Of a DNA stretch of 64,000 bases, positions 1 to 64,000 are shown one piece after another. The stretch is from Candidatus Limnocylindrus sp. (GTDB taxonomy: Bacteria > Chloroflexota > Limnocylindria > Limnocylindrales > Limnocylindraceae). The stretch is from positions 11,586-75,585 of the forward strand of contig JBBAWM010000004.1 of NCBI GenBank assembly GCA_040397175.1. Direction: 5' to 3'. The position numbers and the translations under genes were made by a program. Within the stretch, counting starts at the first letter, position 1. Each line of letters begins with the position of its first letter. The notes beneath the pieces are model-generated. The model was not told the DNA's origin. It ran no database searches and worked only from the letters and a program-made list of their open reading frames with translations.

Positions 1-130
1 CCGTCTTGCGCTTGGCCTTTCGCTTGGCTGGAGCCTTCTTGGCTACGGCCTTCTTCGCTACTCGCTTCTTAGCGACCTTCTTGGCAGCAGGCTTTCGCTT
101 CGCAGCGGCCTTTCGCTTCTTTACAGCCAT
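1..130 (-). CDS. Lys/Ala-rich histone H1-like basic protein (partial, runs off the window start; absent from the ORF track)
   Basis: Reverse strand from ATG at 130 reads MAVKKRKAAAKRKPAAKKVAKKRVAKKAVAKKAPAKRKAKRKT; GGAGGT Shine-Dalgarno just upstream. Confidence 0.85.
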   Translation of the reverse strand, partial: MAVKKRKAAAKRKPAAKKVAKKRVAKKAVAKKAPAKRKAKRKT

Positions 131-196
131 GTGTGTACCTCCACTCTGACCAGCCCGTACTTCGGACGGCCATAACTCCACCCCATTGTTGGGGCT

Positions 197-231
197 TGTG
201 GAAAACTAAAACACAATGTGGATAACTGCAA
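197..231 (-). promoter_or_regulatory. Sigma70-type promoter of the H1-like gene containing two DnaA boxes
   Basis: Minus strand TTGCAG (231-226), 17-bp spacer, TAGTTT (208-203); TTATCCACA at 225-217 and TTTTCCACA at 205-197 match the DnaA consensus TTWTNCACA. Confidence 0.6.
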
Positions 232-543
232 GCGTGAAATTTCGATTTCGTGCGTGTGGCCACTCTCGACCCCTCTGCTTACGAGCTGCTGATACCCCGC
301 AGCAGGGTGGGCCGACGCCCAGCGCGGGGGAAATCCCCTTTTGGTAGGGGGTAATTCGTGCGGAATCGGCACTCCGGCCCGCTCAGATGCACGTAGAGGC
401 CCCTTCCGCTGCCGCGGCACGCGATCCGCGTGCGTATGGGGTGAAGTTGTGCGTGTTTTTGCACGATCGCCCCGCTTCGTGGCGCATTTCCTGCTCTGCG
501 GCGACGCGAGGGGCTCCAGATTTTGCGTGGAAACTCCGCTTTC

Positions 544-572
544 TTGACCCACGGCGCGCGCCGCCGTAGAGT
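544..572 (+). promoter_or_regulatory. Sigma70 promoter of the aro operon leader
   Basis: TTGACC (544-549), 17 bp, TAGAGT (567-572); predicted +1 coincides with the ATG at 579. Confidence 0.75.
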
Positions 573-578
573 TTGGGC

Positions 579-614
579 ATGGCGAACCGCTTCTACTTTC
601 GATACCCGGCATGA
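579..614 (+). CDS. Putative attenuation leader peptide MANRFYFRYPA
   Basis: 11 codons with 4 Phe/Tyr codons in a 5-codon span, between the promoter and a terminator upstream of aroF. Confidence 0.75.
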   Translation: MANRFYFRYPA

Positions 615-660
615 CCAGCCCAGGCGCGTAAGCGTCTGACCGGCGGTCCTGCCGGGATGT

Positions 661-691
661 GAGCAGAGGGAGACCTCTGCTCTTTTCTTTT
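661..691 (+). terminator. Intrinsic terminator (attenuator) in the aro leader
   Basis: GAGCAGAGG-GAGA-CCTCTGCTC 9-bp stem followed by TTTTCTTTT, 47 nt before the aroF ATG. Confidence 0.85.
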
Positions 692-738
692 CCCCCAGAA
701 GCGGCGCCAGGGAGTCCGCCAAGAGAGTGGAGTGACCA

Positions 739-1785
739 ATGTTTGTACGAATCAACCAGTCGGCAACTGCGGAACAGATCGCGGCGATCCGTAGCCGCGC
801 CACCGAGGCCGGCCTCGCCGTGTACGACGAGCCATCGGCGCGCGGATTGACCCTCGCCCTCCTCGGCCCGAAGGGCTTCGACGAGAAGTTGAGCGACGAA
901 CTCGTGGCGATGGCCGGTGTTGCATCCGTTGCGCGCCCATCCCGCCCCTATCGTCTGAGCTCACAGGAGTTCCGCGAGGAGCCAACGGTGGTAAAGGTGC
1001 GCGATGCGGTGATCGGCGGCGGCTCACTGACGCTGATGGCGGGGCCTTGTTCGATTGAATCACGCGAACAGCTCTTCGAAGTTGCTGCAGGCGTCGCCGC
1101 TGCGGGAGCAACGCTGCTGCGCGGTGGTGCCTTCAAGCCACGCACCTCGCCGTACGCCTTTCAAGGGCTCGGCCTCGAAGGGTTGCGCCTCCTTGCCGAG
1201 GCGCGCGAGCGCACCGGGCTGCCAATCATCACCGAAGTAATGGAGCCGGCGCAGGTTGACATGGTCGCCGAGTTCGCCGACGTGCTGCAGATCGGCACGC
1301 GCAACATGCAGAACTTCTCGCTCCTCAACGCCGTGGGGCGCACGCGCATGCCAGTGATGCTCAAGCGCGGCCTCTCCGGCACGATCGAAGAGTGGCTGCT
1401 CGCCGCCGAGTACATCCTGGCCGCGGGGAACCGCCAGGTGATCCTCTGTGAGCGCGGCATTCGCACCTTCGAGACGGCGGCGCGCAACACGCTCGACCTG
1501 AACGCCGTGCCGATCTTGCGCCGACTCACGCATCTTCCAGTCATCGTTGACCCGAGCCACGCGACGGGGAAGCGTTGGATGGTTGCGCCGATGTCGTACG
1601 CCGGCGTTGCCGGTGGCGCCGACGGGATCATGGTTGAGGTGCACCCGAAGCCTGAAGAGGCCTGGTCCGACGGCGAGCAGTCCCTCACCCTGCCGATGTT
1701 CTCGCGCCTGGCTGGCGAGCTGCGAACGATTCATTCGGTCGTCTCGCCAATGCACGCGAATCCGGGCGAGGCCTCAGGGCGATGA
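739..1785 (+). CDS. aroF: 3-deoxy-7-phosphoheptulonate (DAHP) synthase, type I-beta with N-terminal regulatory domain
   Basis: [36 protein letters not shown] and DPSH motifs. Confidence 0.95.
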
Positions 1786-3098
1786 GCGATCGCTTGCGCG
1801 GCGAGCTGCGCCTTCCAGGCGATAAGTCGATGAGCCATCGTGCGCTCCTCTACGCCGCGCTCACCGACGGCGAGACGCTCGTGGTTGGCGCGGGCGACGG
1901 CCATGACGTGCGTTCCACCGCGGGCATCGTTGCCGCGCTCGGTGCCTCGGTGTCGCGCGAATCGTCCCAGCCTGGTGATGCGCCGGGCACCGCGCGTTGG
2001 CGGGTGCGCTCTGGCGGACGTGACTCGTTGCGAGCCGCCGCTGGGCCCCTCGACTGTGGTAATTCGGGAACCTCGATGCGACTCGGCGCGGGCCTCGTGG
2101 CCGGCATTTCTGGCGTGCACACACTGACGGGCGACGCATCACTACAGAGTCGACCAATGGCACGGGTGCTGGAACCCCTCGCTGCGATGGGCGCGAAGGT
2201 GGCTGGTTCTGGCGAGGCGGGCACGCGCGCACCACTCACGATTACTGGTGGTGCTCTGCGCGGTATTGAATGGGCCCCAGCAACGCCAAGTGCACAGGTA
2301 AAGGGGTGCGTGCTGCTTGCTGCGTTGGCGGCAACGGGCGAAAGCACCTACCGCGAGACGGTCGCCACCCGCGATCACTCTGAGCGCATGCTCGTGGCGC
2401 GTGGCGCTTCGCTGCGAACCTCTCGCGATGCGAGCGGAGCGACTGTTTCGATTGCCCCGAGCGAGCTTTCTGCCCTGCCGCTGGTCACCATTCCGGGCGA
2501 TCCGTCGTCGGCAACCTTCTGGCTGGTGGCGGGGAGCCTGCACCCCGACGCCGATCTGCTCATTCGTGGCGTCTCGCTGAACCCCACCCGACGCCACGCC
2601 ATCGACCTGTTGCAGCGCATGGGCGCGCGCATTGACGAGTTCCCTGGCGTCGACGATGGCTCGGGCGAGCCAGTTGGCGACCTGCGCGTGCGCAGCGCCG
2701 CCCTCCACGGCATCGACATGACTCCGACGGACGTAGCGCTAGCTATTGATGAGGTGCCGATCCTTTCGCTGGCAGCGGCCATGGCCACTGGCGCAACCAG
2801 CATTCGCGGCGCCGGCGAGCTGCGCGCCAAGGAGAGCGACCGCATTGCCGGTGTGGCCGCCGGCCTTACGGCACTTGGGCTGACGGTTTCAGTGACGGGC
2901 GACGACCTGCACTTCGTGGGTGGCGGCCGACCTACGGCTGGTTTGACCGAATCCTTTGGCGACCACCGCCTGGCGATGACCTTCGCCATTGCCGGTTTGG
3001 TAAGCGGCGCCGCCGTTTCGGTTGATGACCCTGCTGCGGCAGCGGTGAGTTACCCCACCTTCTACGACGACCTGGCGCGAATCGGGGCGGCAGCATGA
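1782..3098 (+). CDS. aroA: EPSP synthase
   Basis: [26 protein letters not shown] and DHRLAM motifs. Confidence 0.95.
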
Positions 3099-3952
3099 GC
3101 GGGCGACGGATTCTCTTGCTTGGCCACCCAGTAGCGCACAGCCTCTCGCCAGCATTCCAGCAGGCGGCGTTCGATTCGATCGGCCTGCCAGTTCGCTACG
3201 AGGCCGTGGATGTTGCACCCGCCGATCTTGCTCGCGTCGTAGCTGAGATGCGTGCAGACCCGCTGGTGATGGGGGCAAACGTCACGGTGCCGCACAAAGA
3301 GAAGATCGCGCCGCTCCTCGACTCGCTCACCGATGATGCCGTGCAGATCGGCGCCGTGAACACCATCACCCGCGCCGGAAGCCGACTCGTGGGGCGCAAT
3401 ACTGACGCGGCGGGCTTCCGCGGCGCGCTTGACGGCCTGCTCGACGGGCGACGCACTCCACGCCATGCGCTGGTGCTCGGTGCCGGTGGTGCCGCAAAGG
3501 CGGCGATCTCGGCGCTCGTGACCGCTGGCGTTGCGCAGATCTCCATCGCCAATCGCCATCTGGCGCGCGCCGAGCGGCTAGTTACCGAGGTGCGCAAGGC
3601 CTCACCACACCTCACAGTGCGTGCTGCGCCGTGGCATGAGGGGCTGTTAATTGAAGAGGCGCAGATTGCGGGGCTCGTGGTGCACGCCACCACCCTTGGG
3701 TTGAGTGACGGCGCGCTGCCACTTCCCGCAGCTGCATTCCGCGCCGGCCAGTTCGTGATCGACGTGGTCTATGCGCCGGGTGAGACGGCGCTGGTGCGCA
3801 CGGCACGCGCCGCGGGTGCCGAGGCGATCGACGGACGTGAGATGTTGCTGCTGCAGGGTGCGGCGGCGTTTGAACTGTGGACGGGGCGACCAGCCCCAAT
3901 TGCGGTGATGCGCGAAGCATTTGACACTGCAGCGAAGCACAACGCGAAGTAA
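3095..3952 (+). CDS. aroE: Shikimate dehydrogenase
   Basis: HSLSP, NVTVPHK, GAVNT, NTD and GAGGAA motifs. Confidence 0.95.
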   Translation: MSGRRILLLGHPVAHSLSPAFQQAAFDSIGLPVRYEAVDVAPADLARVVAEMRADPLVMGANVTVPHKEKIAPLLDSLTDDAVQIGAVNTITRAGSRLVGRNTDAAGFRGALDGLLDGRRTPRHALVLGAGGAAKAAISALVTAGVAQISIANRHLARAERLVTEVRKASPHLTVRAAPWHEGLLIEEAQIAGLVVHATTLGLSDGALPLPAAAFRAGQFVIDVVYAPGETALVRTARAAGAEAIDGREMLLLQGAAAFELWTGRPAPIAVMREAFDTAAKHNAK

Positions 3953-3964
3953 GGGGGGAAGATC

Positions 3965-5221
3965 ATGGCCTTTCGATTCTTGACCGCAGGCGAATCGCAC
4001 GGACAAGAGCTCGGCGTGATTGTGGAGGGGATGCCGGCGGGCGTGCCGCTCACCGAGGCGGCCCTTGAGATTGATATGCGCCGACGCCAGGGTGGGTACG
4101 GCCGCGGCGCTCGTCAAACGATTGAGCAAGACCGCGCGCGCATTCGCAGCGGCGTGCGACACGGTGCAACGCTCGGCTCCCCCATCCTGTTGCTGATTGA
4201 GAACCGCGACTGGGAGAACTGGACCAGTGTGATGCAGGTCGCCCCACTCAGCGCCGAGGAGGCGGCGGCCCTAGCCGCTTCGGCGGCTGAGGGAACGAAG
4301 CGTGCGATTCCGGTGACGCGCGTTCGCCCCGGGCACGCCGACCTTGCTGGTGCACTGAAATACGGCTTTGATGATGTGCGCAATGTTCTGGAGCGTGCCT
4401 CAGCGCGCGAGACGGCGGCACGCGTTGCCGCGGGTGGCGTCGCCAAGGCGCTCTTGAGCGCACTCGGCGTTGAGATCTGGTCGTTCACCGCCGAGGTGGG
4501 CGGCGTGGCGGTGGATCCTGCGAACTGCACGCGCACGCGCGACGAGGCTGATGTGAGTCCACTCCGCTGCCCAGACCCTGCCGCAGAGGAGCGCATGGTG
4601 GCGCGTATCGACGAGGCACGCGAGGCCGGCAATACGGTCGGCGGAATCTTCGAAGTCGTCGTCAAGGGGCTTCCCATGGGGCTCGGCTCGTACGTACATT
4701 GGGATCGCCGACTCGACACCGCGCTCGCTGGGGCGATCGCAAGCATTCAGAGCGTGAAGGGTGTGGAGTTCGGCCTGGGCTTTGAGCAGACGCGCATCTT
4801 CGGCTCCGAAGTGCACGACGTGATCGAGGGTCGCTCCCCCGACGGCAGCTGGGTGCATCGCACCAACCGCGCCGGTGGGCTCACCGGTGGCGTCTCGAAT
4901 GGCGAGCCGATCGTGGTGCGTGGCGCCGTGAAGCCGATCAGCACCCTGGCGCGACCGCTCCCATCTGCCGACCTGATCACGGGCGAGAAGGTCGAGAAGG
5001 CGCACTACGAGCGCTCCGACATCAGCGTCGTTCCTGCTGCAGGGGTGATCGGCGAAGCGATGGTCGCACTCGCCATCGTCCCGTTCCTGCTCGAGAAGAC
5101 GGGGGGCGACTCGCTTGCCGAGATTCAGGCGAACCTTGAAGCCCTGCGCGCCCGATCTGCAGCGCCACGCACTGCACCATCGGCGGGCGGCACCAGCGCC
5201 GGCTCCGGCGGCGACGACTAG
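3965..5221 (+). CDS. aroC: Chorismate synthase
   Basis: TAGESHG, RRQGGYGRG, RPGHAD and ERASARETA motifs. Confidence 0.97.
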   Translation: MAFRFLTAGESHGQELGVIVEGMPAGVPLTEAALEIDMRRRQGGYGRGARQTIEQDRARIRSGVRHGATLGSPILLLIENRDWENWTSVMQVAPLSAEEAAALAASAAEGTKRAIPVTRVRPGHADLAGALKYGFDDVRNVLERASARETAARVAAGGVAKALLSALGVEIWSFTAEVGGVAVDPANCTRTRDEADVSPLRCPDPAAEERMVARIDEAREAGNTVGGIFEVVVKGLPMGLGSYVHWDRRLDTALAGAIASIQSVKGVEFGLGFEQTRIFGSEVHDVIEGRSPDGSWVHRTNRAGGLTGGVSNGEPIVVRGAVKPISTLARPLPSADLITGEKVEKAHYERSDISVVPAAGVIGEAMVALAIVPFLLEKTGGDSLAEIQANLEALRARSAAPRTAPSAGGTSAGSGGDD

Positions 5222-5227
5222 GTTGTG

Positions 5228-6895
5228 ATGAGCGCTCCACGCGATCTTGCACTGGTTGGGCTCCCCGGCGTTGGGAAGAGTTCGCTCGGCAAGCGCTTGG
5301 CAGCAAAGCTCGGTGTCCCCTTCCTTGATACCGACCGTGCGGTAATCGCCGAAACGGGCATCAAGAACGACAGCGTTGCATCGATCTTCGAGCGCGAGGG
5401 CGAGGCGGGCTTCCGACTTCGCGAGCGCCGCCTGATCGCCTCACTCGTTGCACCTGAGCCGCCTGCCGGATCGATCGGTGCCGAGCTTGGCATCGGCCGG
5501 GTAGTGGCGTTGGGTGGCGGCGCAGCCGCTGACCCACGCAGTCGATGGGCGCTCCGCGAGCACGCAATCCTCTTCTGGCTCGACGCGCCCGACACGTCAA
5601 TTGCCCGGCGGCTGCGCACCGCGCGCGTGGTGCGACCGCTCATGAATCATGGGGATCCAACCGCAACACTCGAGCGCCTCCGCGGCGACCGTGAGCGATT
5701 CTATCGACCAGGGGTGCGCCTTCGTAGCACCCGCAGCCCCGGATCGCTCGCCGACGAGGCGATCGCGCTGCTTCGCGCCGCCGCACCATCGACGCGCCCG
5801 CTCGTTGATGCGGAAACGCTCTCCGGGCGTTGGTTGGTTGGTGACGGGATCGCTCTCGATGCGCTGCGCGCGATCCTCGCCGAGCGTGGGACCTCGCGCC
5901 TGGTCCTTGCCACCGAGCCGAATGCGGCACGGGCGTTCGCCAGCGGCCTGCGTGATGCACTCACCGCAACGGGCATTACGGTCATTCCACTGGAACTACC
6001 GAGTGGCGAAGCGGCCAAGGAGCTGCACGAGATTGGCGCGGCCGCGCAGCGACTCGCTAACGCCGGTGTGGAGCGTCGCGACCTGATCGTTGCCGTTGGT
6101 GGCGGTGCACTCACCGATGCCGCGGGATTGCTGGCTGCCCTCTATCTGCGCGGCGTCGACTGGATCGCCGTGCCCACCACACTCGCCGCGCAGGTTGACG
6201 CCTCGCTCGGCGGCAAGACCGGAGTCGATCTCCCCGAGGGGAAGAATCTTGTCGGCGCATTCCATCAGCCGAAGGCGGTCATCGCCGACCTCGCTGCGCT
6301 GCGCACCCTCCCTGCGCGCGAGTTGGTCGCAGCGTCTGCCGAGGCGGTGAAGATCGCGCTGCTCGGTGATACGCGCCTCTTCACCGTGCTCGAAGAGGCG
6401 GCCCCGCGACTTCGCTCCGGTGATCCAACCCTGCATGGCGACGGTACCCTCGCCGAGATTGTGGAGCGCGCCGGTTGGTGGAAGTGCCGCGTCGTTGCCG
6501 CCGACGAACGTGAATCGGGCGAGCGCATGAGCCTCAACCTTGGCCATACGCTCGGTCATGCGCTGGAGCAGGCGGCCGGATACCAGGATTTATTGCACGG
6601 TGAGGCGGTTGGCTACGGCCTGCGCGCCGCACTGCAGATTGGCGTGGAGCATGGGGTGACCCCCGCGGCGCTCGCCGCACGTGGCATCGCACTGCTTGAT
6701 GCGCTTGGCCTCGGTGTTGCCGCGCGCACAGAAACGGTTCCTGCCCTGCTAGCTGCAGCGAGCCGCGACAAGAAGGTGGCCGAGGCGAAGATTCGCTGGG
6801 TCCTCGCCAGCGACAACGGCTACGTTCTCCGCAACGATGTTCCTGCTAGCCTCGTCGAGCGCGCCACGGCCGCCATGCTGGCCGGCGCAAGGTAG
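5228..6895 (+). CDS. aroKB: Fused shikimate kinase / 3-dehydroquinate synthase
   Basis: N-terminal GLPGVGKS P-loop with FEREGEAGFR; C-terminal VDASLGGKTG, LNLGHTLGHALE and HGEAV. Confidence 0.92.
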   Translation: MSAPRDLALVGLPGVGKSSLGKRLAAKLGVPFLDTDRAVIAETGIKNDSVASIFEREGEAGFRLRERRLIASLVAPEPPAGSIGAELGIGRVVALGGGAAADPRSRWALREHAILFWLDAPDTSIARRLRTARVVRPLMNHGDPTATLERLRGDRERFYRPGVRLRSTRSPGSLADEAIALLRAAAPSTRPLVDAETLSGRWLVGDGIALDALRAILAERGTSRLVLATEPNAARAFASGLRDALTATGITVIPLELPSGEAAKELHEIGAAAQRLANAGVERRDLIVAVGGGALTDAAGLLAALYLRGVDWIAVPTTLAAQVDASLGGKTGVDLPEGKNLVGAFHQPKAVIADLAALRTLPARELVAASAEAVKIALLGDTRLFTVLEEAAPRLRSGDPTLHGDGTLAEIVERAGWWKCRVVAADERESGERMSLNLGHTLGHALEQAAGYQDLLHGEAVGYGLRAALQIGVEHGVTPAALAARGIALLDALGLGVAARTETVPALLAAASRDKKVAEAKIRWVLASDNGYVLRNDVPASLVERATAAMLAGAR

Positions 6896-6904
6896 GAGGG
6901 GCAC

Positions 6905-7429
6905 ATGGCGGAGATCTCGAAGCGCATCGAACTCGCGGCGATGAGCCCGCGAACGCGCGCGCATGCCGCCGGTGACGGACTCCTCATGTTGAGCGGCCCA
7001 AACCTCAACCTGCTCGGTGAGCGCGAACCAGAGACCTACGGCATCACCACCCTCGCCGAGATCGAAGCCTCGGTCGCAACCGCTGCAGCTGCTGCGGACC
7101 TGCACCTCGTAGACGCAGTGCAGTCAAATCACGAAGGCGAGCTGATCGATCGCCTGCACGTGCGCGACTACTCGTGGTTGATCATCAATCCTGGGGGGCT
7201 CACCCACACGAGCGTCAGCCTGCGCGACGCCCTCCTCGCCGTGGAGCGACCCTTCGCCGAGGTCCATCTCAGCGACCCGGCAACGCGCGAGCCGTTCCGC
7301 AGCGTGAACTTTGTCGAAGATCTCGCCGCCGTGACGGTGCGCGGCTACGGCGCCACCGGCTACCTTCGCGCTGTGGCGCTCATTGCCGAGCTGCAGAGTG
7401 CTGCGCGCGACGCGGATGGTCACCAGTGA
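6905..7429 (+). CDS. aroQ: Type II 3-dehydroquinate dehydratase
   Basis: GPNLNLLGEREPETYG, QSNHEG, NPGGLTHTS and EVHLS motifs. Confidence 0.95.
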   Translation: MAEISKRIELAAMSPRTRAHAAGDGLLMLSGPNLNLLGEREPETYGITTLAEIEASVATAAAAADLHLVDAVQSNHEGELIDRLHVRDYSWLIINPGGLTHTSVSLRDALLAVERPFAEVHLSDPATREPFRSVNFVEDLAAVTVRGYGATGYLRAVALIAELQSAARDADGHQ

Positions 7430-7701
7430 GCGATCCAGCTGCACGCCTCGCCGAGATTCGTGCCGCCATCGACACCATCGACGACCAGCTGCTGACGCTG
7501 CTCGCCGCGCGAACCGAGCTCGCCCTCGAGGCAGGCGCAGCGAAGGCGGCACTTGGTCGCGCGGTGCAGGACCCAGAGCGCGAGGCGGCACTACTCGCGC
7601 GCGTTGCGGCGCGTGGCGCCGGTGCCCTTACTCCTGAGGATCTGGTGGAGTTCTGGACGCTGCTGATGGCTGCGACGCGTCGGGCGGAATCTCAGCGCTA
7701 A
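7426..7701 (+). CDS. Chorismate mutase (type II, monofunctional)
   Basis: GTG start overlaps the aroQ stop (GTGA); LAEIRAAIDTIDDQLLTLLAAR...K...DPERE pattern. Confidence 0.88.
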   Translation: MSDPAARLAEIRAAIDTIDDQLLTLLAARTELALEAGAAKAALGRAVQDPEREAALLARVAARGAGALTPEDLVEFWTLLMAATRRAESQR

Positions 7702-7846
7702 ATCCCGCGCAGCGCATTACCGGCAGGCGCGGATAGCGAGGAAAGCGATCATTGGTATCCGACAGCTCGCAGCGCATGTAGTGCGACCCACGGCCACTCA
7801 CCACGAGCCGCGCATAAATGCAGAGGGAACAAAGGCCACTACTCAT
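7628..7846 (-). CDS. Small Cys-rich hypothetical protein
   Basis: GLCSLC...GSHYMRC...RFPRYPRLPVMRC four-Cys pattern; lies just downstream of tRNA-Ser on the same strand. Confidence 0.65.
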   Translation of the reverse strand: MSSGLCSLCIYARLVVSGRGSHYMRCELSDTNDRFPRYPRLPVMRCAGFSAEIPPDASQPSAASRTPPDPQE

Positions 7847-7882
7847 GACGCGCAGTGTGGCGCAGAGCGAGCGATTGGGGTG

Positions 7883-7974
7883 TGGCGGAGGGGGAGGGAT
7901 TCGAACCCCCGCAGACCGTTACCAGCCTGGGCTGTTTTCAAGACAGCTCCGTTCAACCACTCCGGCACCCCTCC
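7883..7974 (-). tRNA. tRNA-Ser (anticodon TGA)
   Basis: GGAGGGGTGCCGGAGTGGTTGAACGG...CTTGAAAAC, long variable arm, GGTTCGAATCC and encoded CCA end. Confidence 0.95.
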
Positions 7975-8006
7975 ACGAGGGAGTGTATCGGATGCCGCGG
8001 TCCCGA

Positions 8007-8462
8007 TCAGCCGAAGTGGCTGAGGTGATCTGCCCAGTGCGCGCTGCTCTCAATCTTGATGATCTTTTTAAGCGGGTCGCCCTCGAGGAAGGGGAAGGCT
8101 GCCTCGTCGTAGAGCTGCGCCTCGGAGAGCGCTGCCGCTGTCGCGCGAAGCTCCGCCCAGGCCGTAGCCTCGGCAGCGCGCACCTCGCTCGCCTCACGAC
8201 CACGGTTCTCAGCGGTAACCCTGGCATTCAGTTCGTCGAGGCTCTCCGCGGTGATTTCAAGGGTGGCTCCAGCAATGAGGGTGCGAATCTCAAAGGTGCC
8301 ACGACGCTCCCACCACTCAATGTGCGCGAGCAAGTCGGTGCGGGTGAGATCGCCATCGACGACCTCTGCCCATGCACGCTCAGGAGTTGCTGTGATCGCC
8401 GCCTCAAACGCTGCTCGGGCGTCGTCGAGTCGGGCGAAAAAGTTTTGAACTCGCTCGCTCAT
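8007..8462 (-). CDS. DinB-like four-helix-bundle protein
   Basis: DLLAHIEWWE and C-terminal HWADH histidine pattern. Confidence 0.7.
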   Translation of the reverse strand: MSERVQNFFARLDDARAAFEAAITATPERAWAEVVDGDLTRTDLLAHIEWWERRGTFEIRTLIAGATLEITAESLDELNARVTAENRGREASEVRAAEATAWAELRATAAALSEAQLYDEAAFPFLEGDPLKKIIKIESSAHWADHLSHFG

Positions 8463-8465
8463 CAA

Positions 8466-9806
8466 CTACTTCTGCTTCGGTGGGGCGAGGTGCGTGCGGC
8501 CGCCGAGGTAGGGGTGCAACACCGCGGGAAGCTTTACGGTGCCGTCTGGCTGCGCACCATGCTCCAAGATCGCCGCGAGCACTCGTGGCACTGCAAGGCC
8601 CGAACCATTCAACGTATGCACGAGTTCTGGCTTCTCGCCCTGCGCGGTGCGATAACGAATCGCCATGCGGCGCGCCTGGTAGTCACCAAAGTTTGAGCAG
8701 CTCGAGACCTCGAGCCAGCGCTTCGAGCCTGGCGCCCACACTTCAAGGTCGTACTTGCGCATCTGTACGAAGCCCATGTCGCCGGTTGCCATCAGCAGCA
8801 CGCGATACGGGAGTTCGAGCTGCTTGAGCAGTGACTCGGCGCGCGCGGTCAGCCACTCCAGAGCTGCCGCGGATTCTGCAGGGCGCTCGAAGCTGACCAT
8901 CTCGACCTTGTCGAACTGGTGCAGCCGCAGGATGCCGCGCGTCTCGCGGCCAGCGGCGCCCGCCTCGCGGCGGAAGCAGGGCGTGTAGGCGGCATAGCGG
9001 ATTGGCAGCTGCGTGCCATCGAGGATCTCGTCGCGGTGCATGTTCGTCACCGGGACCTCGGCGGTTGGCGCCAGGTAGAAGCCGTCGCGACCAACCACGT
9101 ACATCTGGTCTTCCTTATCGGGGATCTGCCCTGTGCCACGCGCCGACGCTTCGTTGATCAAGATCGGCGGCCAAATCTCGGTGAAGCCATTCTCGCGCAC
9201 GTGGGTGTCGAGGAAGAGGTTAATGAGCGCGCGAATGAGGGCTGCGCCGTCGGCTCGATATGCGGGGAAGGCGGCACCCGCCACCTTGGCGCCGCGCTCC
9301 AGATCGAAGATGCCGAGTCGCTCGGCCACGACGTCGTGCTCTGGCGCTGCTGCCGTGGCTGGGTCTTCGCCTTTGGCGCCGATCGCCGGGTGCCCTGCGG
9401 GCGCCCAGGTGCGGATCGTGGTGTTCGCTTCGGCCCCACCAACCGGAATGTCTTCGTCGGGAGGATTTGGAATACGGAGGAGTAGATCCTCTAGTTGCGA
9501 CTCAGCGGCGGCGAGCTCCTTCTCGAGCCCCTCCATCTCCGTCGCAACCTTCTGCGACTCAGCCTTGAGTGCGACGACCTTCGGATCAGCGGCGGAAGCG
9601 GCCGGCTTCCCGCCCAGTAGCGCGCCGACCTCGGCAGAGAGACGCTTGCGCTCGGTGCGCAGTGTGTCGACGCGATGTGAAAGTGCACGGCGGGCGGCGT
9701 CGGCCTCGAGGGCTGCATCAACGACCTTCGGGTCTTCGCGCTTGGCGATTGCGCCCGCGCGCAGTCGATCGGCGTCATCGCGAAGTCGCTGTGTGCCCAC
9801 ACTCAT
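8466..9806 (-). CDS. serS: Serine--tRNA ligase
   Basis: N-terminal coiled coil; PTAEVP, CFRREAG, RLHQFDKVE, EVSSCSN and HTLNGSGLA motifs. Confidence 0.96.
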   Translation of the reverse strand: MSVGTQRLRDDADRLRAGAIAKREDPKVVDAALEADAARRALSHRVDTLRTERKRLSAEVGALLGGKPAASAADPKVVALKAESQKVATEMEGLEKELAAAESQLEDLLLRIPNPPDEDIPVGGAEANTTIRTWAPAGHPAIGAKGEDPATAAAPEHDVVAERLGIFDLERGAKVAGAAFPAYRADGAALIRALINLFLDTHVRENGFTEIWPPILINEASARGTGQIPDKEDQMYVVGRDGFYLAPTAEVPVTNMHRDEILDGTQLPIRYAAYTPCFRREAGAAGRETRGILRLHQFDKVEMVSFERPAESAAALEWLTARAESLLKQLELPYRVLLMATGDMGFVQMRKYDLEVWAPGSKRWLEVSSCSNFGDYQARRMAIRYRTAQGEKPELVHTLNGSGLAVPRVLAAILEHGAQPDGTVKLPAVLHPYLGGRTHLAPPKQK

Positions 9807-11431
9807 GCGCTCACCCCCTGTACTGCTGCGGCCGCCCGAAGTCTCGTAAGAATAAGGGTGCGATCGATCGCTGCGAGCAACCAACCCGCGCGCGGACCGT
9901 TCGTTCGGCCGAGGAAGGCGGCGTAGAGCGAGGCGAAGGCACGAACGGGCTGCAGGCCCGCCTCTTTCGCGGCGCTAAAGATGAGCGCCTGCCAGGCGTC
10001 ACCACTGCCGAGTGCGGCGGCATCGGCGGCGATGGCGGCTTCAATCTTTGGGGCGAGGGCACCGAGCCAAGCGCGCTCCTCGGCGCTGAGAGCGGCAACG
10101 GCATCGGTCGGTAACTCTGGGCGCACGGCAATGCGCGCCTCGTCGGGGGCATAATCCCGCAACCAGTTGGTGACGGCGGCGATGCGCTCGTTCAGCTCGG
10201 CAGATTCTGGGGCGGTCAACGAGCTCCCCTTCTCCGCGGCGGCGCGCTCCACGACGTTCACACCCGGAAGCTGCAGCAGGAGCGAGAGCTGCCCGAATGC
10301 TGGGCGCCACGCCGCGGCAACCTCTTTCGCCGCCTCGGCGGTGCTGTCGGTAATTTGGCTAAAGAACTGCAGGCGGTCGTGATCGGGTGGGAGCTCGCCG
10401 CGCACTGTCTTACCGGCGGTGGCGGCGCTGATACGGTCGTACTCGTCGTGCAGGCGTGGAATCGCGTCGCTGCCCGCCGGATCAAAGTCAATGGCGTGGT
10501 TCGGACGTGGCCGCAAGAAGAGGAAGCGCAGCACCTCAGGCGGAATGGACTCCGAGATGGAGTGGACCGCGGCGCCGAGCCCCTTCGAGGTTGACATCTT
10601 TTTGCCGCCAACATTGAGGAACTCGTACATCACGTTGATCGGCGGCTCGCGGTCGAACACCTCGCGCGAGATCGCCTCGCTGCGGTCGCGCGATCCTCCC
10701 TTGGTGCCCAGATCCTTGCCGCACCCTTCGATGGTGACGCCCATGAGCGACCACTTTGCCGCCCACTCCACGTTGAATGGCATCTTCGCCTTGCCACCGA
10801 ACGGGGCGAGTCGCCCCTCATGGCCGCAGCCCTGTGCCCACTTCACATAATCAGGGAGGCAGCGATAGCGAATCGTCTCGCCATCCCAGTCGTCGGAGAG
10901 GGTGGTACCAACTCGACCGCAGGCCTCGCAGATCGCCTGAATGGGGAGCCAGCCCGCGGGTCGCTCCACATTGCTCACTCGTACGTACAGATCGCGAATC
11001 ACCTGCGCCTTGTCGAGAGCGGTGCGAATGAATGGATCGAGCTGCCCCGTTGGGTAGATCTCTGAGAGCCAGTAGAACTCTGGTCGAATGCCGAGGCGCG
11101 CAAAGGTTGGGAAGAAGAGCGTCCCCACAAAGTGTCGCGCGTAGTTTTCAGCGGTGCTGCCCTCGGGGGCTGGGACACGAGATAGGGGCACGCCCATGTA
11201 GCGCTCCACCGCATCGGGGGTGAGGAGTGCCTGTGCATCCATGGCATCCATGTCTTCCACGCCGTAGCGGAACTGCACGGGGATGCCGCGATCGCGCAAC
11301 GCGCGAGCGATGGCGTCGTGCATCACGGGTCCGCGCAGGGAGCCAACGTGCACGGTCCCCGATGGGGTCTTCGAGTCGTTGACGACCTGGGGCCCGGAGA
11401 CGCGTGCGGCGAGTTCGTCTGCCCAATACAT
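9803..11431 (-). CDS. lysS: Lysine--tRNA ligase, class I
   Basis: MYWAD start, TPSGTVHVG (HIGH-like), CEACG Zn knuckle, GKDL and KMSTSKG. Confidence 0.93.
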   Translation of the reverse strand: MYWADELAARVSGPQVVNDSKTPSGTVHVGSLRGPVMHDAIARALRDRGIPVQFRYGVEDMDAMDAQALLTPDAVERYMGVPLSRVPAPEGSTAENYARHFVGTLFFPTFARLGIRPEFYWLSEIYPTGQLDPFIRTALDKAQVIRDLYVRVSNVERPAGWLPIQAICEACGRVGTTLSDDWDGETIRYRCLPDYVKWAQGCGHEGRLAPFGGKAKMPFNVEWAAKWSLMGVTIEGCGKDLGTKGGSRDRSEAISREVFDREPPINVMYEFLNVGGKKMSTSKGLGAAVHSISESIPPEVLRFLFLRPRPNHAIDFDPAGSDAIPRLHDEYDRISAATAGKTVRGELPPDHDRLQFFSQITDSTAEAAKEVAAAWRPAFGQLSLLLQLPGVNVVERAAAEKGSSLTAPESAELNERIAAVTNWLRDYAPDEARIAVRPELPTDAVAALSAEERAWLGALAPKIEAAIAADAAALGSGDAWQALIFSAAKEAGLQPVRAFASLYAAFLGRTNGPRAGWLLAAIDRTLILTRLRAAAAVQGVSA

Positions 11432-11460
11432 GCTGGGAATCCTAGCGCCCGCGGCGACGA

Positions 11461-11928
11461 TTAGCCCCGCTGAGCGAGTTCGGTCAGCCGCTTGCGGAGT
11501 TTGCGCATCGCCGCCGCGTCGCTCACGGCCACGAAGAGGGTGTCATCCCCCGCCACCGTGCCAACGATCTCGGGGATTCGCAGGCGATCAAGGGAGGCGG
11601 CGATCGCGTGCGCGCTCCCAGGGAGCGTCTTTAGGACCAAGATGGAGCCGGCGACCGAAGCTTCAAGCGGGATCTCGCCGAGCAGCGCCTGCAGGCGATC
11701 CTCGGCGGCAATCTCGATCGAGCGCCCTGGTGGGAACGCGTAGGCCGGCGAGCCGCCGCGATCCACCTTGATCAAGCCGAGTTCGGTGATATCTCGGCTG
11801 AGGGTCGCCTGCGTGGCCGGGATCCCCTGTCGCTTCAGTGCGGTTGCCAGTTCTCGTTGGGTGCGAATCGCCTGCCGAGAAACGATGTCGCGCAGCGCGC
11901 GGTGGCGAACGCTCTTGCCGAGGTCCAC
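11461..11928 (-). CDS. argR: Arginine repressor
   Basis: TQATLSRDI winged-HTH; KTLPGSA and GTVAGDDT motifs. Confidence 0.93.
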   Translation of the reverse strand: MDLGKSVRHRALRDIVSRQAIRTQRELATALKRQGIPATQATLSRDITELGLIKVDRGGSPAYAFPPGRSIEIAAEDRLQALLGEIPLEASVAGSILVLKTLPGSAHAIAASLDRLRIPEIVGTVAGDDTLFVAVSDAAAMRKLRKRLTELAQRG

Positions 11929-12785
11929 TACAGGCCGCCTCGCAGCACAACGGAGGCAACAAGGACGGCGGCAAACGCGAATCGATAGACAACGAAGATG
12001 CGCGTGCTTCCACCATCCAGGATGCGGAAGAGGAGCTTGATGGCGAAGAGCCCGGAGACGAAGGCACTCACCACACCGATCAGCAGCAGTGGTGCGCTCG
12101 CCGCAAGGTCTTCGCTCGACTCGAGGAGGTGCTTGAGTTCAATGGTGCCGGCGCCGGCAATCGCTGGAATGCCGAGCAGGAAGCCGAATCGTGCCGCCGC
12201 ATCACGACGAAACCCTAAGAGGAGTCCGCCGCTGATGGTTGCACCGGAGCGGCTGATCCCAGGGATCAGCGCCAGAGCTTGCGCCAGGCCAACCATGAGC
12301 CCATCGATCACCCCCACGCTTTGCAGTGGTCGCTCGCGCGTGCCGAACCTCTCAGCAAACCAGAGCAGCAACGCTCCGGTGGTCACCGCCGCCGCAACGA
12401 TCAGTGGAGTGCGCACGGCGCTCTCAAGCGCATCGCCCGCGGCGACGCCGACGAGAACGGCGGGGATCGTGCCGATGACGATCGCGACAATAAGTCGCTC
12501 ATCTGATGATTCGCCACGGTGACGCCCAAGCGAGGTCAGAATGCGCAGCGCAACACGCGTGAGTCGCACCACGTCACTGCGCAGCGCAACGAGTACTGCG
12601 GCGAGGGTACCAAGGTGAATGACCGCGCCAAAGGCGAGCGACGAGAGGAGTGGGTCGCTCATGCCGAACAGGTACGGAATAGCGTAGAGGTGCGCCGACG
12701 AGGAGATCGGCAAGAATTCGGTTGCACCTTGCACGAGCCCAAGGAGCAGGGCGATCAGCGCCGCAGAAACGGGATCACTACCCAT
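11928..12785 (-). CDS. uppP: Undecaprenyl-diphosphate phosphatase
   Basis: QGATEFLPISSSAH and PGISRSGATI motifs; GAGGAGG RBS. Confidence 0.93.
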   Translation of the reverse strand: MGSDPVSAALIALLLGLVQGATEFLPISSSAHLYAIPYLFGMSDPLLSSLAFGAVIHLGTLAAVLVALRSDVVRLTRVALRILTSLGRHRGESSDERLIVAIVIGTIPAVLVGVAAGDALESAVRTPLIVAAAVTTGALLLWFAERFGTRERPLQSVGVIDGLMVGLAQALALIPGISRSGATISGGLLLGFRRDAAARFGFLLGIPAIAGAGTIELKHLLESSEDLAASAPLLLIGVVSAFVSGLFAIKLLFRILDGGSTRIFVVYRFAFAAVLVASVVLRGGL

Positions 12786-12896
12786 TGGCCCCTCCTCTTG
12801 TACAAGTACGCGCCGACCTGGCGCTGTGGGGGCATAGCATGAGGCGGCGCCCCCCAAATGGGAAGCACCGCCTCAAAGAGCTGCCTGAGCGCGGCA

Positions 12897-15098
12897 TTAA
12901 CCGCGAATAAAGAGCGGAGCGAGCACCAGGGTGACGGTGGCCAGCAGCTTCACGAGAACGTGCAGCGATGGGCCAGCGGTGTCCTTGAACGGGTCGCCGA
13001 CGGTGTCGCCAACGACGGCGGCCGCGTGGGCATCGCTCCCCTTGCCGAGGACCTTCCCCTTCTCGTCTTTGAGTCCGCCCGACTCGATGAACTTCTTGGC
13101 GTTGTCCCATGCTCCGCCGGAGTTGTTCAAAACCGTGGCAAGGAGTACGCCGCTGATCGTTCCCACGATGAGCATGCCTGCAACCGCCTCTGCACCGAGC
13201 AACATCCCAACGAGGACAGGGGTTGCCACCGCAACCAACCCTGGTGCGATCATCTCGCGCAGGGCGGCAATGGTGGTGATGTCAACGACGCGAGCGTAGT
13301 CCGGTCGCGCCTTGTAGGTCATGAGGCCAGGAATCTCACGGAACTGACGCCGCACCTCCACGATGATCGCCTGCGCCGTGCGCCCGACGGCGCGGATGGC
13401 GAGCGAGCTGAAGAAGTACGCGAGCATCGCGCCGATGAAGGCGCCAATGAAGACGTTCACATGCGCCAAGTTGACCGAATCAATGAGCGGCTTTCCAGCA
13501 CGCTCAAGGATGAGGTTCACCTTGTCGAGGTAGGCCGAGAAGAGCAGGAAGGCGGCGAGCGATGCCGAAGCGATCGCATACCCCTTGGTGAGCGCCTTCG
13601 TCGTGTTGCCGACGGCATCGAGCTTGTCGGTCACATCACGCACCTTCTGTGGTGCGCGGCTGAACTCGGCAATGCCACCTGCGTTATCGGTGATCGGCCC
13701 AAACGTGTCCATCGCCAAGATGTAGGCGGTGGTCATGAGCATGCCGACCGTTGCAACGGCGGTGCCGAAGATGCCGAATTTCTCAAGCGCAACGCCCGTG
13801 AGGCCAGCGGCGATTCCCGCCTGCGTGCCGAGCCAGTTCGAGGCGAAGATCGCCGCCGAGATGGCGACTGCGGTAACCAGCGTGGTTTCAAAACCAACGG
13901 CGGTCCCCGCAATGATGTTCGTGCCAGCGCCAGTGCGGCTCGCCTGTGCGATTTCACGTACTGGCCGATAGGAACCGGCCGTATAGAACTGGGTGATGTA
14001 GACGAATGCCACGCTTGTGGCCAGGCCGACAAGGCCGGCACCGAAGAACCAGAGCCAGGCGTTCGAGCTCCCAGCGTTCAACATCACAGCGCAGGCAAGC
14101 GCGAGGCCCGCTGCAGAAAAGATGGTGGTCGCCCAGTAGCCGCGGTTCAGGATGTTCATTGGATTCTCTTTGTTGTTGCCGCGCACGAAGGCCATGGCAA
14201 CGATGGTGCTGAGCAGCCCGAAGGCGTGCACGACGAGCGGGAAGAAGATCCAGGACTCTGGGTGTGCCCAGCCCATGGACTGTGCGATCTTGAACGCACC
14301 GACGCCCAAGATCATCGCCCCGATGTTCTCGGCGGCAGTTGACTCAAAGAGGTCGGCGCCGCGACCGGCGCAGTCACCCACGTTGTCGCCAACGAGGTCG
14401 GCGATCACGCCGGCATTGCGAGGGTCGTCTTCTGGGATGCCCTTCTCCACCTTGCCCACAAGGTCAGAGCCAACGTCGGCAGCCTTGGTGTAGATGCCGC
14501 CGCCGAGCTGGGCGAAGAGCGCAACGAATGATGCACCGAAGCCGTAGCCGACGATGAGGAATGGCGCCTCGGCTGGGCGCTCAAGTCCACCGAAGAAGAC
14601 GAAGACGGCGTACACGCCGAGCAGTGAGAGTGCGGCAACAAGGAAGCCGGAGACGGCTCCGCCGCGCATGGCAACCTGTACCGCCTTGACGACGCCCTGG
14701 CGGGCGGCGGCGGTGGTGCGCAGGTTCGCCTTCACGCTGACGTACATACCGATGACGCCCGACACCATGGAGCAGGCGGCACCAAAGATGAACGCGATTC
14801 CGGTTCGAATTCCGAGGTCTGCCCCGTAGACAGGGGTGTCGGCCACGGCAGCGGTCTCAAAGTTTGCGATCAGCGCGCCGATCAGCACCGCCATCGCCAC
14901 GGAGAGCACACCAATGGTGATGTATTGACGCCGCATGAATGCCACGGCGCCCTCGAAGATCATGCCCGCAACGTCTTGCATGGCGGGCGTCCCCTTGTCG
15001 CGGCGCACGACATCATTGGCCATCCACAAGGCGAACAGGATTGCGGTGATCGCCGCTGGGAGCACGAGCCCCTGAAGCGTGAGTGACGTGATTTCCAT
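12897..15098 (-). CDS. hppA: Membrane-bound pyrophosphate-energised pump, probably K+-independent H+-PPase
   Basis: GGGIYTKAADVGSDLVGKVE, EDDPRN, DLVGDNVGD and GDTVGDPFKD; GNTTKA carries the Lys signature of K+-independent enzymes. Confidence 0.95.
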   Translation of the reverse strand: MEITSLTLQGLVLPAAITAILFALWMANDVVRRDKGTPAMQDVAGMIFEGAVAFMRRQYITIGVLSVAMAVLIGALIANFETAAVADTPVYGADLGIRTGIAFIFGAACSMVSGVIGMYVSVKANLRTTAAARQGVVKAVQVAMRGGAVSGFLVAALSLLGVYAVFVFFGGLERPAEAPFLIVGYGFGASFVALFAQLGGGIYTKAADVGSDLVGKVEKGIPEDDPRNAGVIADLVGDNVGDCAGRGADLFESTAAENIGAMILGVGAFKIAQSMGWAHPESWIFFPLVVHAFGLLSTIVAMAFVRGNNKENPMNILNRGYWATTIFSAAGLALACAVMLNAGSSNAWLWFFGAGLVGLATSVAFVYITQFYTAGSYRPVREIAQASRTGAGTNIIAGTAVGFETTLVTAVAISAAIFASNWLGTQAGIAAGLTGVALEKFGIFGTAVATVGMLMTTAYILAMDTFGPITDNAGGIAEFSRAPQKVRDVTDKLDAVGNTTKALTKGYAIASASLAAFLLFSAYLDKVNLILERAGKPLIDSVNLAHVNVFIGAFIGAMLAYFFSSLAIRAVGRTAQAIIVEVRRQFREIPGLMTYKARPDYARVVDITTIAALREMIAPGLVAVATPVLVGMLLGAEAVAGMLIVGTISGVLLATVLNNSGGAWDNAKKFIESGGLKDEKGKVLGKGSDAHAAAVVGDTVGDPFKDTAGPSLHVLVKLLATVTLVLAPLFIRG

Positions 15099-15225
15099 TT
15101 TCGTATTCCTCCGATGCGTCCAGTCCGTCGCGTGGCCGCGGTGCTGAGCACCGCGCTTCGGGTCGGGCGTCTGTCGGGCTGCAGGTCGCCGACGCGACCC
15201 GCCAGGATGGGCTCCTGGTGAGGTG

Positions 15226-15255
15226 ATGGTACGGGGAGGCCCCGCCGTGGGTCAA
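15226..15255 (-). promoter_or_regulatory. Promoter of hppA
   Basis: Minus strand TTGACC, 18 bp, TACCAT; implies a ~120-nt leader. Confidence 0.55.
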
Positions 15256-15287
15256 CCACACACCCTCCCCCACCTATACTCAGCGGG

Positions 15288-15854
15288 ATGCGACTCCGAA
15301 GACTAGCCATAGAGATCGTGCAGACGGTGGCGCTAACCATCCTCGCCTTCTATCTCCTGCAGACCTTCGTGGCACAGCCCTTCCGGGTCGAGCAGGGCTC
15401 GATGCGCCAAACCCTTGAGCCTGGCCAGTACGTTCTCGCCGACAAGCTCACCGCGGCGCTCACCGGCTATCACCGTGGGGATATCGTGATCTTCCACCCG
15501 CCCGCCACCTGGCCCGCCGACTCGCTCGGCACCCCATATATCAAGCGCGTGATCGGCCTCCCCGGGGAGACCATCGACATTGCCGACGGGATCGTCAGCA
15601 TCGATGGGGTCCCAGTCGACGAGACCTACGTCTACCGCGACGGTGGCGGTGATGGAGCGGGCGAGACTGGCCACTGGGTCCTCGGGCCGAGTGAACTCCT
15701 CGTCTTCGGCGATCACCGTTCGAACTCCTCCGATTCCCGAGCCTACGGTCCAATCCCCACGACAAGCGTCATCGGACGAGCAGTGTTGCGCTACTTCCCG
15801 ATCAACCTGCTGACCATCATCACTCCACCGATCTACCGTCAGGCTGCACCGTAA
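15288..15854 (+). CDS. lepB: Signal peptidase I
   Basis: GSM catalytic Ser, YIKRVIGLPG and GDHRSNSSDSR; TATACT 7 nt before ATG. Confidence 0.93.
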   Translation: MRLRRLAIEIVQTVALTILAFYLLQTFVAQPFRVEQGSMRQTLEPGQYVLADKLTAALTGYHRGDIVIFHPPATWPADSLGTPYIKRVIGLPGETIDIADGIVSIDGVPVDETYVYRDGGGDGAGETGHWVLGPSELLVFGDHRSNSSDSRAYGPIPTTSVIGRAVLRYFPINLLTIITPPIYRQAAP

Positions 15855-16463
15855 ATGCCCAGCCTTGAACTACCACTCGTCCTTGTCGCCATCTTGGCTG
15901 GCTCGCTGGCGGTCACTAGCGCGGGTCGTGGCGCCTGGGTTGCCATCGCCGTCCTCGCACTGAGCTCGAGCGCGTTGGAATTTTCAGTCGCAGACCCCAA
16001 CCGTATCGGCCTCATGCTGCGACTCTCCGCCATCGGCATCGGTCTCGCTGCCGCCATCCCTGAAAACCTCTTCGAACGCGAAGCGTTGCGACGCGACCTT
16101 GCCCTGCGCACCCTCGTGCGCACGCTGCGTGAGCACCCTGTTGTTGTCGCCAGTGCCTTGGCGGGTCTCTTACTTGGACTCGTGCCCCTTGCGCTGCCGA
16201 TCGAATCGAGTAGTGATGCACTCCGCGCCGCAGGCATCGCCCTCCTCGTCGTTGGCCTTCCGCCGCTCCTCACGAGTCGCTTCATCGAGGCCACCACGCG
16301 CGCCGCAGTCGTGACCCTCGCGGGAACACTCCTCTTGCGCACCTCGATCTTTGGAGCACTCGATCCGCTTGCCGCCCTCGCAGTCGGCGCCGGGTTCACC
16401 TGCATCCTGGTCGTTGGGGGAGGTGTCGCAACGCGCATCTCGAATGCGGAGGAGGAGCGGTGA
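15855..16463 (+). CDS. Hypothetical multi-pass membrane protein
   Basis: Several hydrophobic segments; abuts lepB and overlaps the next gene by GTGA. Confidence 0.7.
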   Translation: MPSLELPLVLVAILAGSLAVTSAGRGAWVAIAVLALSSSALEFSVADPNRIGLMLRLSAIGIGLAAAIPENLFEREALRRDLALRTLVRTLREHPVVVASALAGLLLGLVPLALPIESSSDALRAAGIALLVVGLPPLLTSRFIEATTRAAVVTLAGTLLLRTSIFGALDPLAALAVGAGFTCILVVGGGVATRISNAEEER

Positions 16464-18025
16464 CGGCTGAGAACGCCATAACGGCGATTCGTGCAATCTT
16501 CCCGGTCTTGACGGCGCTCGCATCTCTCGCCCTTGTTCCACTGATCCGACTTTGGCGCGGCCCACAGCGCGATGACGCTGCAACGTACGCGACGTTCGCC
16601 GTGCAGCTCTTGCTGCTCGTCACCGCCGTTGGTGCAGCACTGGCCGGGGCGGGCTACCTCTCCACACTCAAGATTGGCCAGATCACGATCGACCCATCCG
16701 AGCCCGGCCGCCTGCTGGTGCTCCTTGGCGGCATCGTCTTCGCCGTGATCGTTGGCGCAGGTGAGGGGCGCCGAGCGGGCACCATGGGACAGATTGCCCT
16801 CTTCGGCATCGCCGCAATTGATCTTGCCTTGGCAATTCCATCGGGAATCGCACCGATCGCACTCCTCCTCTTCGCTAGCCTGGGAATCTCGGGGGCGGCT
16901 GCAAGCGGCAAAGATGATGTGGGTCGTGCGCGCGCGGTCTTCCGCGACCTCCGCACCGTTTCGCTCCTACTCCCTGCAGTCGTGATCGCAGAAATCTTGC
17001 GCACCGCCATCTCGTACGCCGCGATTGACGCCTCGTATGCAACCCCAGCATCGCTCGCTGCGGGCACCGCACTCGGCGTCTCGCTCGTGCTCATCGTGGC
17101 GGCTGGAGTCTTCCCCTTCCACAATCGGCTCATCAAGATCTTTGAGGCGCTCCCAATCGTCGGCTCACTACTCGTCGGGGTGTGGATCCCCTCGGCACTG
17201 GCCCTAATCGTAATGAGTGAGCTCTCTGCGCTTGCCGGCAGCATCACCGATCCGCTGGGTGGCGCAATCGTGCCCGGCATCCTGCTTGCGGGAGCGGCGA
17301 CGCTCACCTTCGGTGCGGTCTCAGCACTCCTGCACGACGACATCGGCGAGATCGTGGGCTACATCGCGGTGGGCAATGCCGGTTGGTTGGCCCTCGCCGC
17401 AGCGGCGGCTCTGCAATCGCCAGCTGACACCTCGTCACGCCTCATCGTGCTCCCTGGAATGTTGACCATCTCGCTCTTTGGCCTCTGGCTCGTCAGCGTG
17501 CGTCGACGATATGGAACCACCTCAATCAGTGAACTCGGTGGATGGGCGCGTCGTACGGGGGCGAATGGGATTGCGCTCGCCGCTGCCATCGTTGCGCTCG
17601 CTGCACTACCACCAGGTGCGGTACTGGCCGCGCGACTCAACCTACTTCTGCTCGGTGGGAATCCGCTGATTGCGCTCTTTGCGGTTGTCGGTCAGGTCAT
17701 TCTGATCGTTGCGGCAATTCGCCTCCTCCTGGTTGGATTCACCCCACAAAGTCAGGCCGTTCACGAAGCAGAGACGCGACCGTTCGCCAACCTCATCACG
17801 GTGTCGCTCGTCGTTGGCGCACTCTTTGTTGCCGCGGCGGCAGCTGGCTGGCTCGCCCTCGAGTCGGGTGGAACCGGCGCGCTCCCTCCAGCCCCGAGCC
17901 TGTCACCGGCCGTGAGCTTTGATCCGGTGCCGAGCGGTGAACCAACGCCGAGCGCGTCGGCTTCACCAAATCTATCGCCAGAGGTGAGTCCGTCAAGTAG
18001 CGGGGAGATGTCGCCAGCGCCGTAG
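16460..18025 (+). CDS. Divergent NuoN/MrpD-like (proton-conducting transporter) membrane protein with Pro/Ser-rich tail
   Basis: AGVFPFH, GAVSAL..DDI..I.GY, ISELGGWARR and LAALPPG resemble complex I/Mrp membrane subunits. Confidence 0.6.
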   Translation: MTAENAITAIRAIFPVLTALASLALVPLIRLWRGPQRDDAATYATFAVQLLLLVTAVGAALAGAGYLSTLKIGQITIDPSEPGRLLVLLGGIVFAVIVGAGEGRRAGTMGQIALFGIAAIDLALAIPSGIAPIALLLFASLGISGAAASGKDDVGRARAVFRDLRTVSLLLPAVVIAEILRTAISYAAIDASYATPASLAAGTALGVSLVLIVAAGVFPFHNRLIKIFEALPIVGSLLVGVWIPSALALIVMSELSALAGSITDPLGGAIVPGILLAGAATLTFGAVSALLHDDIGEIVGYIAVGNAGWLALAAAAALQSPADTSSRLIVLPGMLTISLFGLWLVSVRRRYGTTSISELGGWARRTGANGIALAAAIVALAALPPGAVLAARLNLLLLGGNPLIALFAVVGQVILIVAAIRLLLVGFTPQSQAVHEAETRPFANLITVSLVVGALFVAAAAAGWLALESGGTGALPPAPSLSPAVSFDPVPSGEPTPSASASPNLSPEVSPSSSGEMSPAP

Positions 18026-18047
18026 CGACTAGCGGTCGCGAGGTAGG

Positions 18048-18515
18048 CTACTCCTCGTCGGAGAGGATCCAGGCGTCGGTGGCGCGGGTGTACTCAACCA
18101 ATCCACCCTCTGGGAACCAGAGTGCAATCTCTGCGGCGGCGGTTTCTAGTGCGTCAGATGCGTGAATCAAATTCTTTGCGGTCTCCAGGGCGAAGTCGCC
18201 GCGAATCGTTCCTGGGGCCGCTTCATGCGGTTTCGTTGCGCCCACCATAGAGCGCACCACAGCGATCGCGTTTGGTCCTTCAAGGACCATCGCTACAACT
18301 GGGCCCGACGAGATGAATTCCACGAGGCCCTTGAAGAATGGGCGCGCTGCATGGACCGCGTAATGTGTTTCAGCAAGTTTTGCGCTCACCGGCGCAATCT
18401 TAAGGGCGACGATCTTGAGGCCGCGCTCTTCGAACCGCGTAATGACGCGGCCAGCGAGCTGACGCTGCACGCCGTCTGGCTTGACGAGGACAAGGGTGCG
18501 CTGGCTGGTGCTCAT
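18048..18515 (-). CDS. ndk: Nucleoside-diphosphate kinase
   Basis: RTLVLVKPDGVQR, PGTIRGDF and NLIHASD motifs. Confidence 0.97.
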   Translation of the reverse strand: MSTSQRTLVLVKPDGVQRQLAGRVITRFEERGLKIVALKIAPVSAKLAETHYAVHAARPFFKGLVEFISSGPVVAMVLEGPNAIAVVRSMVGATKPHEAAPGTIRGDFALETAKNLIHASDALETAAAEIALWFPEGGLVEYTRATDAWILSDEE

Positions 18516-18524
18516 AGCGTCAGG

Positions 18525-18995
18525 TTAGCCGATATCGTTGGCGTGCGGTTTCTCGTCGCTCGCGGTTGGCCATGCCCCAGTGGGAAGTTCGATCTGCACA
18601 TACTGTTCACCGCGATACTCGAGCCAGCTTTTTACGGGCGCTGCATCTGGAATCTGGGTGCCTGCCTGGTACTCAATCTCGACAGCGTCGGCGCCTGAGC
18701 GCAACATGTAGCGCAGGTTCCCCGGCTCACTCAGGTCAAACTCGATGCTCTCGAAGGCATCGACATTGATGGTGATGGTCAGCGGTGTGAAGATCGACGA
18801 GATCTCCGGATCGTCGCCCAAGACCTCCTCGACCCAGCCGTGGCCGCGCACGATCTGCTCTCCATCGCGGAGGTGGCGGTAGGAGACCGTCTGGTGCAGG
18901 AGGGGGCGGAGGATATTCGCCTTATCGGCGCGCTGCACGACAAGGCCTCGATTAACGAAGAGGCCGGGGGCGCGGTCGTGCTGCTCGTGATCCAT
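18525..18995 (-). CDS. Hypothetical protein
   Basis: 156-aa ORF filling the gap upstream of ndk; TAGGCT -10-like box upstream. Confidence 0.7.
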   Translation of the reverse strand: MDHEQHDRAPGLFVNRGLVVQRADKANILRPLLHQTVSYRHLRDGEQIVRGHGWVEEVLGDDPEISSIFTPLTITINVDAFESIEFDLSEPGNLRYMLRSGADAVEIEYQAGTQIPDAAPVKSWLEYRGEQYVQIELPTGAWPTASDEKPHANDIG

Positions 18996-19061
18996 GAGGG
19001 TGAGAGCCTACCGCAGAGCGGCTCCCCGCCGCGCCCACGCCGCCCGCCCTATCATTGAGCG

Positions 19062-19865
19062 GTGCGCTACGCCGTTGATCTCGGGAATAGTGCGGCGAAG
19101 GCCGCCCCGCTTGACGGCGCCGTGGTGCGCCTCCCCGCCCCGACCGATCCCCGCGACTCCGTCGCCTGGGGCGGTGTCGCCGCCGAGCTGATCGCTACGA
19201 TTCGGGCCGATGCACAGCGCACGGGCGAAGCGGCAACCCTTCGCGTGGCGAGCGTGGTGCCAGCCGGCGCCGAGGCGCTCAAAGCGGTGGCGAAGAGCGC
19301 CGATCTCTCCATTGAGTTCGTGAGCCTGGACGATGTTCCGCTCGAGTTGACCCTCGCCCCACCAGCCCAGATCGGCATTGATCGACTCCTTGCCGCCTGG
19401 CTCGCTTATACCGAGTACGGCGCGCCACGCGGTCGCGGAGCGATCGCGGTGACGCTCGGCACGGCGCTCACCCTCACCTGTGTCGATCGAAACGGCCGCC
19501 TCATTGGCGGCGCGATCACCCCCTCTCCCGTGCTCGCCTCCCGCGCCCTGGCGAGCGGTGCCGCCGCACTACCCCTTGTTGCCATCTACGACGAGAGCCC
19601 CGATCTTGCGGGGCCGATCGGCGCCAACACCGCTGATGCGCTCAGCGCCGGAATCCTTCGCGGCGCACGCGGCGCCCTCACCGCGCTGATTTCAGAGTCC
19701 ATCGCAGAGATGGCACGCCGCGATCCAGGTGCGCCAGGTCCTGCCGTGGTGCTAAGCGGCGGCGCTGCCCTCGCCGGCTGGTGCGCCACGATTGCCGCCG
19801 ATCATCGCGATGCCGAATTCGTTCTCCGTGCCATCCACGCACTCCCCGCACCGGTGCGCGCATGA
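19062..19865 (+). CDS. coaX: Type III pantothenate kinase
   Basis: VDLGNS, GIDR, LGTALT and GGAI motifs. Confidence 0.9.
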   Translation: MRYAVDLGNSAAKAAPLDGAVVRLPAPTDPRDSVAWGGVAAELIATIRADAQRTGEAATLRVASVVPAGAEALKAVAKSADLSIEFVSLDDVPLELTLAPPAQIGIDRLLAAWLAYTEYGAPRGRGAIAVTLGTALTLTCVDRNGRLIGGAITPSPVLASRALASGAAALPLVAIYDESPDLAGPIGANTADALSAGILRGARGALTALISESIAEMARRDPGAPGPAVVLSGGAALAGWCATIAADHRDAEFVLRAIHALPAPVRA

Positions 19866-21166
19866 GTAAGCGCCTCTCTGGGCGACTTGTCGTCCTCGGC
19901 ATCACCGGCTCCATCGCCGCCTATAAGTCGCCCGAGATCGTGCGCGCACTGCGCGCCGAGGGTGCCGACGTGCAGGCGCTCCTCACCCCCGCCGCAACAC
20001 GATTTGTCTCGCCCCTCACCCTGCGCACCCTTACTGGACGCGCCGTTGACGCCGACCTGCTTGACCTACTCCCCGACGGTCGCATCGGCCACATCGTTGC
20101 CGCCGACTCTGCCGATGCGATGCTGATTGCACCGGCGACGGCGCAGTGGATCGGCGCCATGGCGAGCGGTCTCGCCGGCGACGTAGTGACCGCCGCCTGT
20201 CTCGCCACCACCGCACCCGTGGTCGTTGCGCCGGCGATGGATGGCGAGATGTGGGCACATGCCGCCACGCAAACAAATGCGACGCGGCTACGTGACGACT
20301 TTGGCTACACCCTTATTGCACCGGAGAGCGGCGCCCTTGCCAGTGGCGCGTCGGGCGTCGGCCGCCTCGCCGACACCGCGGCAATCATTGACGCCGTAGT
20401 TGCGGCGATTGGCGCTGCACCAATTCGCGAGCCGAACGAGAGTCGCCGTCCTCCGGCGGTCCCCGCTGGCGATCTTTCGGGTCGCCGGATCGTCGTTACC
20501 GCGGGTGGTACCGAAGAGCCGATCGATGCTGTGCGCATCTTGGCGAACCGCTCCTCTGGGCGTCAGGGGATCGCCCTTGCTGAGGCGGCACGCGATCGTG
20601 GCGCCGACGTCACCCTCATCGTCGCGCGTGTCAGCGTGCCACTCCCGGAGGGGGTCACCATCGTGCGCGCCATGAGCGTTGACGCGCTCGATGCGGCACT
20701 ACGCAGCGCGCTCCTCGCCGCACCGAACGGCAGCGCAGCGACGCCCACCGATGCGCTCATTGCCACCGCCGCCGTCTCTGATTTCCGGGTCGCAGGCGGC
20801 CCACTCACCGAGAAGCTTCGTCGCGATGGCGAGATCACCCTGCGTCTCACCCCTACCCCCGACCTTCTCGCAGGCGTGGCCAAGGCACTCGGCAAACGCG
20901 CCACGCGCCAGACGCTGCTCGTGGGCTTCTCGGCAGAGGCGAGTGCAACGCCGCGGGCACGCGAGAAGTTGCAGCAGAAGGATCTCGATCTGATCGTCGC
21001 TAACGACGTCACGGCACCCGGCATCGGCTTTGAGAGCGCCGAGAATGCCGCAGAGATCATTGGGGCCGACCACCTCGTCACCCGTGTGGGCCCAGCGCCG
21101 AAGCGGATCGTGGCCGACGCGATCCTGGACCGGGTGGCGGCACTCCTCTCCGCGCGAGTGCGTTGA
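19862..21166 (+). CDS. coaBC: Bifunctional phosphopantothenoylcysteine decarboxylase/synthetase
   Basis: LGITGSIAAYK, APAM, TAGGTEEPID, NRSSG and VGFSAE motifs. Confidence 0.95.
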   Translation: MSKRLSGRLVVLGITGSIAAYKSPEIVRALRAEGADVQALLTPAATRFVSPLTLRTLTGRAVDADLLDLLPDGRIGHIVAADSADAMLIAPATAQWIGAMASGLAGDVVTAACLATTAPVVVAPAMDGEMWAHAATQTNATRLRDDFGYTLIAPESGALASGASGVGRLADTAAIIDAVVAAIGAAPIREPNESRRPPAVPAGDLSGRRIVVTAGGTEEPIDAVRILANRSSGRQGIALAEAARDRGADVTLIVARVSVPLPEGVTIVRAMSVDALDAALRSALLAAPNGSAATPTDALIATAAVSDFRVAGGPLTEKLRRDGEITLRLTPTPDLLAGVAKALGKRATRQTLLVGFSAEASATPRAREKLQQKDLDLIVANDVTAPGIGFESAENAAEIIGADHLVTRVGPAPKRIVADAILDRVAALLSARVR

Positions 21167-22005
21167 TGGCGCGGCACACCGTTGCCGACATGCGCGCCGT
21201 ACACGCCGCTGGTGCGCACTTCGCCGCCGTCACCGCATGGGATCGCCCGACCGCTGAATTCGCCGAGGCGGCTGGCATTCATTTCATCCTGGTCGGTGAT
21301 TCCCTTGCACAGGTTGCGCTCGGCCACGAGTCGACCGTTCGCGTAGGGATGAACGAAATGTTGCACCACACCGCCGCAGTGGTGCGCTCTACGAGCAGCG
21401 CACTGGTCATTGGCGATATGCCGTTTCTTTCGTACGTTGACGCTCCAACGGCAGCTGAGAACGCTGCTCGATTCATTCGCGATGCAGGTGCTGGCGCCGT
21501 AAAGCTCGAGGGTGGCGTAGCCGTGGCTCCCGTCGTTGCGGCGTTGGTTCGCGGTGGCGTTCCCGTGATTGGGCACATTGGCTTCACGCCACAGTCGTCA
21601 CTGAACGAGAGCAAGCCACGCGCAAAGGGTCGGCTCCCCGAGGCGGCGGCGGCCTTGCTTGAAGATGCAATGGCACTGCAAGATGCTGGCGCGTCGGCGA
21701 TCGTGATCGAGCTCGTGCCTCAGGAGCTTGCCGCGGCGATCACGGGCCGTCTCACGATTCCAACTATTGGCATTGGCGCAGGTGGTGGATGCACGGGGCA
21801 GATCCAGGTGCTCCCCGATCTGCTTGGGCTCCTCGGCGCAACGGCACCACGGCACGCTGGTCGCATCACCAACCTTCGCGACGAGGCCATTGCCGCCCTC
21901 ACAACCTGGAGGACGAGTGTGGAGTCGGGAGACTTCCCCACGGCAGCGCAAGGGATCGCCGCTGACGCGACGCTCATTGCCGCACTCAACGAGCTCCCGC
22001 GTTAG
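21166..22005 (+). CDS. panB: 3-methyl-2-oxobutanoate hydroxymethyltransferase
   Basis: LVGDSL, DMPFLSY, KLEGG and GHIGFTPQ motifs. Confidence 0.95.
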   Translation: MARHTVADMRAVHAAGAHFAAVTAWDRPTAEFAEAAGIHFILVGDSLAQVALGHESTVRVGMNEMLHHTAAVVRSTSSALVIGDMPFLSYVDAPTAAENAARFIRDAGAGAVKLEGGVAVAPVVAALVRGGVPVIGHIGFTPQSSLNESKPRAKGRLPEAAAALLEDAMALQDAGASAIVIELVPQELAAAITGRLTIPTIGIGAGGGCTGQIQVLPDLLGLLGATAPRHAGRITNLRDEAIAALTTWRTSVESGDFPTAAQGIAADATLIAALNELPR

Positions 22006-22020
22006 CGCAGCCACCACGCG

Positions 22021-22881
22021 ATGCGCACCGTAACTACCCGTGTCGAACTCGACGAAGCGCTCGCCACGCTCGCTCGCCCCATTGCGCTGGTACCCACGAT
22101 GGGCGCGCTCCACGCCGGCCATACCGCCCTGATCGCCGCCGCACGCCGCACCGCTGCGAGCGTGGTCGTCTCGATCTTCGTCAATCCGCGACAATTTGCG
22201 ACCGCCACAGAGGTCGCCCAATATCCACGCACGCTGCACGCCGACGAACAACTTGCGGCGGCAGCTGGTGCCGACCTCATCTTCGCCCCCGATGCGAACG
22301 AGATCTACCCGCCCGATGCACCCCCCGTGAACCTCGAACCTGGGCCACTCGCCACTCGGCTCGAGGGTGCGTCACGCCCCGGTCACTTCGCTGGCGTTGC
22401 GACGGTGGTCTCGCGGCTCTTTGACCTAGTGCGCCCAGAGCACGCGTTCTTTGGTGAAAAGGATGCGCAACAGGTGCGCGTCGTCGAATGGCTGGCTGCG
22501 CAGCGCAGGGATCAGATCTCGATTCACCGCGTCGCCACGGTGCGAGCCAGCGATGGCTTGGCGCTGAGCTCCCGCAATCAGAGGCTCACAGCTGAGGGGC
22601 GAACCGCCGCCGCATCGACGATCCCCGTCGCCCTCTCACTCATCGCCGAGGCGTACGCGTCGGGCGTCACGCACGTTGCGATGTTGCGGGCACTCGCAGA
22701 GCGCGTCCTCGCCACCGATCGACATGTGGCACTCGACTATCTCGATATTGCCGACAGCGCAACGCTCGTGCCGCTGGTGGAGTCCGGGCAGGTTGGTGAC
22801 GCCACATCGAGCGAGGTGCTGGTCTCTCTCGCCGCCGTAGTTGACGGGGTGCGCCTGATTGACGCGATCACGCTCCCGTAG
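22021..22881 (+). CDS. panC: Pantoate--beta-alanine ligase
   Basis: VPTMGALHAGH, SIFVNP.QF, FGEKD and LALSSRN motifs. Confidence 0.95.
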   Translation: MRTVTTRVELDEALATLARPIALVPTMGALHAGHTALIAAARRTAASVVVSIFVNPRQFATATEVAQYPRTLHADEQLAAAAGADLIFAPDANEIYPPDAPPVNLEPGPLATRLEGASRPGHFAGVATVVSRLFDLVRPEHAFFGEKDAQQVRVVEWLAAQRRDQISIHRVATVRASDGLALSSRNQRLTAEGRTAAASTIPVALSLIAEAYASGVTHVAMLRALAERVLATDRHVALDYLDIADSATLVPLVESGQVGDATSSEVLVSLAAVVDGVRLIDAITLP

Positions 22882-22890
22882 GAGTGTCGA

Positions 22891-24015
22891 TTAGCGCGTC
22901 GGAATTGGCCGCGCCGCGGCGAGGATGCGCTCCACGTCGAGTGATCCGGCGACAAGCTGCTTGATCTCTTCGACTTTTCGTACGTCTTCGGCATGTGTCT
23001 TCACCAATAGGTCGTGCACGATTGAGGCGACGCTGTAGGTATCGCCCTCCATCAACACCGCAAAGATGTTCGCCGATCGAATCATCTCGAGGACCCGCGC
23101 GCTGGGCCGATAGCCACCGCTCAGCACGAAGCCGAGTGGTCGGTTCGGGTGCTCCAGACCGTCGAGCCAGAGGTTGGTGAGTACCTCGATCACATCCTCA
23201 CGGTCGCCAGGGACCACCACCAGCGCGCTCTCCCCAATGCGCTGCATGACATGTTCGGGCTGCATTGCAGCAACAGAGACCCGCCCAATGATCGCGTCCA
23301 TGTCTCGACCCGGCCAGAGGGTTTCGCCTTGCAACCCATCTTCGATGATTGCAAGTGTCGGGTTCGAGAGAATCTGGCGATACGGCAGCACACCGAGCAG
23401 CGGTATCCCATGGCGCTCGAGTCCCTTTTCGAGGAGGCGCGGCAGCTCTGGCTGCAGGTCAAGATCGACCTTGTTCACGATCGCCCCCGCAACCTCAACG
23501 CCACGTGCAGCAAAGAGCGCAGCGTTCAAGACGATCTCGTCGATTGGCCGCCCGATGCCGCCCTCGCTCACGATGATCACCGGCGCGCCAAGGAGTGCGG
23601 CGACGTCGGCATTGCTCAAGCCAATCACCGCGCCAACACCCGCATGTCCGGTCCCCTCAAGGAGCAGGAGTTCGTGCCTCTGGGCGAGCTCTACCTGCGC
23701 AGCGATGATCTTGGCGCCAAGGTCTTCCACCACCTGCCCCTCAATCACCTTGCGCGTGAAACCGCGCGGTATCTGCACGGGAGAGAGGAGGGCAACCGCA
23801 TCGGTCAGGCCAAATACGCCACGCATGAGGGCGGCGTCCTCGTCGGCTGGAGTGTCGTCGATGGTGATCCACCGCTGGCCGACTGGTTTCATGAAGCCCG
23901 CATTCAGGCCCTGCGCGCGGAAGGCGGCAAAGAGGCCGAGTGAGGTGGTGGTCTTGCCGCGATTTTGCCCCGTCGCGGCTAGGAAGAGCTGCCGTGCGCC
24001 CGCGGCGCCGGTCAT
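22891..24015 (-). CDS. BioD-like/DRTGG protein (resembles the phosphotransacetylase N-terminus)
   Basis: ATGQNRGKTT, FMKPVGQ, EGTGH, PGDRED and LSGG; no Pta catalytic C-terminal domain. Confidence 0.8.
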   Translation of the reverse strand: MTGAAGARQLFLAATGQNRGKTTTSLGLFAAFRAQGLNAGFMKPVGQRWITIDDTPADEDAALMRGVFGLTDAVALLSPVQIPRGFTRKVIEGQVVEDLGAKIIAAQVELAQRHELLLLEGTGHAGVGAVIGLSNADVAALLGAPVIIVSEGGIGRPIDEIVLNAALFAARGVEVAGAIVNKVDLDLQPELPRLLEKGLERHGIPLLGVLPYRQILSNPTLAIIEDGLQGETLWPGRDMDAIIGRVSVAAMQPEHVMQRIGESALVVVPGDREDVIEVLTNLWLDGLEHPNRPLGFVLSGGYRPSARVLEMIRSANIFAVLMEGDTYSVASIVHDLLVKTHAEDVRKVEEIKQLVAGSLDVERILAAARPIPTR

Positions 24016-24019
24016 CTAG

Positions 24020-24637
24020 TTATGCCTCGTCGCGCGGCGCGGTGCGACGCTCGATCAGGTCAACCGCCTCTTTCAGGCGCATCACCGAATCCTGGTCGAC
24101 ATCCTCGCGGCTGATGTGGGTGCCCAACTTGTCGAGCACTTCGGCGGCAACCTCTAGGAAGACGTTCGCATCGGCGATGAAGAACTCGGACTCGTTGCTG
24201 TATCGCACAAAGGTGAGTCGCCCTTGCAGCGTGCGCCGGTCGTCGGCGTGGGCCACCTGCGTGGTGAAGTTGTGCCCCTGAATGCCGTCAGGGTTGGAGA
24301 GGAAGCTCAGCGCGTTATCAATCGCCAAGCCGAAGCGGGCGCGCCAACCGGCGAGCCGATCGATCACTTCGGCCGGGAGTCGTAGCTCCGTCACCTCGTC
24401 GAAGACCTCGGGGGCAGCGGTAAGCGCCGTCACCAGGGTCGAGCCCTGGCGCTGGCCGAGCATCGCTTGCAGCGAGCGCTCCAACGTGACCACCTCCGCG
24501 TCGAAGTGACTCGAGGTGATCAGGTCAACGAGCAGGTCTTCGACGCTGTCGAGCGCCGCACCCTCGGTGAGCGCGGCGGCAAGCGCGAGGATCTCCTCGC
24601 GAAAGAGAAAGCGCTCTTCGTGGTCTAGGCCAGCCAT
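24020..24637 (-). CDS. Hypothetical protein
   Basis: 205-aa ORF in an operon-like run; TAGGAT 6 nt before ATG. Confidence 0.75.
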   Translation of the reverse strand: MAGLDHEERFLFREEILALAAALTEGAALDSVEDLLVDLITSSHFDAEVVTLERSLQAMLGQRQGSTLVTALTAAPEVFDEVTELRLPAEVIDRLAGWRARFGLAIDNALSFLSNPDGIQGHNFTTQVAHADDRRTLQGRLTFVRYSNESEFFIADANVFLEVAAEVLDKLGTHISREDVDQDSVMRLKEAVDLIERRTAPRDEA

Positions 24638-24662
24638 GTGCGCATCCTAGCGCGCAAGGGGT

Positions 24663-25913
24663 TTACGGGTAGATACCCCGCACCGTCATGGCATCGGCGA
24701 CACGCTGCACCGAGAGGAGGTACGCACCTGTGCGCAGGTGGCTCTTCTCCTTCTGGGCCATGTCGTAGACCTCGTGGAAGGCGCGGACCATCTTCTTCTC
24801 GAGGCGAACGTTGACCTCGTCCTCTTCCCAGAAGTCGCGGTTCAGGTCCTGCACCCATTCAAAGTAGCTCACCGTCACACCGCCTGCGTTGCAGAGGATG
24901 TCTGGGATCACCATGGCGCCGTTCGCAAAGAGAATGTCGTCCGCCTCTGGGGTCGTTGGCCCGTTGGCCGCCTCAGCAACGATCTTCGTCTTGATCTTGC
25001 CCGCATTCTCCGCGGTGATCTGATTCTCCAGTGCTGCTGGAATGAGCACGTCGCAGGCGATCTCCAGGATTGCCTGGTTGCTCACCGGCGTTGCGCCAGC
25101 GAAGCCGACAACGCTGCCAGTCTTCTTCTTGTGCGCATCCACCGCAGTCAGATCAAGTCCGGCTGGGTTGTGGATGCCGCCGCTGCTGTCGGAAACGGCG
25201 ATCACCTTCGAGCCGAGTTCGCTGATCAGTCGCGCCGCAATGGATCCGGCGTTGCCGTACCCCTGCACCACGACGGTTGCGCCCTTCAGGTTGAGGTTGA
25301 TCTTGCCGGCCGCTTCACGAATGCAGAAGACTGCACCGCGCGCCGTCGCCTCATTGCGGCCCTTTGAGCCACCCAGCGCAATCGGCTTACCGGTGACCAC
25401 ACCAGGAACGGTGTAGCCAACATGCATCGAATAGGTGTCCATCATCCAGGCCATCGTCTGGCTATTGGTGTTCACGTCTGGGGCAGGAATGTCGGACTCT
25501 GGCCCAATGATGACGGCGATTTCGGTCGTGAAGCGGCGCGTGAGACGCTCCAGCTCGCCGAGCGACAACTTCTTCGGGTCAACCGTGACGCCGCCCTTGC
25601 CGCCACCGTAGGGGAGATCCATCACGGCGCACTTCCACGACATCCACATGGAGAGGGCCTTCACCTCTTCGATATTCACATCCTGGTGGAAGCGGATGCC
25701 ACCCTTCGCTGGTCCACGTCCAAGGTTGTGCTGCACGCGGTGTCCCTCAAAGACTCGGGTGGTGCCGTCATCCATGCGCACGGGGAAGTGCACGGTGAGC
25801 TGTCGTCGTGGCTCGCGCAACACGGCGGCGATGCCCGAATCAAGGCTGAGCCGCTTGGCGGCAAGGTCAAACTGCTGCTGAGCAACTGCCCATGCGCTCT
25901 TCTGTGCACTCAT
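24663..25913 (-). CDS. gdhA: Glu/Leu/Phe/Val dehydrogenase (glutamate dehydrogenase type)
   Basis: KGGIRF, PYGGGKGG, PAPDVNT, QGYGNAG and NAGGVTVSYFEW motifs. Confidence 0.93.
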   Translation of the reverse strand: MSAQKSAWAVAQQQFDLAAKRLSLDSGIAAVLREPRRQLTVHFPVRMDDGTTRVFEGHRVQHNLGRGPAKGGIRFHQDVNIEEVKALSMWMSWKCAVMDLPYGGGKGGVTVDPKKLSLGELERLTRRFTTEIAVIIGPESDIPAPDVNTNSQTMAWMMDTYSMHVGYTVPGVVTGKPIALGGSKGRNEATARGAVFCIREAAGKINLNLKGATVVVQGYGNAGSIAARLISELGSKVIAVSDSSGGIHNPAGLDLTAVDAHKKKTGSVVGFAGATPVSNQAILEIACDVLIPAALENQITAENAGKIKTKIVAEAANGPTTPEADDILFANGAMVIPDILCNAGGVTVSYFEWVQDLNRDFWEEDEVNVRLEKKMVRAFHEVYDMAQKEKSHLRTGAYLLSVQRVADAMTVRGIYP

Positions 25914-26054
25914 CGTTCGCACCTCTACTCTGCCGCCCTGGCGGGTGCCTGGCGGCCGCCGTGTGGCGATCGCCCCAAGGCTACAACGCGCCCCAGAATG
26001 GTGTCGCCCCAGGTTGCGTCGTGCTGCCGCCCGTGCGAGGGCGGCGTGGGGTGG

Positions 26055-26909
26055 CTAGGCGCGGATCAGCGCGACGCCGAGCCCCTTCGGGCCGGTGTGT
26101 GGGCCAATCGCGGCCCCAGCGCGAACGATCCCTGGCTTCAGCGCGGCAACCTCTGGGAAGCGTGCGCAGAGCTCGTCGCGGAACTCCTCAATGTCGGGTG
26201 CCTCCGCATGCAGCATCGTCAACTCTTGGATCGGCGATCCCCCGATGATCTCCATGAACTTCTCGCGGGCCTTCGATGAGGTGCGCGGCTTATCAAGGGT
26301 CACCACCTCGCCATCAATGATGTCGATGATCGGCTTCACGGAGAGAAGCCCACCGATCGCGGCGCGCGCAGGACTAATGCGGCCGCCGGCCTTCAGGTAG
26401 TCCAGTGAGTCGAGGAAGAAGATCACGTGCGTCTTCGGGATCAACTCGCCAAGTTCGGCAACGATCTGCGGCGCCTTCCAGCCTTCGGCGGCGCGGTGAT
26501 AGGCGCGGGCAACAAGCAGCCCTTCAGCCGCCGACGCCGTTGCGGTGTCGACGAGGTGAATGCTCTTCGACTGTGGGTGATCTGCGGAAGCAATCTCGGC
26601 GTTTCGGAAGGTGGCCGAAAGCTTTGACGCCACGTGCACCGAGACAATCTCTTCGGCGCCACCAGCAAAGGCACGGTCGTACGCTGCGGTGAATGCTGCG
26701 GGGGCCGGCGCCGCAGTCTTGGGGAACGGTGCCCCTGGCGCGGTGAGTCGCTTCCAGAACTCATCCATGGAGAGCTCCTCGTTGACCTTGAAGCTCTCCG
26801 AGCCAAAGGTGACGATGATCGGCACGATGGTAATGCCGAGGCGCTTTGCCGCATCAGGTGGAATGTCTGAGGCGCTATCGGTAATGATCGCAACCTTTGG
26901 TGCCGTCAT
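26055..26909 (-). CDS. DegV family fatty-acid-binding protein
   Basis: IITDSASDI, KLSAT, LKAGGRI and IGPHTGP motifs. Confidence 0.93.
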   Translation of the reverse strand: MTAPKVAIITDSASDIPPDAAKRLGITIVPIIVTFGSESFKVNEELSMDEFWKRLTAPGAPFPKTAAPAPAAFTAAYDRAFAGGAEEIVSVHVASKLSATFRNAEIASADHPQSKSIHLVDTATASAAEGLLVARAYHRAAEGWKAPQIVAELGELIPKTHVIFFLDSLDYLKAGGRISPARAAIGGLLSVKPIIDIIDGEVVTLDKPRTSSKAREKFMEIIGGSPIQELTMLHAEAPDIEEFRDELCARFPEVAALKPGIVRAGAAIGPHTGPKGLGVALIRA

Positions 26910-26974
26910 TCTGTACTCCCTCCAAACATGTTGCGCACGCGCGCTACCCGTACCTCCGATTCTATCGGCGCCGA

Positions 26975-28258
26975 TCAGCCGTGCGCGCCGTGTTGCCCAG
27001 GCGCACTTGGGAGGAGGATTTCGTGCTCAACTCGGCGAAGGACCAGGAGGAACGTCCCGGCGATGACCAAGAAACCGAAGGTGGCATAGACCAGTCCGTC
27101 AACCCCATAGGCTGTCGCTAGGTCGCCCGCAACCTTGACGCCAATCACCTGGCCAAGGCCCAAGAAGATCGAGTAGAGACCCATGACTGCGCTTCGGTCG
27201 GTGTGATAGCGCTCCGAGACGTCGGCCAAGAAGCCCAACGCAGCAGGTGTTGCGCCAGCAATGAAGAACATCGAACCGCAGAGCAGGGTGAAGAGCAGGG
27301 CGATGAGTGGGAGGTCGGCGCCACTGAGTCGATTCATCATGAAGACCGCTGACATGGCCACCACGAAGGCGATGAGCCCCAGGAGGAGCATCGTTGTTCG
27401 GCGGAAGTTCGCGAAGCGATTCCCCCAGAAGAAGAGACCAACGCCGCCAATCAGCGCCACGAAGGCGAAGGCGGAGGTGATCACGGTGAAGGGGAAACCG
27501 CTCATGAGGAACTGCCCACGCGCCTCGACCCCAGTGTCTCCGAGGAGGAGGTTGAGCCCCTGGGGCACCCAGACGCCAATGATGGCGTTGATCGAAACCC
27601 ACGTCGGCACGAAGAGGAGAATCCCTCGTTGACTGAAGAGCTTCAGGTACTTATGCAGTCGGTTCTCGGTGGTGTGCGATGGGCGCTCGTGTTCATCTTT
27701 GACTCCATACGCGAAGAGGGCGAGCGAGAGCAGGTAGATGCCCCCGTTGACGGCGAATGCGCCAACGGCAAAGAAGTCCCAGAGCGGCCCAGCGAGCGCC
27801 GTTCCGGCAACCAGGAGTCCCCCAAGCGTGGCGACCTCAAAGAGGGTGACCACCCGCCCGCGAAGCTTCGCATCGTGGCTGGTCTTCGCCGCAACAAATG
27901 AGAGGATCGACGGAACGCTTGCGGCGGTTGAGGAACCCTCCAGCAGTCGTGTGCAGATCAGCAGCGGAATCGTCATCGCGAACGGCGTCAGCGTGACGGC
28001 GGCCAGGCCGAAGAGTGGGCCGAGGAGCATCACCGGCTTGCGCCCAATCCGATCGGCGATGATGCCGAAGATCGGTGAGCCGAGCAGCTCCGTCACATAG
28101 AAGGCGAGGGTGATCGTGGCCAGGTCAACGGGGGTGATGCTCACCGTTCCGGACTGATGCAAATGCTTGTTCCAGACGATCAGCAGCGCGCCGGTGGTCC
28201 CCGTTGCGGTTCGCAACGTGAGGGTGCCGAGCAGCAGGGCCTTCATTGAACCATTCAC
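26975..28258 (-). CDS. MFS transporter
   Basis: GIIADRIGRK MFS motif A and about 12 TM segments; GTG start taken 6 nt after TATGCT (ATG at 28246 is the alternative). Confidence 0.88.
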   Translation of the reverse strand: MNGSMKALLLGTLTLRTATGTTGALLIVWNKHLHQSGTVSITPVDLATITLAFYVTELLGSPIFGIIADRIGRKPVMLLGPLFGLAAVTLTPFAMTIPLLICTRLLEGSSTAASVPSILSFVAAKTSHDAKLRGRVVTLFEVATLGGLLVAGTALAGPLWDFFAVGAFAVNGGIYLLSLALFAYGVKDEHERPSHTTENRLHKYLKLFSQRGILLFVPTWVSINAIIGVWVPQGLNLLLGDTGVEARGQFLMSGFPFTVITSAFAFVALIGGVGLFFWGNRFANFRRTTMLLLGLIAFVVAMSAVFMMNRLSGADLPLIALLFTLLCGSMFFIAGATPAALGFLADVSERYHTDRSAVMGLYSIFLGLGQVIGVKVAGDLATAYGVDGLVYATFGFLVIAGTFLLVLRRVEHEILLPSAPGQHGAHG

Positions 28259-28307
28259 CCATGAAGCATACGGGTTCCCCCTGTTCGGTGGTCGGTATAC
28301 TCCGCCC

Positions 28308-28583
28308 ATGCCAACCAACGTCGCCCAGTCGTATCCCTACAAGCGCGAGAGCGAGGCGGATCGCTCCGACGCCATTGCTACGACGCTCGCCGCCCATGAA
28401 GGCCTCGCCGAGAAGCTCAGCGCCGAGGCACTCCCCTATGACGGTGCTGCGAGTGACGAGTCCTGGGCATGGCGCTGCCGCACGGTCGGATGTCCCGGCG
28501 TTCTGCACACCGCCGGCTATGCCCGCGAGAAGCACGCGATCGTGGCCCTCTGTGACGGCTGCGGCCAGATTGCGCTCCGGTAG
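28308..28583 (+). CDS. Small zinc-finger-like hypothetical protein
   Basis: CRTVGC...CDGCG; TATACT 6 nt before the ATG at 28308. Confidence 0.75.
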   Translation: MPTNVAQSYPYKRESEADRSDAIATTLAAHEGLAEKLSAEALPYDGAASDESWAWRCRTVGCPGVLHTAGYAREKHAIVALCDGCGQIALR

Positions 28584-29876
28584 GTGAGCGGCGAACGCGT
28601 TCCTGAGATCGTTTCCATAAGTTCGGCGAATAAGCCGACGCAGGTCGAGATCGTGGGCGACCGCATTCGCATTGCCTCCCTCGAGGTCGTTGATCGCGCC
28701 CTCGCTGGATTCCTCGAGAGCCGCACCCCCGAGGACCGCGCCGAGACAGTCGAACGCGCAATGCGCGTTGGCCTGATGGCTCTCCAGAGCGCCAGTGGCT
28801 CCATTGATGTGGATCACGTTCGACGCGCCTTCGACAAGTTGCTCTCCGATGCCGGAGAGTCCAACAAGAAGGCGACTGCAGAGGTGGAAGAGATCCTGCG
28901 CAAGACCTTTGCCAACGAGGGTGGTGCCCTGCCTGCGACACTTGAGCGCTTCCTTGGCGACAAGGGGGAGCTCGCCCTCTTCACCAAGGACCTCTTCGAC
29001 GAGAACCGCCGCGACTCGGCACTCGGCAAGTTGAACACCATCCTTGGCACCTATTTTGATGGCGATGCGAGCAAGCTCGCCCATCTGCTCGATCCAACAC
29101 GCGAAGCGTCGCCACTCAGCGGATTCCGCGCCGAGATCGCCAAGCGCTTTGATGATGTGTTGCTCAAGATCGTCGAGCTCGATGCATCGCAAAAGGCGGC
29201 GAAGGGCGAGCGCAAGAGGGGCACGGCGAAGGGTGCCGACTTTGAGTCGCGCGTGATCGCCGAATTCACCGAACTGCTGCGCGCCACCAATGACGAGATC
29301 GAGGGGACGGGCGGCATCACTGGATCGGTCCCCGACTCGAAGAAGGGCGACGCGGTGATCACCATCAACGGCCGTGACGCCTCCGCAAGCGTTCTGCGCA
29401 TTGTGGTCGAAGTGAAAGACAAGGCGATGACCGGCCCGGCCATCGAGAAGGAGCTCGCCGAAGCGCGCGAGAATCGCAAGGCCGAAATCGCCCTCATGGT
29501 CTTTAGTGAGGCAGCCGCGCCTGCCGGCGCATCACCGTTCGTGATCAGCCGGCACGGCGTCTACTGCGTCGTGGATCCCGAGGCCCCCGATGTTGCCATC
29601 CTTGAGGCGGGATATCGACTCGCGCGCATCTCGGCGCTGATTCGCGCCAAGTCCGAGGGGAGCGGCGCCGACCTCTCCGCGGTCAAGGATGCGATCGACG
29701 CCCTGCGGAGCCGACTTGATTCGGTCAAGGAGATCAAGAAGACCCTCACCGCGATCGACTCCACCACAGAGAAGGCGCGCGACGAGCTTGATGCGCTCCG
29801 CGCCGCAATCGTCACCGAGATTGATCGCATCGAGGAGCAGGTTCGAGCGAGCAGCAGCGCGGCTCACGGACGGTGA
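28584..29876 (+). CDS. Coiled-coil protein with a PD-(D/E)xK nuclease-like domain (RmuC/DUF2130-like)
   Basis: KGADFE...KGDAVI...VVEVKD flanked by helical coiled-coil regions. Confidence 0.7.
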   Translation: MSGERVPEIVSISSANKPTQVEIVGDRIRIASLEVVDRALAGFLESRTPEDRAETVERAMRVGLMALQSASGSIDVDHVRRAFDKLLSDAGESNKKATAEVEEILRKTFANEGGALPATLERFLGDKGELALFTKDLFDENRRDSALGKLNTILGTYFDGDASKLAHLLDPTREASPLSGFRAEIAKRFDDVLLKIVELDASQKAAKGERKRGTAKGADFESRVIAEFTELLRATNDEIEGTGGITGSVPDSKKGDAVITINGRDASASVLRIVVEVKDKAMTGPAIEKELAEARENRKAEIALMVFSEAAAPAGASPFVISRHGVYCVVDPEAPDVAILEAGYRLARISALIRAKSEGSGADLSAVKDAIDALRSRLDSVKEIKKTLTAIDSTTEKARDELDALRAAIVTEIDRIEEQVRASSSAAHGR

Positions 29877-31186
29877 GTCGGGCGATCGCCGATTGGCGGC
29901 GCTTTCTCACCGGCCGCTACGCCGCCTTCCGCACCCTCGCGATCTCGGATGCGATCGCCGTTGCGCTGAACGGGGATAGCCTCTCGATCCCACTCGTCAC
30001 GACCCTCGGCGCATCGCCGGCGCTCGCCACGCTCATCGGACTCTTCCCCTTTATCGGCGGCATGCTGCAAGGGCTCATGCCAACGGCTCTACGCAAGAGT
30101 GGTGGCGACCTACGGCGCCTCACCCTCCTCATTGGAGCGGTAGGCCTCTTGCGCCCCATCCTCTATATCGCGGTTGTCATCGCCATTGCCGCCGGTCTCC
30201 TCCCGCCGCTCGCCGGCATTGGCCTCATCGCCATTGGATTCGGCGTCGGCGCCACGGCACAGGCGATTGCCGGCGCCAACGTGCAGACCTGGTTCGGCCG
30301 CATCCTTCCTGAGCGCGAGCGCCGCTTCGTTGCGCCGCGCGCCCTCGCCATTCAATTCGGACTCGGATCTGTACTGCTCGTTCCCGTCGCACTCCTTGTG
30401 CGCGTTGGCGAACAGGACTGGGGCGTCCTCATCTATGCGCCCGCATTCATCGGCGGACTCGTTGCGAGCCTGCTCTTCTTGCGCGCGCTGCGCGGACTCC
30501 CGAGACCTGGCGCCGTGTCGGCGGGCCGCGCATCAAGCGCGGGTCCACTCTCCACACCGGTGCGCCGCTTCATTCGCACCAACATCATCTCGGCCGTTGG
30601 CGCTGGATTCGCCCCTTACCTTTCGGTCTATGCAATCGTGGTGCTGAAGCAAGATGCGGCGTACGCCATCCTCATGTCGGCAATCGGCTCCGCCGCCGCA
30701 CTCGTCGGCGCCATCCTTATTGGGAATTGGTTGGAGCGCGGCTCGGCGAGTCGCCTCTATCGCATCTCCCTGATCGTGCGCGGCGTCGGCATGGCCTCAT
30801 CGATCTTCGCCGGTCCATGGAATCCGTATGCGCCACTTGTGCTCTTGATCGTCATCGTGGTGATCACGGTCGGGTTTGCCGCCGGCATCCTCTCGGCACA
30901 GGAGCGTGTCCTGCGACTCGCCGCCCCTGGTGAATCGATTCGCGCGCAGTCCGCCTACGGCGCCACCACCGCAGGGGCGCTCGCCGTCGGCCAGCTGGCC
31001 GGCGTGGTCGTGCTGGCCCTCCTTCCCGTCGCCTACCCCACCTATGTGGGCATCTTCATCGTCACGGGGGCCTTCCGCCTAGTGGCGGCGGCAACCGCCG
31101 ACGTGGGCGACGACTGGAATACGGCAACGCGCATCCACCATGGCGAAGAGTTGCCCCCCGAGCCTGCCTTCGAGTCACAGCGCTAG
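29873..31186 (+). CDS. MFS-like transporter
   Basis: About 12 hydrophobic segments in two halves; GTGA overlap with the upstream gene. Confidence 0.8.
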   Translation: MSRAIADWRRFLTGRYAAFRTLAISDAIAVALNGDSLSIPLVTTLGASPALATLIGLFPFIGGMLQGLMPTALRKSGGDLRRLTLLIGAVGLLRPILYIAVVIAIAAGLLPPLAGIGLIAIGFGVGATAQAIAGANVQTWFGRILPERERRFVAPRALAIQFGLGSVLLVPVALLVRVGEQDWGVLIYAPAFIGGLVASLLFLRALRGLPRPGAVSAGRASSAGPLSTPVRRFIRTNIISAVGAGFAPYLSVYAIVVLKQDAAYAILMSAIGSAAALVGAILIGNWLERGSASRLYRISLIVRGVGMASSIFAGPWNPYAPLVLLIVIVVITVGFAAGILSAQERVLRLAAPGESIRAQSAYGATTAGALAVGQLAGVVVLALLPVAYPTYVGIFIVTGAFRLVAAATADVGDDWNTATRIHHGEELPPEPAFESQR

Positions 31187-31273
31187 GCGCAGGGCTACAC
31201 TGCCCCCAACGCCTCCCCTCGAGGGGAGGCAAGAGCGTGCGAGCCGCCCGTGGCCCGCCTAAGGAGGGATGCG

Positions 31274-31516
31274 ATGCGCGTACCAGTAGAGATGCCCCGA
31301 CTCGGCTATGACAGCGAGGTTGGCAAGATCGGCGCCTGGACGGCGAAGGTCGGCGACACCGTGACCGCAGGCCAGCCAATCGGCGAGCTTGAGACCGAGA
31401 AGGCGACCGTCGAGTTCGAAGCCCCTACCGCGGGAACCCTTGTAGAGATCGTGCATGCCGCGGGTGCCGAAGTCGCCGTGGGTGCCGTGATCGCCTACGT
31501 CGAAGACGGCAAGTAA
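31274..31516 (+). CDS. Stand-alone lipoyl-domain protein
   Basis: MPRLG...KVGD.V...ELETEKATVEF...G.L; AAGGAGG RBS. Confidence 0.88.
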   Translation: MRVPVEMPRLGYDSEVGKIGAWTAKVGDTVTAGQPIGELETEKATVEFEAPTAGTLVEIVHAAGAEVAVGAVIAYVEDGK

Positions 31517-31529
31517 GCCGAACTCGCGC

Positions 31530-32222
31530 ATGCCGAAGCCAGGGCGAACCCCCGTTGAGTTCACACCAATGCGCACGGCGATCAGCCGTCGCATGGTGGA
31601 ATCCAAATCAAAGGCTCCGCACTTCTATGTCTCAACCGACATCGAGATGGATGCGGTCGTTGCCGCCAATGAGGCGCTGAACGCCGGACGCGCTGGGGAC
31701 GATCGCGTCACGCTCACTGCGTGGTTGGTGCGCGCACTCGCGCAATCGCTCGCCGCCTATCCCGCACTCAACGCGGTGTGGGAGGGCGAAGCGCTCGAGC
31801 GCTCCACGCCGATCAACATCGGCATCGCGATTGCGATTCCCGACGGCCTGGTTGCACCTGCACTCCTTGATTGCGCAGCTAAAGATCTCGCCACGATTTC
31901 AACGGAGCTGCGAGACCTGGTTGCGCGCACCAAGATTGGCAAGTTGCGCCCTGCCGAATTTACCGAGCAGACGTTCACCCTCTCCAACCTTGGCTCGTTC
32001 CCGGTGACGCAGTTCACCGCCATCGTCACGCCGCCGCAGGTAGCCATCTTGGCGACGGGTCGCAGCGAGTCTCGCGCCGTGGTGCGCGATGATGCAGTGG
32101 TGGCGCGCACGATGCTGACCGCAACGCTCTCTGCCGACCATCGCGCCGTTGATGGCGCACTCGTTGCCGCCTTCCTCGGAGACCTCAAGTCGCGACTCGA
32201 GGCGCCGGCCGGACTCGCCTGA
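31530..32222 (+). CDS. 2-oxo-acid dehydrogenase E2 catalytic (acyltransferase) domain only
   Basis: MR.AI.RRM.ESK..APHF, TFTLSNLG, PPQVAIL and SADHRAVDG motifs. Confidence 0.88.
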   Translation: MPKPGRTPVEFTPMRTAISRRMVESKSKAPHFYVSTDIEMDAVVAANEALNAGRAGDDRVTLTAWLVRALAQSLAAYPALNAVWEGEALERSTPINIGIAIAIPDGLVAPALLDCAAKDLATISTELRDLVARTKIGKLRPAEFTEQTFTLSNLGSFPVTQFTAIVTPPQVAILATGRSESRAVVRDDAVVARTMLTATLSADHRAVDGALVAAFLGDLKSRLEAPAGLA

Positions 32223-32227
32223 CGCAC

Positions 32228-32884
32228 ATGAGCAGTGGGCCACTCGGCGATCGCTCGAACTACACCCGCGGCACGCTGGATCGCGCCGATCTCAACAACG
32301 ATCCGCTGCAGCAGTTCCAGCGATGGGTTGACGAAGCGATCGCCCACGAGGTCCCAGAGCCGCTTGCCGCAGCCCTCGCCACTTCGAACGCCGCTGGTGA
32401 GCCGAGTGTCCGCATGGTGCTGATCCGCGGAATTGGTGCCGCCGGGCTGGACTTCTACACGAATCACCAGAGCCGCAAGGGTCGAGACCTCGCCGACCGT
32501 CCCGCCGCCGCCATGAGCATCTGGTGGGCTCAGCTGGAGCGACAGGTCCGGCTCTCGGGCTCGGTCGTGCGGCTGAATGATGCGGAGTCGCAGGCCTACC
32601 TCAACACCCGCCCCCGTGAGAGCCAGCTCGGCGCCTGGGCGAGCGCCCAGGGGGCCCCAATCGCCGACCGCGCGGCCCTGGAGCGGGCCTTGGCCGCCGC
32701 AGGGGGCGACCACGCCGCGGCCGCCGATTCGGCAATCCCACTCCCGCCCCACTGGGGTGGCTATCGAATCACGCCCGCCCGATGGGAGTTCTGGCAGGGG
32801 GGAGCGAACCGCCTCCACGACCGATTCGAATACCTGAGCGAGGCTGCAGATGGCCGCTGGGAGATTCGCCGCCTACAGCCCTAG
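32228..32884 (+). CDS. pdxH: Pyridoxamine 5'-phosphate oxidase
   Basis: RMVL, FYTN..SRKG, RQVR, RPRESQLGAWAS and EFWQGG.NRLHDR motifs. Confidence 0.95.
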   Translation: MSSGPLGDRSNYTRGTLDRADLNNDPLQQFQRWVDEAIAHEVPEPLAAALATSNAAGEPSVRMVLIRGIGAAGLDFYTNHQSRKGRDLADRPAAAMSIWWAQLERQVRLSGSVVRLNDAESQAYLNTRPRESQLGAWASAQGAPIADRAALERALAAAGGDHAAAADSAIPLPPHWGGYRITPARWEFWQGGANRLHDRFEYLSEAADGRWEIRRLQP

Positions 32885-33047
32885 CCGGAAACAGGGCCCC
32901 CTCCGCTCTCTGTGGCGCCAAGCCCAAGACCACCTTTGTGCGCCGGGGCTGGTAGAGGCTCCGCACGATCAGATACACTCCCGCCCAAGCGCAGATTGCG
33001 CTTAAAAGCGAAGAGATCCCCTCGGGGGTCAAAATTAAGGAGGAATC

Positions 33048-34802
33048 ATGCGGAAGAAGTCCCTTCTCGCGACCCTCGCCCTCAGTGCGGCGATGGTTGC
33101 AGGGGCATGCGGCGGCGGCGCTAGCATCGTTGGTTCGTACGCCCCGGGCTCCGGCGGCGCGACGGGCGGAACGTTGCTTGTTGGCGACTATCAGGACGTC
33201 GACAGCTTGAACCCGTTCTACTACTCCACAGTCATGTCTGCCAACGTGATGGCAACCGTCTATGACGGTCTTGTCACGGTGACAAACGAAGCGAAGTATG
33301 TGCCGTGGATGGCCACGGAGATCCCTTCGATTGCCAACAAGGGCGTTGTGGTCCCTGGCACCGGCGGTGATGCAATGACCGTAACGTGGCACCTTCGCTC
33401 GGGCCTCAAGTGGTCCGACGGCGTTGCCATCACCTGCGCGGACGTGGCCTATACCCACGATTGGATCTTGAATCCAAAAAACCCGCTGAACACCACCGGG
33501 ACCAAGGAGATCTCCAAGGTCGACTGCCCGGATGACACGACGATCGTCTTGCACTATTCGGAGCTCTACTCCGCGGTGTATGGCGGCGTGTCGATCGCAC
33601 CAAAGCACTACTTTGAGCAGTTCACAATCGGTGACGGCAATGCCGCAACCGACATGGTCCAGGGTGCGGGTTACCGACCTGAGGACCTGAAGAACGTCCC
33701 AACCTCGGGACCATTCAAGTTCGAGAGCCGCACCGAGGGTGTCGAGACCGTCATGGTCCGAAACCCAGAGTGGAAGCACCCATACACTGGCAAGGCGGCA
33801 AACCTTGACAGCATCAAGTACGTCGTTTGCGGCGATCCAGACACGTGTATCGCGAAGTATCGCAACGGCGAGCTCGATGTCGTTACCGACCTCGACCAGA
33901 ACGCGAAGGCCGTGACGGCAGATCTCGGCAAGAACCAGCGCGTGCAGCCAGTCTTCACGTACGAGTTCTTGCGTCCGAACAATTCGGCAAACGACTGCTC
34001 GATCAATGCAGATATCCTGGCCGAGCGTAATGGCGGCTGCCCAGCGTCTGACCCTGCAATCCGCAAGGCCATCTCGCAGGCAACCGACAAGAAGGCAATC
34101 TTGGCCCGCGTCCTTGGTGGCGCTGGCGAAGTTGCGAACTCGAGCGTGACGCCACTCGCCTGGTTCTACAAGGACCCAGGTGCATCGAAGTTTGACCTTG
34201 TTGCTGCGGCGAAGACGCTCGCAGACGCCGGTTGGAAGGACACAAATGCAAACGGCACCGTCGACAAGGACGGCGTTGAGGCAGTTCTCGACTTCTGCAC
34301 GACCAAGAAGGCCGTGCGCAAGTCGGTGATCTCCTACATTGCAAGTGACCTCGCCAAAATCGGTATCAAGGCTGTATACGATGCAGTCTCGGGTGGTGTG
34401 TTGTTTGCGCCGTGGACCGATTCAACGGAAACCGACGCTTGTAACCTCTCACGCGGTACGTTTGACGTAGGGCTGCACGCATACTCCTCGGGCATCGAGG
34501 CAGTGTCGCTCTACGGGGTGTACCACTCCTCGAAGTTTGAGCCAGATGGTCAGAATGACGCCAAGATCAGCGATCCAAAGTTGGACGCCGCCTTGGAAGG
34601 TGTCAAGACCAATGTTGACTTGGACAAGATCAAGGCGGCCGCCGCGTCGGTCCAGCAGATCCTGTCTGATTCAACGGCAGAGATTCCGCTCTACTACTGG
34701 CTCGGAATCGAGCTGGTGAGCGACAAGGTCATTGGGTTCGTCCAGAACCCAACGCAGGCCGGCCCGCTCTGGAACGCGGGTGAGATCTCGCTGACCCAGT
34801 AA
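33048..34802 (+). CDS. oppA: Peptide/nickel ABC transporter substrate-binding lipoprotein (SBP family 5)
   Basis: Lipobox VAGAC; LRSGLKWSDG..IT..DV family-5 signature; TAAGGAGG RBS. Confidence 0.9.
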   Translation: MRKKSLLATLALSAAMVAGACGGGASIVGSYAPGSGGATGGTLLVGDYQDVDSLNPFYYSTVMSANVMATVYDGLVTVTNEAKYVPWMATEIPSIANKGVVVPGTGGDAMTVTWHLRSGLKWSDGVAITCADVAYTHDWILNPKNPLNTTGTKEISKVDCPDDTTIVLHYSELYSAVYGGVSIAPKHYFEQFTIGDGNAATDMVQGAGYRPEDLKNVPTSGPFKFESRTEGVETVMVRNPEWKHPYTGKAANLDSIKYVVCGDPDTCIAKYRNGELDVVTDLDQNAKAVTADLGKNQRVQPVFTYEFLRPNNSANDCSINADILAERNGGCPASDPAIRKAISQATDKKAILARVLGGAGEVANSSVTPLAWFYKDPGASKFDLVAAAKTLADAGWKDTNANGTVDKDGVEAVLDFCTTKKAVRKSVISYIASDLAKIGIKAVYDAVSGGVLFAPWTDSTETDACNLSRGTFDVGLHAYSSGIEAVSLYGVYHSSKFEPDGQNDAKISDPKLDAALEGVKTNVDLDKIKAAAASVQQILSDSTAEIPLYYWLGIELVSDKVIGFVQNPTQAGPLWNAGEISLTQ

Positions 34803-34808
34803 GTTCTA

Positions 34809-34868
34809 CCGCTCCGACATACGTCGGAGCGGCAAAAAAGGCGGGGCCTTCGGGCCCCGCCTTTTTTT
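34809..34868 (+). terminator. Tandem hairpins ending in a bidirectional intrinsic terminator after oppA
   Basis: CCGCTCCGAC-ATAC-GTCGGAGCGG, then A6-GGCGGGGCC-TTCG-GGCCCCGCC-T7. Confidence 0.9.
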
Positions 34869-34995
34869 ATGCCCCGTGGAAGAGGGGGGGCCACGAAGCG
34901 CGGGGCGGGGCGCCGCCGGGCGAACTCCCCTGTGCCTCGGGCGCCCGGTATCAGGTACGATTCGGCAACGCTCGGGGGGCGAGAAAGGGGCAGGC

Positions 34996-36090
34996 ATGTT
35001 GAAGTTCATTGTTCGCCGCGTCGTAGTCAGCCTCGGCATCCTCCTTGGTGCAACCGTCCTCATCTATGCCCTACTCCTCGCAGCCCCTGGTGGCCCAGCC
35101 CAGAAATATGCGGGGAACCCCAAGTACACACCAGAGCAGGCCGCCGCCTACGTGAAGGCGCTCGGTCTCGATAAGCCGATTCCGGTGCAGTACTGCCGTT
35201 GGCTCGGGGCCTGCCGCCGTGATCGCGACGGAATCGATGCGCTACTTGGGCCAACTGGGCTTCCGGCAATCTTGCCCACCGGGCTGAGCGGCGTCGACAC
35301 TGGGATCGCGCACGGTGATTTTGGGTATTCCTATGAGAGCGGCTCGCCCGTGATCGAGCGGCTCGGTCACGCGTTGCTACCAACTTTTATCCTTGCGCTC
35401 ATCGCCTCGGTCATCTGGCTCTCGCTCGCCGTTCTCCTGGGCGTCGCCACGGCACTCCGGAACGGAACAAAGTTTGACCATATCGTGAGCATCGTCACCT
35501 ACGTCATGAATTCGTTCCCCACCTTCATCTTGGGCTTCTGGCTGATCTGGATCTTTGCCGTCACGCTGCACCTCACTCCGGTGAGCGGCATGTCGGACGC
35601 GCGCCTCTCCCCCGCGTTCGGCAGTGACGCGTACTGGACCTACGTCTCCGCGAATCCTGGAACCGCGCTCCTGGATCTTGGGCGACATCTCATTCTGCCA
35701 GTCGTTACCCTGGTAACCATCAGCATCGCCGGCGACTCGCGCTACGTGCGCCAGAGCGTCATCGAGTCGATGGGCATGGAGCATGTCCGTACGGCACGCT
35801 CCAAGGGGCTGAGCGCGCGGCGCATCAACATTCGGCACATCCTTCGTACCGGTCTCATTCCGTTTGCGACCAATATCGGTCTCGCATTCCCGTTCTTGGT
35901 CTCAGGCGCGCTCGTCACCGAGACGATCTTTAGCTGGCCAGGTGTCGGGCGACTCACCGTTACCGCTATCGGCACCCTCGACTACCCCGTGTTGATGGCC
36001 GTGCTGACGGTTGGTGCCGTTGCCGTCTCTGTCGGCAACCTCATCTCTGACCTGCTCTACGCGATCCTTGATCCGCGGGTGCGCCTGTGA
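34996..36090 (+). CDS. oppB: Peptide ABC transporter permease
   Basis: LGLDKP, GDFGYS, RTARSKGL, ETIFSWPGVG and LYAILDPRV motifs. Confidence 0.92.
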   Translation: MLKFIVRRVVVSLGILLGATVLIYALLLAAPGGPAQKYAGNPKYTPEQAAAYVKALGLDKPIPVQYCRWLGACRRDRDGIDALLGPTGLPAILPTGLSGVDTGIAHGDFGYSYESGSPVIERLGHALLPTFILALIASVIWLSLAVLLGVATALRNGTKFDHIVSIVTYVMNSFPTFILGFWLIWIFAVTLHLTPVSGMSDARLSPAFGSDAYWTYVSANPGTALLDLGRHLILPVVTLVTISIAGDSRYVRQSVIESMGMEHVRTARSKGLSARRINIRHILRTGLIPFATNIGLAFPFLVSGALVTETIFSWPGVGRLTVTAIGTLDYPVLMAVLTVGAVAVSVGNLISDLLYAILDPRVRL

Positions 36091-37049
36091 GCAGCCTGTT
36101 GCGATCACTCCGAACGATTTTCGCGCCGAAGCGCACAGCGCGGCGCGCTCCGCAGCGGGCGATCGATGGCGGAATCTCGGAGAGCCCGTGGGGCCAGGCC
36201 CGGCGTCGCTTCTTCTCGGGGCGCATGGGCCCACTCGGCCTAGCCTTACTGGTGGCCATCTTCCTCTTCGTGATCATTGGTTCCATCGTCCTGCCGTTCG
36301 ACTTCTATCACGTTCCGCAGCCAGACGAGATCAATTTCGTCGGTCGCGGCCCAGCGTGGGGTCGGCCCTTTGGTGAGACGGGGCTCCTCCAGCTTGACGT
36401 ATTAACCCTCGTCGTCAATGGCGGCAAGACGTCGCTAGCAATTGGATTCTTTACCGCAATCGGCAGCATCACACTGGGTACCCTCATCGGCGTGGTAGCG
36501 GGAACCCTCGGCGGAAAGGTCGACAGCGCGCTCATGCGCCTCGCCGATATCTTCCTGATGATCCCAACGATCTTTGTGATCCTCGTATTGGCACGCATCT
36601 TGCAGGGGGCACACGGCGGTGGCATTTGGACGCTGATCTTCGTATTCGTCGTCTTTGGTTGGATGGGGCTCGCGCGACTGGTACGCGGGCAGGTGCTTGC
36701 GATCCGCGAGATGGAATTCGTCGAGGCCGCACGCGCCCTTGGGGTGCGCCCACTCCGTATCGCCGTACGGCACATCCTGCCCAACGCCATTGGCCCAGTC
36801 GTCGTCTCTGCGCCATTCATCGTGGGCGGCGCCATCATTAGTGAAGCCTTCATTAGCTACCTCGGCTTCGGCGTCGATGGGGCGACGCCAACCTGGGGGA
36901 ACGTGCTCTCCGAATCGGCAAAGTTCCTCCAGCAGGGGAACTGGTGGTGGATCGGCTTCCCCGGACTCTTCATCGTGCTGACCTCACTCTCCATCAACAT
37001 GATCGGCGACGCGCTACGCAGCGCGCTTGACCCTCGAGGTGCAAAGTGA
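36087..37049 (+). CDS. oppC: Peptide ABC transporter permease
   Basis: EFVEAARALG (EAA loop), RHILPN, SYLGFG, PTWG and GDALR.ALDP motifs. Confidence 0.92.
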   Translation: MSSLLRSLRTIFAPKRTARRAPQRAIDGGISESPWGQARRRFFSGRMGPLGLALLVAIFLFVIIGSIVLPFDFYHVPQPDEINFVGRGPAWGRPFGETGLLQLDVLTLVVNGGKTSLAIGFFTAIGSITLGTLIGVVAGTLGGKVDSALMRLADIFLMIPTIFVILVLARILQGAHGGGIWTLIFVFVVFGWMGLARLVRGQVLAIREMEFVEAARALGVRPLRIAVRHILPNAIGPVVVSAPFIVGGAIISEAFISYLGFGVDGATPTWGNVLSESAKFLQQGNWWWIGFPGLFIVLTSLSINMIGDALRSALDPRGAK

Positions 37050-38074
37050 AGCGCGCCCCACAGGGAGCGGTCATCGAGGTACGAGACCTCAACGTCTCCT
37101 TTGCGAGCGCCGCTGGCACCGTCAAGGTGGTGGAGGGTGTCTCGTTCCACATCAATAAGGGCGAATGCCTCGCAATCGTTGGTGAATCTGGGTCGGGGAA
37201 GAGCGTTTCAGCGCTTGCCACGATCGGCCTCCTGGTGAAGGAGCAGGCCACCGTCACGGGTTCGGTGAAATTCCGCGGTGACGAGCTGCTAGGAAAGCCA
37301 GAGTCCTACATGCGCAAGGTTCGAGGCGGCGGGATCTCGATGATCTTCCAGGAGCCGCTCTCGGCACTGAATCCAGTGCTCACCATCGGCGAGCAGATCG
37401 CTGAGGGGATCGTTGCGCATGGCCGCGGCGACTGGAAGGCTGCCCACCTCAAGGCGGTGGAGTATCTGGAGTCTGTCGAGATCGCCCAGGCTGCACGCCG
37501 GGCCAAGCAGTATCCGCACGAGCTCTCGGGTGGGATGCGCCAACGCGCCATGATCGCCATGGCCCTCGCTGGCGACCCAGAGCTGATCATTGCGGACGAG
37601 CCGACGACCGCCCTCGACGTCACGATCCAGGCGCAGGTGCTGGAGCTCCTGCGCCGCGCGACGCGCGAGCGCGGGACGGCGCTCCTGTTGATCACCCACG
37701 ACCTTGGAGTCGTGGCAGAGACCGCTGACCGCGTGGCCGTGATGTACGCGGGTCAGATCATTGAGGAGGGGCCCGCGGCGGCCGTCATTCGAGCCCCCGC
37801 GAGCCCATATGCGCTTGATCTTGTCGCCTCCATTCCGTCATACGATCGCCGTGGCAAGGGCCTCTCGACAATTGAGGGGATGGTGCCGTCGCCAGCAAAC
37901 TTCCCGAGTGGCTGCCGCTTCCATCCTCGTTGCCGATTCGCCGTTGCCGCCTGCAGCGCCGCGGTGCCACCGCTCGCGCCGCGCGGCGCATCCCGCTCGG
38001 TGCGCTGCTTCCGTGTCGACGAAATCGCCAAGGGCGCTCGACCAACAGCGAAGCGTAAGGGGGGCAGCAAGTGA
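37046..38074 (+). CDS. oppD: Peptide ABC transporter ATP-binding protein
   Basis: VGESGSGKS, YPHELSGGMRQR, DEPTTALD and GCRFHPRC motifs. Confidence 0.94.
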   Translation: MKRAPQGAVIEVRDLNVSFASAAGTVKVVEGVSFHINKGECLAIVGESGSGKSVSALATIGLLVKEQATVTGSVKFRGDELLGKPESYMRKVRGGGISMIFQEPLSALNPVLTIGEQIAEGIVAHGRGDWKAAHLKAVEYLESVEIAQAARRAKQYPHELSGGMRQRAMIAMALAGDPELIIADEPTTALDVTIQAQVLELLRRATRERGTALLLITHDLGVVAETADRVAVMYAGQIIEEGPAAAVIRAPASPYALDLVASIPSYDRRGKGLSTIEGMVPSPANFPSGCRFHPRCRFAVAACSAAVPPLAPRGASRSVRCFRVDEIAKGARPTAKRKGGSK

Positions 38075-39231
38075 CGAAGCGCGCACGTTCAACATCGGCA
38101 CGCCCCCTGGTCGAACTGCGTGGCATTAAGAAGTACTTCCCAATCAGCGGAAACATCCCGCTCATCCAGAAGCGACAGTACGTGAAGGCGGTCGATGGAG
38201 TTGACCTCGCGATCGCCCGAGGTGAGACCCTCAGCGTCGTCGGTGAGTCTGGCTCGGGGAAGACGACCCTTGGGCGTGTCACCCTCGGCCTCCAGAAGGC
38301 CACAGCAGGTGAAGTCTGGTTTGACGGCACCAAGCTGTCAGATCGCAGCACTGAGGAGCGACGTAAGTTGCGCCGACGGATGCAAATCGTCTTCCAAGAC
38401 CCATTCGGCTCGCTCAACCCACGACTTCCCGTCGGCGACCAGATCGAGGAGGGGCTCCTCGCGCACAACATTGGTAGCTTGGCGCAGCGCCGCCAGCGCA
38501 TGCGCCAGTCCCTCGAACTCGTCGGCCTACCCTCGGAGTATGCGGTGCGGTATCCGCACGAATTCTCGGGTGGACAGCGGCAACGGGTCGGCATCGCTCG
38601 CGCGCTCGCCTTGGACCCTGAGTTTGTCGTGCTTGACGAGCCGGTCTCTGCACTCGATGTGTCAATCCAGAGCCAAGTGCTCAATCTCCTTGCTGACCTC
38701 CGTGAGAAGAATGGGCTCACCTATATGTTCATTAGCCACAACCTTGATGTCGTTGGCTACTTCGCCGATCGCGTTGCCGTGATGTACCTCGGCAAGATCG
38801 TTGAGATTGGGCCAGTCGCCCAGGTCTTCACGAAACCGCAACATCCCTATACCGTCGCGTTGATCTCAGCGGTGCCAAAGGTCGCGGCTCACGACGTCAA
38901 AGACCGATTGATCCTCGAGGGCGAGATCCCGTCACCGATCAATCCGCCATCGGGTTGCCGCTTCCGCACGCGCTGCTGGCTCCGTGAACAGCTCGGCAAC
39001 CCAGAGCGCTGTTCCACCGAGGAACCGAAGCTCGTCTCGACCCTTCGAGATACCTCCGTAAGCGTTGCTTGCCACTTCCCACTTGCCGATGGAGCGGCTG
39101 CAACGACACAACGCGGACGGGCTGAAATTGCCCGTGCTGCAAAGGCCACGCGCGTCGCAGCGTCGAAGGCGGCTGATCCGGTCGCAAAGAAGAAGCGGCG
39201 CGCTACGCCAGGGAGTCAGCGCAGCGCCTAG
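38071..39231 (+). CDS. oppF: Peptide ABC transporter ATP-binding protein
   Basis: VGESGSGKT, YPHEFSGGQRQR, HPYT and PPSGCRFRTRC motifs. Confidence 0.94.
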   Translation: MTKRARSTSARPLVELRGIKKYFPISGNIPLIQKRQYVKAVDGVDLAIARGETLSVVGESGSGKTTLGRVTLGLQKATAGEVWFDGTKLSDRSTEERRKLRRRMQIVFQDPFGSLNPRLPVGDQIEEGLLAHNIGSLAQRRQRMRQSLELVGLPSEYAVRYPHEFSGGQRQRVGIARALALDPEFVVLDEPVSALDVSIQSQVLNLLADLREKNGLTYMFISHNLDVVGYFADRVAVMYLGKIVEIGPVAQVFTKPQHPYTVALISAVPKVAAHDVKDRLILEGEIPSPINPPSGCRFRTRCWLREQLGNPERCSTEEPKLVSTLRDTSVSVACHFPLADGAAATTQRGRAEIARAAKATRVAASKAADPVAKKKRRATPGSQRSA

Positions 39232-40775
39232 TCCTCTCGACGACCGCCCGCAGCCTCACCCTCAGCTTGCATGACGGCGCTGTAACGCGCACGCAGCTCT
39301 GACGCTTCGTCGGCGTTGGCGCCTCGTGGTTCAATGCGTTCGGAAGGCTGCGCAATGCGTTCGGCGGCCTCGACTAATCCATGAAAGTGACCAGATGCGA
39401 CGCCAGCGAGTGCCGCTGCCCCGGCCGCTGAGGCCTCGCGGTTCTGCCCGATCACGACTGGGACGGCAAAGAGATCGGCGCGCAGCTGCACCAGGGCGGC
39501 GGGCACCCGTTCGGCGCGAGAGAGCGGGCCCGGGGTAGCGCCTGTCGCGGGCCCCGAGAGCCGTACCTCGTTCACCGTGAGCCCTGCATCACGAGCAGGG
39601 GCCAGTAGGTGCGCTACAGCAAGCGCACCCCCCTCAATGGCGGCGCGTACGAAGTGCGCAGGGCCGTGCTCGCTCGTCATCCCAACGAATGCGTCGCTCG
39701 CCGTTGCTGGATCTGGCCAGCCTGCGCTCAGAATTGGTCGGGCCATGAGCCCTTCGGCGCCGAGCGGAAGCGCGGCCGCCGCTTCGAAGAGCGCGGTGCG
39801 CCGCTCTGGAGCCGCGGCGGCCTCCCCGGCGAGCAACTCTTGAATCACCCAATCAAGAAGTCGACCCGTTCCCGCAAACGCACCTCCCACAATCAGGAGG
39901 TCACCGAATGGGAGCGGGGCTGGCCCCGCCCAAAGTCGATGCTCAAGCCGCTCCATGACGCGTTGCGATGCGGCCGTTTCAACGGCGACCGCCACCCCGC
40001 CAGCGGTGCCACCAACATCGACGCCCGCCCCCGCGCTCGTCAGTCCCGCGCCGATCACCGCTGCAAGGCCATCATTCACCCCCGCCGCAATCGGGATCCC
40101 CGGGGTGAGCCCAAGCTCCGCAGCGGGAGCCGGCAGGAGGGTGCCGATTCGCGTGCCGGGGAACACCTCGGGCGGCATGGCACGCTCGTCAAGCCCCGCG
40201 GTCATGAGTGCGCTCCGATTGGTTGGTGAAAGGCTGCGCGCTGGATCCCAAAACGAACTCACCGCAACGCCAGAGAGACGGAAGGCGATGGCGTCCCACG
40301 TGGAGAGCAGCCAGGCGGAAACGGCGGCCGTGGCCACACGTTCACGCAAGAGCCAACGTGCTTTCGGCAACTCACCGAGGAGCCAGCCGCTTCGACCGAG
40401 CAGGGCAGCGAGGGCGACCTCGTCCTCCGCGGCCCGACGATCACGCCACATCAAGGCCGGCCCGGCGGCCCTACCGTCAGTCCGTACGGGGACAAGCGTC
40501 GGTCCGTGCCCGACCACACCGACGCCGAGCACCTCGACTCCTCCATCGCGCTCTGCGACCTGCAGTACTTCGTGCGTGGCGTCACAGAGTGCCTGCCACC
40601 AGCCATCGGGATCTTGCTCACGCAAATCTCTGGCCGATGCCGATGAGCTGGGCGGATTTGAGGCGCGCCGCGCTAAATGTCGTGGCGCACCTGTTTTCGC
40701 ATCGACCAGGAGCACCTTGACGGATCCGCTCCCAACGTCGAAGGCGAGGAGCCCTTGACGTGGAGCGTGACGCAT
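39228..40775 (-). CDS. FGGY-family carbohydrate kinase (xylulokinase-like)
   Basis: FDVGSGSVK, EQDPDGWW, W.DRRA, AAGVND and RAAIEG motifs. Confidence 0.82.
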   Translation of the reverse strand: MRHAPRQGLLAFDVGSGSVKVLLVDAKTGAPRHLARRASNPPSSSASARDLREQDPDGWWQALCDATHEVLQVAERDGGVEVLGVGVVGHGPTLVPVRTDGRAAGPALMWRDRRAAEDEVALAALLGRSGWLLGELPKARWLLRERVATAAVSAWLLSTWDAIAFRLSGVAVSSFWDPARSLSPTNRSALMTAGLDERAMPPEVFPGTRIGTLLPAPAAELGLTPGIPIAAGVNDGLAAVIGAGLTSAGAGVDVGGTAGGVAVAVETAASQRVMERLEHRLWAGPAPLPFGDLLIVGGAFAGTGRLLDWVIQELLAGEAAAAPERRTALFEAAAALPLGAEGLMARPILSAGWPDPATASDAFVGMTSEHGPAHFVRAAIEGGALAVAHLLAPARDAGLTVNEVRLSGPATGATPGPLSRAERVPAALVQLRADLFAVPVVIGQNREASAAGAAALAGVASGHFHGLVEAAERIAQPSERIEPRGANADEASELRARYSAVMQAEGEAAGGRRED

Positions 40776-40794
40776 ACGGTGCGCTGGCGCGCGG

Positions 40795-41478
40795 TTAGCG
40801 CGGACCGTCGCTCCGGCCGTGGTTCACATACCACCAGGCCGAAGGGAAGACACCAGCGGCGAGCGCGAGCTTAATCGCATCGCCGAGCAGGAACGGGGTA
40901 ACCCCCTTCTCGATTGCGACACCGATCTCGAGATGCTTAGCGGTGGCGAGCCATGGCACACCGAAAGAATAAATAATCAGGCTGCCGATTGCCATTGCGC
41001 CAACGGTGCCGATCACGCTGCGGTCCCAGCCGAGGTCGGCGAGTCGCCCAACGATCCATCCGGCGAAGAGCATCCCGACGAGGTAGCCGCCCGTGGGCGC
41101 GAACTGCAGCAGGCCCGCGTCGCTGGTGAAGAATTTCTCGATGCCGTGACTCCCGTCGCGAAAGACTGGGGCGCCGAGGATGCCGAGGGCGAGGTAGAGC
41201 GCCATGGAGGCGAGGCCGCGGCGCGCGCCAAGCGCAGCGCCAACCAGCAACACGCCGAAGGTCTGTCCGGTAATCGGCACGGGGGTGCCGGGGAGCGGGA
41301 TCACGATCTGCGCGGAGGCGGCCACGATCAGGGCGCCAACAACCGCAAGCGCGAGGCCCTGCAGGCGTGCACCGAGGCGCTCTCCAAGAAAGACAGGGAA
41401 GAAGAAGTCTCCCAGCGTCACGCCGTACTCAGCGGCGGGAATCCGACCCATGGCGGGTATCGCACGTCGAATCTGCAT
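40795..41478 (-). CDS. bioY: Biotin transporter S-component BioY
   Basis: VPITGQTFGV, LG..G.PVF, PTGGYLVG and PFLLGD.IK motifs. Confidence 0.92.
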   Translation of the reverse strand: MQIRRAIPAMGRIPAAEYGVTLGDFFFPVFLGERLGARLQGLALAVVGALIVAASAQIVIPLPGTPVPITGQTFGVLLVGAALGARRGLASMALYLALGILGAPVFRDGSHGIEKFFTSDAGLLQFAPTGGYLVGMLFAGWIVGRLADLGWDRSVIGTVGAMAIGSLIIYSFGVPWLATAKHLEIGVAIEKGVTPFLLGDAIKLALAAGVFPSAWWYVNHGRSDGPR

Positions 41479-41578
41479 CGTGAACCCTCCCTACGGGCGC
41501 CGCCCTTATGCGGAGGCGCCGACCCTCAGTCTACCCTGCGCCACCCCCCTCCCCGCAGGGTAAGATGGGCGCTGACGT

Positions 41579-41654
41579 GGTGGCCATCGTTCAATGGTTA
41601 GGACCGTGGTTTGTGGAGCCGCAGATGAGGGTTCAATTCCCTCTGGCCACCCCA
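41579..41654 (+). tRNA. tRNA-His (anticodon GTG) with encoded G-1 and C73
   Basis: G-GTGGCCA...TTGTGGA anticodon loop...GGTTCAATTCC...TGGCCAC-C-CCA. Confidence 0.95.
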
Positions 41655-41674
41655 CCACTCCTGAGGAGCCCAGC

Positions 41675-42964
41675 ATGCCCACCGTCACATCTCGCAGACG
41701 CTTGAGCAGGGATCCTGGCTTCCTCCGACTTTGGAGCGCCGAAACGATCAGCCACCTCGGCTCGAGCTTCAGCAACCTGGCCATGCCCATCGTGGCCATT
41801 CAGCTGCTCAACGCCGGCCCTATGGAGATCGCGTGGATCAACCTCGCTGACTTCCTCCCCTTTCTCGTCTTGGGGCTCCTGATCGGGGCACTCGTTGATC
41901 GACTGCCACGCCGCGGCATCTTGATCGTTGGCGACCTTGGACGAGCACTCCTGCTGCTCTCGCTCCCCATCTCATACGCGCTCGGCATCCTCTCCATTGC
42001 GCAACTTGTCGTCGTGGGGCTCTTACTCGGCACCTTGACCGTCTTCTTCGACGTTGCCTATCAGGCATACCTGCCGTCACTCATTCCGAAAGAGGATCTC
42101 GTTGAAGGGAACTCAAAACTCGAGATCAGTCGCTCTGCCGCGGGACTCCTTGGGCCGAGCCTTGCCGGTGCACTGATCGCCATCGTCAAAGCCCCCGCCG
42201 CGGTCGTGGTCGACGCCATCTCGTATGCGATCTCTGCACTCTTCATCTTCTCGATCAAGCCACATCACGAGTCTGTCGCCGAACAGCACGACGCCACAGC
42301 GCCAACCGAAACAACGCCGCACGCTTCGCTGCGATCCGACATTGCCGCCGGGCTGCGGTACGTTTTCGGTCACCCTGCCCTGCGCACGATCGGTGGCGCC
42401 ACGGCAACTGCAAACCTCTTTGGCACGATTGGCGGGACGGTACTACTGCTCTTCGCCTACAAGGTGCTGGTGCTCTCCGTGGCGCTCGTCGGATTTGCTG
42501 CGACGCTCGGCTCCGCCGGTGGATTGATCAGCGCCGTGTTCGCCGACAGGATCTCCAAGAGGCTTGGCATCGGTCGCACCATTGTCCTCACGATTCCGCT
42601 GGGCGGTCCACCGATGGCGGCGCTCGCCCTCTGCCAGCCCGGAAACGACCTACTGAACACCCTCGTCATTGGCGGGGGCTTCTTCGCGATGTCTGCCTCT
42701 GCCACGCTCTACAACATCAACCAGGTGAGCTTGCGCCAGGCGCTCACCCCACCAGAAATGGCCGGGCGGATGAATGCCACGATGCGCTGGTTCGTGTGGG
42801 GCACCATTCCGATCGGCGCGCTGCTCGGTGGCATCATTGGCACAAGCCTGGGCCTGCGTGAGGCGCTGATCATTGGCGGCATTGGCGCCTCCTTCTCATT
42901 CGTCCCACTCCTCTTTGGTCCGGTCTGGAAGATCAAGGAGATGCCGACGGGGGTCGCCCCGTAG
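41675..42964 (+). CDS. MFS transporter (MFS_3/EntS-like)
   Basis: GFLRLWSAETIS, GALVDR, AYQAYLPSL and GRMNATMR motifs; GAGGAG RBS. Confidence 0.9.
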   Translation: MPTVTSRRRLSRDPGFLRLWSAETISHLGSSFSNLAMPIVAIQLLNAGPMEIAWINLADFLPFLVLGLLIGALVDRLPRRGILIVGDLGRALLLLSLPISYALGILSIAQLVVVGLLLGTLTVFFDVAYQAYLPSLIPKEDLVEGNSKLEISRSAAGLLGPSLAGALIAIVKAPAAVVVDAISYAISALFIFSIKPHHESVAEQHDATAPTETTPHASLRSDIAAGLRYVFGHPALRTIGGATATANLFGTIGGTVLLLFAYKVLVLSVALVGFAATLGSAGGLISAVFADRISKRLGIGRTIVLTIPLGGPPMAALALCQPGNDLLNTLVIGGGFFAMSASATLYNINQVSLRQALTPPEMAGRMNATMRWFVWGTIPIGALLGGIIGTSLGLREALIIGGIGASFSFVPLLFGPVWKIKEMPTGVAP

Positions 42965-43063
42965 TAGCGTTACCAACACCCTGACGCTAGTGCGCTGATA
43001 GACTTCGCGACGCAGCCGTACGCGCGTTGCGCATGGCATACGTTGGCGGAGGGGGGAGCCTGG

Positions 43064-43699
43064 ATGCGATTTGGAAACGACGCACTCGGTGTGCGCCTCG
43101 CCGCCTTACTGGAGGCTGGGGACCTCAACGAGGTGGTCGTATCATCGGACCTCGTGATTCAGGCCGCCTACATGGAGTGGCGCCGTACCACCGTGCAGCG
43201 TCGTAACGGCGAACAATACGTGCGCTACATCGTTGGTCACCCAGGTGCTGTGGCCATCCTTGCCATTGATGCGGCCAGCGACGCGGCCGTCACGCCAGCG
43301 AGCGAGATGCTCTTCGTGCGCCAGTTCCGAGCGCCAGTCGGACAGCTCCTCCTTGAGGTGCCCGCTGGAACGCTCGACCTCCATGACGGCGTCACCGAGG
43401 AGTCGCAGTTGGCCGCAGAACGCGAGCTGGAAGAGGAGACCGGCCTTCGGGCAACCTCCTGGCGCCACCTCCAGAGCTTCTTCACCGCGCCAGGATTTAC
43501 CAGCGAGCGCATGGAGCTCTATCTCGCGCTTGGCCTCTCTGCGGCTGGCCCAGGCGCCCGCACCCCGGATGAAGATGAGGCCATCGAGGCGATCCGGCTG
43601 ACCATTGCCGAAGCGGTCGAAGCGGTCCGCCGGGGGGCCATCGCCGATGCCAAGAGCCTGGTGGCAATCGCCGCGGCGGAGCGCCTCGCCGCCCGATAA
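43064..43699 (+). CDS. Nudix hydrolase (ADP-ribose pyrophosphatase-like)
   Basis: HPGAV, RQFR, PAG...AAERELEEETG Nudix box and IADAKS. Confidence 0.9.
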   Translation: MRFGNDALGVRLAALLEAGDLNEVVVSSDLVIQAAYMEWRRTTVQRRNGEQYVRYIVGHPGAVAILAIDAASDAAVTPASEMLFVRQFRAPVGQLLLEVPAGTLDLHDGVTEESQLAAERELEEETGLRATSWRHLQSFFTAPGFTSERMELYLALGLSAAGPGARTPDEDEAIEAIRLTIAEAVEAVRRGAIADAKSLVAIAAAERLAAR

Positions 43700-43819
43700 C
43701 CCCCGCACGGCTCGTGCGTAAATCCCTCGTACGTTGCGATATCCGCACCCCTACCCCACCTTCGGTGCTAGAATCGTACCCACAGCGGTCCGCACTGCGG
43801 AATCCGCAGAGAAGGATGT

Positions 43820-45274
43820 ATGGATATGGCAATCGCACCGCTTCGGCACCTCGCGCCCACCTCGGCGCCGGCTCCCCATCGGGCCGAACCACCCCTTGGA
43901 CCCACCGTCCAGGTCGACCCCGCCCGCATTCGTGAGCTAACCGCCCGCGAGTCCGAGCGACTCGACGCGCGCACACAGGCCTCCGCTGCCGCCTACGAGC
44001 GCGCCAAGCGCTCCCTCGTTGGCGGTGTCTCGTCGAGCTACCAGAAGCGCGCGCCGTGGCCGATCTACCTTGACCGAGGACAGGGGCAGTACGTCTGGGA
44101 TGTGGATGGCCACCAGTACCTCGACGTGCACAACGGCATCGGCAGCATGGTGCAAGGGCATGCGCACCCGATCATTACCGAGGCCGTGGACCGCCGCATT
44201 CGCCTCGGCTCACACTTTGCCGCGCCGACCGAAGATGCCTACATCGTTGCGGAGCACCTCGCCGCCCGTTGGGGCCTCCCCCGCTGGCGCTTCGTGAACT
44301 CTGGCTCAGAGGCCACCATGGATGCGATTCGCCTCGCCCGCGGCATCACCCGTCGCGACGGGGTGATGAAGATCTTCGGCAGCTACCACGGGCATCACGA
44401 CGCCGTGATGGTCGACATCAGCCTCTCGGTGTACGAGGGAACAGACCGCGAACACTATCCTTCCATCGCCTACGGGAAGGGGATCCCTGATGTTGTCACA
44501 CAGATGACTACGGCGGTTCCCTTCAACGATGCGGGGGCGCTCGAGCGACGACTTGCCGAGCTGCAGAGTGAAGGTCGACTTCCTGCCTGCTTGATCATGG
44601 AAGCTGCGATGATGAATTGCGGCGTGATCTTGCCAGAGCCCGGATACCTTGCCGAGGTGCGACGCATTACCAAGAAGTTCGGCGTCATCTGGATTGTCGA
44701 CGAAGTCAAGACCGGCCTCACCGTTGCCGCTGGTGGTGCAACCGAACTCTTCGGCGTCAAGCCGGATCTTGTCTGCCTGGCGAAGGCGCTCGGCGCGGGG
44801 ATCCCGACCGGGGCGATTGGTGGCAGCGACGAGATGTGGGCAGCGGTTGATTCAGGCGAGGTCTACATGGTTGGCACCTTCAACGGCAACCCGCTCGCGA
44901 TGGCGGCGGCCCGCGCGAACCTCGAACGTGTGATGACGCCAGACGCCTATCGACATCTTGGCCAGCTGAACAGCCAACTCCTGGATGGCGCGCAGGGGAT
45001 CATTGACCGCTACAAGCTCGCCGCCTACGCGGTGGGAATTCAGTCGAAAGGCGTCATCACCTTCGCGAAGTCAAAGGTTGTGGACTATGAGTCATACAAG
45101 AGCGCCCAGCAGAAGGAGATCATCGATCTTGTCTGGCTCTGGAACATGAACCGCGGCATCTTCAGCACGCCAGGCCGCGACGAAGAGTGGACGCTCTCTG
45201 TGACCATGGCTCCGGCTGATGCTGATCACTACCTCGGTGTCTTTGAGGAGCTCGCCGCCGAACTGACGCGCTAG
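43820..45274 (+). CDS. Class III PLP aminotransferase (glutamate-1-semialdehyde aminomutase-like)
   Basis: WDVDG, FVNSGSEATM, GSYHGHHD, DEVKTG, LAKALG and GTFNGNPL motifs; substrate uncertain. Confidence 0.88.
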   Translation: MDMAIAPLRHLAPTSAPAPHRAEPPLGPTVQVDPARIRELTARESERLDARTQASAAAYERAKRSLVGGVSSSYQKRAPWPIYLDRGQGQYVWDVDGHQYLDVHNGIGSMVQGHAHPIITEAVDRRIRLGSHFAAPTEDAYIVAEHLAARWGLPRWRFVNSGSEATMDAIRLARGITRRDGVMKIFGSYHGHHDAVMVDISLSVYEGTDREHYPSIAYGKGIPDVVTQMTTAVPFNDAGALERRLAELQSEGRLPACLIMEAAMMNCGVILPEPGYLAEVRRITKKFGVIWIVDEVKTGLTVAAGGATELFGVKPDLVCLAKALGAGIPTGAIGGSDEMWAAVDSGEVYMVGTFNGNPLAMAAARANLERVMTPDAYRHLGQLNSQLLDGAQGIIDRYKLAAYAVGIQSKGVITFAKSKVVDYESYKSAQQKEIIDLVWLWNMNRGIFSTPGRDEEWTLSVTMAPADADHYLGVFEELAAELTR

Positions 45275-45303
45275 ACCCCTGCCGAAGGAATAGCCCTACG
45301 CCC

Positions 45304-47937
45304 TCAGCCTTCGCGATTGTCCTGCTGTCGCAGTACGCGCATCACGCCATCGCGCTCAAGCAGCGCAAATCGACGTAGGCGCGCCGCATCGACCGGGGGA
45401 ATTTCGTGCGTGGGGCTCGCAATGTTCTCGAGCAGCAGATCGATCGCTGCACGCATCTGGCTCGGCGCCCCCCACAGTCCAAGCGAGGCGCTGCGCGTGA
45501 CAAGGTCGCGCGCGAAGGTTGCATCGGCTGACCCGAGTGCAAGCAGTGCAGTCGGGATCTGGGCAACATATGGCGCTAGTAGTTCGTGTTGCCATGGCCA
45601 GGCAAACCCGCTCGCGGCGGCGAGGGTCTTTCGCACGCTGCCGTACCCATCAGCCCGAAGGATTCGCCCCCAGGTGGCACGCTTCGCTGCAACGTTTGGG
45701 GTTGCTGCCTCAGCGGCGAGGAGGGCGCGTTCGCCGCGGTCACTCGGATCCCTCAGCGCCTCTCGCTTGAGGCGCTCGACGATGTTCGGTGCCCCAAATG
45801 ATGCTGCGCGAATGAGGAGTGACCAGCGATGGTCCTGATCGATCTCCACCCCGTCGAGTGGTGTCTCACCCACCGCAACCTGCCAGGTCTCCTCGACATC
45901 CCGCGGCGTTACCGCAGCCAACACCATGACGCGCGACCAAACGATGCGCATCCCCTCACTACCGCCCGCCGCAAGCCGCGCGCGCGCGGTCTCAACGATA
46001 CGGCTCCCCCAACGCTCGCGCTCGCCGTCTGGCATGTACCGGAGAAGCAGGCTGCCGAGCGTTGACTCGACGATGCCCTGCACGATCGAGGAGTCCACCT
46101 CATGGGGTAGGCGATCGATGAGGAGTTGTGCGTAGCGCGCCGACGGGTATCGACCATCGCGCACGAGCTCCCAGATGGCCATCCACGTAAGCTGGCGAAG
46201 CAGCCCATCGGGGATTGCTTCGAGCCGTGACTCGGCAAACCGGAGCGTGACATCGTCGAGGGCGAGCTTGCCAACGGCGAGATCGTCATGGTTCGGAATC
46301 ACCGCGAGTGGGAGCGACCTCCCAACGGCGCTCGGCACGTCGGTGCGCGCCCCCGTTGCCAAAACCTCGTGCGGCTCGATGATGACGGCTGCACCCTCGC
46401 CCGGGTAGAGCAGGGCAACGCGGAGTAGGTGCTCGCGCAACACCTCGTCGCCAGACACCACCTCTTGGGTGACCGTTAGGCTGCCAATGGTGCCACTCGT
46501 GCTCGGGGTGATCAGGGCGCCAAGTCGGTTCGGCCCACTGGTGCGCAACCACTGATCGGACCAGGTGGCAAGCGAGATGCCGCTCCCCTCTTCAAGCGAG
46601 GCCAGGAAGTCGGCGAGGGTCGCATTGCCGAACGCGTGCCGCTGGAAATGCAGGCGGAGTCCCGCTGAGAAGCCCGCCCGACCGAGACGCGCGCCGAGCT
46701 GCTTGAGCACCGCACCCCCCTTGCCGTAGGTGATGCCGTCAAAATTCAAGAAGGTCTGATCGGTGTCGGCCACCGTTCCGGCAATCGGATGGGTGGTTGG
46801 CGAATCATCCTCGATGAGCGACCAGCGCTTCAACTGCACGTTGAACTCCTGCCAGGCGGTCGTATGCTCCGAGCCCTCCGTCAGGCAGAGGGCGGCAGCG
46901 TAGGTAGCAAACGACTCATTCAGCCAGAGGTCGTCCCACCAGCGCATCGTCACCAGGTTGCCGAACCACATGTGGGCGATCTCGTGGAACACCACCTCGG
47001 CGAGATCAGTGACGTCGCTTGGCGTTGGTGTGCTGCGGAAGATGTAGCGCTCGGTGTAGGTAATGAGGCCGACGTTCTCCATGGCGCCTACGTTGAACTC
47101 GGGGCAATACACGTGATCGAGCTTCTCAAAGGGATATTCACGACCGAAGAGTTCACCGAAGTAGAGGAATGCCTGGCTCGTCATCTTCTGGAAGAGGTCG
47201 TACGAGAGGTAGCGCTCCAAGGAGCCGCGTGACCAGAGGCCAACCTGCACCGGGGTGGCGCGGCCCGGAATCGACACCTCGAAGCGTCGCCCAACGAACG
47301 GGCCAGCAGCGAAGCTAAAGAGGTAGCTCGCAAGTGGTGGGGTCTCGGCGAAGGTGTGCAGCGTGACCCCGGCGCCGTCGGGGCGCGCCTCGGTCTCCGC
47401 GCCATTGGCGAAAACGCTCCACGCCGAAGGCGCGGTGACGGTCAGCGAAAGCTTCGCCTTGACGTCGGGTTGGTCGAAGATCGGCGCCATACGATGTGCC
47501 TCATAGGGCTCAAAGTTTGTGTACACGTACTCGGCCTGGTCCTCGGGATCGATGAATCGAAACACGCCATCGCCACCGGTGTCATATGCGTTTTCGAACG
47601 CAATATCGAGGATGTTCTCGGCGCCACCCTTCAGGTGAGCAGCTGGCAGCGTGAGGCGATAGCCGTTCCAATCAGGGACATCGATCGCGACGCCATTGAG
47701 TGTAAGCGCGTGAATCGTACGGCCACGGAAGCAAAGGAAGATCGATCCTGCGTGCCCAGCGGCAAGGGTGAAACGCGCGACGAGGTGCCCACGGAAGGTT
47801 CCCGCGTTGGCGGTTAGGTCGAGCCGAAGGTCGTAGCGCACCTGACTGACGGCCGCGGCGCGAGCTGCCGCCTCAACCTGCGTCAACAGATCGCGGGCGT
47901 CGGCGCCGGGAGTTTCAATCGTGAGGCTCACCGCCAA
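45304..47937 (-). CDS. pepN: Aminopeptidase N (M1)
   Basis: GAMEN and HEIAH-x18-E (HEIAHMWFGNLVTMRWWDDLWLNE); FDGITYGKG. Confidence 0.95.
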   Translation of the reverse strand: MAVSLTIETPGADARDLLTQVEAAARAAAVSQVRYDLRLDLTANAGTFRGHLVARFTLAAGHAGSIFLCFRGRTIHALTLNGVAIDVPDWNGYRLTLPAAHLKGGAENILDIAFENAYDTGGDGVFRFIDPEDQAEYVYTNFEPYEAHRMAPIFDQPDVKAKLSLTVTAPSAWSVFANGAETEARPDGAGVTLHTFAETPPLASYLFSFAAGPFVGRRFEVSIPGRATPVQVGLWSRGSLERYLSYDLFQKMTSQAFLYFGELFGREYPFEKLDHVYCPEFNVGAMENVGLITYTERYIFRSTPTPSDVTDLAEVVFHEIAHMWFGNLVTMRWWDDLWLNESFATYAAALCLTEGSEHTTAWQEFNVQLKRWSLIEDDSPTTHPIAGTVADTDQTFLNFDGITYGKGGAVLKQLGARLGRAGFSAGLRLHFQRHAFGNATLADFLASLEEGSGISLATWSDQWLRTSGPNRLGALITPSTSGTIGSLTVTQEVVSGDEVLREHLLRVALLYPGEGAAVIIEPHEVLATGARTDVPSAVGRSLPLAVIPNHDDLAVGKLALDDVTLRFAESRLEAIPDGLLRQLTWMAIWELVRDGRYPSARYAQLLIDRLPHEVDSSIVQGIVESTLGSLLLRYMPDGERERWGSRIVETARARLAAGGSEGMRIVWSRVMVLAAVTPRDVEETWQVAVGETPLDGVEIDQDHRWSLLIRAASFGAPNIVERLKREALRDPSDRGERALLAAEAATPNVAAKRATWGRILRADGYGSVRKTLAAASGFAWPWQHELLAPYVAQIPTALLALGSADATFARDLVTRSASLGLWGAPSQMRAAIDLLLENIASPTHEIPPVDAARLRRFALLERDGVMRVLRQQDNREG

Positions 47938-47940
47938 ATC

Positions 47941-49011
47941 CTAGCGGGTTGCTGGGGTGAGGGCGGCACGCCAGGCGGCGAGATCGACCTCACGGAGTCG
48001 CGGGGTTGCGGTCACCCCAGATGGTCGGCCGCGTTTCCCGATCGGCTGGCCATCGATCTCGTGAATGTCGGCGGTGAAATCAATCGGCCGAATTCCAGAG
48101 ATCGCGCTCCCGACGGCGTAGGTATCAACGCGTGACTTCGCCGCCTTAAACTCGGCGATGCGCTCCAACGAGAGGCCGCCCGAGATCACGATCTGTGCCG
48201 TCGCTGCACCGGCCGCATCGAGGGCGGCCCGCACCTCCGCGACAAGTGCAGGGGTGACGCCGCCAAGCTCACTCGCTCGATCAAGCCGAACGCCAGCAAG
48301 GGTGCCCCCGAGCGCGGCAGCAACACGCGTTGACTCCTCGGACTCATCGCGGAAGGTGTCCACGAGCACGATGCGTGGAACATCGCCCGCAATCTGTCGA
48401 TCAAAGGCGAGTGCAGCTTCGACCGTGTCGCCGTAGATCAGCACGAGTGCATGTGGCATGGTGCCGACCGGGAGCCGACCAGCACGCGCGCTCCCAGCGG
48501 TCGTCGAGGCACCCGTGGCGCCACCAATGATCGCGGCGTAATCGAGCCGATCAGCGACATTGGGGTGCACGTGCCGCGCCCCGAAGGCGATCACGGGCGT
48601 TGGGGCCGCAGCATCCACGATGGCGCGGGCGGCAGTCGCCCAACCTGTGCCGTGCGCCATCATTCCCAGATACGCGGTCTCGAGGCGAACGATTGACTGA
48701 TATGGCGCGCGAATACGTAAGACGACCTCCTTCGCCGCAATCTCATCGCCGTCTTTCAGCGCCCAGACCGTGGCGCGGCCGGCGGCTGCATCAGCTTCGA
48801 GCGCCAGTGAGAGGAGGCCCTTCGCTTCGTCAATGCCACAGAGGGTCGCTCCTGCGCGACGACAGAAGACCTCCATGGTGACGAGCGGGTTGCGCCCCTC
48901 CCCCGCCAAGACGCGTTCGGTGCGCAAGAAGTAGACGTCAGCGTTCTCGCCGGTGAGTAGTGCCGGGAGCGGCCTCGGGACGGGTCGCGTGGGTCGATCA
49001 AGTTCAGGCAT
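47941..49011 (-). CDS. pncB: Nicotinate phosphoribosyltransferase (short type)
   Basis: ADVYF, FGARH, GTMPHA, LVDTF, GVRLD and ISGG motifs; TATGCT 6 nt before ATG. Confidence 0.9.
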   Translation of the reverse strand: MPELDRPTRPVPRPLPALLTGENADVYFLRTERVLAGEGRNPLVTMEVFCRRAGATLCGIDEAKGLLSLALEADAAAGRATVWALKDGDEIAAKEVVLRIRAPYQSIVRLETAYLGMMAHGTGWATAARAIVDAAAPTPVIAFGARHVHPNVADRLDYAAIIGGATGASTTAGSARAGRLPVGTMPHALVLIYGDTVEAALAFDRQIAGDVPRIVLVDTFRDESEESTRVAAALGGTLAGVRLDRASELGGVTPALVAEVRAALDAAGAATAQIVISGGLSLERIAEFKAAKSRVDTYAVGSAISGIRPIDFTADIHEIDGQPIGKRGRPSGVTATPRLREVDLAAWRAALTPATR

Positions 49012-49046
49012 AGGCGAAGCATAGCCCCGTGGCGTGCGGTCGGAGA

Positions 49047-49556
49047 CTACCCCTCCAGCCGATCGGCAAGATCGGGCATAGCGCGGAGCAAGGGGGTGTT
49101 CCGGCGCGGGGAACCATCGTCGGCGGGTATGCGCCCTCCGATCCAGATCCATGCGGCCGTCTCGTCAAGGAGTCGATCGGCAATGAGCACCGCACGCACG
49201 AGCGCCTCAATCAGATCACGCTCCGTCGCCTGATCAGCACGCAGCTCGATGCTGAGCACCGGTCGGCCATCTTCCGCAATGCCGAATTTCGCAAAGAGAT
49301 AGGTGTCGTTCCACTCCAAGAGACGGCGATATGCCTTGCGCAGACCATCACCGAGCGGTGGTGCCAGGTGCGCCCACACGACAAGGACGCCACCGGGGCG
49401 CGCATCGTGAATGAGTGAGAGGCGTAAGCCGCGCCGCCGCTCCCCGTCGAGCTCCAGGTCCCACACCGTCGCATCATCTCGCCGGTGTGGCGCGGGCACG
49501 GCAACGCCGTGGCGTTCAAGGAGTGCGGGGATAGATGCAACTTGAAGGAGCGCCAT
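49047..49556 (-). CDS. YbjN-like domain protein
   Basis: AYRRLLEWND...AKFGI.EDG pattern; sits between glgC and pncB. Confidence 0.65.
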   Translation of the reverse strand: MALLQVASIPALLERHGVAVPAPHRRDDATVWDLELDGERRRGLRLSLIHDARPGGVLVVWAHLAPPLGDGLRKAYRRLLEWNDTYLFAKFGIAEDGRPVLSIELRADQATERDLIEALVRAVLIADRLLDETAAWIWIGGRIPADDGSPRRNTPLLRAMPDLADRLEG

Positions 49557-49560
49557 GCCG

Positions 49561-50853
49561 CTACCGCGCCGCGCGGCGCTGGTTCCAGGTGCGACCAGCC
49601 TTGATCGTTGCGCCGGCCTTCACCCTGCCACCATCGGGCCAATCGCTCACGCTCGCCTCAGCGTCCACCAACACATTCCTGCCGACCGACGCGCCGTCAG
49701 GAACCTCAGCCTGCTTGCCAATCACGACAAGCCCCGTCGCGAGCAGTGCTGGGTTGGCACGGTTCGGCGCACCGGGTAGATCGCCAACCCCAACGTTCGC
49801 ATCGCGACCGATGCGAACCTCCTTGTCGATGATCGCGTGATCGATGACGGCACCTGGACCAATCACCGCATCGAACATCACGATGCTGTCGCGTACCACC
49901 GCCCCACGTCCAACGCGCACGCCGGGTGATAAGAGGCTTCGCTCCACGATCCCTTCAATGACACAGCCGTGCGAGACCATGGAGCGCTCCACGCGCGCGT
50001 CGGCACCGATCCGTGCCGGGGCCCGCTCCTCGGAACGGGTGAGGATCAGCCAATCACGCTCATAGAGGTCGAGCTCGGGCTTTGGGGCGAGGAGGGCCAT
50101 GTTTGCGTCGAAGTAGGCGGGGAGGGTCCCCACGTCTTGCCAGTACCCACGGAATCGGTGGGCCATCACCTTCGCGCCGCCCGCAACCATGGCGGGCAAC
50201 ACATCGGCTCCAAAATCGGGACGCGCCTCGTCAAGCCAGGCAGCTAAGGCATCAGCGGTGAAGGCATAGATCCCCATGCTCGCGAGTCGGCTCGTTGGCC
50301 GCTTCGGCTTCTCCTGGAACCCGGTGATTCGACTCCGAGCATCTACGTCAACGACGCCCATGCGACGCGCATCTTCAAGGCTCACCTCGCGCACGGAGAC
50401 GGTTACGTCAGCACCGCTTCGTCGGTGGGCGGCGATGAAGCGCTCGTAATCCATCTTGTAGATGTGGTCGCCGGCCAGCACCAGCACAGTCTCGGCACCG
50501 CTTGCCACTATCTCACGGAGGTTTTGCAGCACCGCATCGGCGGTACCGCTATACCAGTTGGCGGTGTTCCCTCGGCCAACCTGTGGCTGAAGCAAGCGCA
50601 CACCGCCAATGGTGCGGTCGAGATCCCACGGCCGCCCACGGCCGATATGGTCATTGAGCGAGCGGGGGTTGTACTGCGTGAGCACCAACACATCACCAAT
50701 GCCACTATTCACACAGTTCGAAAGCGCGAAGTCGATGATGCGATACTTGCCACCGAACGGAACTGCAGGCTTCGCACGAACTCCCGAGAGCACGCCGAGC
50801 CGGTTCCCCTCTCCGCCAGCAAGGATCACCGCGAGGGTACGCTCAGTACGCAG
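49561..50853 (-). CDS. glgC: Glucose-1-phosphate adenylyltransferase (start uncertain)
   Basis: VILAGG.G.RL, RAKPAVPFGGKYRIIDF, LAGDHIYKMDY and YWQDVGT motifs, plus hexapeptide repeats. Confidence 0.92.
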   Translation of the reverse strand: MRTERTLAVILAGGEGNRLGVLSGVRAKPAVPFGGKYRIIDFALSNCVNSGIGDVLVLTQYNPRSLNDHIGRGRPWDLDRTIGGVRLLQPQVGRGNTANWYSGTADAVLQNLREIVASGAETVLVLAGDHIYKMDYERFIAAHRRSGADVTVSVREVSLEDARRMGVVDVDARSRITGFQEKPKRPTSRLASMGIYAFTADALAAWLDEARPDFGADVLPAMVAGGAKVMAHRFRGYWQDVGTLPAYFDANMALLAPKPELDLYERDWLILTRSEERAPARIGADARVERSMVSHGCVIEGIVERSLLSPGVRVGRGAVVRDSIVMFDAVIGPGAVIDHAIIDKEVRIGRDANVGVGDLPGAPNRANPALLATGLVVIGKQAEVPDGASVGRNVLVDAEASVSDWPDGGRVKAGATIKAGRTWNQRRAAR

Positions 50854-52291
50854 AGCAGGCCCCCCCAGGCAGGTACCTCTGAATACAGACGTATTTACCG
50901 TTCTGCAAGAGTGAAAGATGCAGGTGGGGGCCGGTAACGTTCCCCGTCGACCCAACGAAGGCGATCAGCTGTCCTGCCGCCACGATGTCACCCACATTGA
51001 CGCGCCACTTCGGCTGACTGGAAACCTTCCCATCGCCGATGTGTCCGTAGATCGAGACCATGCTCTTCGAGTGGGCGATCCAGATCCAGGCGAGCGGGCG
51101 CATCCCCTTCCACACGACGCAGTAGCTACAGATGCCCGAGATCATCACCTTCCCTGCGGCTGCCGCATAGATGGGCGTGCCAGGCGCGGCCGAAATATCG
51201 ACCCCGTTATGAAGGTATGGGTACCCCTTTGGGCAGGTTGAGCTCTTCGGGTAGATTGGCCAACTCACGCAGCCAAACTTCTGCGAGATATACGGGCGAC
51301 TGCCACCAACCGGCTTTACAAAGCCAGATCCGTTATGCACGATTGGCCACGTCCAACCACCCGCATACACCGTCGGGAGCCCCGCGCCGAACTGACCCTT
51401 TAAGAGCGCGTTCACCGTCGCGGTAACCCGCGCCTCTTCCACCTTCAATGCCGCAACGGCGGCGGCGAGCTTCTTCTTGTCGGCAATCACCTTATCCATC
51501 GCCGCCTTCTGGGCTGCAATCGCCTTCTGCTGTGCGGCGATCGCGGCGGCGAGTCGCACCTTGGCGGCGTTCAATAGCGCTACCTGCTTGTCGAGGGCCG
51601 CCTTCTGCTTTGCCGCGGCAACGCGCAGTTTCTCTGTTTCGGCACGATTTGCACGAACCTGTTCTTCAATCGCGGCAAGTCGCGCCGCATCGCGACTGAT
51701 GCCATCCGCAAGCTTCACATCCTCCGCGCCAAGAGCGTTGAATCCGGCGATGTCGAGCAGGATGTCGGTGAAGCTCTGCCCAGAGAGCAGAATCCAAAGT
51801 GGTGGCGTTTGGTCGGCGATGTACGCCTCCCGAATGCGAGAGGCCAGGATCGCTTGGCGTGCGGCGAGGTCACGCGCTTTCGCCTCTTGCGCTGTTACGA
51901 GCCGACTGGTCTCGGTATCGAGCACGTTCACGGCGGCGTTGAGCTTATTTAGCCCAACCTGCGCCTGCTGCACAGCGGAGCTGAGCTGCGCAACTTGCGT
52001 GGTGATGCTCGAGAGGGTTGCCGTGTTTTTTGCCAGGGCTGCGCTGGTGGAGGCGAGCTGCGCGGTGAGGGCGCCCTGCTGGGCGATCAGTGCGTCGAGG
52101 GCCTTCTGTTGCGCCGCAAGTTGGGCCGCAAGCGCCTTCTGTTGGGCGAGGGCGTCGTCGAGGGGGTCTCCACGCACTGGTCCCGCCTGTGCCAAGCCGA
52201 GGCCGACGATCAGGAGAGGAATCGTTAGGAGGGCGCCCAATCGAGCGCGCCAAGTGCGTGCACGGTGCGCTGACGCAGGCGAGTGCTCCAT
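50843..52291 (-). CDS. Secreted coiled-coil M23 metallopeptidase (murein hydrolase)
   Basis: Signal/TM segment, long coiled coil, HNGVD, YGH and TGPHLH; GGAGGT RBS. Confidence 0.9.
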   Translation of the reverse strand: MEHSPASAHRARTWRARLGALLTIPLLIVGLGLAQAGPVRGDPLDDALAQQKALAAQLAAQQKALDALIAQQGALTAQLASTSAALAKNTATLSSITTQVAQLSSAVQQAQVGLNKLNAAVNVLDTETSRLVTAQEAKARDLAARQAILASRIREAYIADQTPPLWILLSGQSFTDILLDIAGFNALGAEDVKLADGISRDAARLAAIEEQVRANRAETEKLRVAAAKQKAALDKQVALLNAAKVRLAAAIAAQQKAIAAQKAAMDKVIADKKKLAAAVAALKVEEARVTATVNALLKGQFGAGLPTVYAGGWTWPIVHNGSGFVKPVGGSRPYISQKFGCVSWPIYPKSSTCPKGYPYLHNGVDISAAPGTPIYAAAAGKVMISGICSYCVVWKGMRPLAWIWIAHSKSMVSIYGHIGDGKVSSQPKWRVNVGDIVAAGQLIAFVGSTGNVTGPHLHLSLLQNGKYVCIQRYLPGGACSAY

Positions 52292-52331
52292 GGTTGACCT
52301 CCTCTCCTCCGCTACGGGAAGAGTATCAGCC

Positions 52332-53924
52332 TCAGCGACGGACGCCACCCCCCATGGCGAGCTCGACAAGTGAGGTGTGCGCCGCTCCCGTGGAGCCGCG
52401 ACCGGCGAACGAGGCGGCACTGCGGCGATAGGCGGTCCCCGCGATATCGAGATGTACCCACGGCACGGTCACGAACTCGCGCAGGAAGAGGCCGCTGCGG
52501 ATCAGCGACGCCTCGCGTGTCCCCGAATTCTGGAGGTCGGCCGACCAGGTCGACATGTTCTTCATGTAGGCCTCCGCTAGTGGATAGGGCCAATAGACCT
52601 CCCCTGCACGGCGTGCGGCAAGGTGGAACTCGTCAAGGAAGGGTGCGTCAGTGCCGCACGTCGCGGCAACCTCGCCGCCATACGCGGCATAGGCGATCCC
52701 GGTCAGCGTCGCCACATCAACAACATGCGTTGCGCCGAGCTCTCGTTCGGCGTAATGCAGCGCATCTCCGAGGATAAGGCGCCCCTCGGCATCAGTGTTC
52801 GTGATCTCGACACGCTTCCCGTTCAAGGCCGTAACCACATCGCCCGGTCGCGTAGCGTTTCCACCCGGCATGTTCTCGACGCACGCAGCGACCGCATGAA
52901 TTGGGCGACCGGGGTCGAGCTGCGCAATCGTGGCCGCAGCCTCAAGTACCGCAATGGCGCCGTTCTTGTCGTGCTTCATCTCTTCCATTTCGGCGGGTGG
53001 CTTCAGTGAGATGCCGCCCGTATCAAAGCAGACGCCCTTGCCGACCATGGTGAGACGTCGGCCGAGCGGATCCTTCGCGCCCGGCTTGCCACCTGACAAC
53101 ACCACAAGGCACGGCGGATTCTTGGAGCCTTTTCCAACGGCGATCAACATCCCGGCGCCCATGCGCTGCAACTGCGCCGCGGTGATGATGGTGGCGCGCA
53201 GACCAACGGCGCGTGCGCGATCCCGCGCCTCTTCGGCAATGCCGAGCGGTGGCATCTCGTTCGCCGGAAGGTTTGACCAGCGTCGCGTGCGCACGACACC
53301 ACTCGCGATGATTTCGGCGCGACGCGCGCCCTCGATTGCAGCGGCGAGATCTGTTCCAGCTGGAACGATGATCTCGAGCAGGGTGAGTGCGGCTGGTTGC
53401 GCCTCGATCACGCTCTTCCCGCCGATCCCTTCATGGAATGAACCGTCAATGACGCCGCGCACAATGAAGTCAACAGCGATGACTGCAGCATCACTCTGCT
53501 TTGCCGCAGTTGCGGAGAGGCCGGTGCCGAATGATGCGCCACCTTCGGCGCGGAGTGCCGGGGCGGTGCTGGTCAGCGCAGCAACAATGCCGGTGGCATC
53601 AATGGCGAGCCGTGTGACCTTGCGTCCTGCAAGTCGACGCGTTGCCGCCGACGCCCAGCGCTGCAGCTCCTGTCGACCGAAGTCGGCGCGTGCGCCTGCG
53701 CCTACTAAGAGAAGGTGATCTGCGGGGAGGCGGCCGGCGCTTGTCAGCGCGCAGCTGTAGCGGCTGCCCGTCCCCTCGCCGATCGCACGAAGCGCCGCGA
53801 TGCGTCCGCCGCTCTTGCTGTCAATCTCACGCAGGTACGGCGCGTCAAGTTGATCGCTAAAGACGGGCGCGACAAGAACGCCCGCCTTGGCCGCAGCGCT
53901 CTTGGCTGTGATGATGATCCGCAT
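52332..53924 (-). CDS. pepA: Leucyl aminopeptidase (M17)
   Basis: VGKGVCFDTGG, ENMP, NTDAEGRL and WVHLDIAG motifs. Confidence 0.93.
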   Translation of the reverse strand: MRIIITAKSAAAKAGVLVAPVFSDQLDAPYLREIDSKSGGRIAALRAIGEGTGSRYSCALTSAGRLPADHLLLVGAGARADFGRQELQRWASAATRRLAGRKVTRLAIDATGIVAALTSTAPALRAEGGASFGTGLSATAAKQSDAAVIAVDFIVRGVIDGSFHEGIGGKSVIEAQPAALTLLEIIVPAGTDLAAAIEGARRAEIIASGVVRTRRWSNLPANEMPPLGIAEEARDRARAVGLRATIITAAQLQRMGAGMLIAVGKGSKNPPCLVVLSGGKPGAKDPLGRRLTMVGKGVCFDTGGISLKPPAEMEEMKHDKNGAIAVLEAAATIAQLDPGRPIHAVAACVENMPGGNATRPGDVVTALNGKRVEITNTDAEGRLILGDALHYAERELGATHVVDVATLTGIAYAAYGGEVAATCGTDAPFLDEFHLAARRAGEVYWPYPLAEAYMKNMSTWSADLQNSGTREASLIRSGLFLREFVTVPWVHLDIAGTAYRRSAASFAGRGSTGAAHTSLVELAMGGGVRR

Positions 53925-53949
53925 CTGATCCTCCTCGCGCCCGCGACGC

Positions 53950-54882
53950 CTACTGCTTGCTGACCTTCCGCTTCAGGTAGCCGAGTCGGCCACCCATATC
54001 AACTGGAGCGAAGCCGAGCTCGCGCTCGACCGCGTCTGTTGCACCGATGTTATCGAGTGCCAACTGGCGCAACTGATCTGTTGCAACGGGGAACGGGAAG
54101 CGAATCGCCTCAGAGATGCGCGCCACGAGCGTGATCAGCGGCACCGGCATGGGGATGATGATGCGACGCTTCCCAAGGGCGCGCGCTACTTCACGCGTGA
54201 TCTCAGCGTACGTCCAATAGCGCGGCCCACCAAGCTCAAACGAGGCCTTGATGCTCCCCTTCGGCGCGTCGAGCACCTGCACGATGGCGCGGGCCACATC
54301 GCCGACCCAAATCGGCTGGAAGCGGCTCTTCCCGTCGCCTGGCACTGGCACCGCAGGTGCAGGAATCTTGACGAGCGCTGCGACGATGTTGAAGAAGCCA
54401 TCGCGCTCCCCCCAGATCAGGCTCGGCTTGAGGATCGTCCAGTCGAGTGTCGAAGCACGAACGAAGCCCTCACCGCGCGCCTTGGAGCTGGCGTAGTGCA
54501 GCTCTGGTCGCTCCTGTACGCCAAGTGCACCGAGATGGATGAATCGCTTGATGCCAGCGGCCTCGGCGGCCGCGACAATGGTGGCGGTACCGACGGCGTT
54601 GACACGCTCGAGATCGGCGCCGTCGTTCCAGTCACGTGGTAGCGCCACAAGGTGCACGACCGCGTCGCAGCCAATCAACGCCGCGTCGAGCGAGGCGCGG
54701 TCGTTCACTGTGCCAATCCTGGTTTCTAGTTTTCCTGGGGAGGCAGCCGCGCGCGCCAGCAACGCCGTTGCACGTGCATCGCTACGCACGAGCGCCGTAA
54801 CGGAGTGTCCGGCGCCCAGCAGTGCTGGCAGCACGTGACTCCCCACGAATCCCGTCGCCCCCGTGAGAAAGACTCGCGCCAT
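53950..54882 (-). CDS. NAD(P)-binding atypical SDR (NDUFA9-like epimerase family)
   Basis: TGATGFVG, Y..SK and FQPIWVGDVA motifs. Confidence 0.88.
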   Translation of the reverse strand: MARVFLTGATGFVGSHVLPALLGAGHSVTALVRSDARATALLARAAASPGKLETRIGTVNDRASLDAALIGCDAVVHLVALPRDWNDGADLERVNAVGTATIVAAAEAAGIKRFIHLGALGVQERPELHYASSKARGEGFVRASTLDWTILKPSLIWGERDGFFNIVAALVKIPAPAVPVPGDGKSRFQPIWVGDVARAIVQVLDAPKGSIKASFELGGPRYWTYAEITREVARALGKRRIIIPMPVPLITLVARISEAIRFPFPVATDQLRQLALDNIGATDAVERELGFAPVDMGGRLGYLKRKVSKQ

Positions 54883-54943
54883 AGACCCTCCCTGCTCGCT
54901 TCATCGGCCTCGTTGAGCCACCGCTCCACTCTATGATGCACCG

Positions 54944-55579
54944 ATGTTTGGCGCACTGCTCGCAGGGATGTTCGCAGGCTACGCAATCGCGGTCCCTGTT
55001 GGCGTGATCGCCGTGCTCATCATCGAGTCGGGAATGATTGGTGGCCTCCGCCGTGGCCTTGCCGCAGGCGCCGGCGCGGCGACCGTCGACCTCCTCTTCT
55101 GCTCGCTCGCGCTCGCCGTTGGCGGGCTCCTCAACCAGCTGCTTGCTGTGGCGTTAGCGCCACTCCAAGTCCTCTCCGGCGGGATTCTGATCTCCATCGG
55201 GGTGCGTGGGCTCCTCTCGCTCCGCGCCTCAAGCACCCGTGCTGACGCAGCTACCGACCCGCGGGTGCGCGGGAGCGCCCGGCAGCTCTACCTCCGCTTC
55301 ATCGCTCTCACCGCGATGAACCCTGCGACGGTCCTCTACTTCTTGGCGCTCGCGATCGGACTCCCCGGTCTCGGGAGTGATCCGATGAACGCCGTCGCCT
55401 TCACCGTTGGCGCGGCGGGGGCAAGCCTCTCGTGGCAACTCTTGTTGGGGGCGATCGGTGCAGCTGCCGGTCGCATCCTGCCGGAACGAGCGGTCACCGC
55501 AACGCGTATCGTCGGTCAGGTGCTGATCATTGGATTCGGCACGAGCATCGCCGTGGCGGCGTTGCGAAGCGTCGCTTAG
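54944..55579 (+). CDS. LysE-family translocator
   Basis: AVPVG, GLAAGAGAATVD and LTAMNPATVLYF; TATGAT 6 nt before ATG. Confidence 0.88.
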   Translation: MFGALLAGMFAGYAIAVPVGVIAVLIIESGMIGGLRRGLAAGAGAATVDLLFCSLALAVGGLLNQLLAVALAPLQVLSGGILISIGVRGLLSLRASSTRADAATDPRVRGSARQLYLRFIALTAMNPATVLYFLALAIGLPGLGSDPMNAVAFTVGAAGASLSWQLLLGAIGAAAGRILPERAVTATRIVGQVLIIGFGTSIAVAALRSVA

Positions 55580-56577
55580 CCGATCACCACGTTGCGCTCC
55601 GCAGCAAGATCGCTGCGCAGTGGGCGATCAATGAGCACGCGAATCCGATAGCGAAGCGATAGTTGCGCACCGTCGAAAACGGGTGGCGCATCCGTTGGGA
55701 TCTCGAAGGTGATGAGGCTCCCCTTCGCGAGGTCGCTCGTCTGCAGTTCTGCCGCGGCGATGCGCACTGGCGGCGCCATCTTCACATCCACATATAGTTC
55801 GACACGTGCGCCACGGCCGCCAGTTGCGCCCGGCCAACGAACGTTGACCCGCAACGGGCTGCCCGGAGCGATCGGTGGTGCCGGATCCACGTCAAGGGAG
55901 ACCTCGCCCTCCGACCATGGGCCCATCATCGCCGAGGGACCGAGTGAGACCACACCGGAGCGCAAGAGGTCTGGGTTCTGTAGAACGTTGACCACGGCGG
56001 CCACACGTTCGTCTGCACCCGCCGCGATATCCCACTCAACCTGGAGCGTCCACACGACCATGTAGACACCGATGTGCACCGAGGGTGGTCCAAGTTGTGG
56101 CGCGGGCGCAAGGATCTTGAGGTCGATCTCGTCGCCCAGAGCCAGCGCGACCGGCACGACGAATTCAGTTAATGGCACGTTGGCGAACTCGGTCGCAACG
56201 ACTTCGATCCAGGTCGTGGTCTGTTCCTGATCGCCCACCTTCTCCGTGAGTGATTGCGTGATCTCGCGCACCAGGTGGCCCTTTACCGAGACGCGCGTCC
56301 CGCGCGCCTTGATCTCCTTGGTCGCGCGCACGCGCAGGTGCGCTTGGATCTCGCCGCCAACAAGGCTTCCGGGTGTCACCTCAAGGGAGCCCGAGAGGGC
56401 ATCGGTACATGGGGTGAGGAGTTCCGCCCCTGTGAGGAATGCGAGGGGGTGTGCGCCGTCACGCGCCGCTAGTGTTTCGCCGTTAAGGCGGTCGAGCGGT
56501 GCTGGGAGCGACCCCGTCTTCCCTGCGTGGCGCTCCCGACCCGCTGCGCGCCAGAGGTCGAGGAAGCTACTCGCCAC
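55576..56577 (-). CDS. Hypothetical beta-rich protein, possibly arrestin/Spo0M-like
   Basis: Two beta-rich halves, each ending in a PP(S/V)...(W/Y).(L/I).V..D pattern; GTG start overlaps the HAD gene stop. Confidence 0.55.
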   Translation of the reverse strand: MASSFLDLWRAAGRERHAGKTGSLPAPLDRLNGETLAARDGAHPLAFLTGAELLTPCTDALSGSLEVTPGSLVGGEIQAHLRVRATKEIKARGTRVSVKGHLVREITQSLTEKVGDQEQTTTWIEVVATEFANVPLTEFVVPVALALGDEIDLKILAPAPQLGPPSVHIGVYMVVWTLQVEWDIAAGADERVAAVVNVLQNPDLLRSGVVSLGPSAMMGPWSEGEVSLDVDPAPPIAPGSPLRVNVRWPGATGGRGARVELYVDVKMAPPVRIAAAELQTSDLAKGSLITFEIPTDAPPVFDGAQLSLRYRIRVLIDRPLRSDLAAERNVVIG

Positions 56578-57409
56578 GGGTCGTGCCACTCGCAGTCGCA
56601 GCGGCAAGGATGTCGGCCATCTCCGTCGCATCGCGCGCAACCCACGTGGGCCGCTGCGCTTTCGGCAGGTCGTCAATTCGTACGGCACCAACGCCGGCGC
56701 CAACACCCGTCATCAACAGAATGGAGCGGCACCCAGCCGCATTCGCCGCAGCGATGTCGGTCGCTGGGGAGTCTCCGATCAAGATCGCGTCGCGAATGTC
56801 GCTCCCGTCAAGCGCCGCCGCTTGCCGCAGCAGGTCGGGGGCCGGCTTCCCAATCGCCGTCGCGCGCACACCGGTCGCCGCCTCAAGTGCCGCCACCGCC
56901 GCGCCCGTGCCCGGCACGAGGCGGCCAGGATCTGGATAGTTGGCGTCGCGATTCGGCACGATGAGTGGGGCACCGGCGCGCACCGCATCCGTGGCGACGG
57001 CAAGGTCGTGCCAATCGGACTCGCGATCAAGGCCCACCGTCACCGCATCAACCCCCCACACGGCGAGCGACTCTAGTCCATCAAACTCGGCGGTGCGGCA
57101 GGCGTCGAGCCCCGCGTCGCGCAGCTCGGCGGCGAGCCCCTCTGCCCCATAGACCAAGATGTGGCGATAGCCCGCATCAACAAAGTGCTGCGCGACGGCT
57201 GAGGCGGCGGTGATGATGCCGTGCGTTGAGAGGGGCGCACCACACGCCTCGATACGTGAGCGATACTCAACGCGGCGCAGGAAGCTGTTGTTGGTGACGT
57301 AGATCACGCGGTCGCCGCCGGCAACACGCTCGGTGAGGAGCGGGCCGACGCCAGGGACCGGCTCACTGCCGCGGTAGACAACCCCGTCAAGGTCAACACA
57401 AAGGAGCAT
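56567..57409 (-). CDS. HAD-IIA family hydrolase (NagD-like)
   Basis: DLDGVVY, VTNNS, IGKP, IGD...TDI and LLMTGV motifs. Confidence 0.92.
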   Translation of the reverse strand: MLLCVDLDGVVYRGSEPVPGVGPLLTERVAGGDRVIYVTNNSFLRRVEYRSRIEACGAPLSTHGIITAASAVAQHFVDAGYRHILVYGAEGLAAELRDAGLDACRTAEFDGLESLAVWGVDAVTVGLDRESDWHDLAVATDAVRAGAPLIVPNRDANYPDPGRLVPGTGAAVAALEAATGVRATAIGKPAPDLLRQAAALDGSDIRDAILIGDSPATDIAAANAAGCRSILLMTGVGAGVGAVRIDDLPKAQRPTWVARDATEMADILAAATASGTTRGE

Positions 57410-57415
57410 GAGGCG

Positions 57416-57919
57416 ATGGTAGATCAGGAGCGCGTTACCCTTCGCAACGCGAAGCGCCTGCTGGTGGACGGCAACAATCTCGTCGGTGGCCGGGATGAGG
57501 GGCGCCTCAACAACCTCGAGGCAACGCTGCGCCGGACCATTACCCCAGGGGTCGAAATCGAGGTCTTCCGTGATGGGGGTGCCCGCTCCGCCGACGACAA
57601 GATCGTCGAGGCGATCGGCGCACCAGATCCTGGCTCGGCCGACCGCATCGTTGTGATCACCGACGACCGTGGCCTCGCCGTACGATGCACCGCCCTCGGC
57701 ACCTCGGTCGTCAGCGCACGCTACTTCCGCGACGCCATCGGCGGCCCGCCGCGTGCCCCCCTCGCTGGAACGGGCGCACGCCCTCCAAGCATCGGCGGAA
57801 CCGGTCCGCGACGTGCGGCGCCGAGTAAAGATGAGGGCGACTCCGAACGACGCTGGCGACCGGGGCGCGGGGCGACCCAGAAACGCGGCCCCTCAACGCG
57901 TCCGCCGCGCCCCCGCTAG
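57416..57919 (+). CDS. NYN/YacP-like PIN-fold protein with a basic C-terminal tail
   Basis: LLVDGNNL, SADDKI and VITDDRGL acidic motifs. Confidence 0.75.
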   Translation: MVDQERVTLRNAKRLLVDGNNLVGGRDEGRLNNLEATLRRTITPGVEIEVFRDGGARSADDKIVEAIGAPDPGSADRIVVITDDRGLAVRCTALGTSVVSARYFRDAIGGPPRAPLAGTGARPPSIGGTGPRRAAPSKDEGDSERRWRPGRGATQKRGPSTRPPRPR

Positions 57920-57928
57920 GATCCAGTC

Positions 57929-58408
57929 ATGAGTGAGATCGCCGCGCGCATCGCCGAGTTCTTCGCCTGGCTCAGCACGATCGTCCCGGCGCTGATCACC
58001 CCGAACTGGGCGGCCCTCATCGGGCTCTTGCCCCTCTTTATCGCCCCGCTCGTACTCCTCTGGCTCGTCTCCACGGGTGGCATCTGGACGTTGGTCGGCC
58101 TCACCAAGCGCGGGGCACGCCTCAAGATCGGCACCCCGCTACCTACCCCAGCACCACTCGGCACGGACGGTCGACCGCACTTCCCCGCCGGGCGCCCGTA
58201 TGCGGCGAGCGAGGCGACCATCTATCCGAATGGGAGCACCCGCTCGCTTCGTGGTGAGCCGCTCTTGATCGCTTGCCCCAGCTGCCTCGCCGTGCGCGTG
58301 GCGGAACGCAGTACCTGCGATGCCTGCGGCCTCGAGCTGCGCGCCCGAACGCCGATCGCCGTGGAGCGACCCGCTGCACCGCCTCCTGGCGGCGCGGCCC
58401 GCGCGTAA
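57929..58408 (+). CDS. Membrane-anchored zinc-ribbon hypothetical protein
   Basis: N-terminal hydrophobic helices; CPSC-x10-CDAC; TAGGAT 6 nt before ATG. Confidence 0.75.
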   Translation: MSEIAARIAEFFAWLSTIVPALITPNWAALIGLLPLFIAPLVLLWLVSTGGIWTLVGLTKRGARLKIGTPLPTPAPLGTDGRPHFPAGRPYAASEATIYPNGSTRSLRGEPLLIACPSCLAVRVAERSTCDACGLELRARTPIAVERPAAPPPGGAARA

Positions 58409-59329
58409 GTGGCGACCCTCTCCTTCTACCTCGTCGTCGTTGGCGGCATTGCACTCGTCGGCGCCTTTGCCCTCTACGTCGCGCACCTCGTGCTCGTAGC
58501 GCAAGGTGACCGCGCCATCACTCCACGACTCGCCGGAGCCACCACCACGGCACTGCGCGGAAACCTCGCCGAGCAGCTCGATGGTGGCGCGCCGACCGCC
58601 GCCGAATCAACGAGCACCTTGAGCGCGATCGCTGGTGCGCTTGCAGTAATCGCGACAGGATCCCTCGGCGTATCGTTAACCGCACGCGCCATCGTGGTGG
58701 GCCGCGGCCCTTGGGGGAATCTCTACGAGTTCACCGTTGCGTTCGTCTTTGGTATCTGTGCCGCCACCATCATCTTTGATCGCAAGCGTCGCCTTCCAGC
58801 GCTCAGCACCATCGCCTACGGCGTCGCACTCGCACTCCTCGCTTATGCAACGACGTTGCCGAATGCCGTTGTGGCGTTAGTGCCAGCGCTGCAGCACCCG
58901 CTCCTCCTGACGATCCATGTAGGCATGGCGATGTTGAGCTACGGCATCTTCGCCTTCGCATTTGCCGCAGGCGTCGCCTATCTCTTGCAAGGTGAGAACG
59001 ACCGCTTCAGCTGGTTGCCACCGGCGAAGCGTCTCGACCTTGTTGCCTTCCGTGCGGTCACCGTCGCCTTCCCCCTCTTTGCCGGCATGCTCATCCTCGG
59101 CTCGATCTGGGCCTCCATCGCCTGGAGTCGCTACTGGGGATGGGACCCGAAGGAGACCTCAGCACTCGCCACCTGGCTGGTCTATGCCGTCTACCTGCAC
59201 GCCCGGAGCCAGCGCGGTTGGCAGGGTCGGCCCGCCGCCCTCCTCCTCGTCATCGGCTTTGTGGCGGTGCTCGCTACCTATTCAGGGAACCTCTGGTTCA
59301 CTGGCCTCCACACCTACTCGGGGCTGTAA
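58409..59329 (+). CDS. ccsA: Cytochrome c biogenesis protein CcsA/ResC (system II)
   Basis: PWGNLYE, VPALQ...IHV, WWD motif WASIAWSRYWGWDPKET and terminal GLHTY. Confidence 0.93.
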   Translation: MATLSFYLVVVGGIALVGAFALYVAHLVLVAQGDRAITPRLAGATTTALRGNLAEQLDGGAPTAAESTSTLSAIAGALAVIATGSLGVSLTARAIVVGRGPWGNLYEFTVAFVFGICAATIIFDRKRRLPALSTIAYGVALALLAYATTLPNAVVALVPALQHPLLLTIHVGMAMLSYGIFAFAFAAGVAYLLQGENDRFSWLPPAKRLDLVAFRAVTVAFPLFAGMLILGSIWASIAWSRYWGWDPKETSALATWLVYAVYLHARSQRGWQGRPAALLLVIGFVAVLATYSGNLWFTGLHTYSGL

Positions 59330-59424
59330 CAAAGTCCCCTTACCTTCGCGCGTGCCGCGCTCTGAGCGTGCGCGCCACCTGCGCCGTGCGGCGGAATTTG
59401 TAACAAAGGCGAATTCCCACCAAA

Positions 59425-59473
59425 CCACAACATGTGCGGTAACACTCCCCTGTAACACCACCATATGTTGTGG
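59425..59473 (+). promoter_or_regulatory. Tandem NrdR boxes upstream of nrdJ
   Basis: CCACCATATGTTGTGG (59458-59473) fits acaCwAtATaTwGtg well; CCACAACATGTGCGGT (59425-59440) is a weaker copy 33 bp upstream. Confidence 0.75.
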
Positions 59474-59481
59474 TTGAGGGG

Positions 59482-59510
59482 TTGACGCCACACCACAGGG
59501 GACATAGGAT
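59482..59510 (+). promoter_or_regulatory. Sigma70 promoter of nrdJ
   Basis: TTGACG, 17 bp, TAGGAT. Confidence 0.75.
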
Positions 59511-59610
59511 TCGTCTCCCGCTGCTTCACGGCAGGGGCTCTGCGCGCCCAATCGTTGGTTGGGAACAGAGATGGTGGGCCTCACATTTCGAGGCAGAAGA
59601 GGGAGAGAAC

Positions 59611-62535
59611 ATGGCGGGCTTGGTAGACGCTGCAAGGGCAGCAACAAAGGCAACAATCGAGAAGTCAACGGCGCAGCCGTTGCCACCGTTGAGCTTTGAT
59701 GGCAAGGGCGCCAAGGGCCTCGCCTGGGATCGACGTTGGACTACCGCCGGCGTTCACCCATACGACGAAATTCAGTGGGAGACCCGCACCGCATCTATTG
59801 GCAACGAGAGCGGTAAGAGCGTCTTCGAGCAGAAGGACGTTGAGGTGCCCGCCTCATGGTCACAGCTCGCCACGAACGTCGTGGTGTCGAAGTACTTCCG
59901 TGGACATGTTGGTAGCCCAGAGCGCGAGACGAGCGTTCGCCAGCTGATCGGTCGTGTAGCCGGTCAGATTGATGCGTGGGCTGAGCAGCAGCACTACTTC
60001 AAGTCCGATGAGGACCGCGCCGCCTTCATTGCCGAGCTGACCCACCTGCTCGTCAACCAGAAGATGGCCTTCAACTCACCAGTCTGGTTCAACGTTGGCG
60101 TTGAGAAGCGCCCACAGTGCTCGGCCTGCTTCATCAATGGTGTGCAGGACTCCATGTCTTCGATCATGGATCTCGCGAAGACCGAGGCGATGCTCTTCAA
60201 GTTCGGTTCGGGTGCAGGCTCCAACCTCTCCCCGATCCGCAGCGCCAAGGAGAAGATGAGCGGTGGCGGCACCGCCTCCGGCCCTGTCTCGTTCATGAAG
60301 GGCTTTGACGCCTTCGCGGGTGTCGTGAAGTCCGGTGGCAAGACGCGCCGCGCGGCCAAGATGGTGATCCTTGATGTGCAGCACCCTGACATCGAGCAGT
60401 TCATCGACTCAAAGGTCAGCGAAGAGAAGAAGGCCTGGGCCCTCATCGAGGCTGGCTACGATGCCAGCTTCACCGGTGAAGCCTACGGCTCGATCTTCTT
60501 CCAGAACGGGAACCACTCGGTGCGCGTGAACGACGAGTTCATGCAGGCAGTCGAGAACGATGGCACGTGGCAGACACGCGCCGTTGTTGGCGGCGAGCCC
60601 GTCGAGACGCTTAAGGCACGCGAAGTCTTCCGCAAGATGGCGGAGGCTGCGTGGGTCTGCGGCGACCCTGGCATTCAGTACGACACGGCGATCAATGACT
60701 GGCACACGTCGTCGAACACGGACCGCATCTATGCGTCGAACCCGTGCTCGGAGTACATGTTCCTCAACGACACCGCCTGCAACCTGGCCTCGCTGAACCT
60801 CATGAAGTTCGTGCGACCAGACGGTGAGTTCGACGTGGAGTCCTTCAAGTACGCCTCGCGGCTGACCCTGCTCGCGCAGGAGATCCTCGTGGACAACTCG
60901 TCGTACCCAACGCCGATGATCGATGAGAACAGCCACCGCTTCCGCCCACTCGGGCTCGGTTACGCCAACCTCGGCGCGCTCTTGATGAGCCGCGGCTTGG
61001 CGTACGACTCCGACGAGGGCCGCGCCTACGCGGGCGCGATCACCTCGATCATGACCGGCGAGGCGTATGTGCAGTCAGCTGAGACGGCGGCGGCACACGG
61101 CGGACCGTTCCTTGAGTACAAGAAGAACGAGAAGCCATTCCTTCGCGTAATTGGCAAGCACCGTGACGCCTCGCGACAGATCCCAACCGCAACGCTGCCG
61201 AAGGACCTGGCGAAGGCGGCAACCGATGCCTGGGATCGAGCACTCGATCTCGGCACGAAGCACGGCTTCCGCAACGCGCAAGTCTCGGTGTTGGCGCCAA
61301 CCGGAACGATCGCGTTCATGATGGACTGCGACACGACCGGCATTGAGCCGGACATCGCCCTGATCAAGTACAAGAAGCTCGTCGGCGAAGGCTTCCTCAA
61401 GATCGTCAACCAGACGGTTCCAGAGGCGCTCGTCAAGCTCGGCTACAACGCTGAGCAGGTCGCCGCGATCCTCAAGTACATCGATGAGCAGGAGACGATC
61501 GAGGGTGCTCCAGGCCTTAAGGACGAGCACCTCTCCGTCTTCGACTGCGCATTCAAGGCGAAGAACGGCCAGCGCTCCATCCAGTACATGGGCCACGTGC
61601 GCATGATGGCGGCGGCGCAGCCGTTCCTCTCCGGCGCAATCTCCAAGACGGTGAACATGCCAGAGGCTGCCACCGCCGAAGAGATTGAGAGCGTCTATCT
61701 GCAGGGCTGGAAGCTTGGCCTCAAGGCGATCGCGATCTATCGCGACGGCTCGAAGCGCTCGCAGCCGCTCAACACCAGCAAGAAGAAGGACGAAGCGGCA
61801 ATCGCCGAAGTCGCCTCTGCGATCTTGCCTGGTGCCGGTGCAGCGCGACGACGCCTGCCAAAGGAGCGCACGGCCATCACCCATCGCTTCGAGATCTCCG
61901 GCCAGGAGGGATACCTCACGGTCGGTCTCTACGAAGATGGCCAGCCGGGTGAGATCTTCTTGAAGATGGCGAAGGAGGGCTCCACGGTGAGCGGCCTCGT
62001 CGACAGCTTCGCGACCTCCGTCAGCGTGGCACTGCAGTACGGCGTGCCACTCCGTGACCTGGTCAACAAGTTCGCCCACGTGCGATTCGAGCCAAGCGGA
62101 TTCACCGGCAATGCCGAGATCCCACTGGCCAAGTCGATCGTGGACTACGTCTTCCGTTACCTCGGAAGCCGCTTCCTGCCAGCCGGCGATCGCGAGATCC
62201 TCGGACTGCAGGAGCGCACCGATGGTGGTCCGGTCCTCGGCGCCCTCCCATCCACGGTTCGCGTGGGTGCGGTGGAGTCGTGCGGACCGAACTGCACCTG
62301 CGGCAAGGGCGGCAGCGCATCGGGGTCGGTCTCGGCTCCCGTAGCGATCACCACCCCGGCGCCAGTCGCTGCTCCAGCCGCACCTGCGGCAACGGGAAGC
62401 GTGTTGGCCGTCGCTGGGCTCGGCTTCCAGAACCATTCCGATGCACCGGCGTGCATGGAGTGCGGCGCGATCATGGTGCGCAATGCAGCCTGCTACAAGT
62501 GCATGACCTGCGGCACCACGAGCGGTTGCAGCTGA
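59611..62535 (+). CDS. nrdJ: Vitamin B12-dependent (class II) ribonucleotide reductase
   Basis: FNSPVWFN, QCSACFI, SNPCSE, ACNLASLNL and APTGTI; TSCPD-like domain and C-terminal CxxC...CxxCGTTSGCS. Confidence 0.96.
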   Translation: MAGLVDAARAATKATIEKSTAQPLPPLSFDGKGAKGLAWDRRWTTAGVHPYDEIQWETRTASIGNESGKSVFEQKDVEVPASWSQLATNVVVSKYFRGHVGSPERETSVRQLIGRVAGQIDAWAEQQHYFKSDEDRAAFIAELTHLLVNQKMAFNSPVWFNVGVEKRPQCSACFINGVQDSMSSIMDLAKTEAMLFKFGSGAGSNLSPIRSAKEKMSGGGTASGPVSFMKGFDAFAGVVKSGGKTRRAAKMVILDVQHPDIEQFIDSKVSEEKKAWALIEAGYDASFTGEAYGSIFFQNGNHSVRVNDEFMQAVENDGTWQTRAVVGGEPVETLKAREVFRKMAEAAWVCGDPGIQYDTAINDWHTSSNTDRIYASNPCSEYMFLNDTACNLASLNLMKFVRPDGEFDVESFKYASRLTLLAQEILVDNSSYPTPMIDENSHRFRPLGLGYANLGALLMSRGLAYDSDEGRAYAGAITSIMTGEAYVQSAETAAAHGGPFLEYKKNEKPFLRVIGKHRDASRQIPTATLPKDLAKAATDAWDRALDLGTKHGFRNAQVSVLAPTGTIAFMMDCDTTGIEPDIALIKYKKLVGEGFLKIVNQTVPEALVKLGYNAEQVAAILKYIDEQETIEGAPGLKDEHLSVFDCAFKAKNGQRSIQYMGHVRMMAAAQPFLSGAISKTVNMPEAATAEEIESVYLQGWKLGLKAIAIYRDGSKRSQPLNTSKKKDEAAIAEVASAILPGAGAARRRLPKERTAITHRFEISGQEGYLTVGLYEDGQPGEIFLKMAKEGSTVSGLVDSFATSVSVALQYGVPLRDLVNKFAHVRFEPSGFTGNAEIPLAKSIVDYVFRYLGSRFLPAGDREILGLQERTDGGPVLGALPSTVRVGAVESCGPNCTCGKGGSASGSVSAPVAITTPAPVAAPAAPAATGSVLAVAGLGFQNHSDAPACMECGAIMVRNAACYKCMTCGTTSGCS

Positions 62536-62557
62536 TCTAGCGAGGAACCTCGTTCAA

Positions 62558-62590
62558 AACGCCCCGGTCGCCTCTGGCGGCTGGGGCGTT
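62558..62590 (+). terminator. Strong GC hairpin after nrdJ (probable terminator, weak U-tract)
   Basis: AACGCCCCGGTCGCC-TCT-GGCGGCTGGGGCGTT. Confidence 0.6.
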
Positions 62591-62621
62591 CTGCTACAAC
62601 TGACCAAAGAGGAGGCGACCG

Positions 62622-64000
62622 ATGCGCACAGTTCATGGGAGCCACGCTCGGATCTCGATTGCCGCGCTCCTCGTCGTCGTCCTCGCGACTGGTGCCTGCA
62701 GCGCGTTGACCACCGCGTCGCCAAGCCCAACCGCCAGCTTTAGTCCAACCGGCACGATCGACTGGCAGAGTTGCCCGGTGAGCGACCCCGTCACCGGCGG
62801 AAACCCCGAACTCCTCTGCGCCACGATCACCGTGCCGCGCGACTACCTCACCCCCGATGGGCCAACGATTGACCTCGCTCTCGCCCTCCTCCCCGCCGCC
62901 GACCAGGCACATAAGGTGGGCCCGCTCCTCTTGAACTTCGGTGGCCCAGGCGCCTCCGGCGTCAACACGCTCGCTGGATCAGGTCGCGGCATTGTCCCCG
63001 CCGAGATCGGTAATCGCTTTGACCTCGTGACCTGGGATCCGCGCGGCGCTGGTAGAAGCGTGCCGGTTGACTGCCTGAGCGACGCCGAGATGGATACGTG
63101 GGCGGCGGCGCCGGGGATTCCCAATCGACCTGCGGCGAGCGATTGGGTGTCGGCACTCAACAATGCGAAGTGGTTCGCCGACAAGTGCAAGGCGGGCACG
63201 GGCGACATGCTGGCCTACATCGGCACCACCGCATCAGCGCGCGATATGGAGAGCATTCGTATCGGCCTCGGCGTCGACACGCTGGATTATCTTGGCTTCA
63301 GTTACGGCACCGCGCTCGGCGCGGTCTATGCAACCCTCTTCCCCACTTCAACCGGCCACATGATTCTTGACGGCGCCGTCGACATGGCACCGACCGACGA
63401 TTCCCAATACGGCGAGCAGGGTGTCTCCCTGCAGGGCGCGCTCAATCGACTCTTTGCCTGGTGCGACGCTGACGCCGCGTGCCCATTCGGTGGCGGCTCG
63501 TCGCGCGCCGCGTTCGACACGCTCATGAACAAGCTCGATGCTCGACCGATTCCGCTCCAGGATGGGCGATCGCTGAATTCGACACTGGCGTGGACGGGTG
63601 TGGTCTTGGCGCTCTATAACCGCGACTACTGGGATTACGCCGTGCAGGGCCTGGCAGCGGCAAAAACGGGCGACGGCAGCCTCTTGGCGCAATTGGCCGA
63701 CGCGTACCTGGAGCGCAGTGAAGATGGCACCTACAGCTCCAACCTGATGGAGGCCTTCCCTGCGATTAGCTGCATTGATGCGCCGACAACGCCATCGATC
63801 TCGCGCTATCAGGCGATCTACGAGCGATTCGTCAGCAAGGCCCCGGACTTTGCGGCGGGCCAGGCGTCGAGCGGACTCCTCTGCGGTGTGTGGCCGTACA
63901 AGAGTGCTGACCCACTCCCTGCACTCGTCAATGGCGCGGGCGCCGCGCCGATCCTGGTCGTTGGCACAACGGGCGACCCAGCAACGCCGTACGCCTGGGC
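62622..64000 (+). CDS. Lipoprotein alpha/beta-hydrolase, tripeptidyl-aminopeptidase (TAP)-like (partial; absent from the ORF track)
   Basis: GAGGAGG RBS, lipobox-like LATGAC, IDWQSC...CATITVPRDY, NFGGPG, WDPRG and nucleophile motif GFSYG. Confidence 0.9.
   Translation, partial: MRTVHGSHARISIAALLVVVLATGACSALTTASPSPTASFSPTGTIDWQSCPVSDPVTGGNPELLCATITVPRDYLTPDGPTIDLALALLPAADQAHKVGPLLLNFGGPGASGVNTLAGSGRGIVPAEIGNRFDLVTWDPRGAGRSVPVDCLSDAEMDTWAAAPGIPNRPAASDWVSALNNAKWFADKCKAGTGDMLAYIGTTASARDMESIRIGLGVDTLDYLGFSYGTALGAVYATLFPTSTGHMILDGAVDMAPTDDSQYGEQGVSLQGALNRLFAWCDADAACPFGGGSSRAAFDTLMNKLDARPIPLQDGRSLNSTLAWTGVVLALYNRDYWDYAVQGLAAAKTGDGSLLAQLADAYLERSEDGTYSSNLMEAFPAISCIDAPTTPSISRYQAIYERFVSKAPDFAAGQASSGLLCGVWPYKSADPLPALVNGAGAAPILVVGTTGDPATPYAW

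Follow-up and report, generated by a model that had tools for sequence, protein, structure and literature searches.

An aromatic-codon leader with a second, overlapping reading frame precedes the shikimate operon in Candidatus Limnocylindrus and its relatives

The window, that is, the whole 64,000-nucleotide stretch of DNA from Candidatus Limnocylindrus sp. analyzed here, carries seven genes, which cover the common shikimate pathway and add chorismate mutase; a short leader precedes them (Table 1). The genes are tightly packed, with intergenic gaps of -4 to +12 nt and ATGA or GTGA overlaps at three of the junctions. Of 20 loci in the sister family, 19 share the gene order aroF-aroA-aroE-aroC-aroKB-aroQ, the remaining locus being cut short. 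An earlier note, made from the letters of this DNA, had placed the leader ahead of seven genes running from aroF to chorismate mutase; profile matches bear this out, the scores of aroB and chorismate mutase lying under the curated cut-offs. Both pheA and tyrA are present in the same genome (G000), where they appear embedded in other gene runs. On the minus strand of positions 1 to 130, a short, repetitive Lys/Ala/Arg-rich frame, histone-like by eye, diverges from the aro promoter.

Table 1. Leader elements and genes of the aro locus, in window coordinates
Feature	Positions	Strand	Evidence
Sigma-70-type promoter, TTGACC (544-549), 17 nt, TAGAGT (567-572)	544..572	+	sequence, promoter scan, genus conservation
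uORF1, leader peptide MANRFYFRYPA*	579..614	+	sequence, homologs
Sensing codons Phe-Tyr-Phe (TTC TAC TTT)	591..599	+	aromatic in 88%, 79% and 99% of 198 listed leaders
Long hairpin: P1 605-616/645-656, upper stem 618-627/632-644, loop 628-631	605..656	+	fold, covariation
uORF2, MTSPGA*, -1 frame; AUG overlaps uORF1 stop (AUGA), TAA in hairpin loop	611..631	+	comparison; translation inferred
Short linker, hairpin end to terminator	657..660	+	3-8 nt in 49/49 loci found by aroF protein
Intrinsic terminator: 9-bp stem 661-669/674-682 (661-682), U-tract 683-691	661..691	+	sequence only
SD-like GGAG of aroF	729..732	+	sequence
aroF, class I-beta DAHP synthase	739..1785	+	NF006421, 460 bits
aroA, EPSP synthase; ATGA overlap with aroF	1782..3098	+	TIGR01356
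aroE, shikimate dehydrogenase; ATGA overlap with aroA	3095..3952	+	TIGR00507
aroC, chorismate synthase	3965..5221	+	TIGR00033
aroK-aroB fusion	5225..6895	+	shikimate kinase; TIGR01357, 297 bits vs cut-off 305
Type II dehydroquinate dehydratase	6905..7429	+	NF003806 and NF003807, above cut-off
Chorismate mutase; GTGA overlap with dehydratase	7426..7701	+	several chorismate mutase models, all below cut-off

The promoter, the ATG at 579 without a Shine-Dalgarno (SD) sequence, the peptide MANRFYFRYPA, the nested hairpin, the terminator and the aroF ATG at 739 can all be read in the sequence as the earlier note had claimed. The promoter is the single match found by the promoter scan in positions 1 to 1200, against 0.1 expected, and the form TTGAC-17-TANNNT is kept in all 26 full genus leaders. 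The uORF1 start codon (579-581) lies 6 nt past the -10 box, which by promoter spacing puts the predicted transcription start at about 579; the claim of a leaderless start agrees with a distance of 6-7 nt in all 26 full genus leaders, the +1 itself being predicted from that spacing. In the wider set the distance is 9-15 nt in 152 of 192 listed leaders, and an SD-like word occurs in 1 of 166. The leader is predicted, then, to be leaderless in its own genus and to have a short, SD-free 5' leader in relatives.

The RNA from 579 to 720 folds at -76.4 kcal/mol (z = -6.41), a value equaled by 0 of 200 shuffled sequences. In the hairpin, the pairs read are 605-611 with 650-656, 613-616 with 645-648, 618-620 with 642-644 and 621-627 with 632-638, closed by a GTAA loop; its base begins 5 nt after the last sensing codon, and its end lies 6 nt before the first G of the terminator core GCAGAGG. 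At the gathering score, Rfam gave no family (T-box, riboswitch or known leader) in the window, the best E value being 3.6, and in five homologous loci it matched tRNAs alone. Small shares were present in 24 RNA runs, and contigs from the four of them that were examined cover the leader and the start of aroF (596-845, 536-1148, 327-881 and 605-983); two extend upstream of the predicted +1, and since contigs are blind to ends and strand, they lend no support. Directly after the U-tract lies a run of C residues (692-697), seen as CCC-C/G in 77 of 195 listed leaders and as CC-G/C in 83 of 195, which could pair with the 3' strand of the hairpin in read-through RNA.

The combination of an aromatic-codon leader peptide and a terminator ahead of the aro operon is conserved among relatives. 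Of 61 related genomes, 51 yielded an aroF gene, and in 47 of the 50 loci examined the full leader (promoter, leader ORF, hairpin and terminator) is intact. In one of the three exceptions there is no upstream DNA, in another the contig start cuts the locus, and the third is L013 (genome G015), in which hairpin and terminator are intact and the promoter and ATG are missing, so that the leader begins within the aromatic cluster, through deletion or misassembly. Candidatus Aquidulcis frankliniae (class Limnocylindria, Chloroflexota), whose aroF is 97% identical, has the same leader. With nothing but the hairpin end and the terminator fixed, two pattern scans returned at least 239 loci, at least 199 of them with the leader anchor; left out were 37 loci without the anchor, 3 failing the P1 test, the false match L190 and 3 cut at the 5' end. 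Merging of duplicates between the pattern loci and the set found through aroF gave 198 unique listed leaders, one of which was later judged false. Because these sequences are kin, counts over the 198 overstate independence, and 37 diverse leaders were used as a subset.

In the alignment of aroF upstream regions the aromatic codons are kept, and P1 is 92.7% paired, with 5 of its 12 pairs changed on both sides (57 sequences). The terminator core GCAGAGG is present in 48 of the 49 loci found by aroF protein (L009 has GCAGGGG); the GCAGAGG/CCTCTGC helix does not covary and is retained in most of the distant matches. Mean terminator stability among the 37 diverse leaders is -16 kcal/mol. The linker keeps to the range of Table 1 in the loci found by protein and spans 0-6 nt across 36 loci from other families. 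In L040 the spacer between terminator and aroF is 270 nt long and consists of short degenerate direct repeats, that of relatives being about 35-120 nt. Another recurring motif, present on metagenome contigs (L188, L190, L247, L279 and L289), ends in a GCAGAGG terminator without an aromatic leader.

A covariance model of the leader matched 46 of 50 other Limnocylindrales genomes, 59 of 61 genomes in family f25, 5 of 5 in f33, 4 of 50 in f4 and 0 of 49 in f3; in a draw from the whole phylum Chloroflexota it matched at most 47 of 151 genomes, an upper figure because the weak matches included (E above 1e-6) were mostly left uninspected. These tallies include four unpublished genomes. Three matches (L364, L365 and L402) proved to be without the element. 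Most matches precede aroF, and the leader also stands before tyrS (L360 and L268), tyrA-aroF (L337) and a class I-alpha DAHP synthase gene (L222); of the tyrS leaders, L268 carries Y-R-Y-R and L360 reads W-S-W-Y, a poorer fit. The same architecture is thus seen before other aromatic genes, and some genomes hold two copies. The genome of the window has one strong match only, and the two further candidates from a pattern scan for paralogous leaders were rejected, both being without an amino-acid cluster.

The aromatic codons keep a fixed register relative to the uORF1 stop (codon 0). Codon -5 is aromatic in 196 of the 198 listed leaders, codon -6 in 79%, -7 in 88% and -8 in 53%, with Phe, Tyr and Trp interchanging at -6 to -8. 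Where codon -5 is Phe it is TTT 130 times and TTC twice, and TTT makes up 4% of 943 Phe codons in the aroF genes of the same loci (24% in the genome of the window). Tyr9 of the window is poorly kept (14 of 198). This fixed register makes aromatic-amino-acid attenuation very likely, judging by comparison of sequences. The specificity for Phe and Tyr that the earlier note proposed is not supported as a trait of the family: Trp occurs in the cluster of 29 of 182 listed leaders outside the genus. Its observation that the window leader is free of Trp stands, and trpA was not detected in 28 genomes of the genus (G000 and 27 others, 54-93% complete), the sister family having it in 25 of 25. The genus is likely a Trp auxotroph, and the Trp-free leader fits this lack of a trpA match, as a single lineage. 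There is no clean link between Trp codons and trpA: in G088 and G150 Trp codons are present and trpA was not found.

Pro at codon -2 is invariant in all 198 listed leaders. This invariance, together with a terminator core that shows no covariation in 48 of the 49 protein-found loci and persists in most of the distant matches, could be taken to mean that the switch lies in nascent-peptide arrest at Pro-Ala-stop, or in a protein or tertiary RNA contact on the near-invariant GCAGAGG/CCUCUGC helix. We regard this as very improbable, as the Pro and Ala codons are fixed at the nucleotide level (CCG in 198 and GCA in 182 of the listed leaders), which is what P1 pairing demands, and the peptide past the aromatic cluster differs entirely in other families.

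In classical attenuators such as those of E. coli trpL, pheL and hisL, a leader ORF with cognate codons is followed by a terminator and by an antiterminator that shares bases with it. The earlier note had assigned this role to the segment GGTC-CTGC, pairing with GCAG and GACC inside the terminator; UGC 650-652 (and GGUC) would pair with the terminator once P1 has been opened by a stalled ribosome. In the window the required bases match (8 of 8 pairs); of 197 listed leaders, 179 allow 3 of 4 pairs for UGC:GCA and 94 allow all 4 for GGUC:GACC. In two distant loci (L344 and L362) the hairpin and terminator overlap by 1-2 nt; a 3-nt overlap suffices in C. glutamicum ilvBNC according to PMC11857589. 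The energies point the other way: the antiterminator helix costs +29 kcal/mol on ribosome-free RNA, +25 to +29 kcal/mol with a ribosome stalled on F5-F7 and +15 kcal/mol with one at the stop (13-nt cover), so that it is penalized in all states and least with the ribosome on or close to the stop codon, opposite to what control of a biosynthetic operon requires. From pairing energies, the terminator itself has a probability of 1.00 in all nine masked-ribosome states.

The 37 diverse leaders agree with this. With a stalled ribosome and a 13-nt cover, P1 is paired with a probability of 0.99-1.00, and it is lost at stops; the terminator arm is paired upstream with a mean probability of 0.01-0.19 in the stalled states and 0.35-0.39 at stops (0.35-0.52 across settings). 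If the cover is widened to 16 nt, a ribosome stalled at codon -5 opens P1 and acts like a stop (0.49), and such opening at the last aromatic codon would blur the switch. The proposed antiterminator motif is moreover altered in a clade of the genus with CUG in place of the uORF2 AUG and absent from distant families, and the recurrence of GCA and GACC simply reflects their presence in both helices. A search for helices of 4-5 bp in fixed register between the terminator 5' arm and upstream RNA found none shared by at least 70% of the sequences, a scan for alternative helices yielded P1 plus two weak, trivial 4-bp matches only, and folding, in which pseudoknots and triplexes lie outside the model, gave no stall-favored antiterminator that shares terminator bases. 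A classical attenuator at this locus therefore appears highly unlikely. In the folding model, the clean difference between a stalled and a finished ribosome is whether P1 is closed.

A different source of antitermination would be the aromatic codons themselves, which on a ribosome-free leader can extend the long hairpin by pairing 590-599 with the terminator 5' arm; read-through would then occur only on RNA free of ribosomes, for instance after drop-off of peptidyl-tRNA, and uORF2 would prolong occupancy in the fed state. Stalled ribosomes can drop short peptidyl-tRNAs. Of the states modeled, only the ribosome-free one ties up the 5' arm before its 3' partner is made (probability 0.81 in the window), and the pairing probability exceeds 0.5 in 78% of the 37 diverse leaders. 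The pairing is, however, no better than in controls: at -4.1 kcal/mol, native codon-arm pairing compares with -4.3 kcal/mol after synonymous recoding (native better in 20 of 37) and -4.5 kcal/mol for swapped leaders (native better in 16 of 37), permuted arms likewise being no worse, and codon-to-terminator pairing was rejected as a selected feature. A stalled ribosome also covers the aromatic codons, so that without drop-off starvation would not favor ribosome-free pairing. We consider this route rather unlikely.

The earlier note's reading did not include uORF2, which begins on an AUG overlapping the uORF1 stop. A NUG at this overlap is found in 194 of the 198 listed leaders, and an early stop in the -1 frame in 187, at offset 17 (167 leaders), 20 (8), 14 (4) or 5 (8); in the +1 frame, 22 of 198 have a stop before the terminator. 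The offset-17 triplets are TAG (98), TGA (51), TAA (18) and TGG (1), the last being expected 30.6 times if positions were independent; among the 37 diverse leaders TGG occurs 0 times against 3.8 expected. On a quick and partly unresolved aroF tree (116 rows) the three stops interchange at least 23 times. The 3' strand of the hairpin varies in length by single bases (22-28 nt) and the 5' strand mostly by three. From the loop stop to the terminator core there are 26-34 nt in 179 listed leaders, and in a clade that gained an offset-5 stop the loop stop has drifted or vanished. By comparison, the NUGA overlap with a downstream ORF thus bears a signature of selection in the AUG overlap and the switching of stop codons.

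Some leaders depart from this pattern. Eleven of the 198 listed rows are without an early -1 stop (one is the false match, and five keep the AUG); CUG replaces AUG in one clade of the window's own genus (7 of 198), and ACG occurs in 2 of 198, one with the stop kept. The AUG is in addition under structural constraint, because GCAUG belongs to the helix. Of 36 leaders from other families, 22 consist of a single ORF whose stop is at offset 18-24. Another 6 are split: they have the NUG overlap, and their second stop falls at the loop or shortly beyond it (one of these, L360, has its GUGA elsewhere). Of the rest, 7 stop earlier without overlap and 1 is ambiguous. The 32 unique f25 leaders comprise 21 split leaders in which uORF2 stops early, 4 with AUG and no early stop (out of 25 with the AUG overlap), 3 that have lost both the AUG and the loop stop, and 4 that are fused; the fused ones fall into two sequence types, in both of which the first stop is lost and the loop stop is shifted into frame 0. 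Split and fused leaders thus end in the same loop, which marks the loop as a conserved end point of translation. In family f4 the leader stop lies just before the hairpin (3 loci, L352-L354), and these carry a second GCAGAGG inside the 3' strand of the hairpin.

Translation of uORF2 by reinitiation is probable on this comparative evidence. Overlaps of the same type, AUGA or GUGA, also link three gene pairs within the aro operon itself. Reinitiation at the AUGA overlap of a uORF has been demonstrated in M. tuberculosis uPPE2-ppe2 (PMC11260477), where, as here, the uORF stop overlaps the downstream AUG; there it feeds ribosomes to a real gene, whereas here they would pass to a six-codon ORF in a regulatory hairpin. 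The -1 frame could instead be reached by frameshifting, induced by starvation or by the hairpin, or the loop stop could be a mere guard or relic outside the switch. The U-run 5 nt ahead of a strong hairpin resembles frameshift geometry, and pheL of E. coli is a documented case of incidental frameshifting (PMC3082878); for a guard role, a two-codon uORF2 suffices in 8 of the 198 listed leaders, and forms without uORF2 exist. There is, however, no canonical slippery heptamer, and in f25 and in 8 of the 198 listed leaders UUU-AG creates a -1 stop immediately behind the sensing codon, so that a slip meets UAG at once and cannot reach the loop, which makes reinitiation the simpler route; nor would a pure relic keep switching three stop codons while avoiding TGG. 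Frameshifting or a guard role is accordingly unlikely. In the leaders of f25 (L332 and L372-L398) and in L014-L026 the sensing UUU is followed by AG, and the resulting UAG in the -1 frame may catch slipped ribosomes.

Likely, then, the element is a ribosome-driven attenuator that would sense charged tRNA-Phe, and perhaps tRNA-Tyr, in which the long hairpin itself is predicted to act as the read-through state by crowding the terminator, not by pairing with it. As comparison shows, a short leader ORF places its last aromatic codon 4-5 nt before a hairpin that lies 0-8 nt from the terminator. The switch could then work in two ways depending on supply: (i) when aromatic aminoacyl-tRNA is short, the ribosome would stall on the aromatic codons and leave the hairpin folded, and with only 7-13 unpaired nt separating the ribosome from the base of the terminator, the latter would be crowded, so that the terminator could not finish folding inside RNA polymerase, and the aro operon would be transcribed past a sterically blocked terminator; (ii) when supply is good, the ribosome would enter the hairpin, terminate at UGA 612-614, reinitiate on the overlapping AUG and stop at UAA 629-631 in the loop, where it would hold the hairpin open about 30 nt from the terminator, just beyond a suppression range of ~27 nt, and transcription would end at about 690.

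Steric read-through is a tentative proposal, which we would rate just below an even chance, and the same holds for the model of stall, steric block and reinitiation as a whole. The E. coli terminator tR2 is suppressed by a ribosome that lies no more than about 27 nt away (PMC4824070), and in pyrBI and the tR2 distance series a nearby ribosome blocks terminator folding without an alternative helix, as proposed here; in those cases the ribosome is near along linear RNA, while here a folded hairpin would bring an upstream-stalled ribosome near. The literature searched describes no case in which a hairpin upstream of a terminator antiterminates sterically. Two points speak against the steric step: in some attenuators termination is efficient despite a nearby upstream hairpin, and pairing energies predict the terminator to form in every modeled state. 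The model also leaves the near-invariance of GCAGAGG/CCTCTGC unaccounted for. A wider reading, of phylum-wide attenuators without competing pairing in which a hairpin tethers the stalled ribosome at the terminator, and in which the split leaders (Limnocylindrales and at least two other families) make termination-reinitiation a working step, is doubtful though conceivable.

The element is widespread and seems to do without the antiterminator that underlies attenuator models and prediction tools, which would make steric coupling of ribosome and polymerase testable, and at about 110 nt the leader is small enough for reporter work. The naturally split and fused leaders offer unusual comparative evidence for reinitiation on a six-codon ORF within a regulatory RNA. 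What is new here is a uORF1 stop that overlaps the AUG of such an ORF, ending in the hairpin loop; the literature searched gave no account of the element in Chloroflexota or of a two-ORF attenuator leader, and supplementary motif tables may list it.

Judged from its sequence, the element has a leader ORF with codons for pathway end products and an intrinsic terminator, and it appears to lack the antiterminator of classical attenuators. The classical leaders (trpL, pheL and hisL, and the actinobacterial trp and ilvBNC leaders; PMC1262725, PMC11857589) share with it cognate codons near the ORF end and a GC-rich terminator with a U-tract, and C. glutamicum ilvB has a leaderless start, as predicted here; their antiterminator shares terminator bases, whereas none is conserved here. 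The Acholeplasma uORFC-13-1 motif (PMC8632094), a prediction, likewise has Phe codons in a U-run, lies upstream of aroF and adjoins an intrinsic terminator, but it has a ribosome-binding site, belongs to another phylum and has 24 representatives (other related literature: PMC4833913, PMC1173090, PMC6728339). The claim that a Phe/Tyr attenuator on a common-pathway aro operon has no precedent gives way to the F-Y-F leader before aroF in C. glutamicum (PMC4046766), named aroR, which responds to Phe and not Tyr according to Neshat et al. 2014 as cited in PMC11802643. Since leader-peptide control of aroF is known, the presence of a Phe/Tyr leader in an uncultured freshwater lineage would by itself extend it only modestly. 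The window has an F-Y-F leader directly upstream of its DAHP synthase gene, and with aroR it shares a short Phe-Tyr-Phe leader upstream of a DAHP synthase operon, at which stalling is proposed to relieve attenuation; set beside the window by description, aroR differs in belonging to another phylum and in its reported response to Phe and not Tyr, and the published passages on it mention no AUGA-coupled second ORF.
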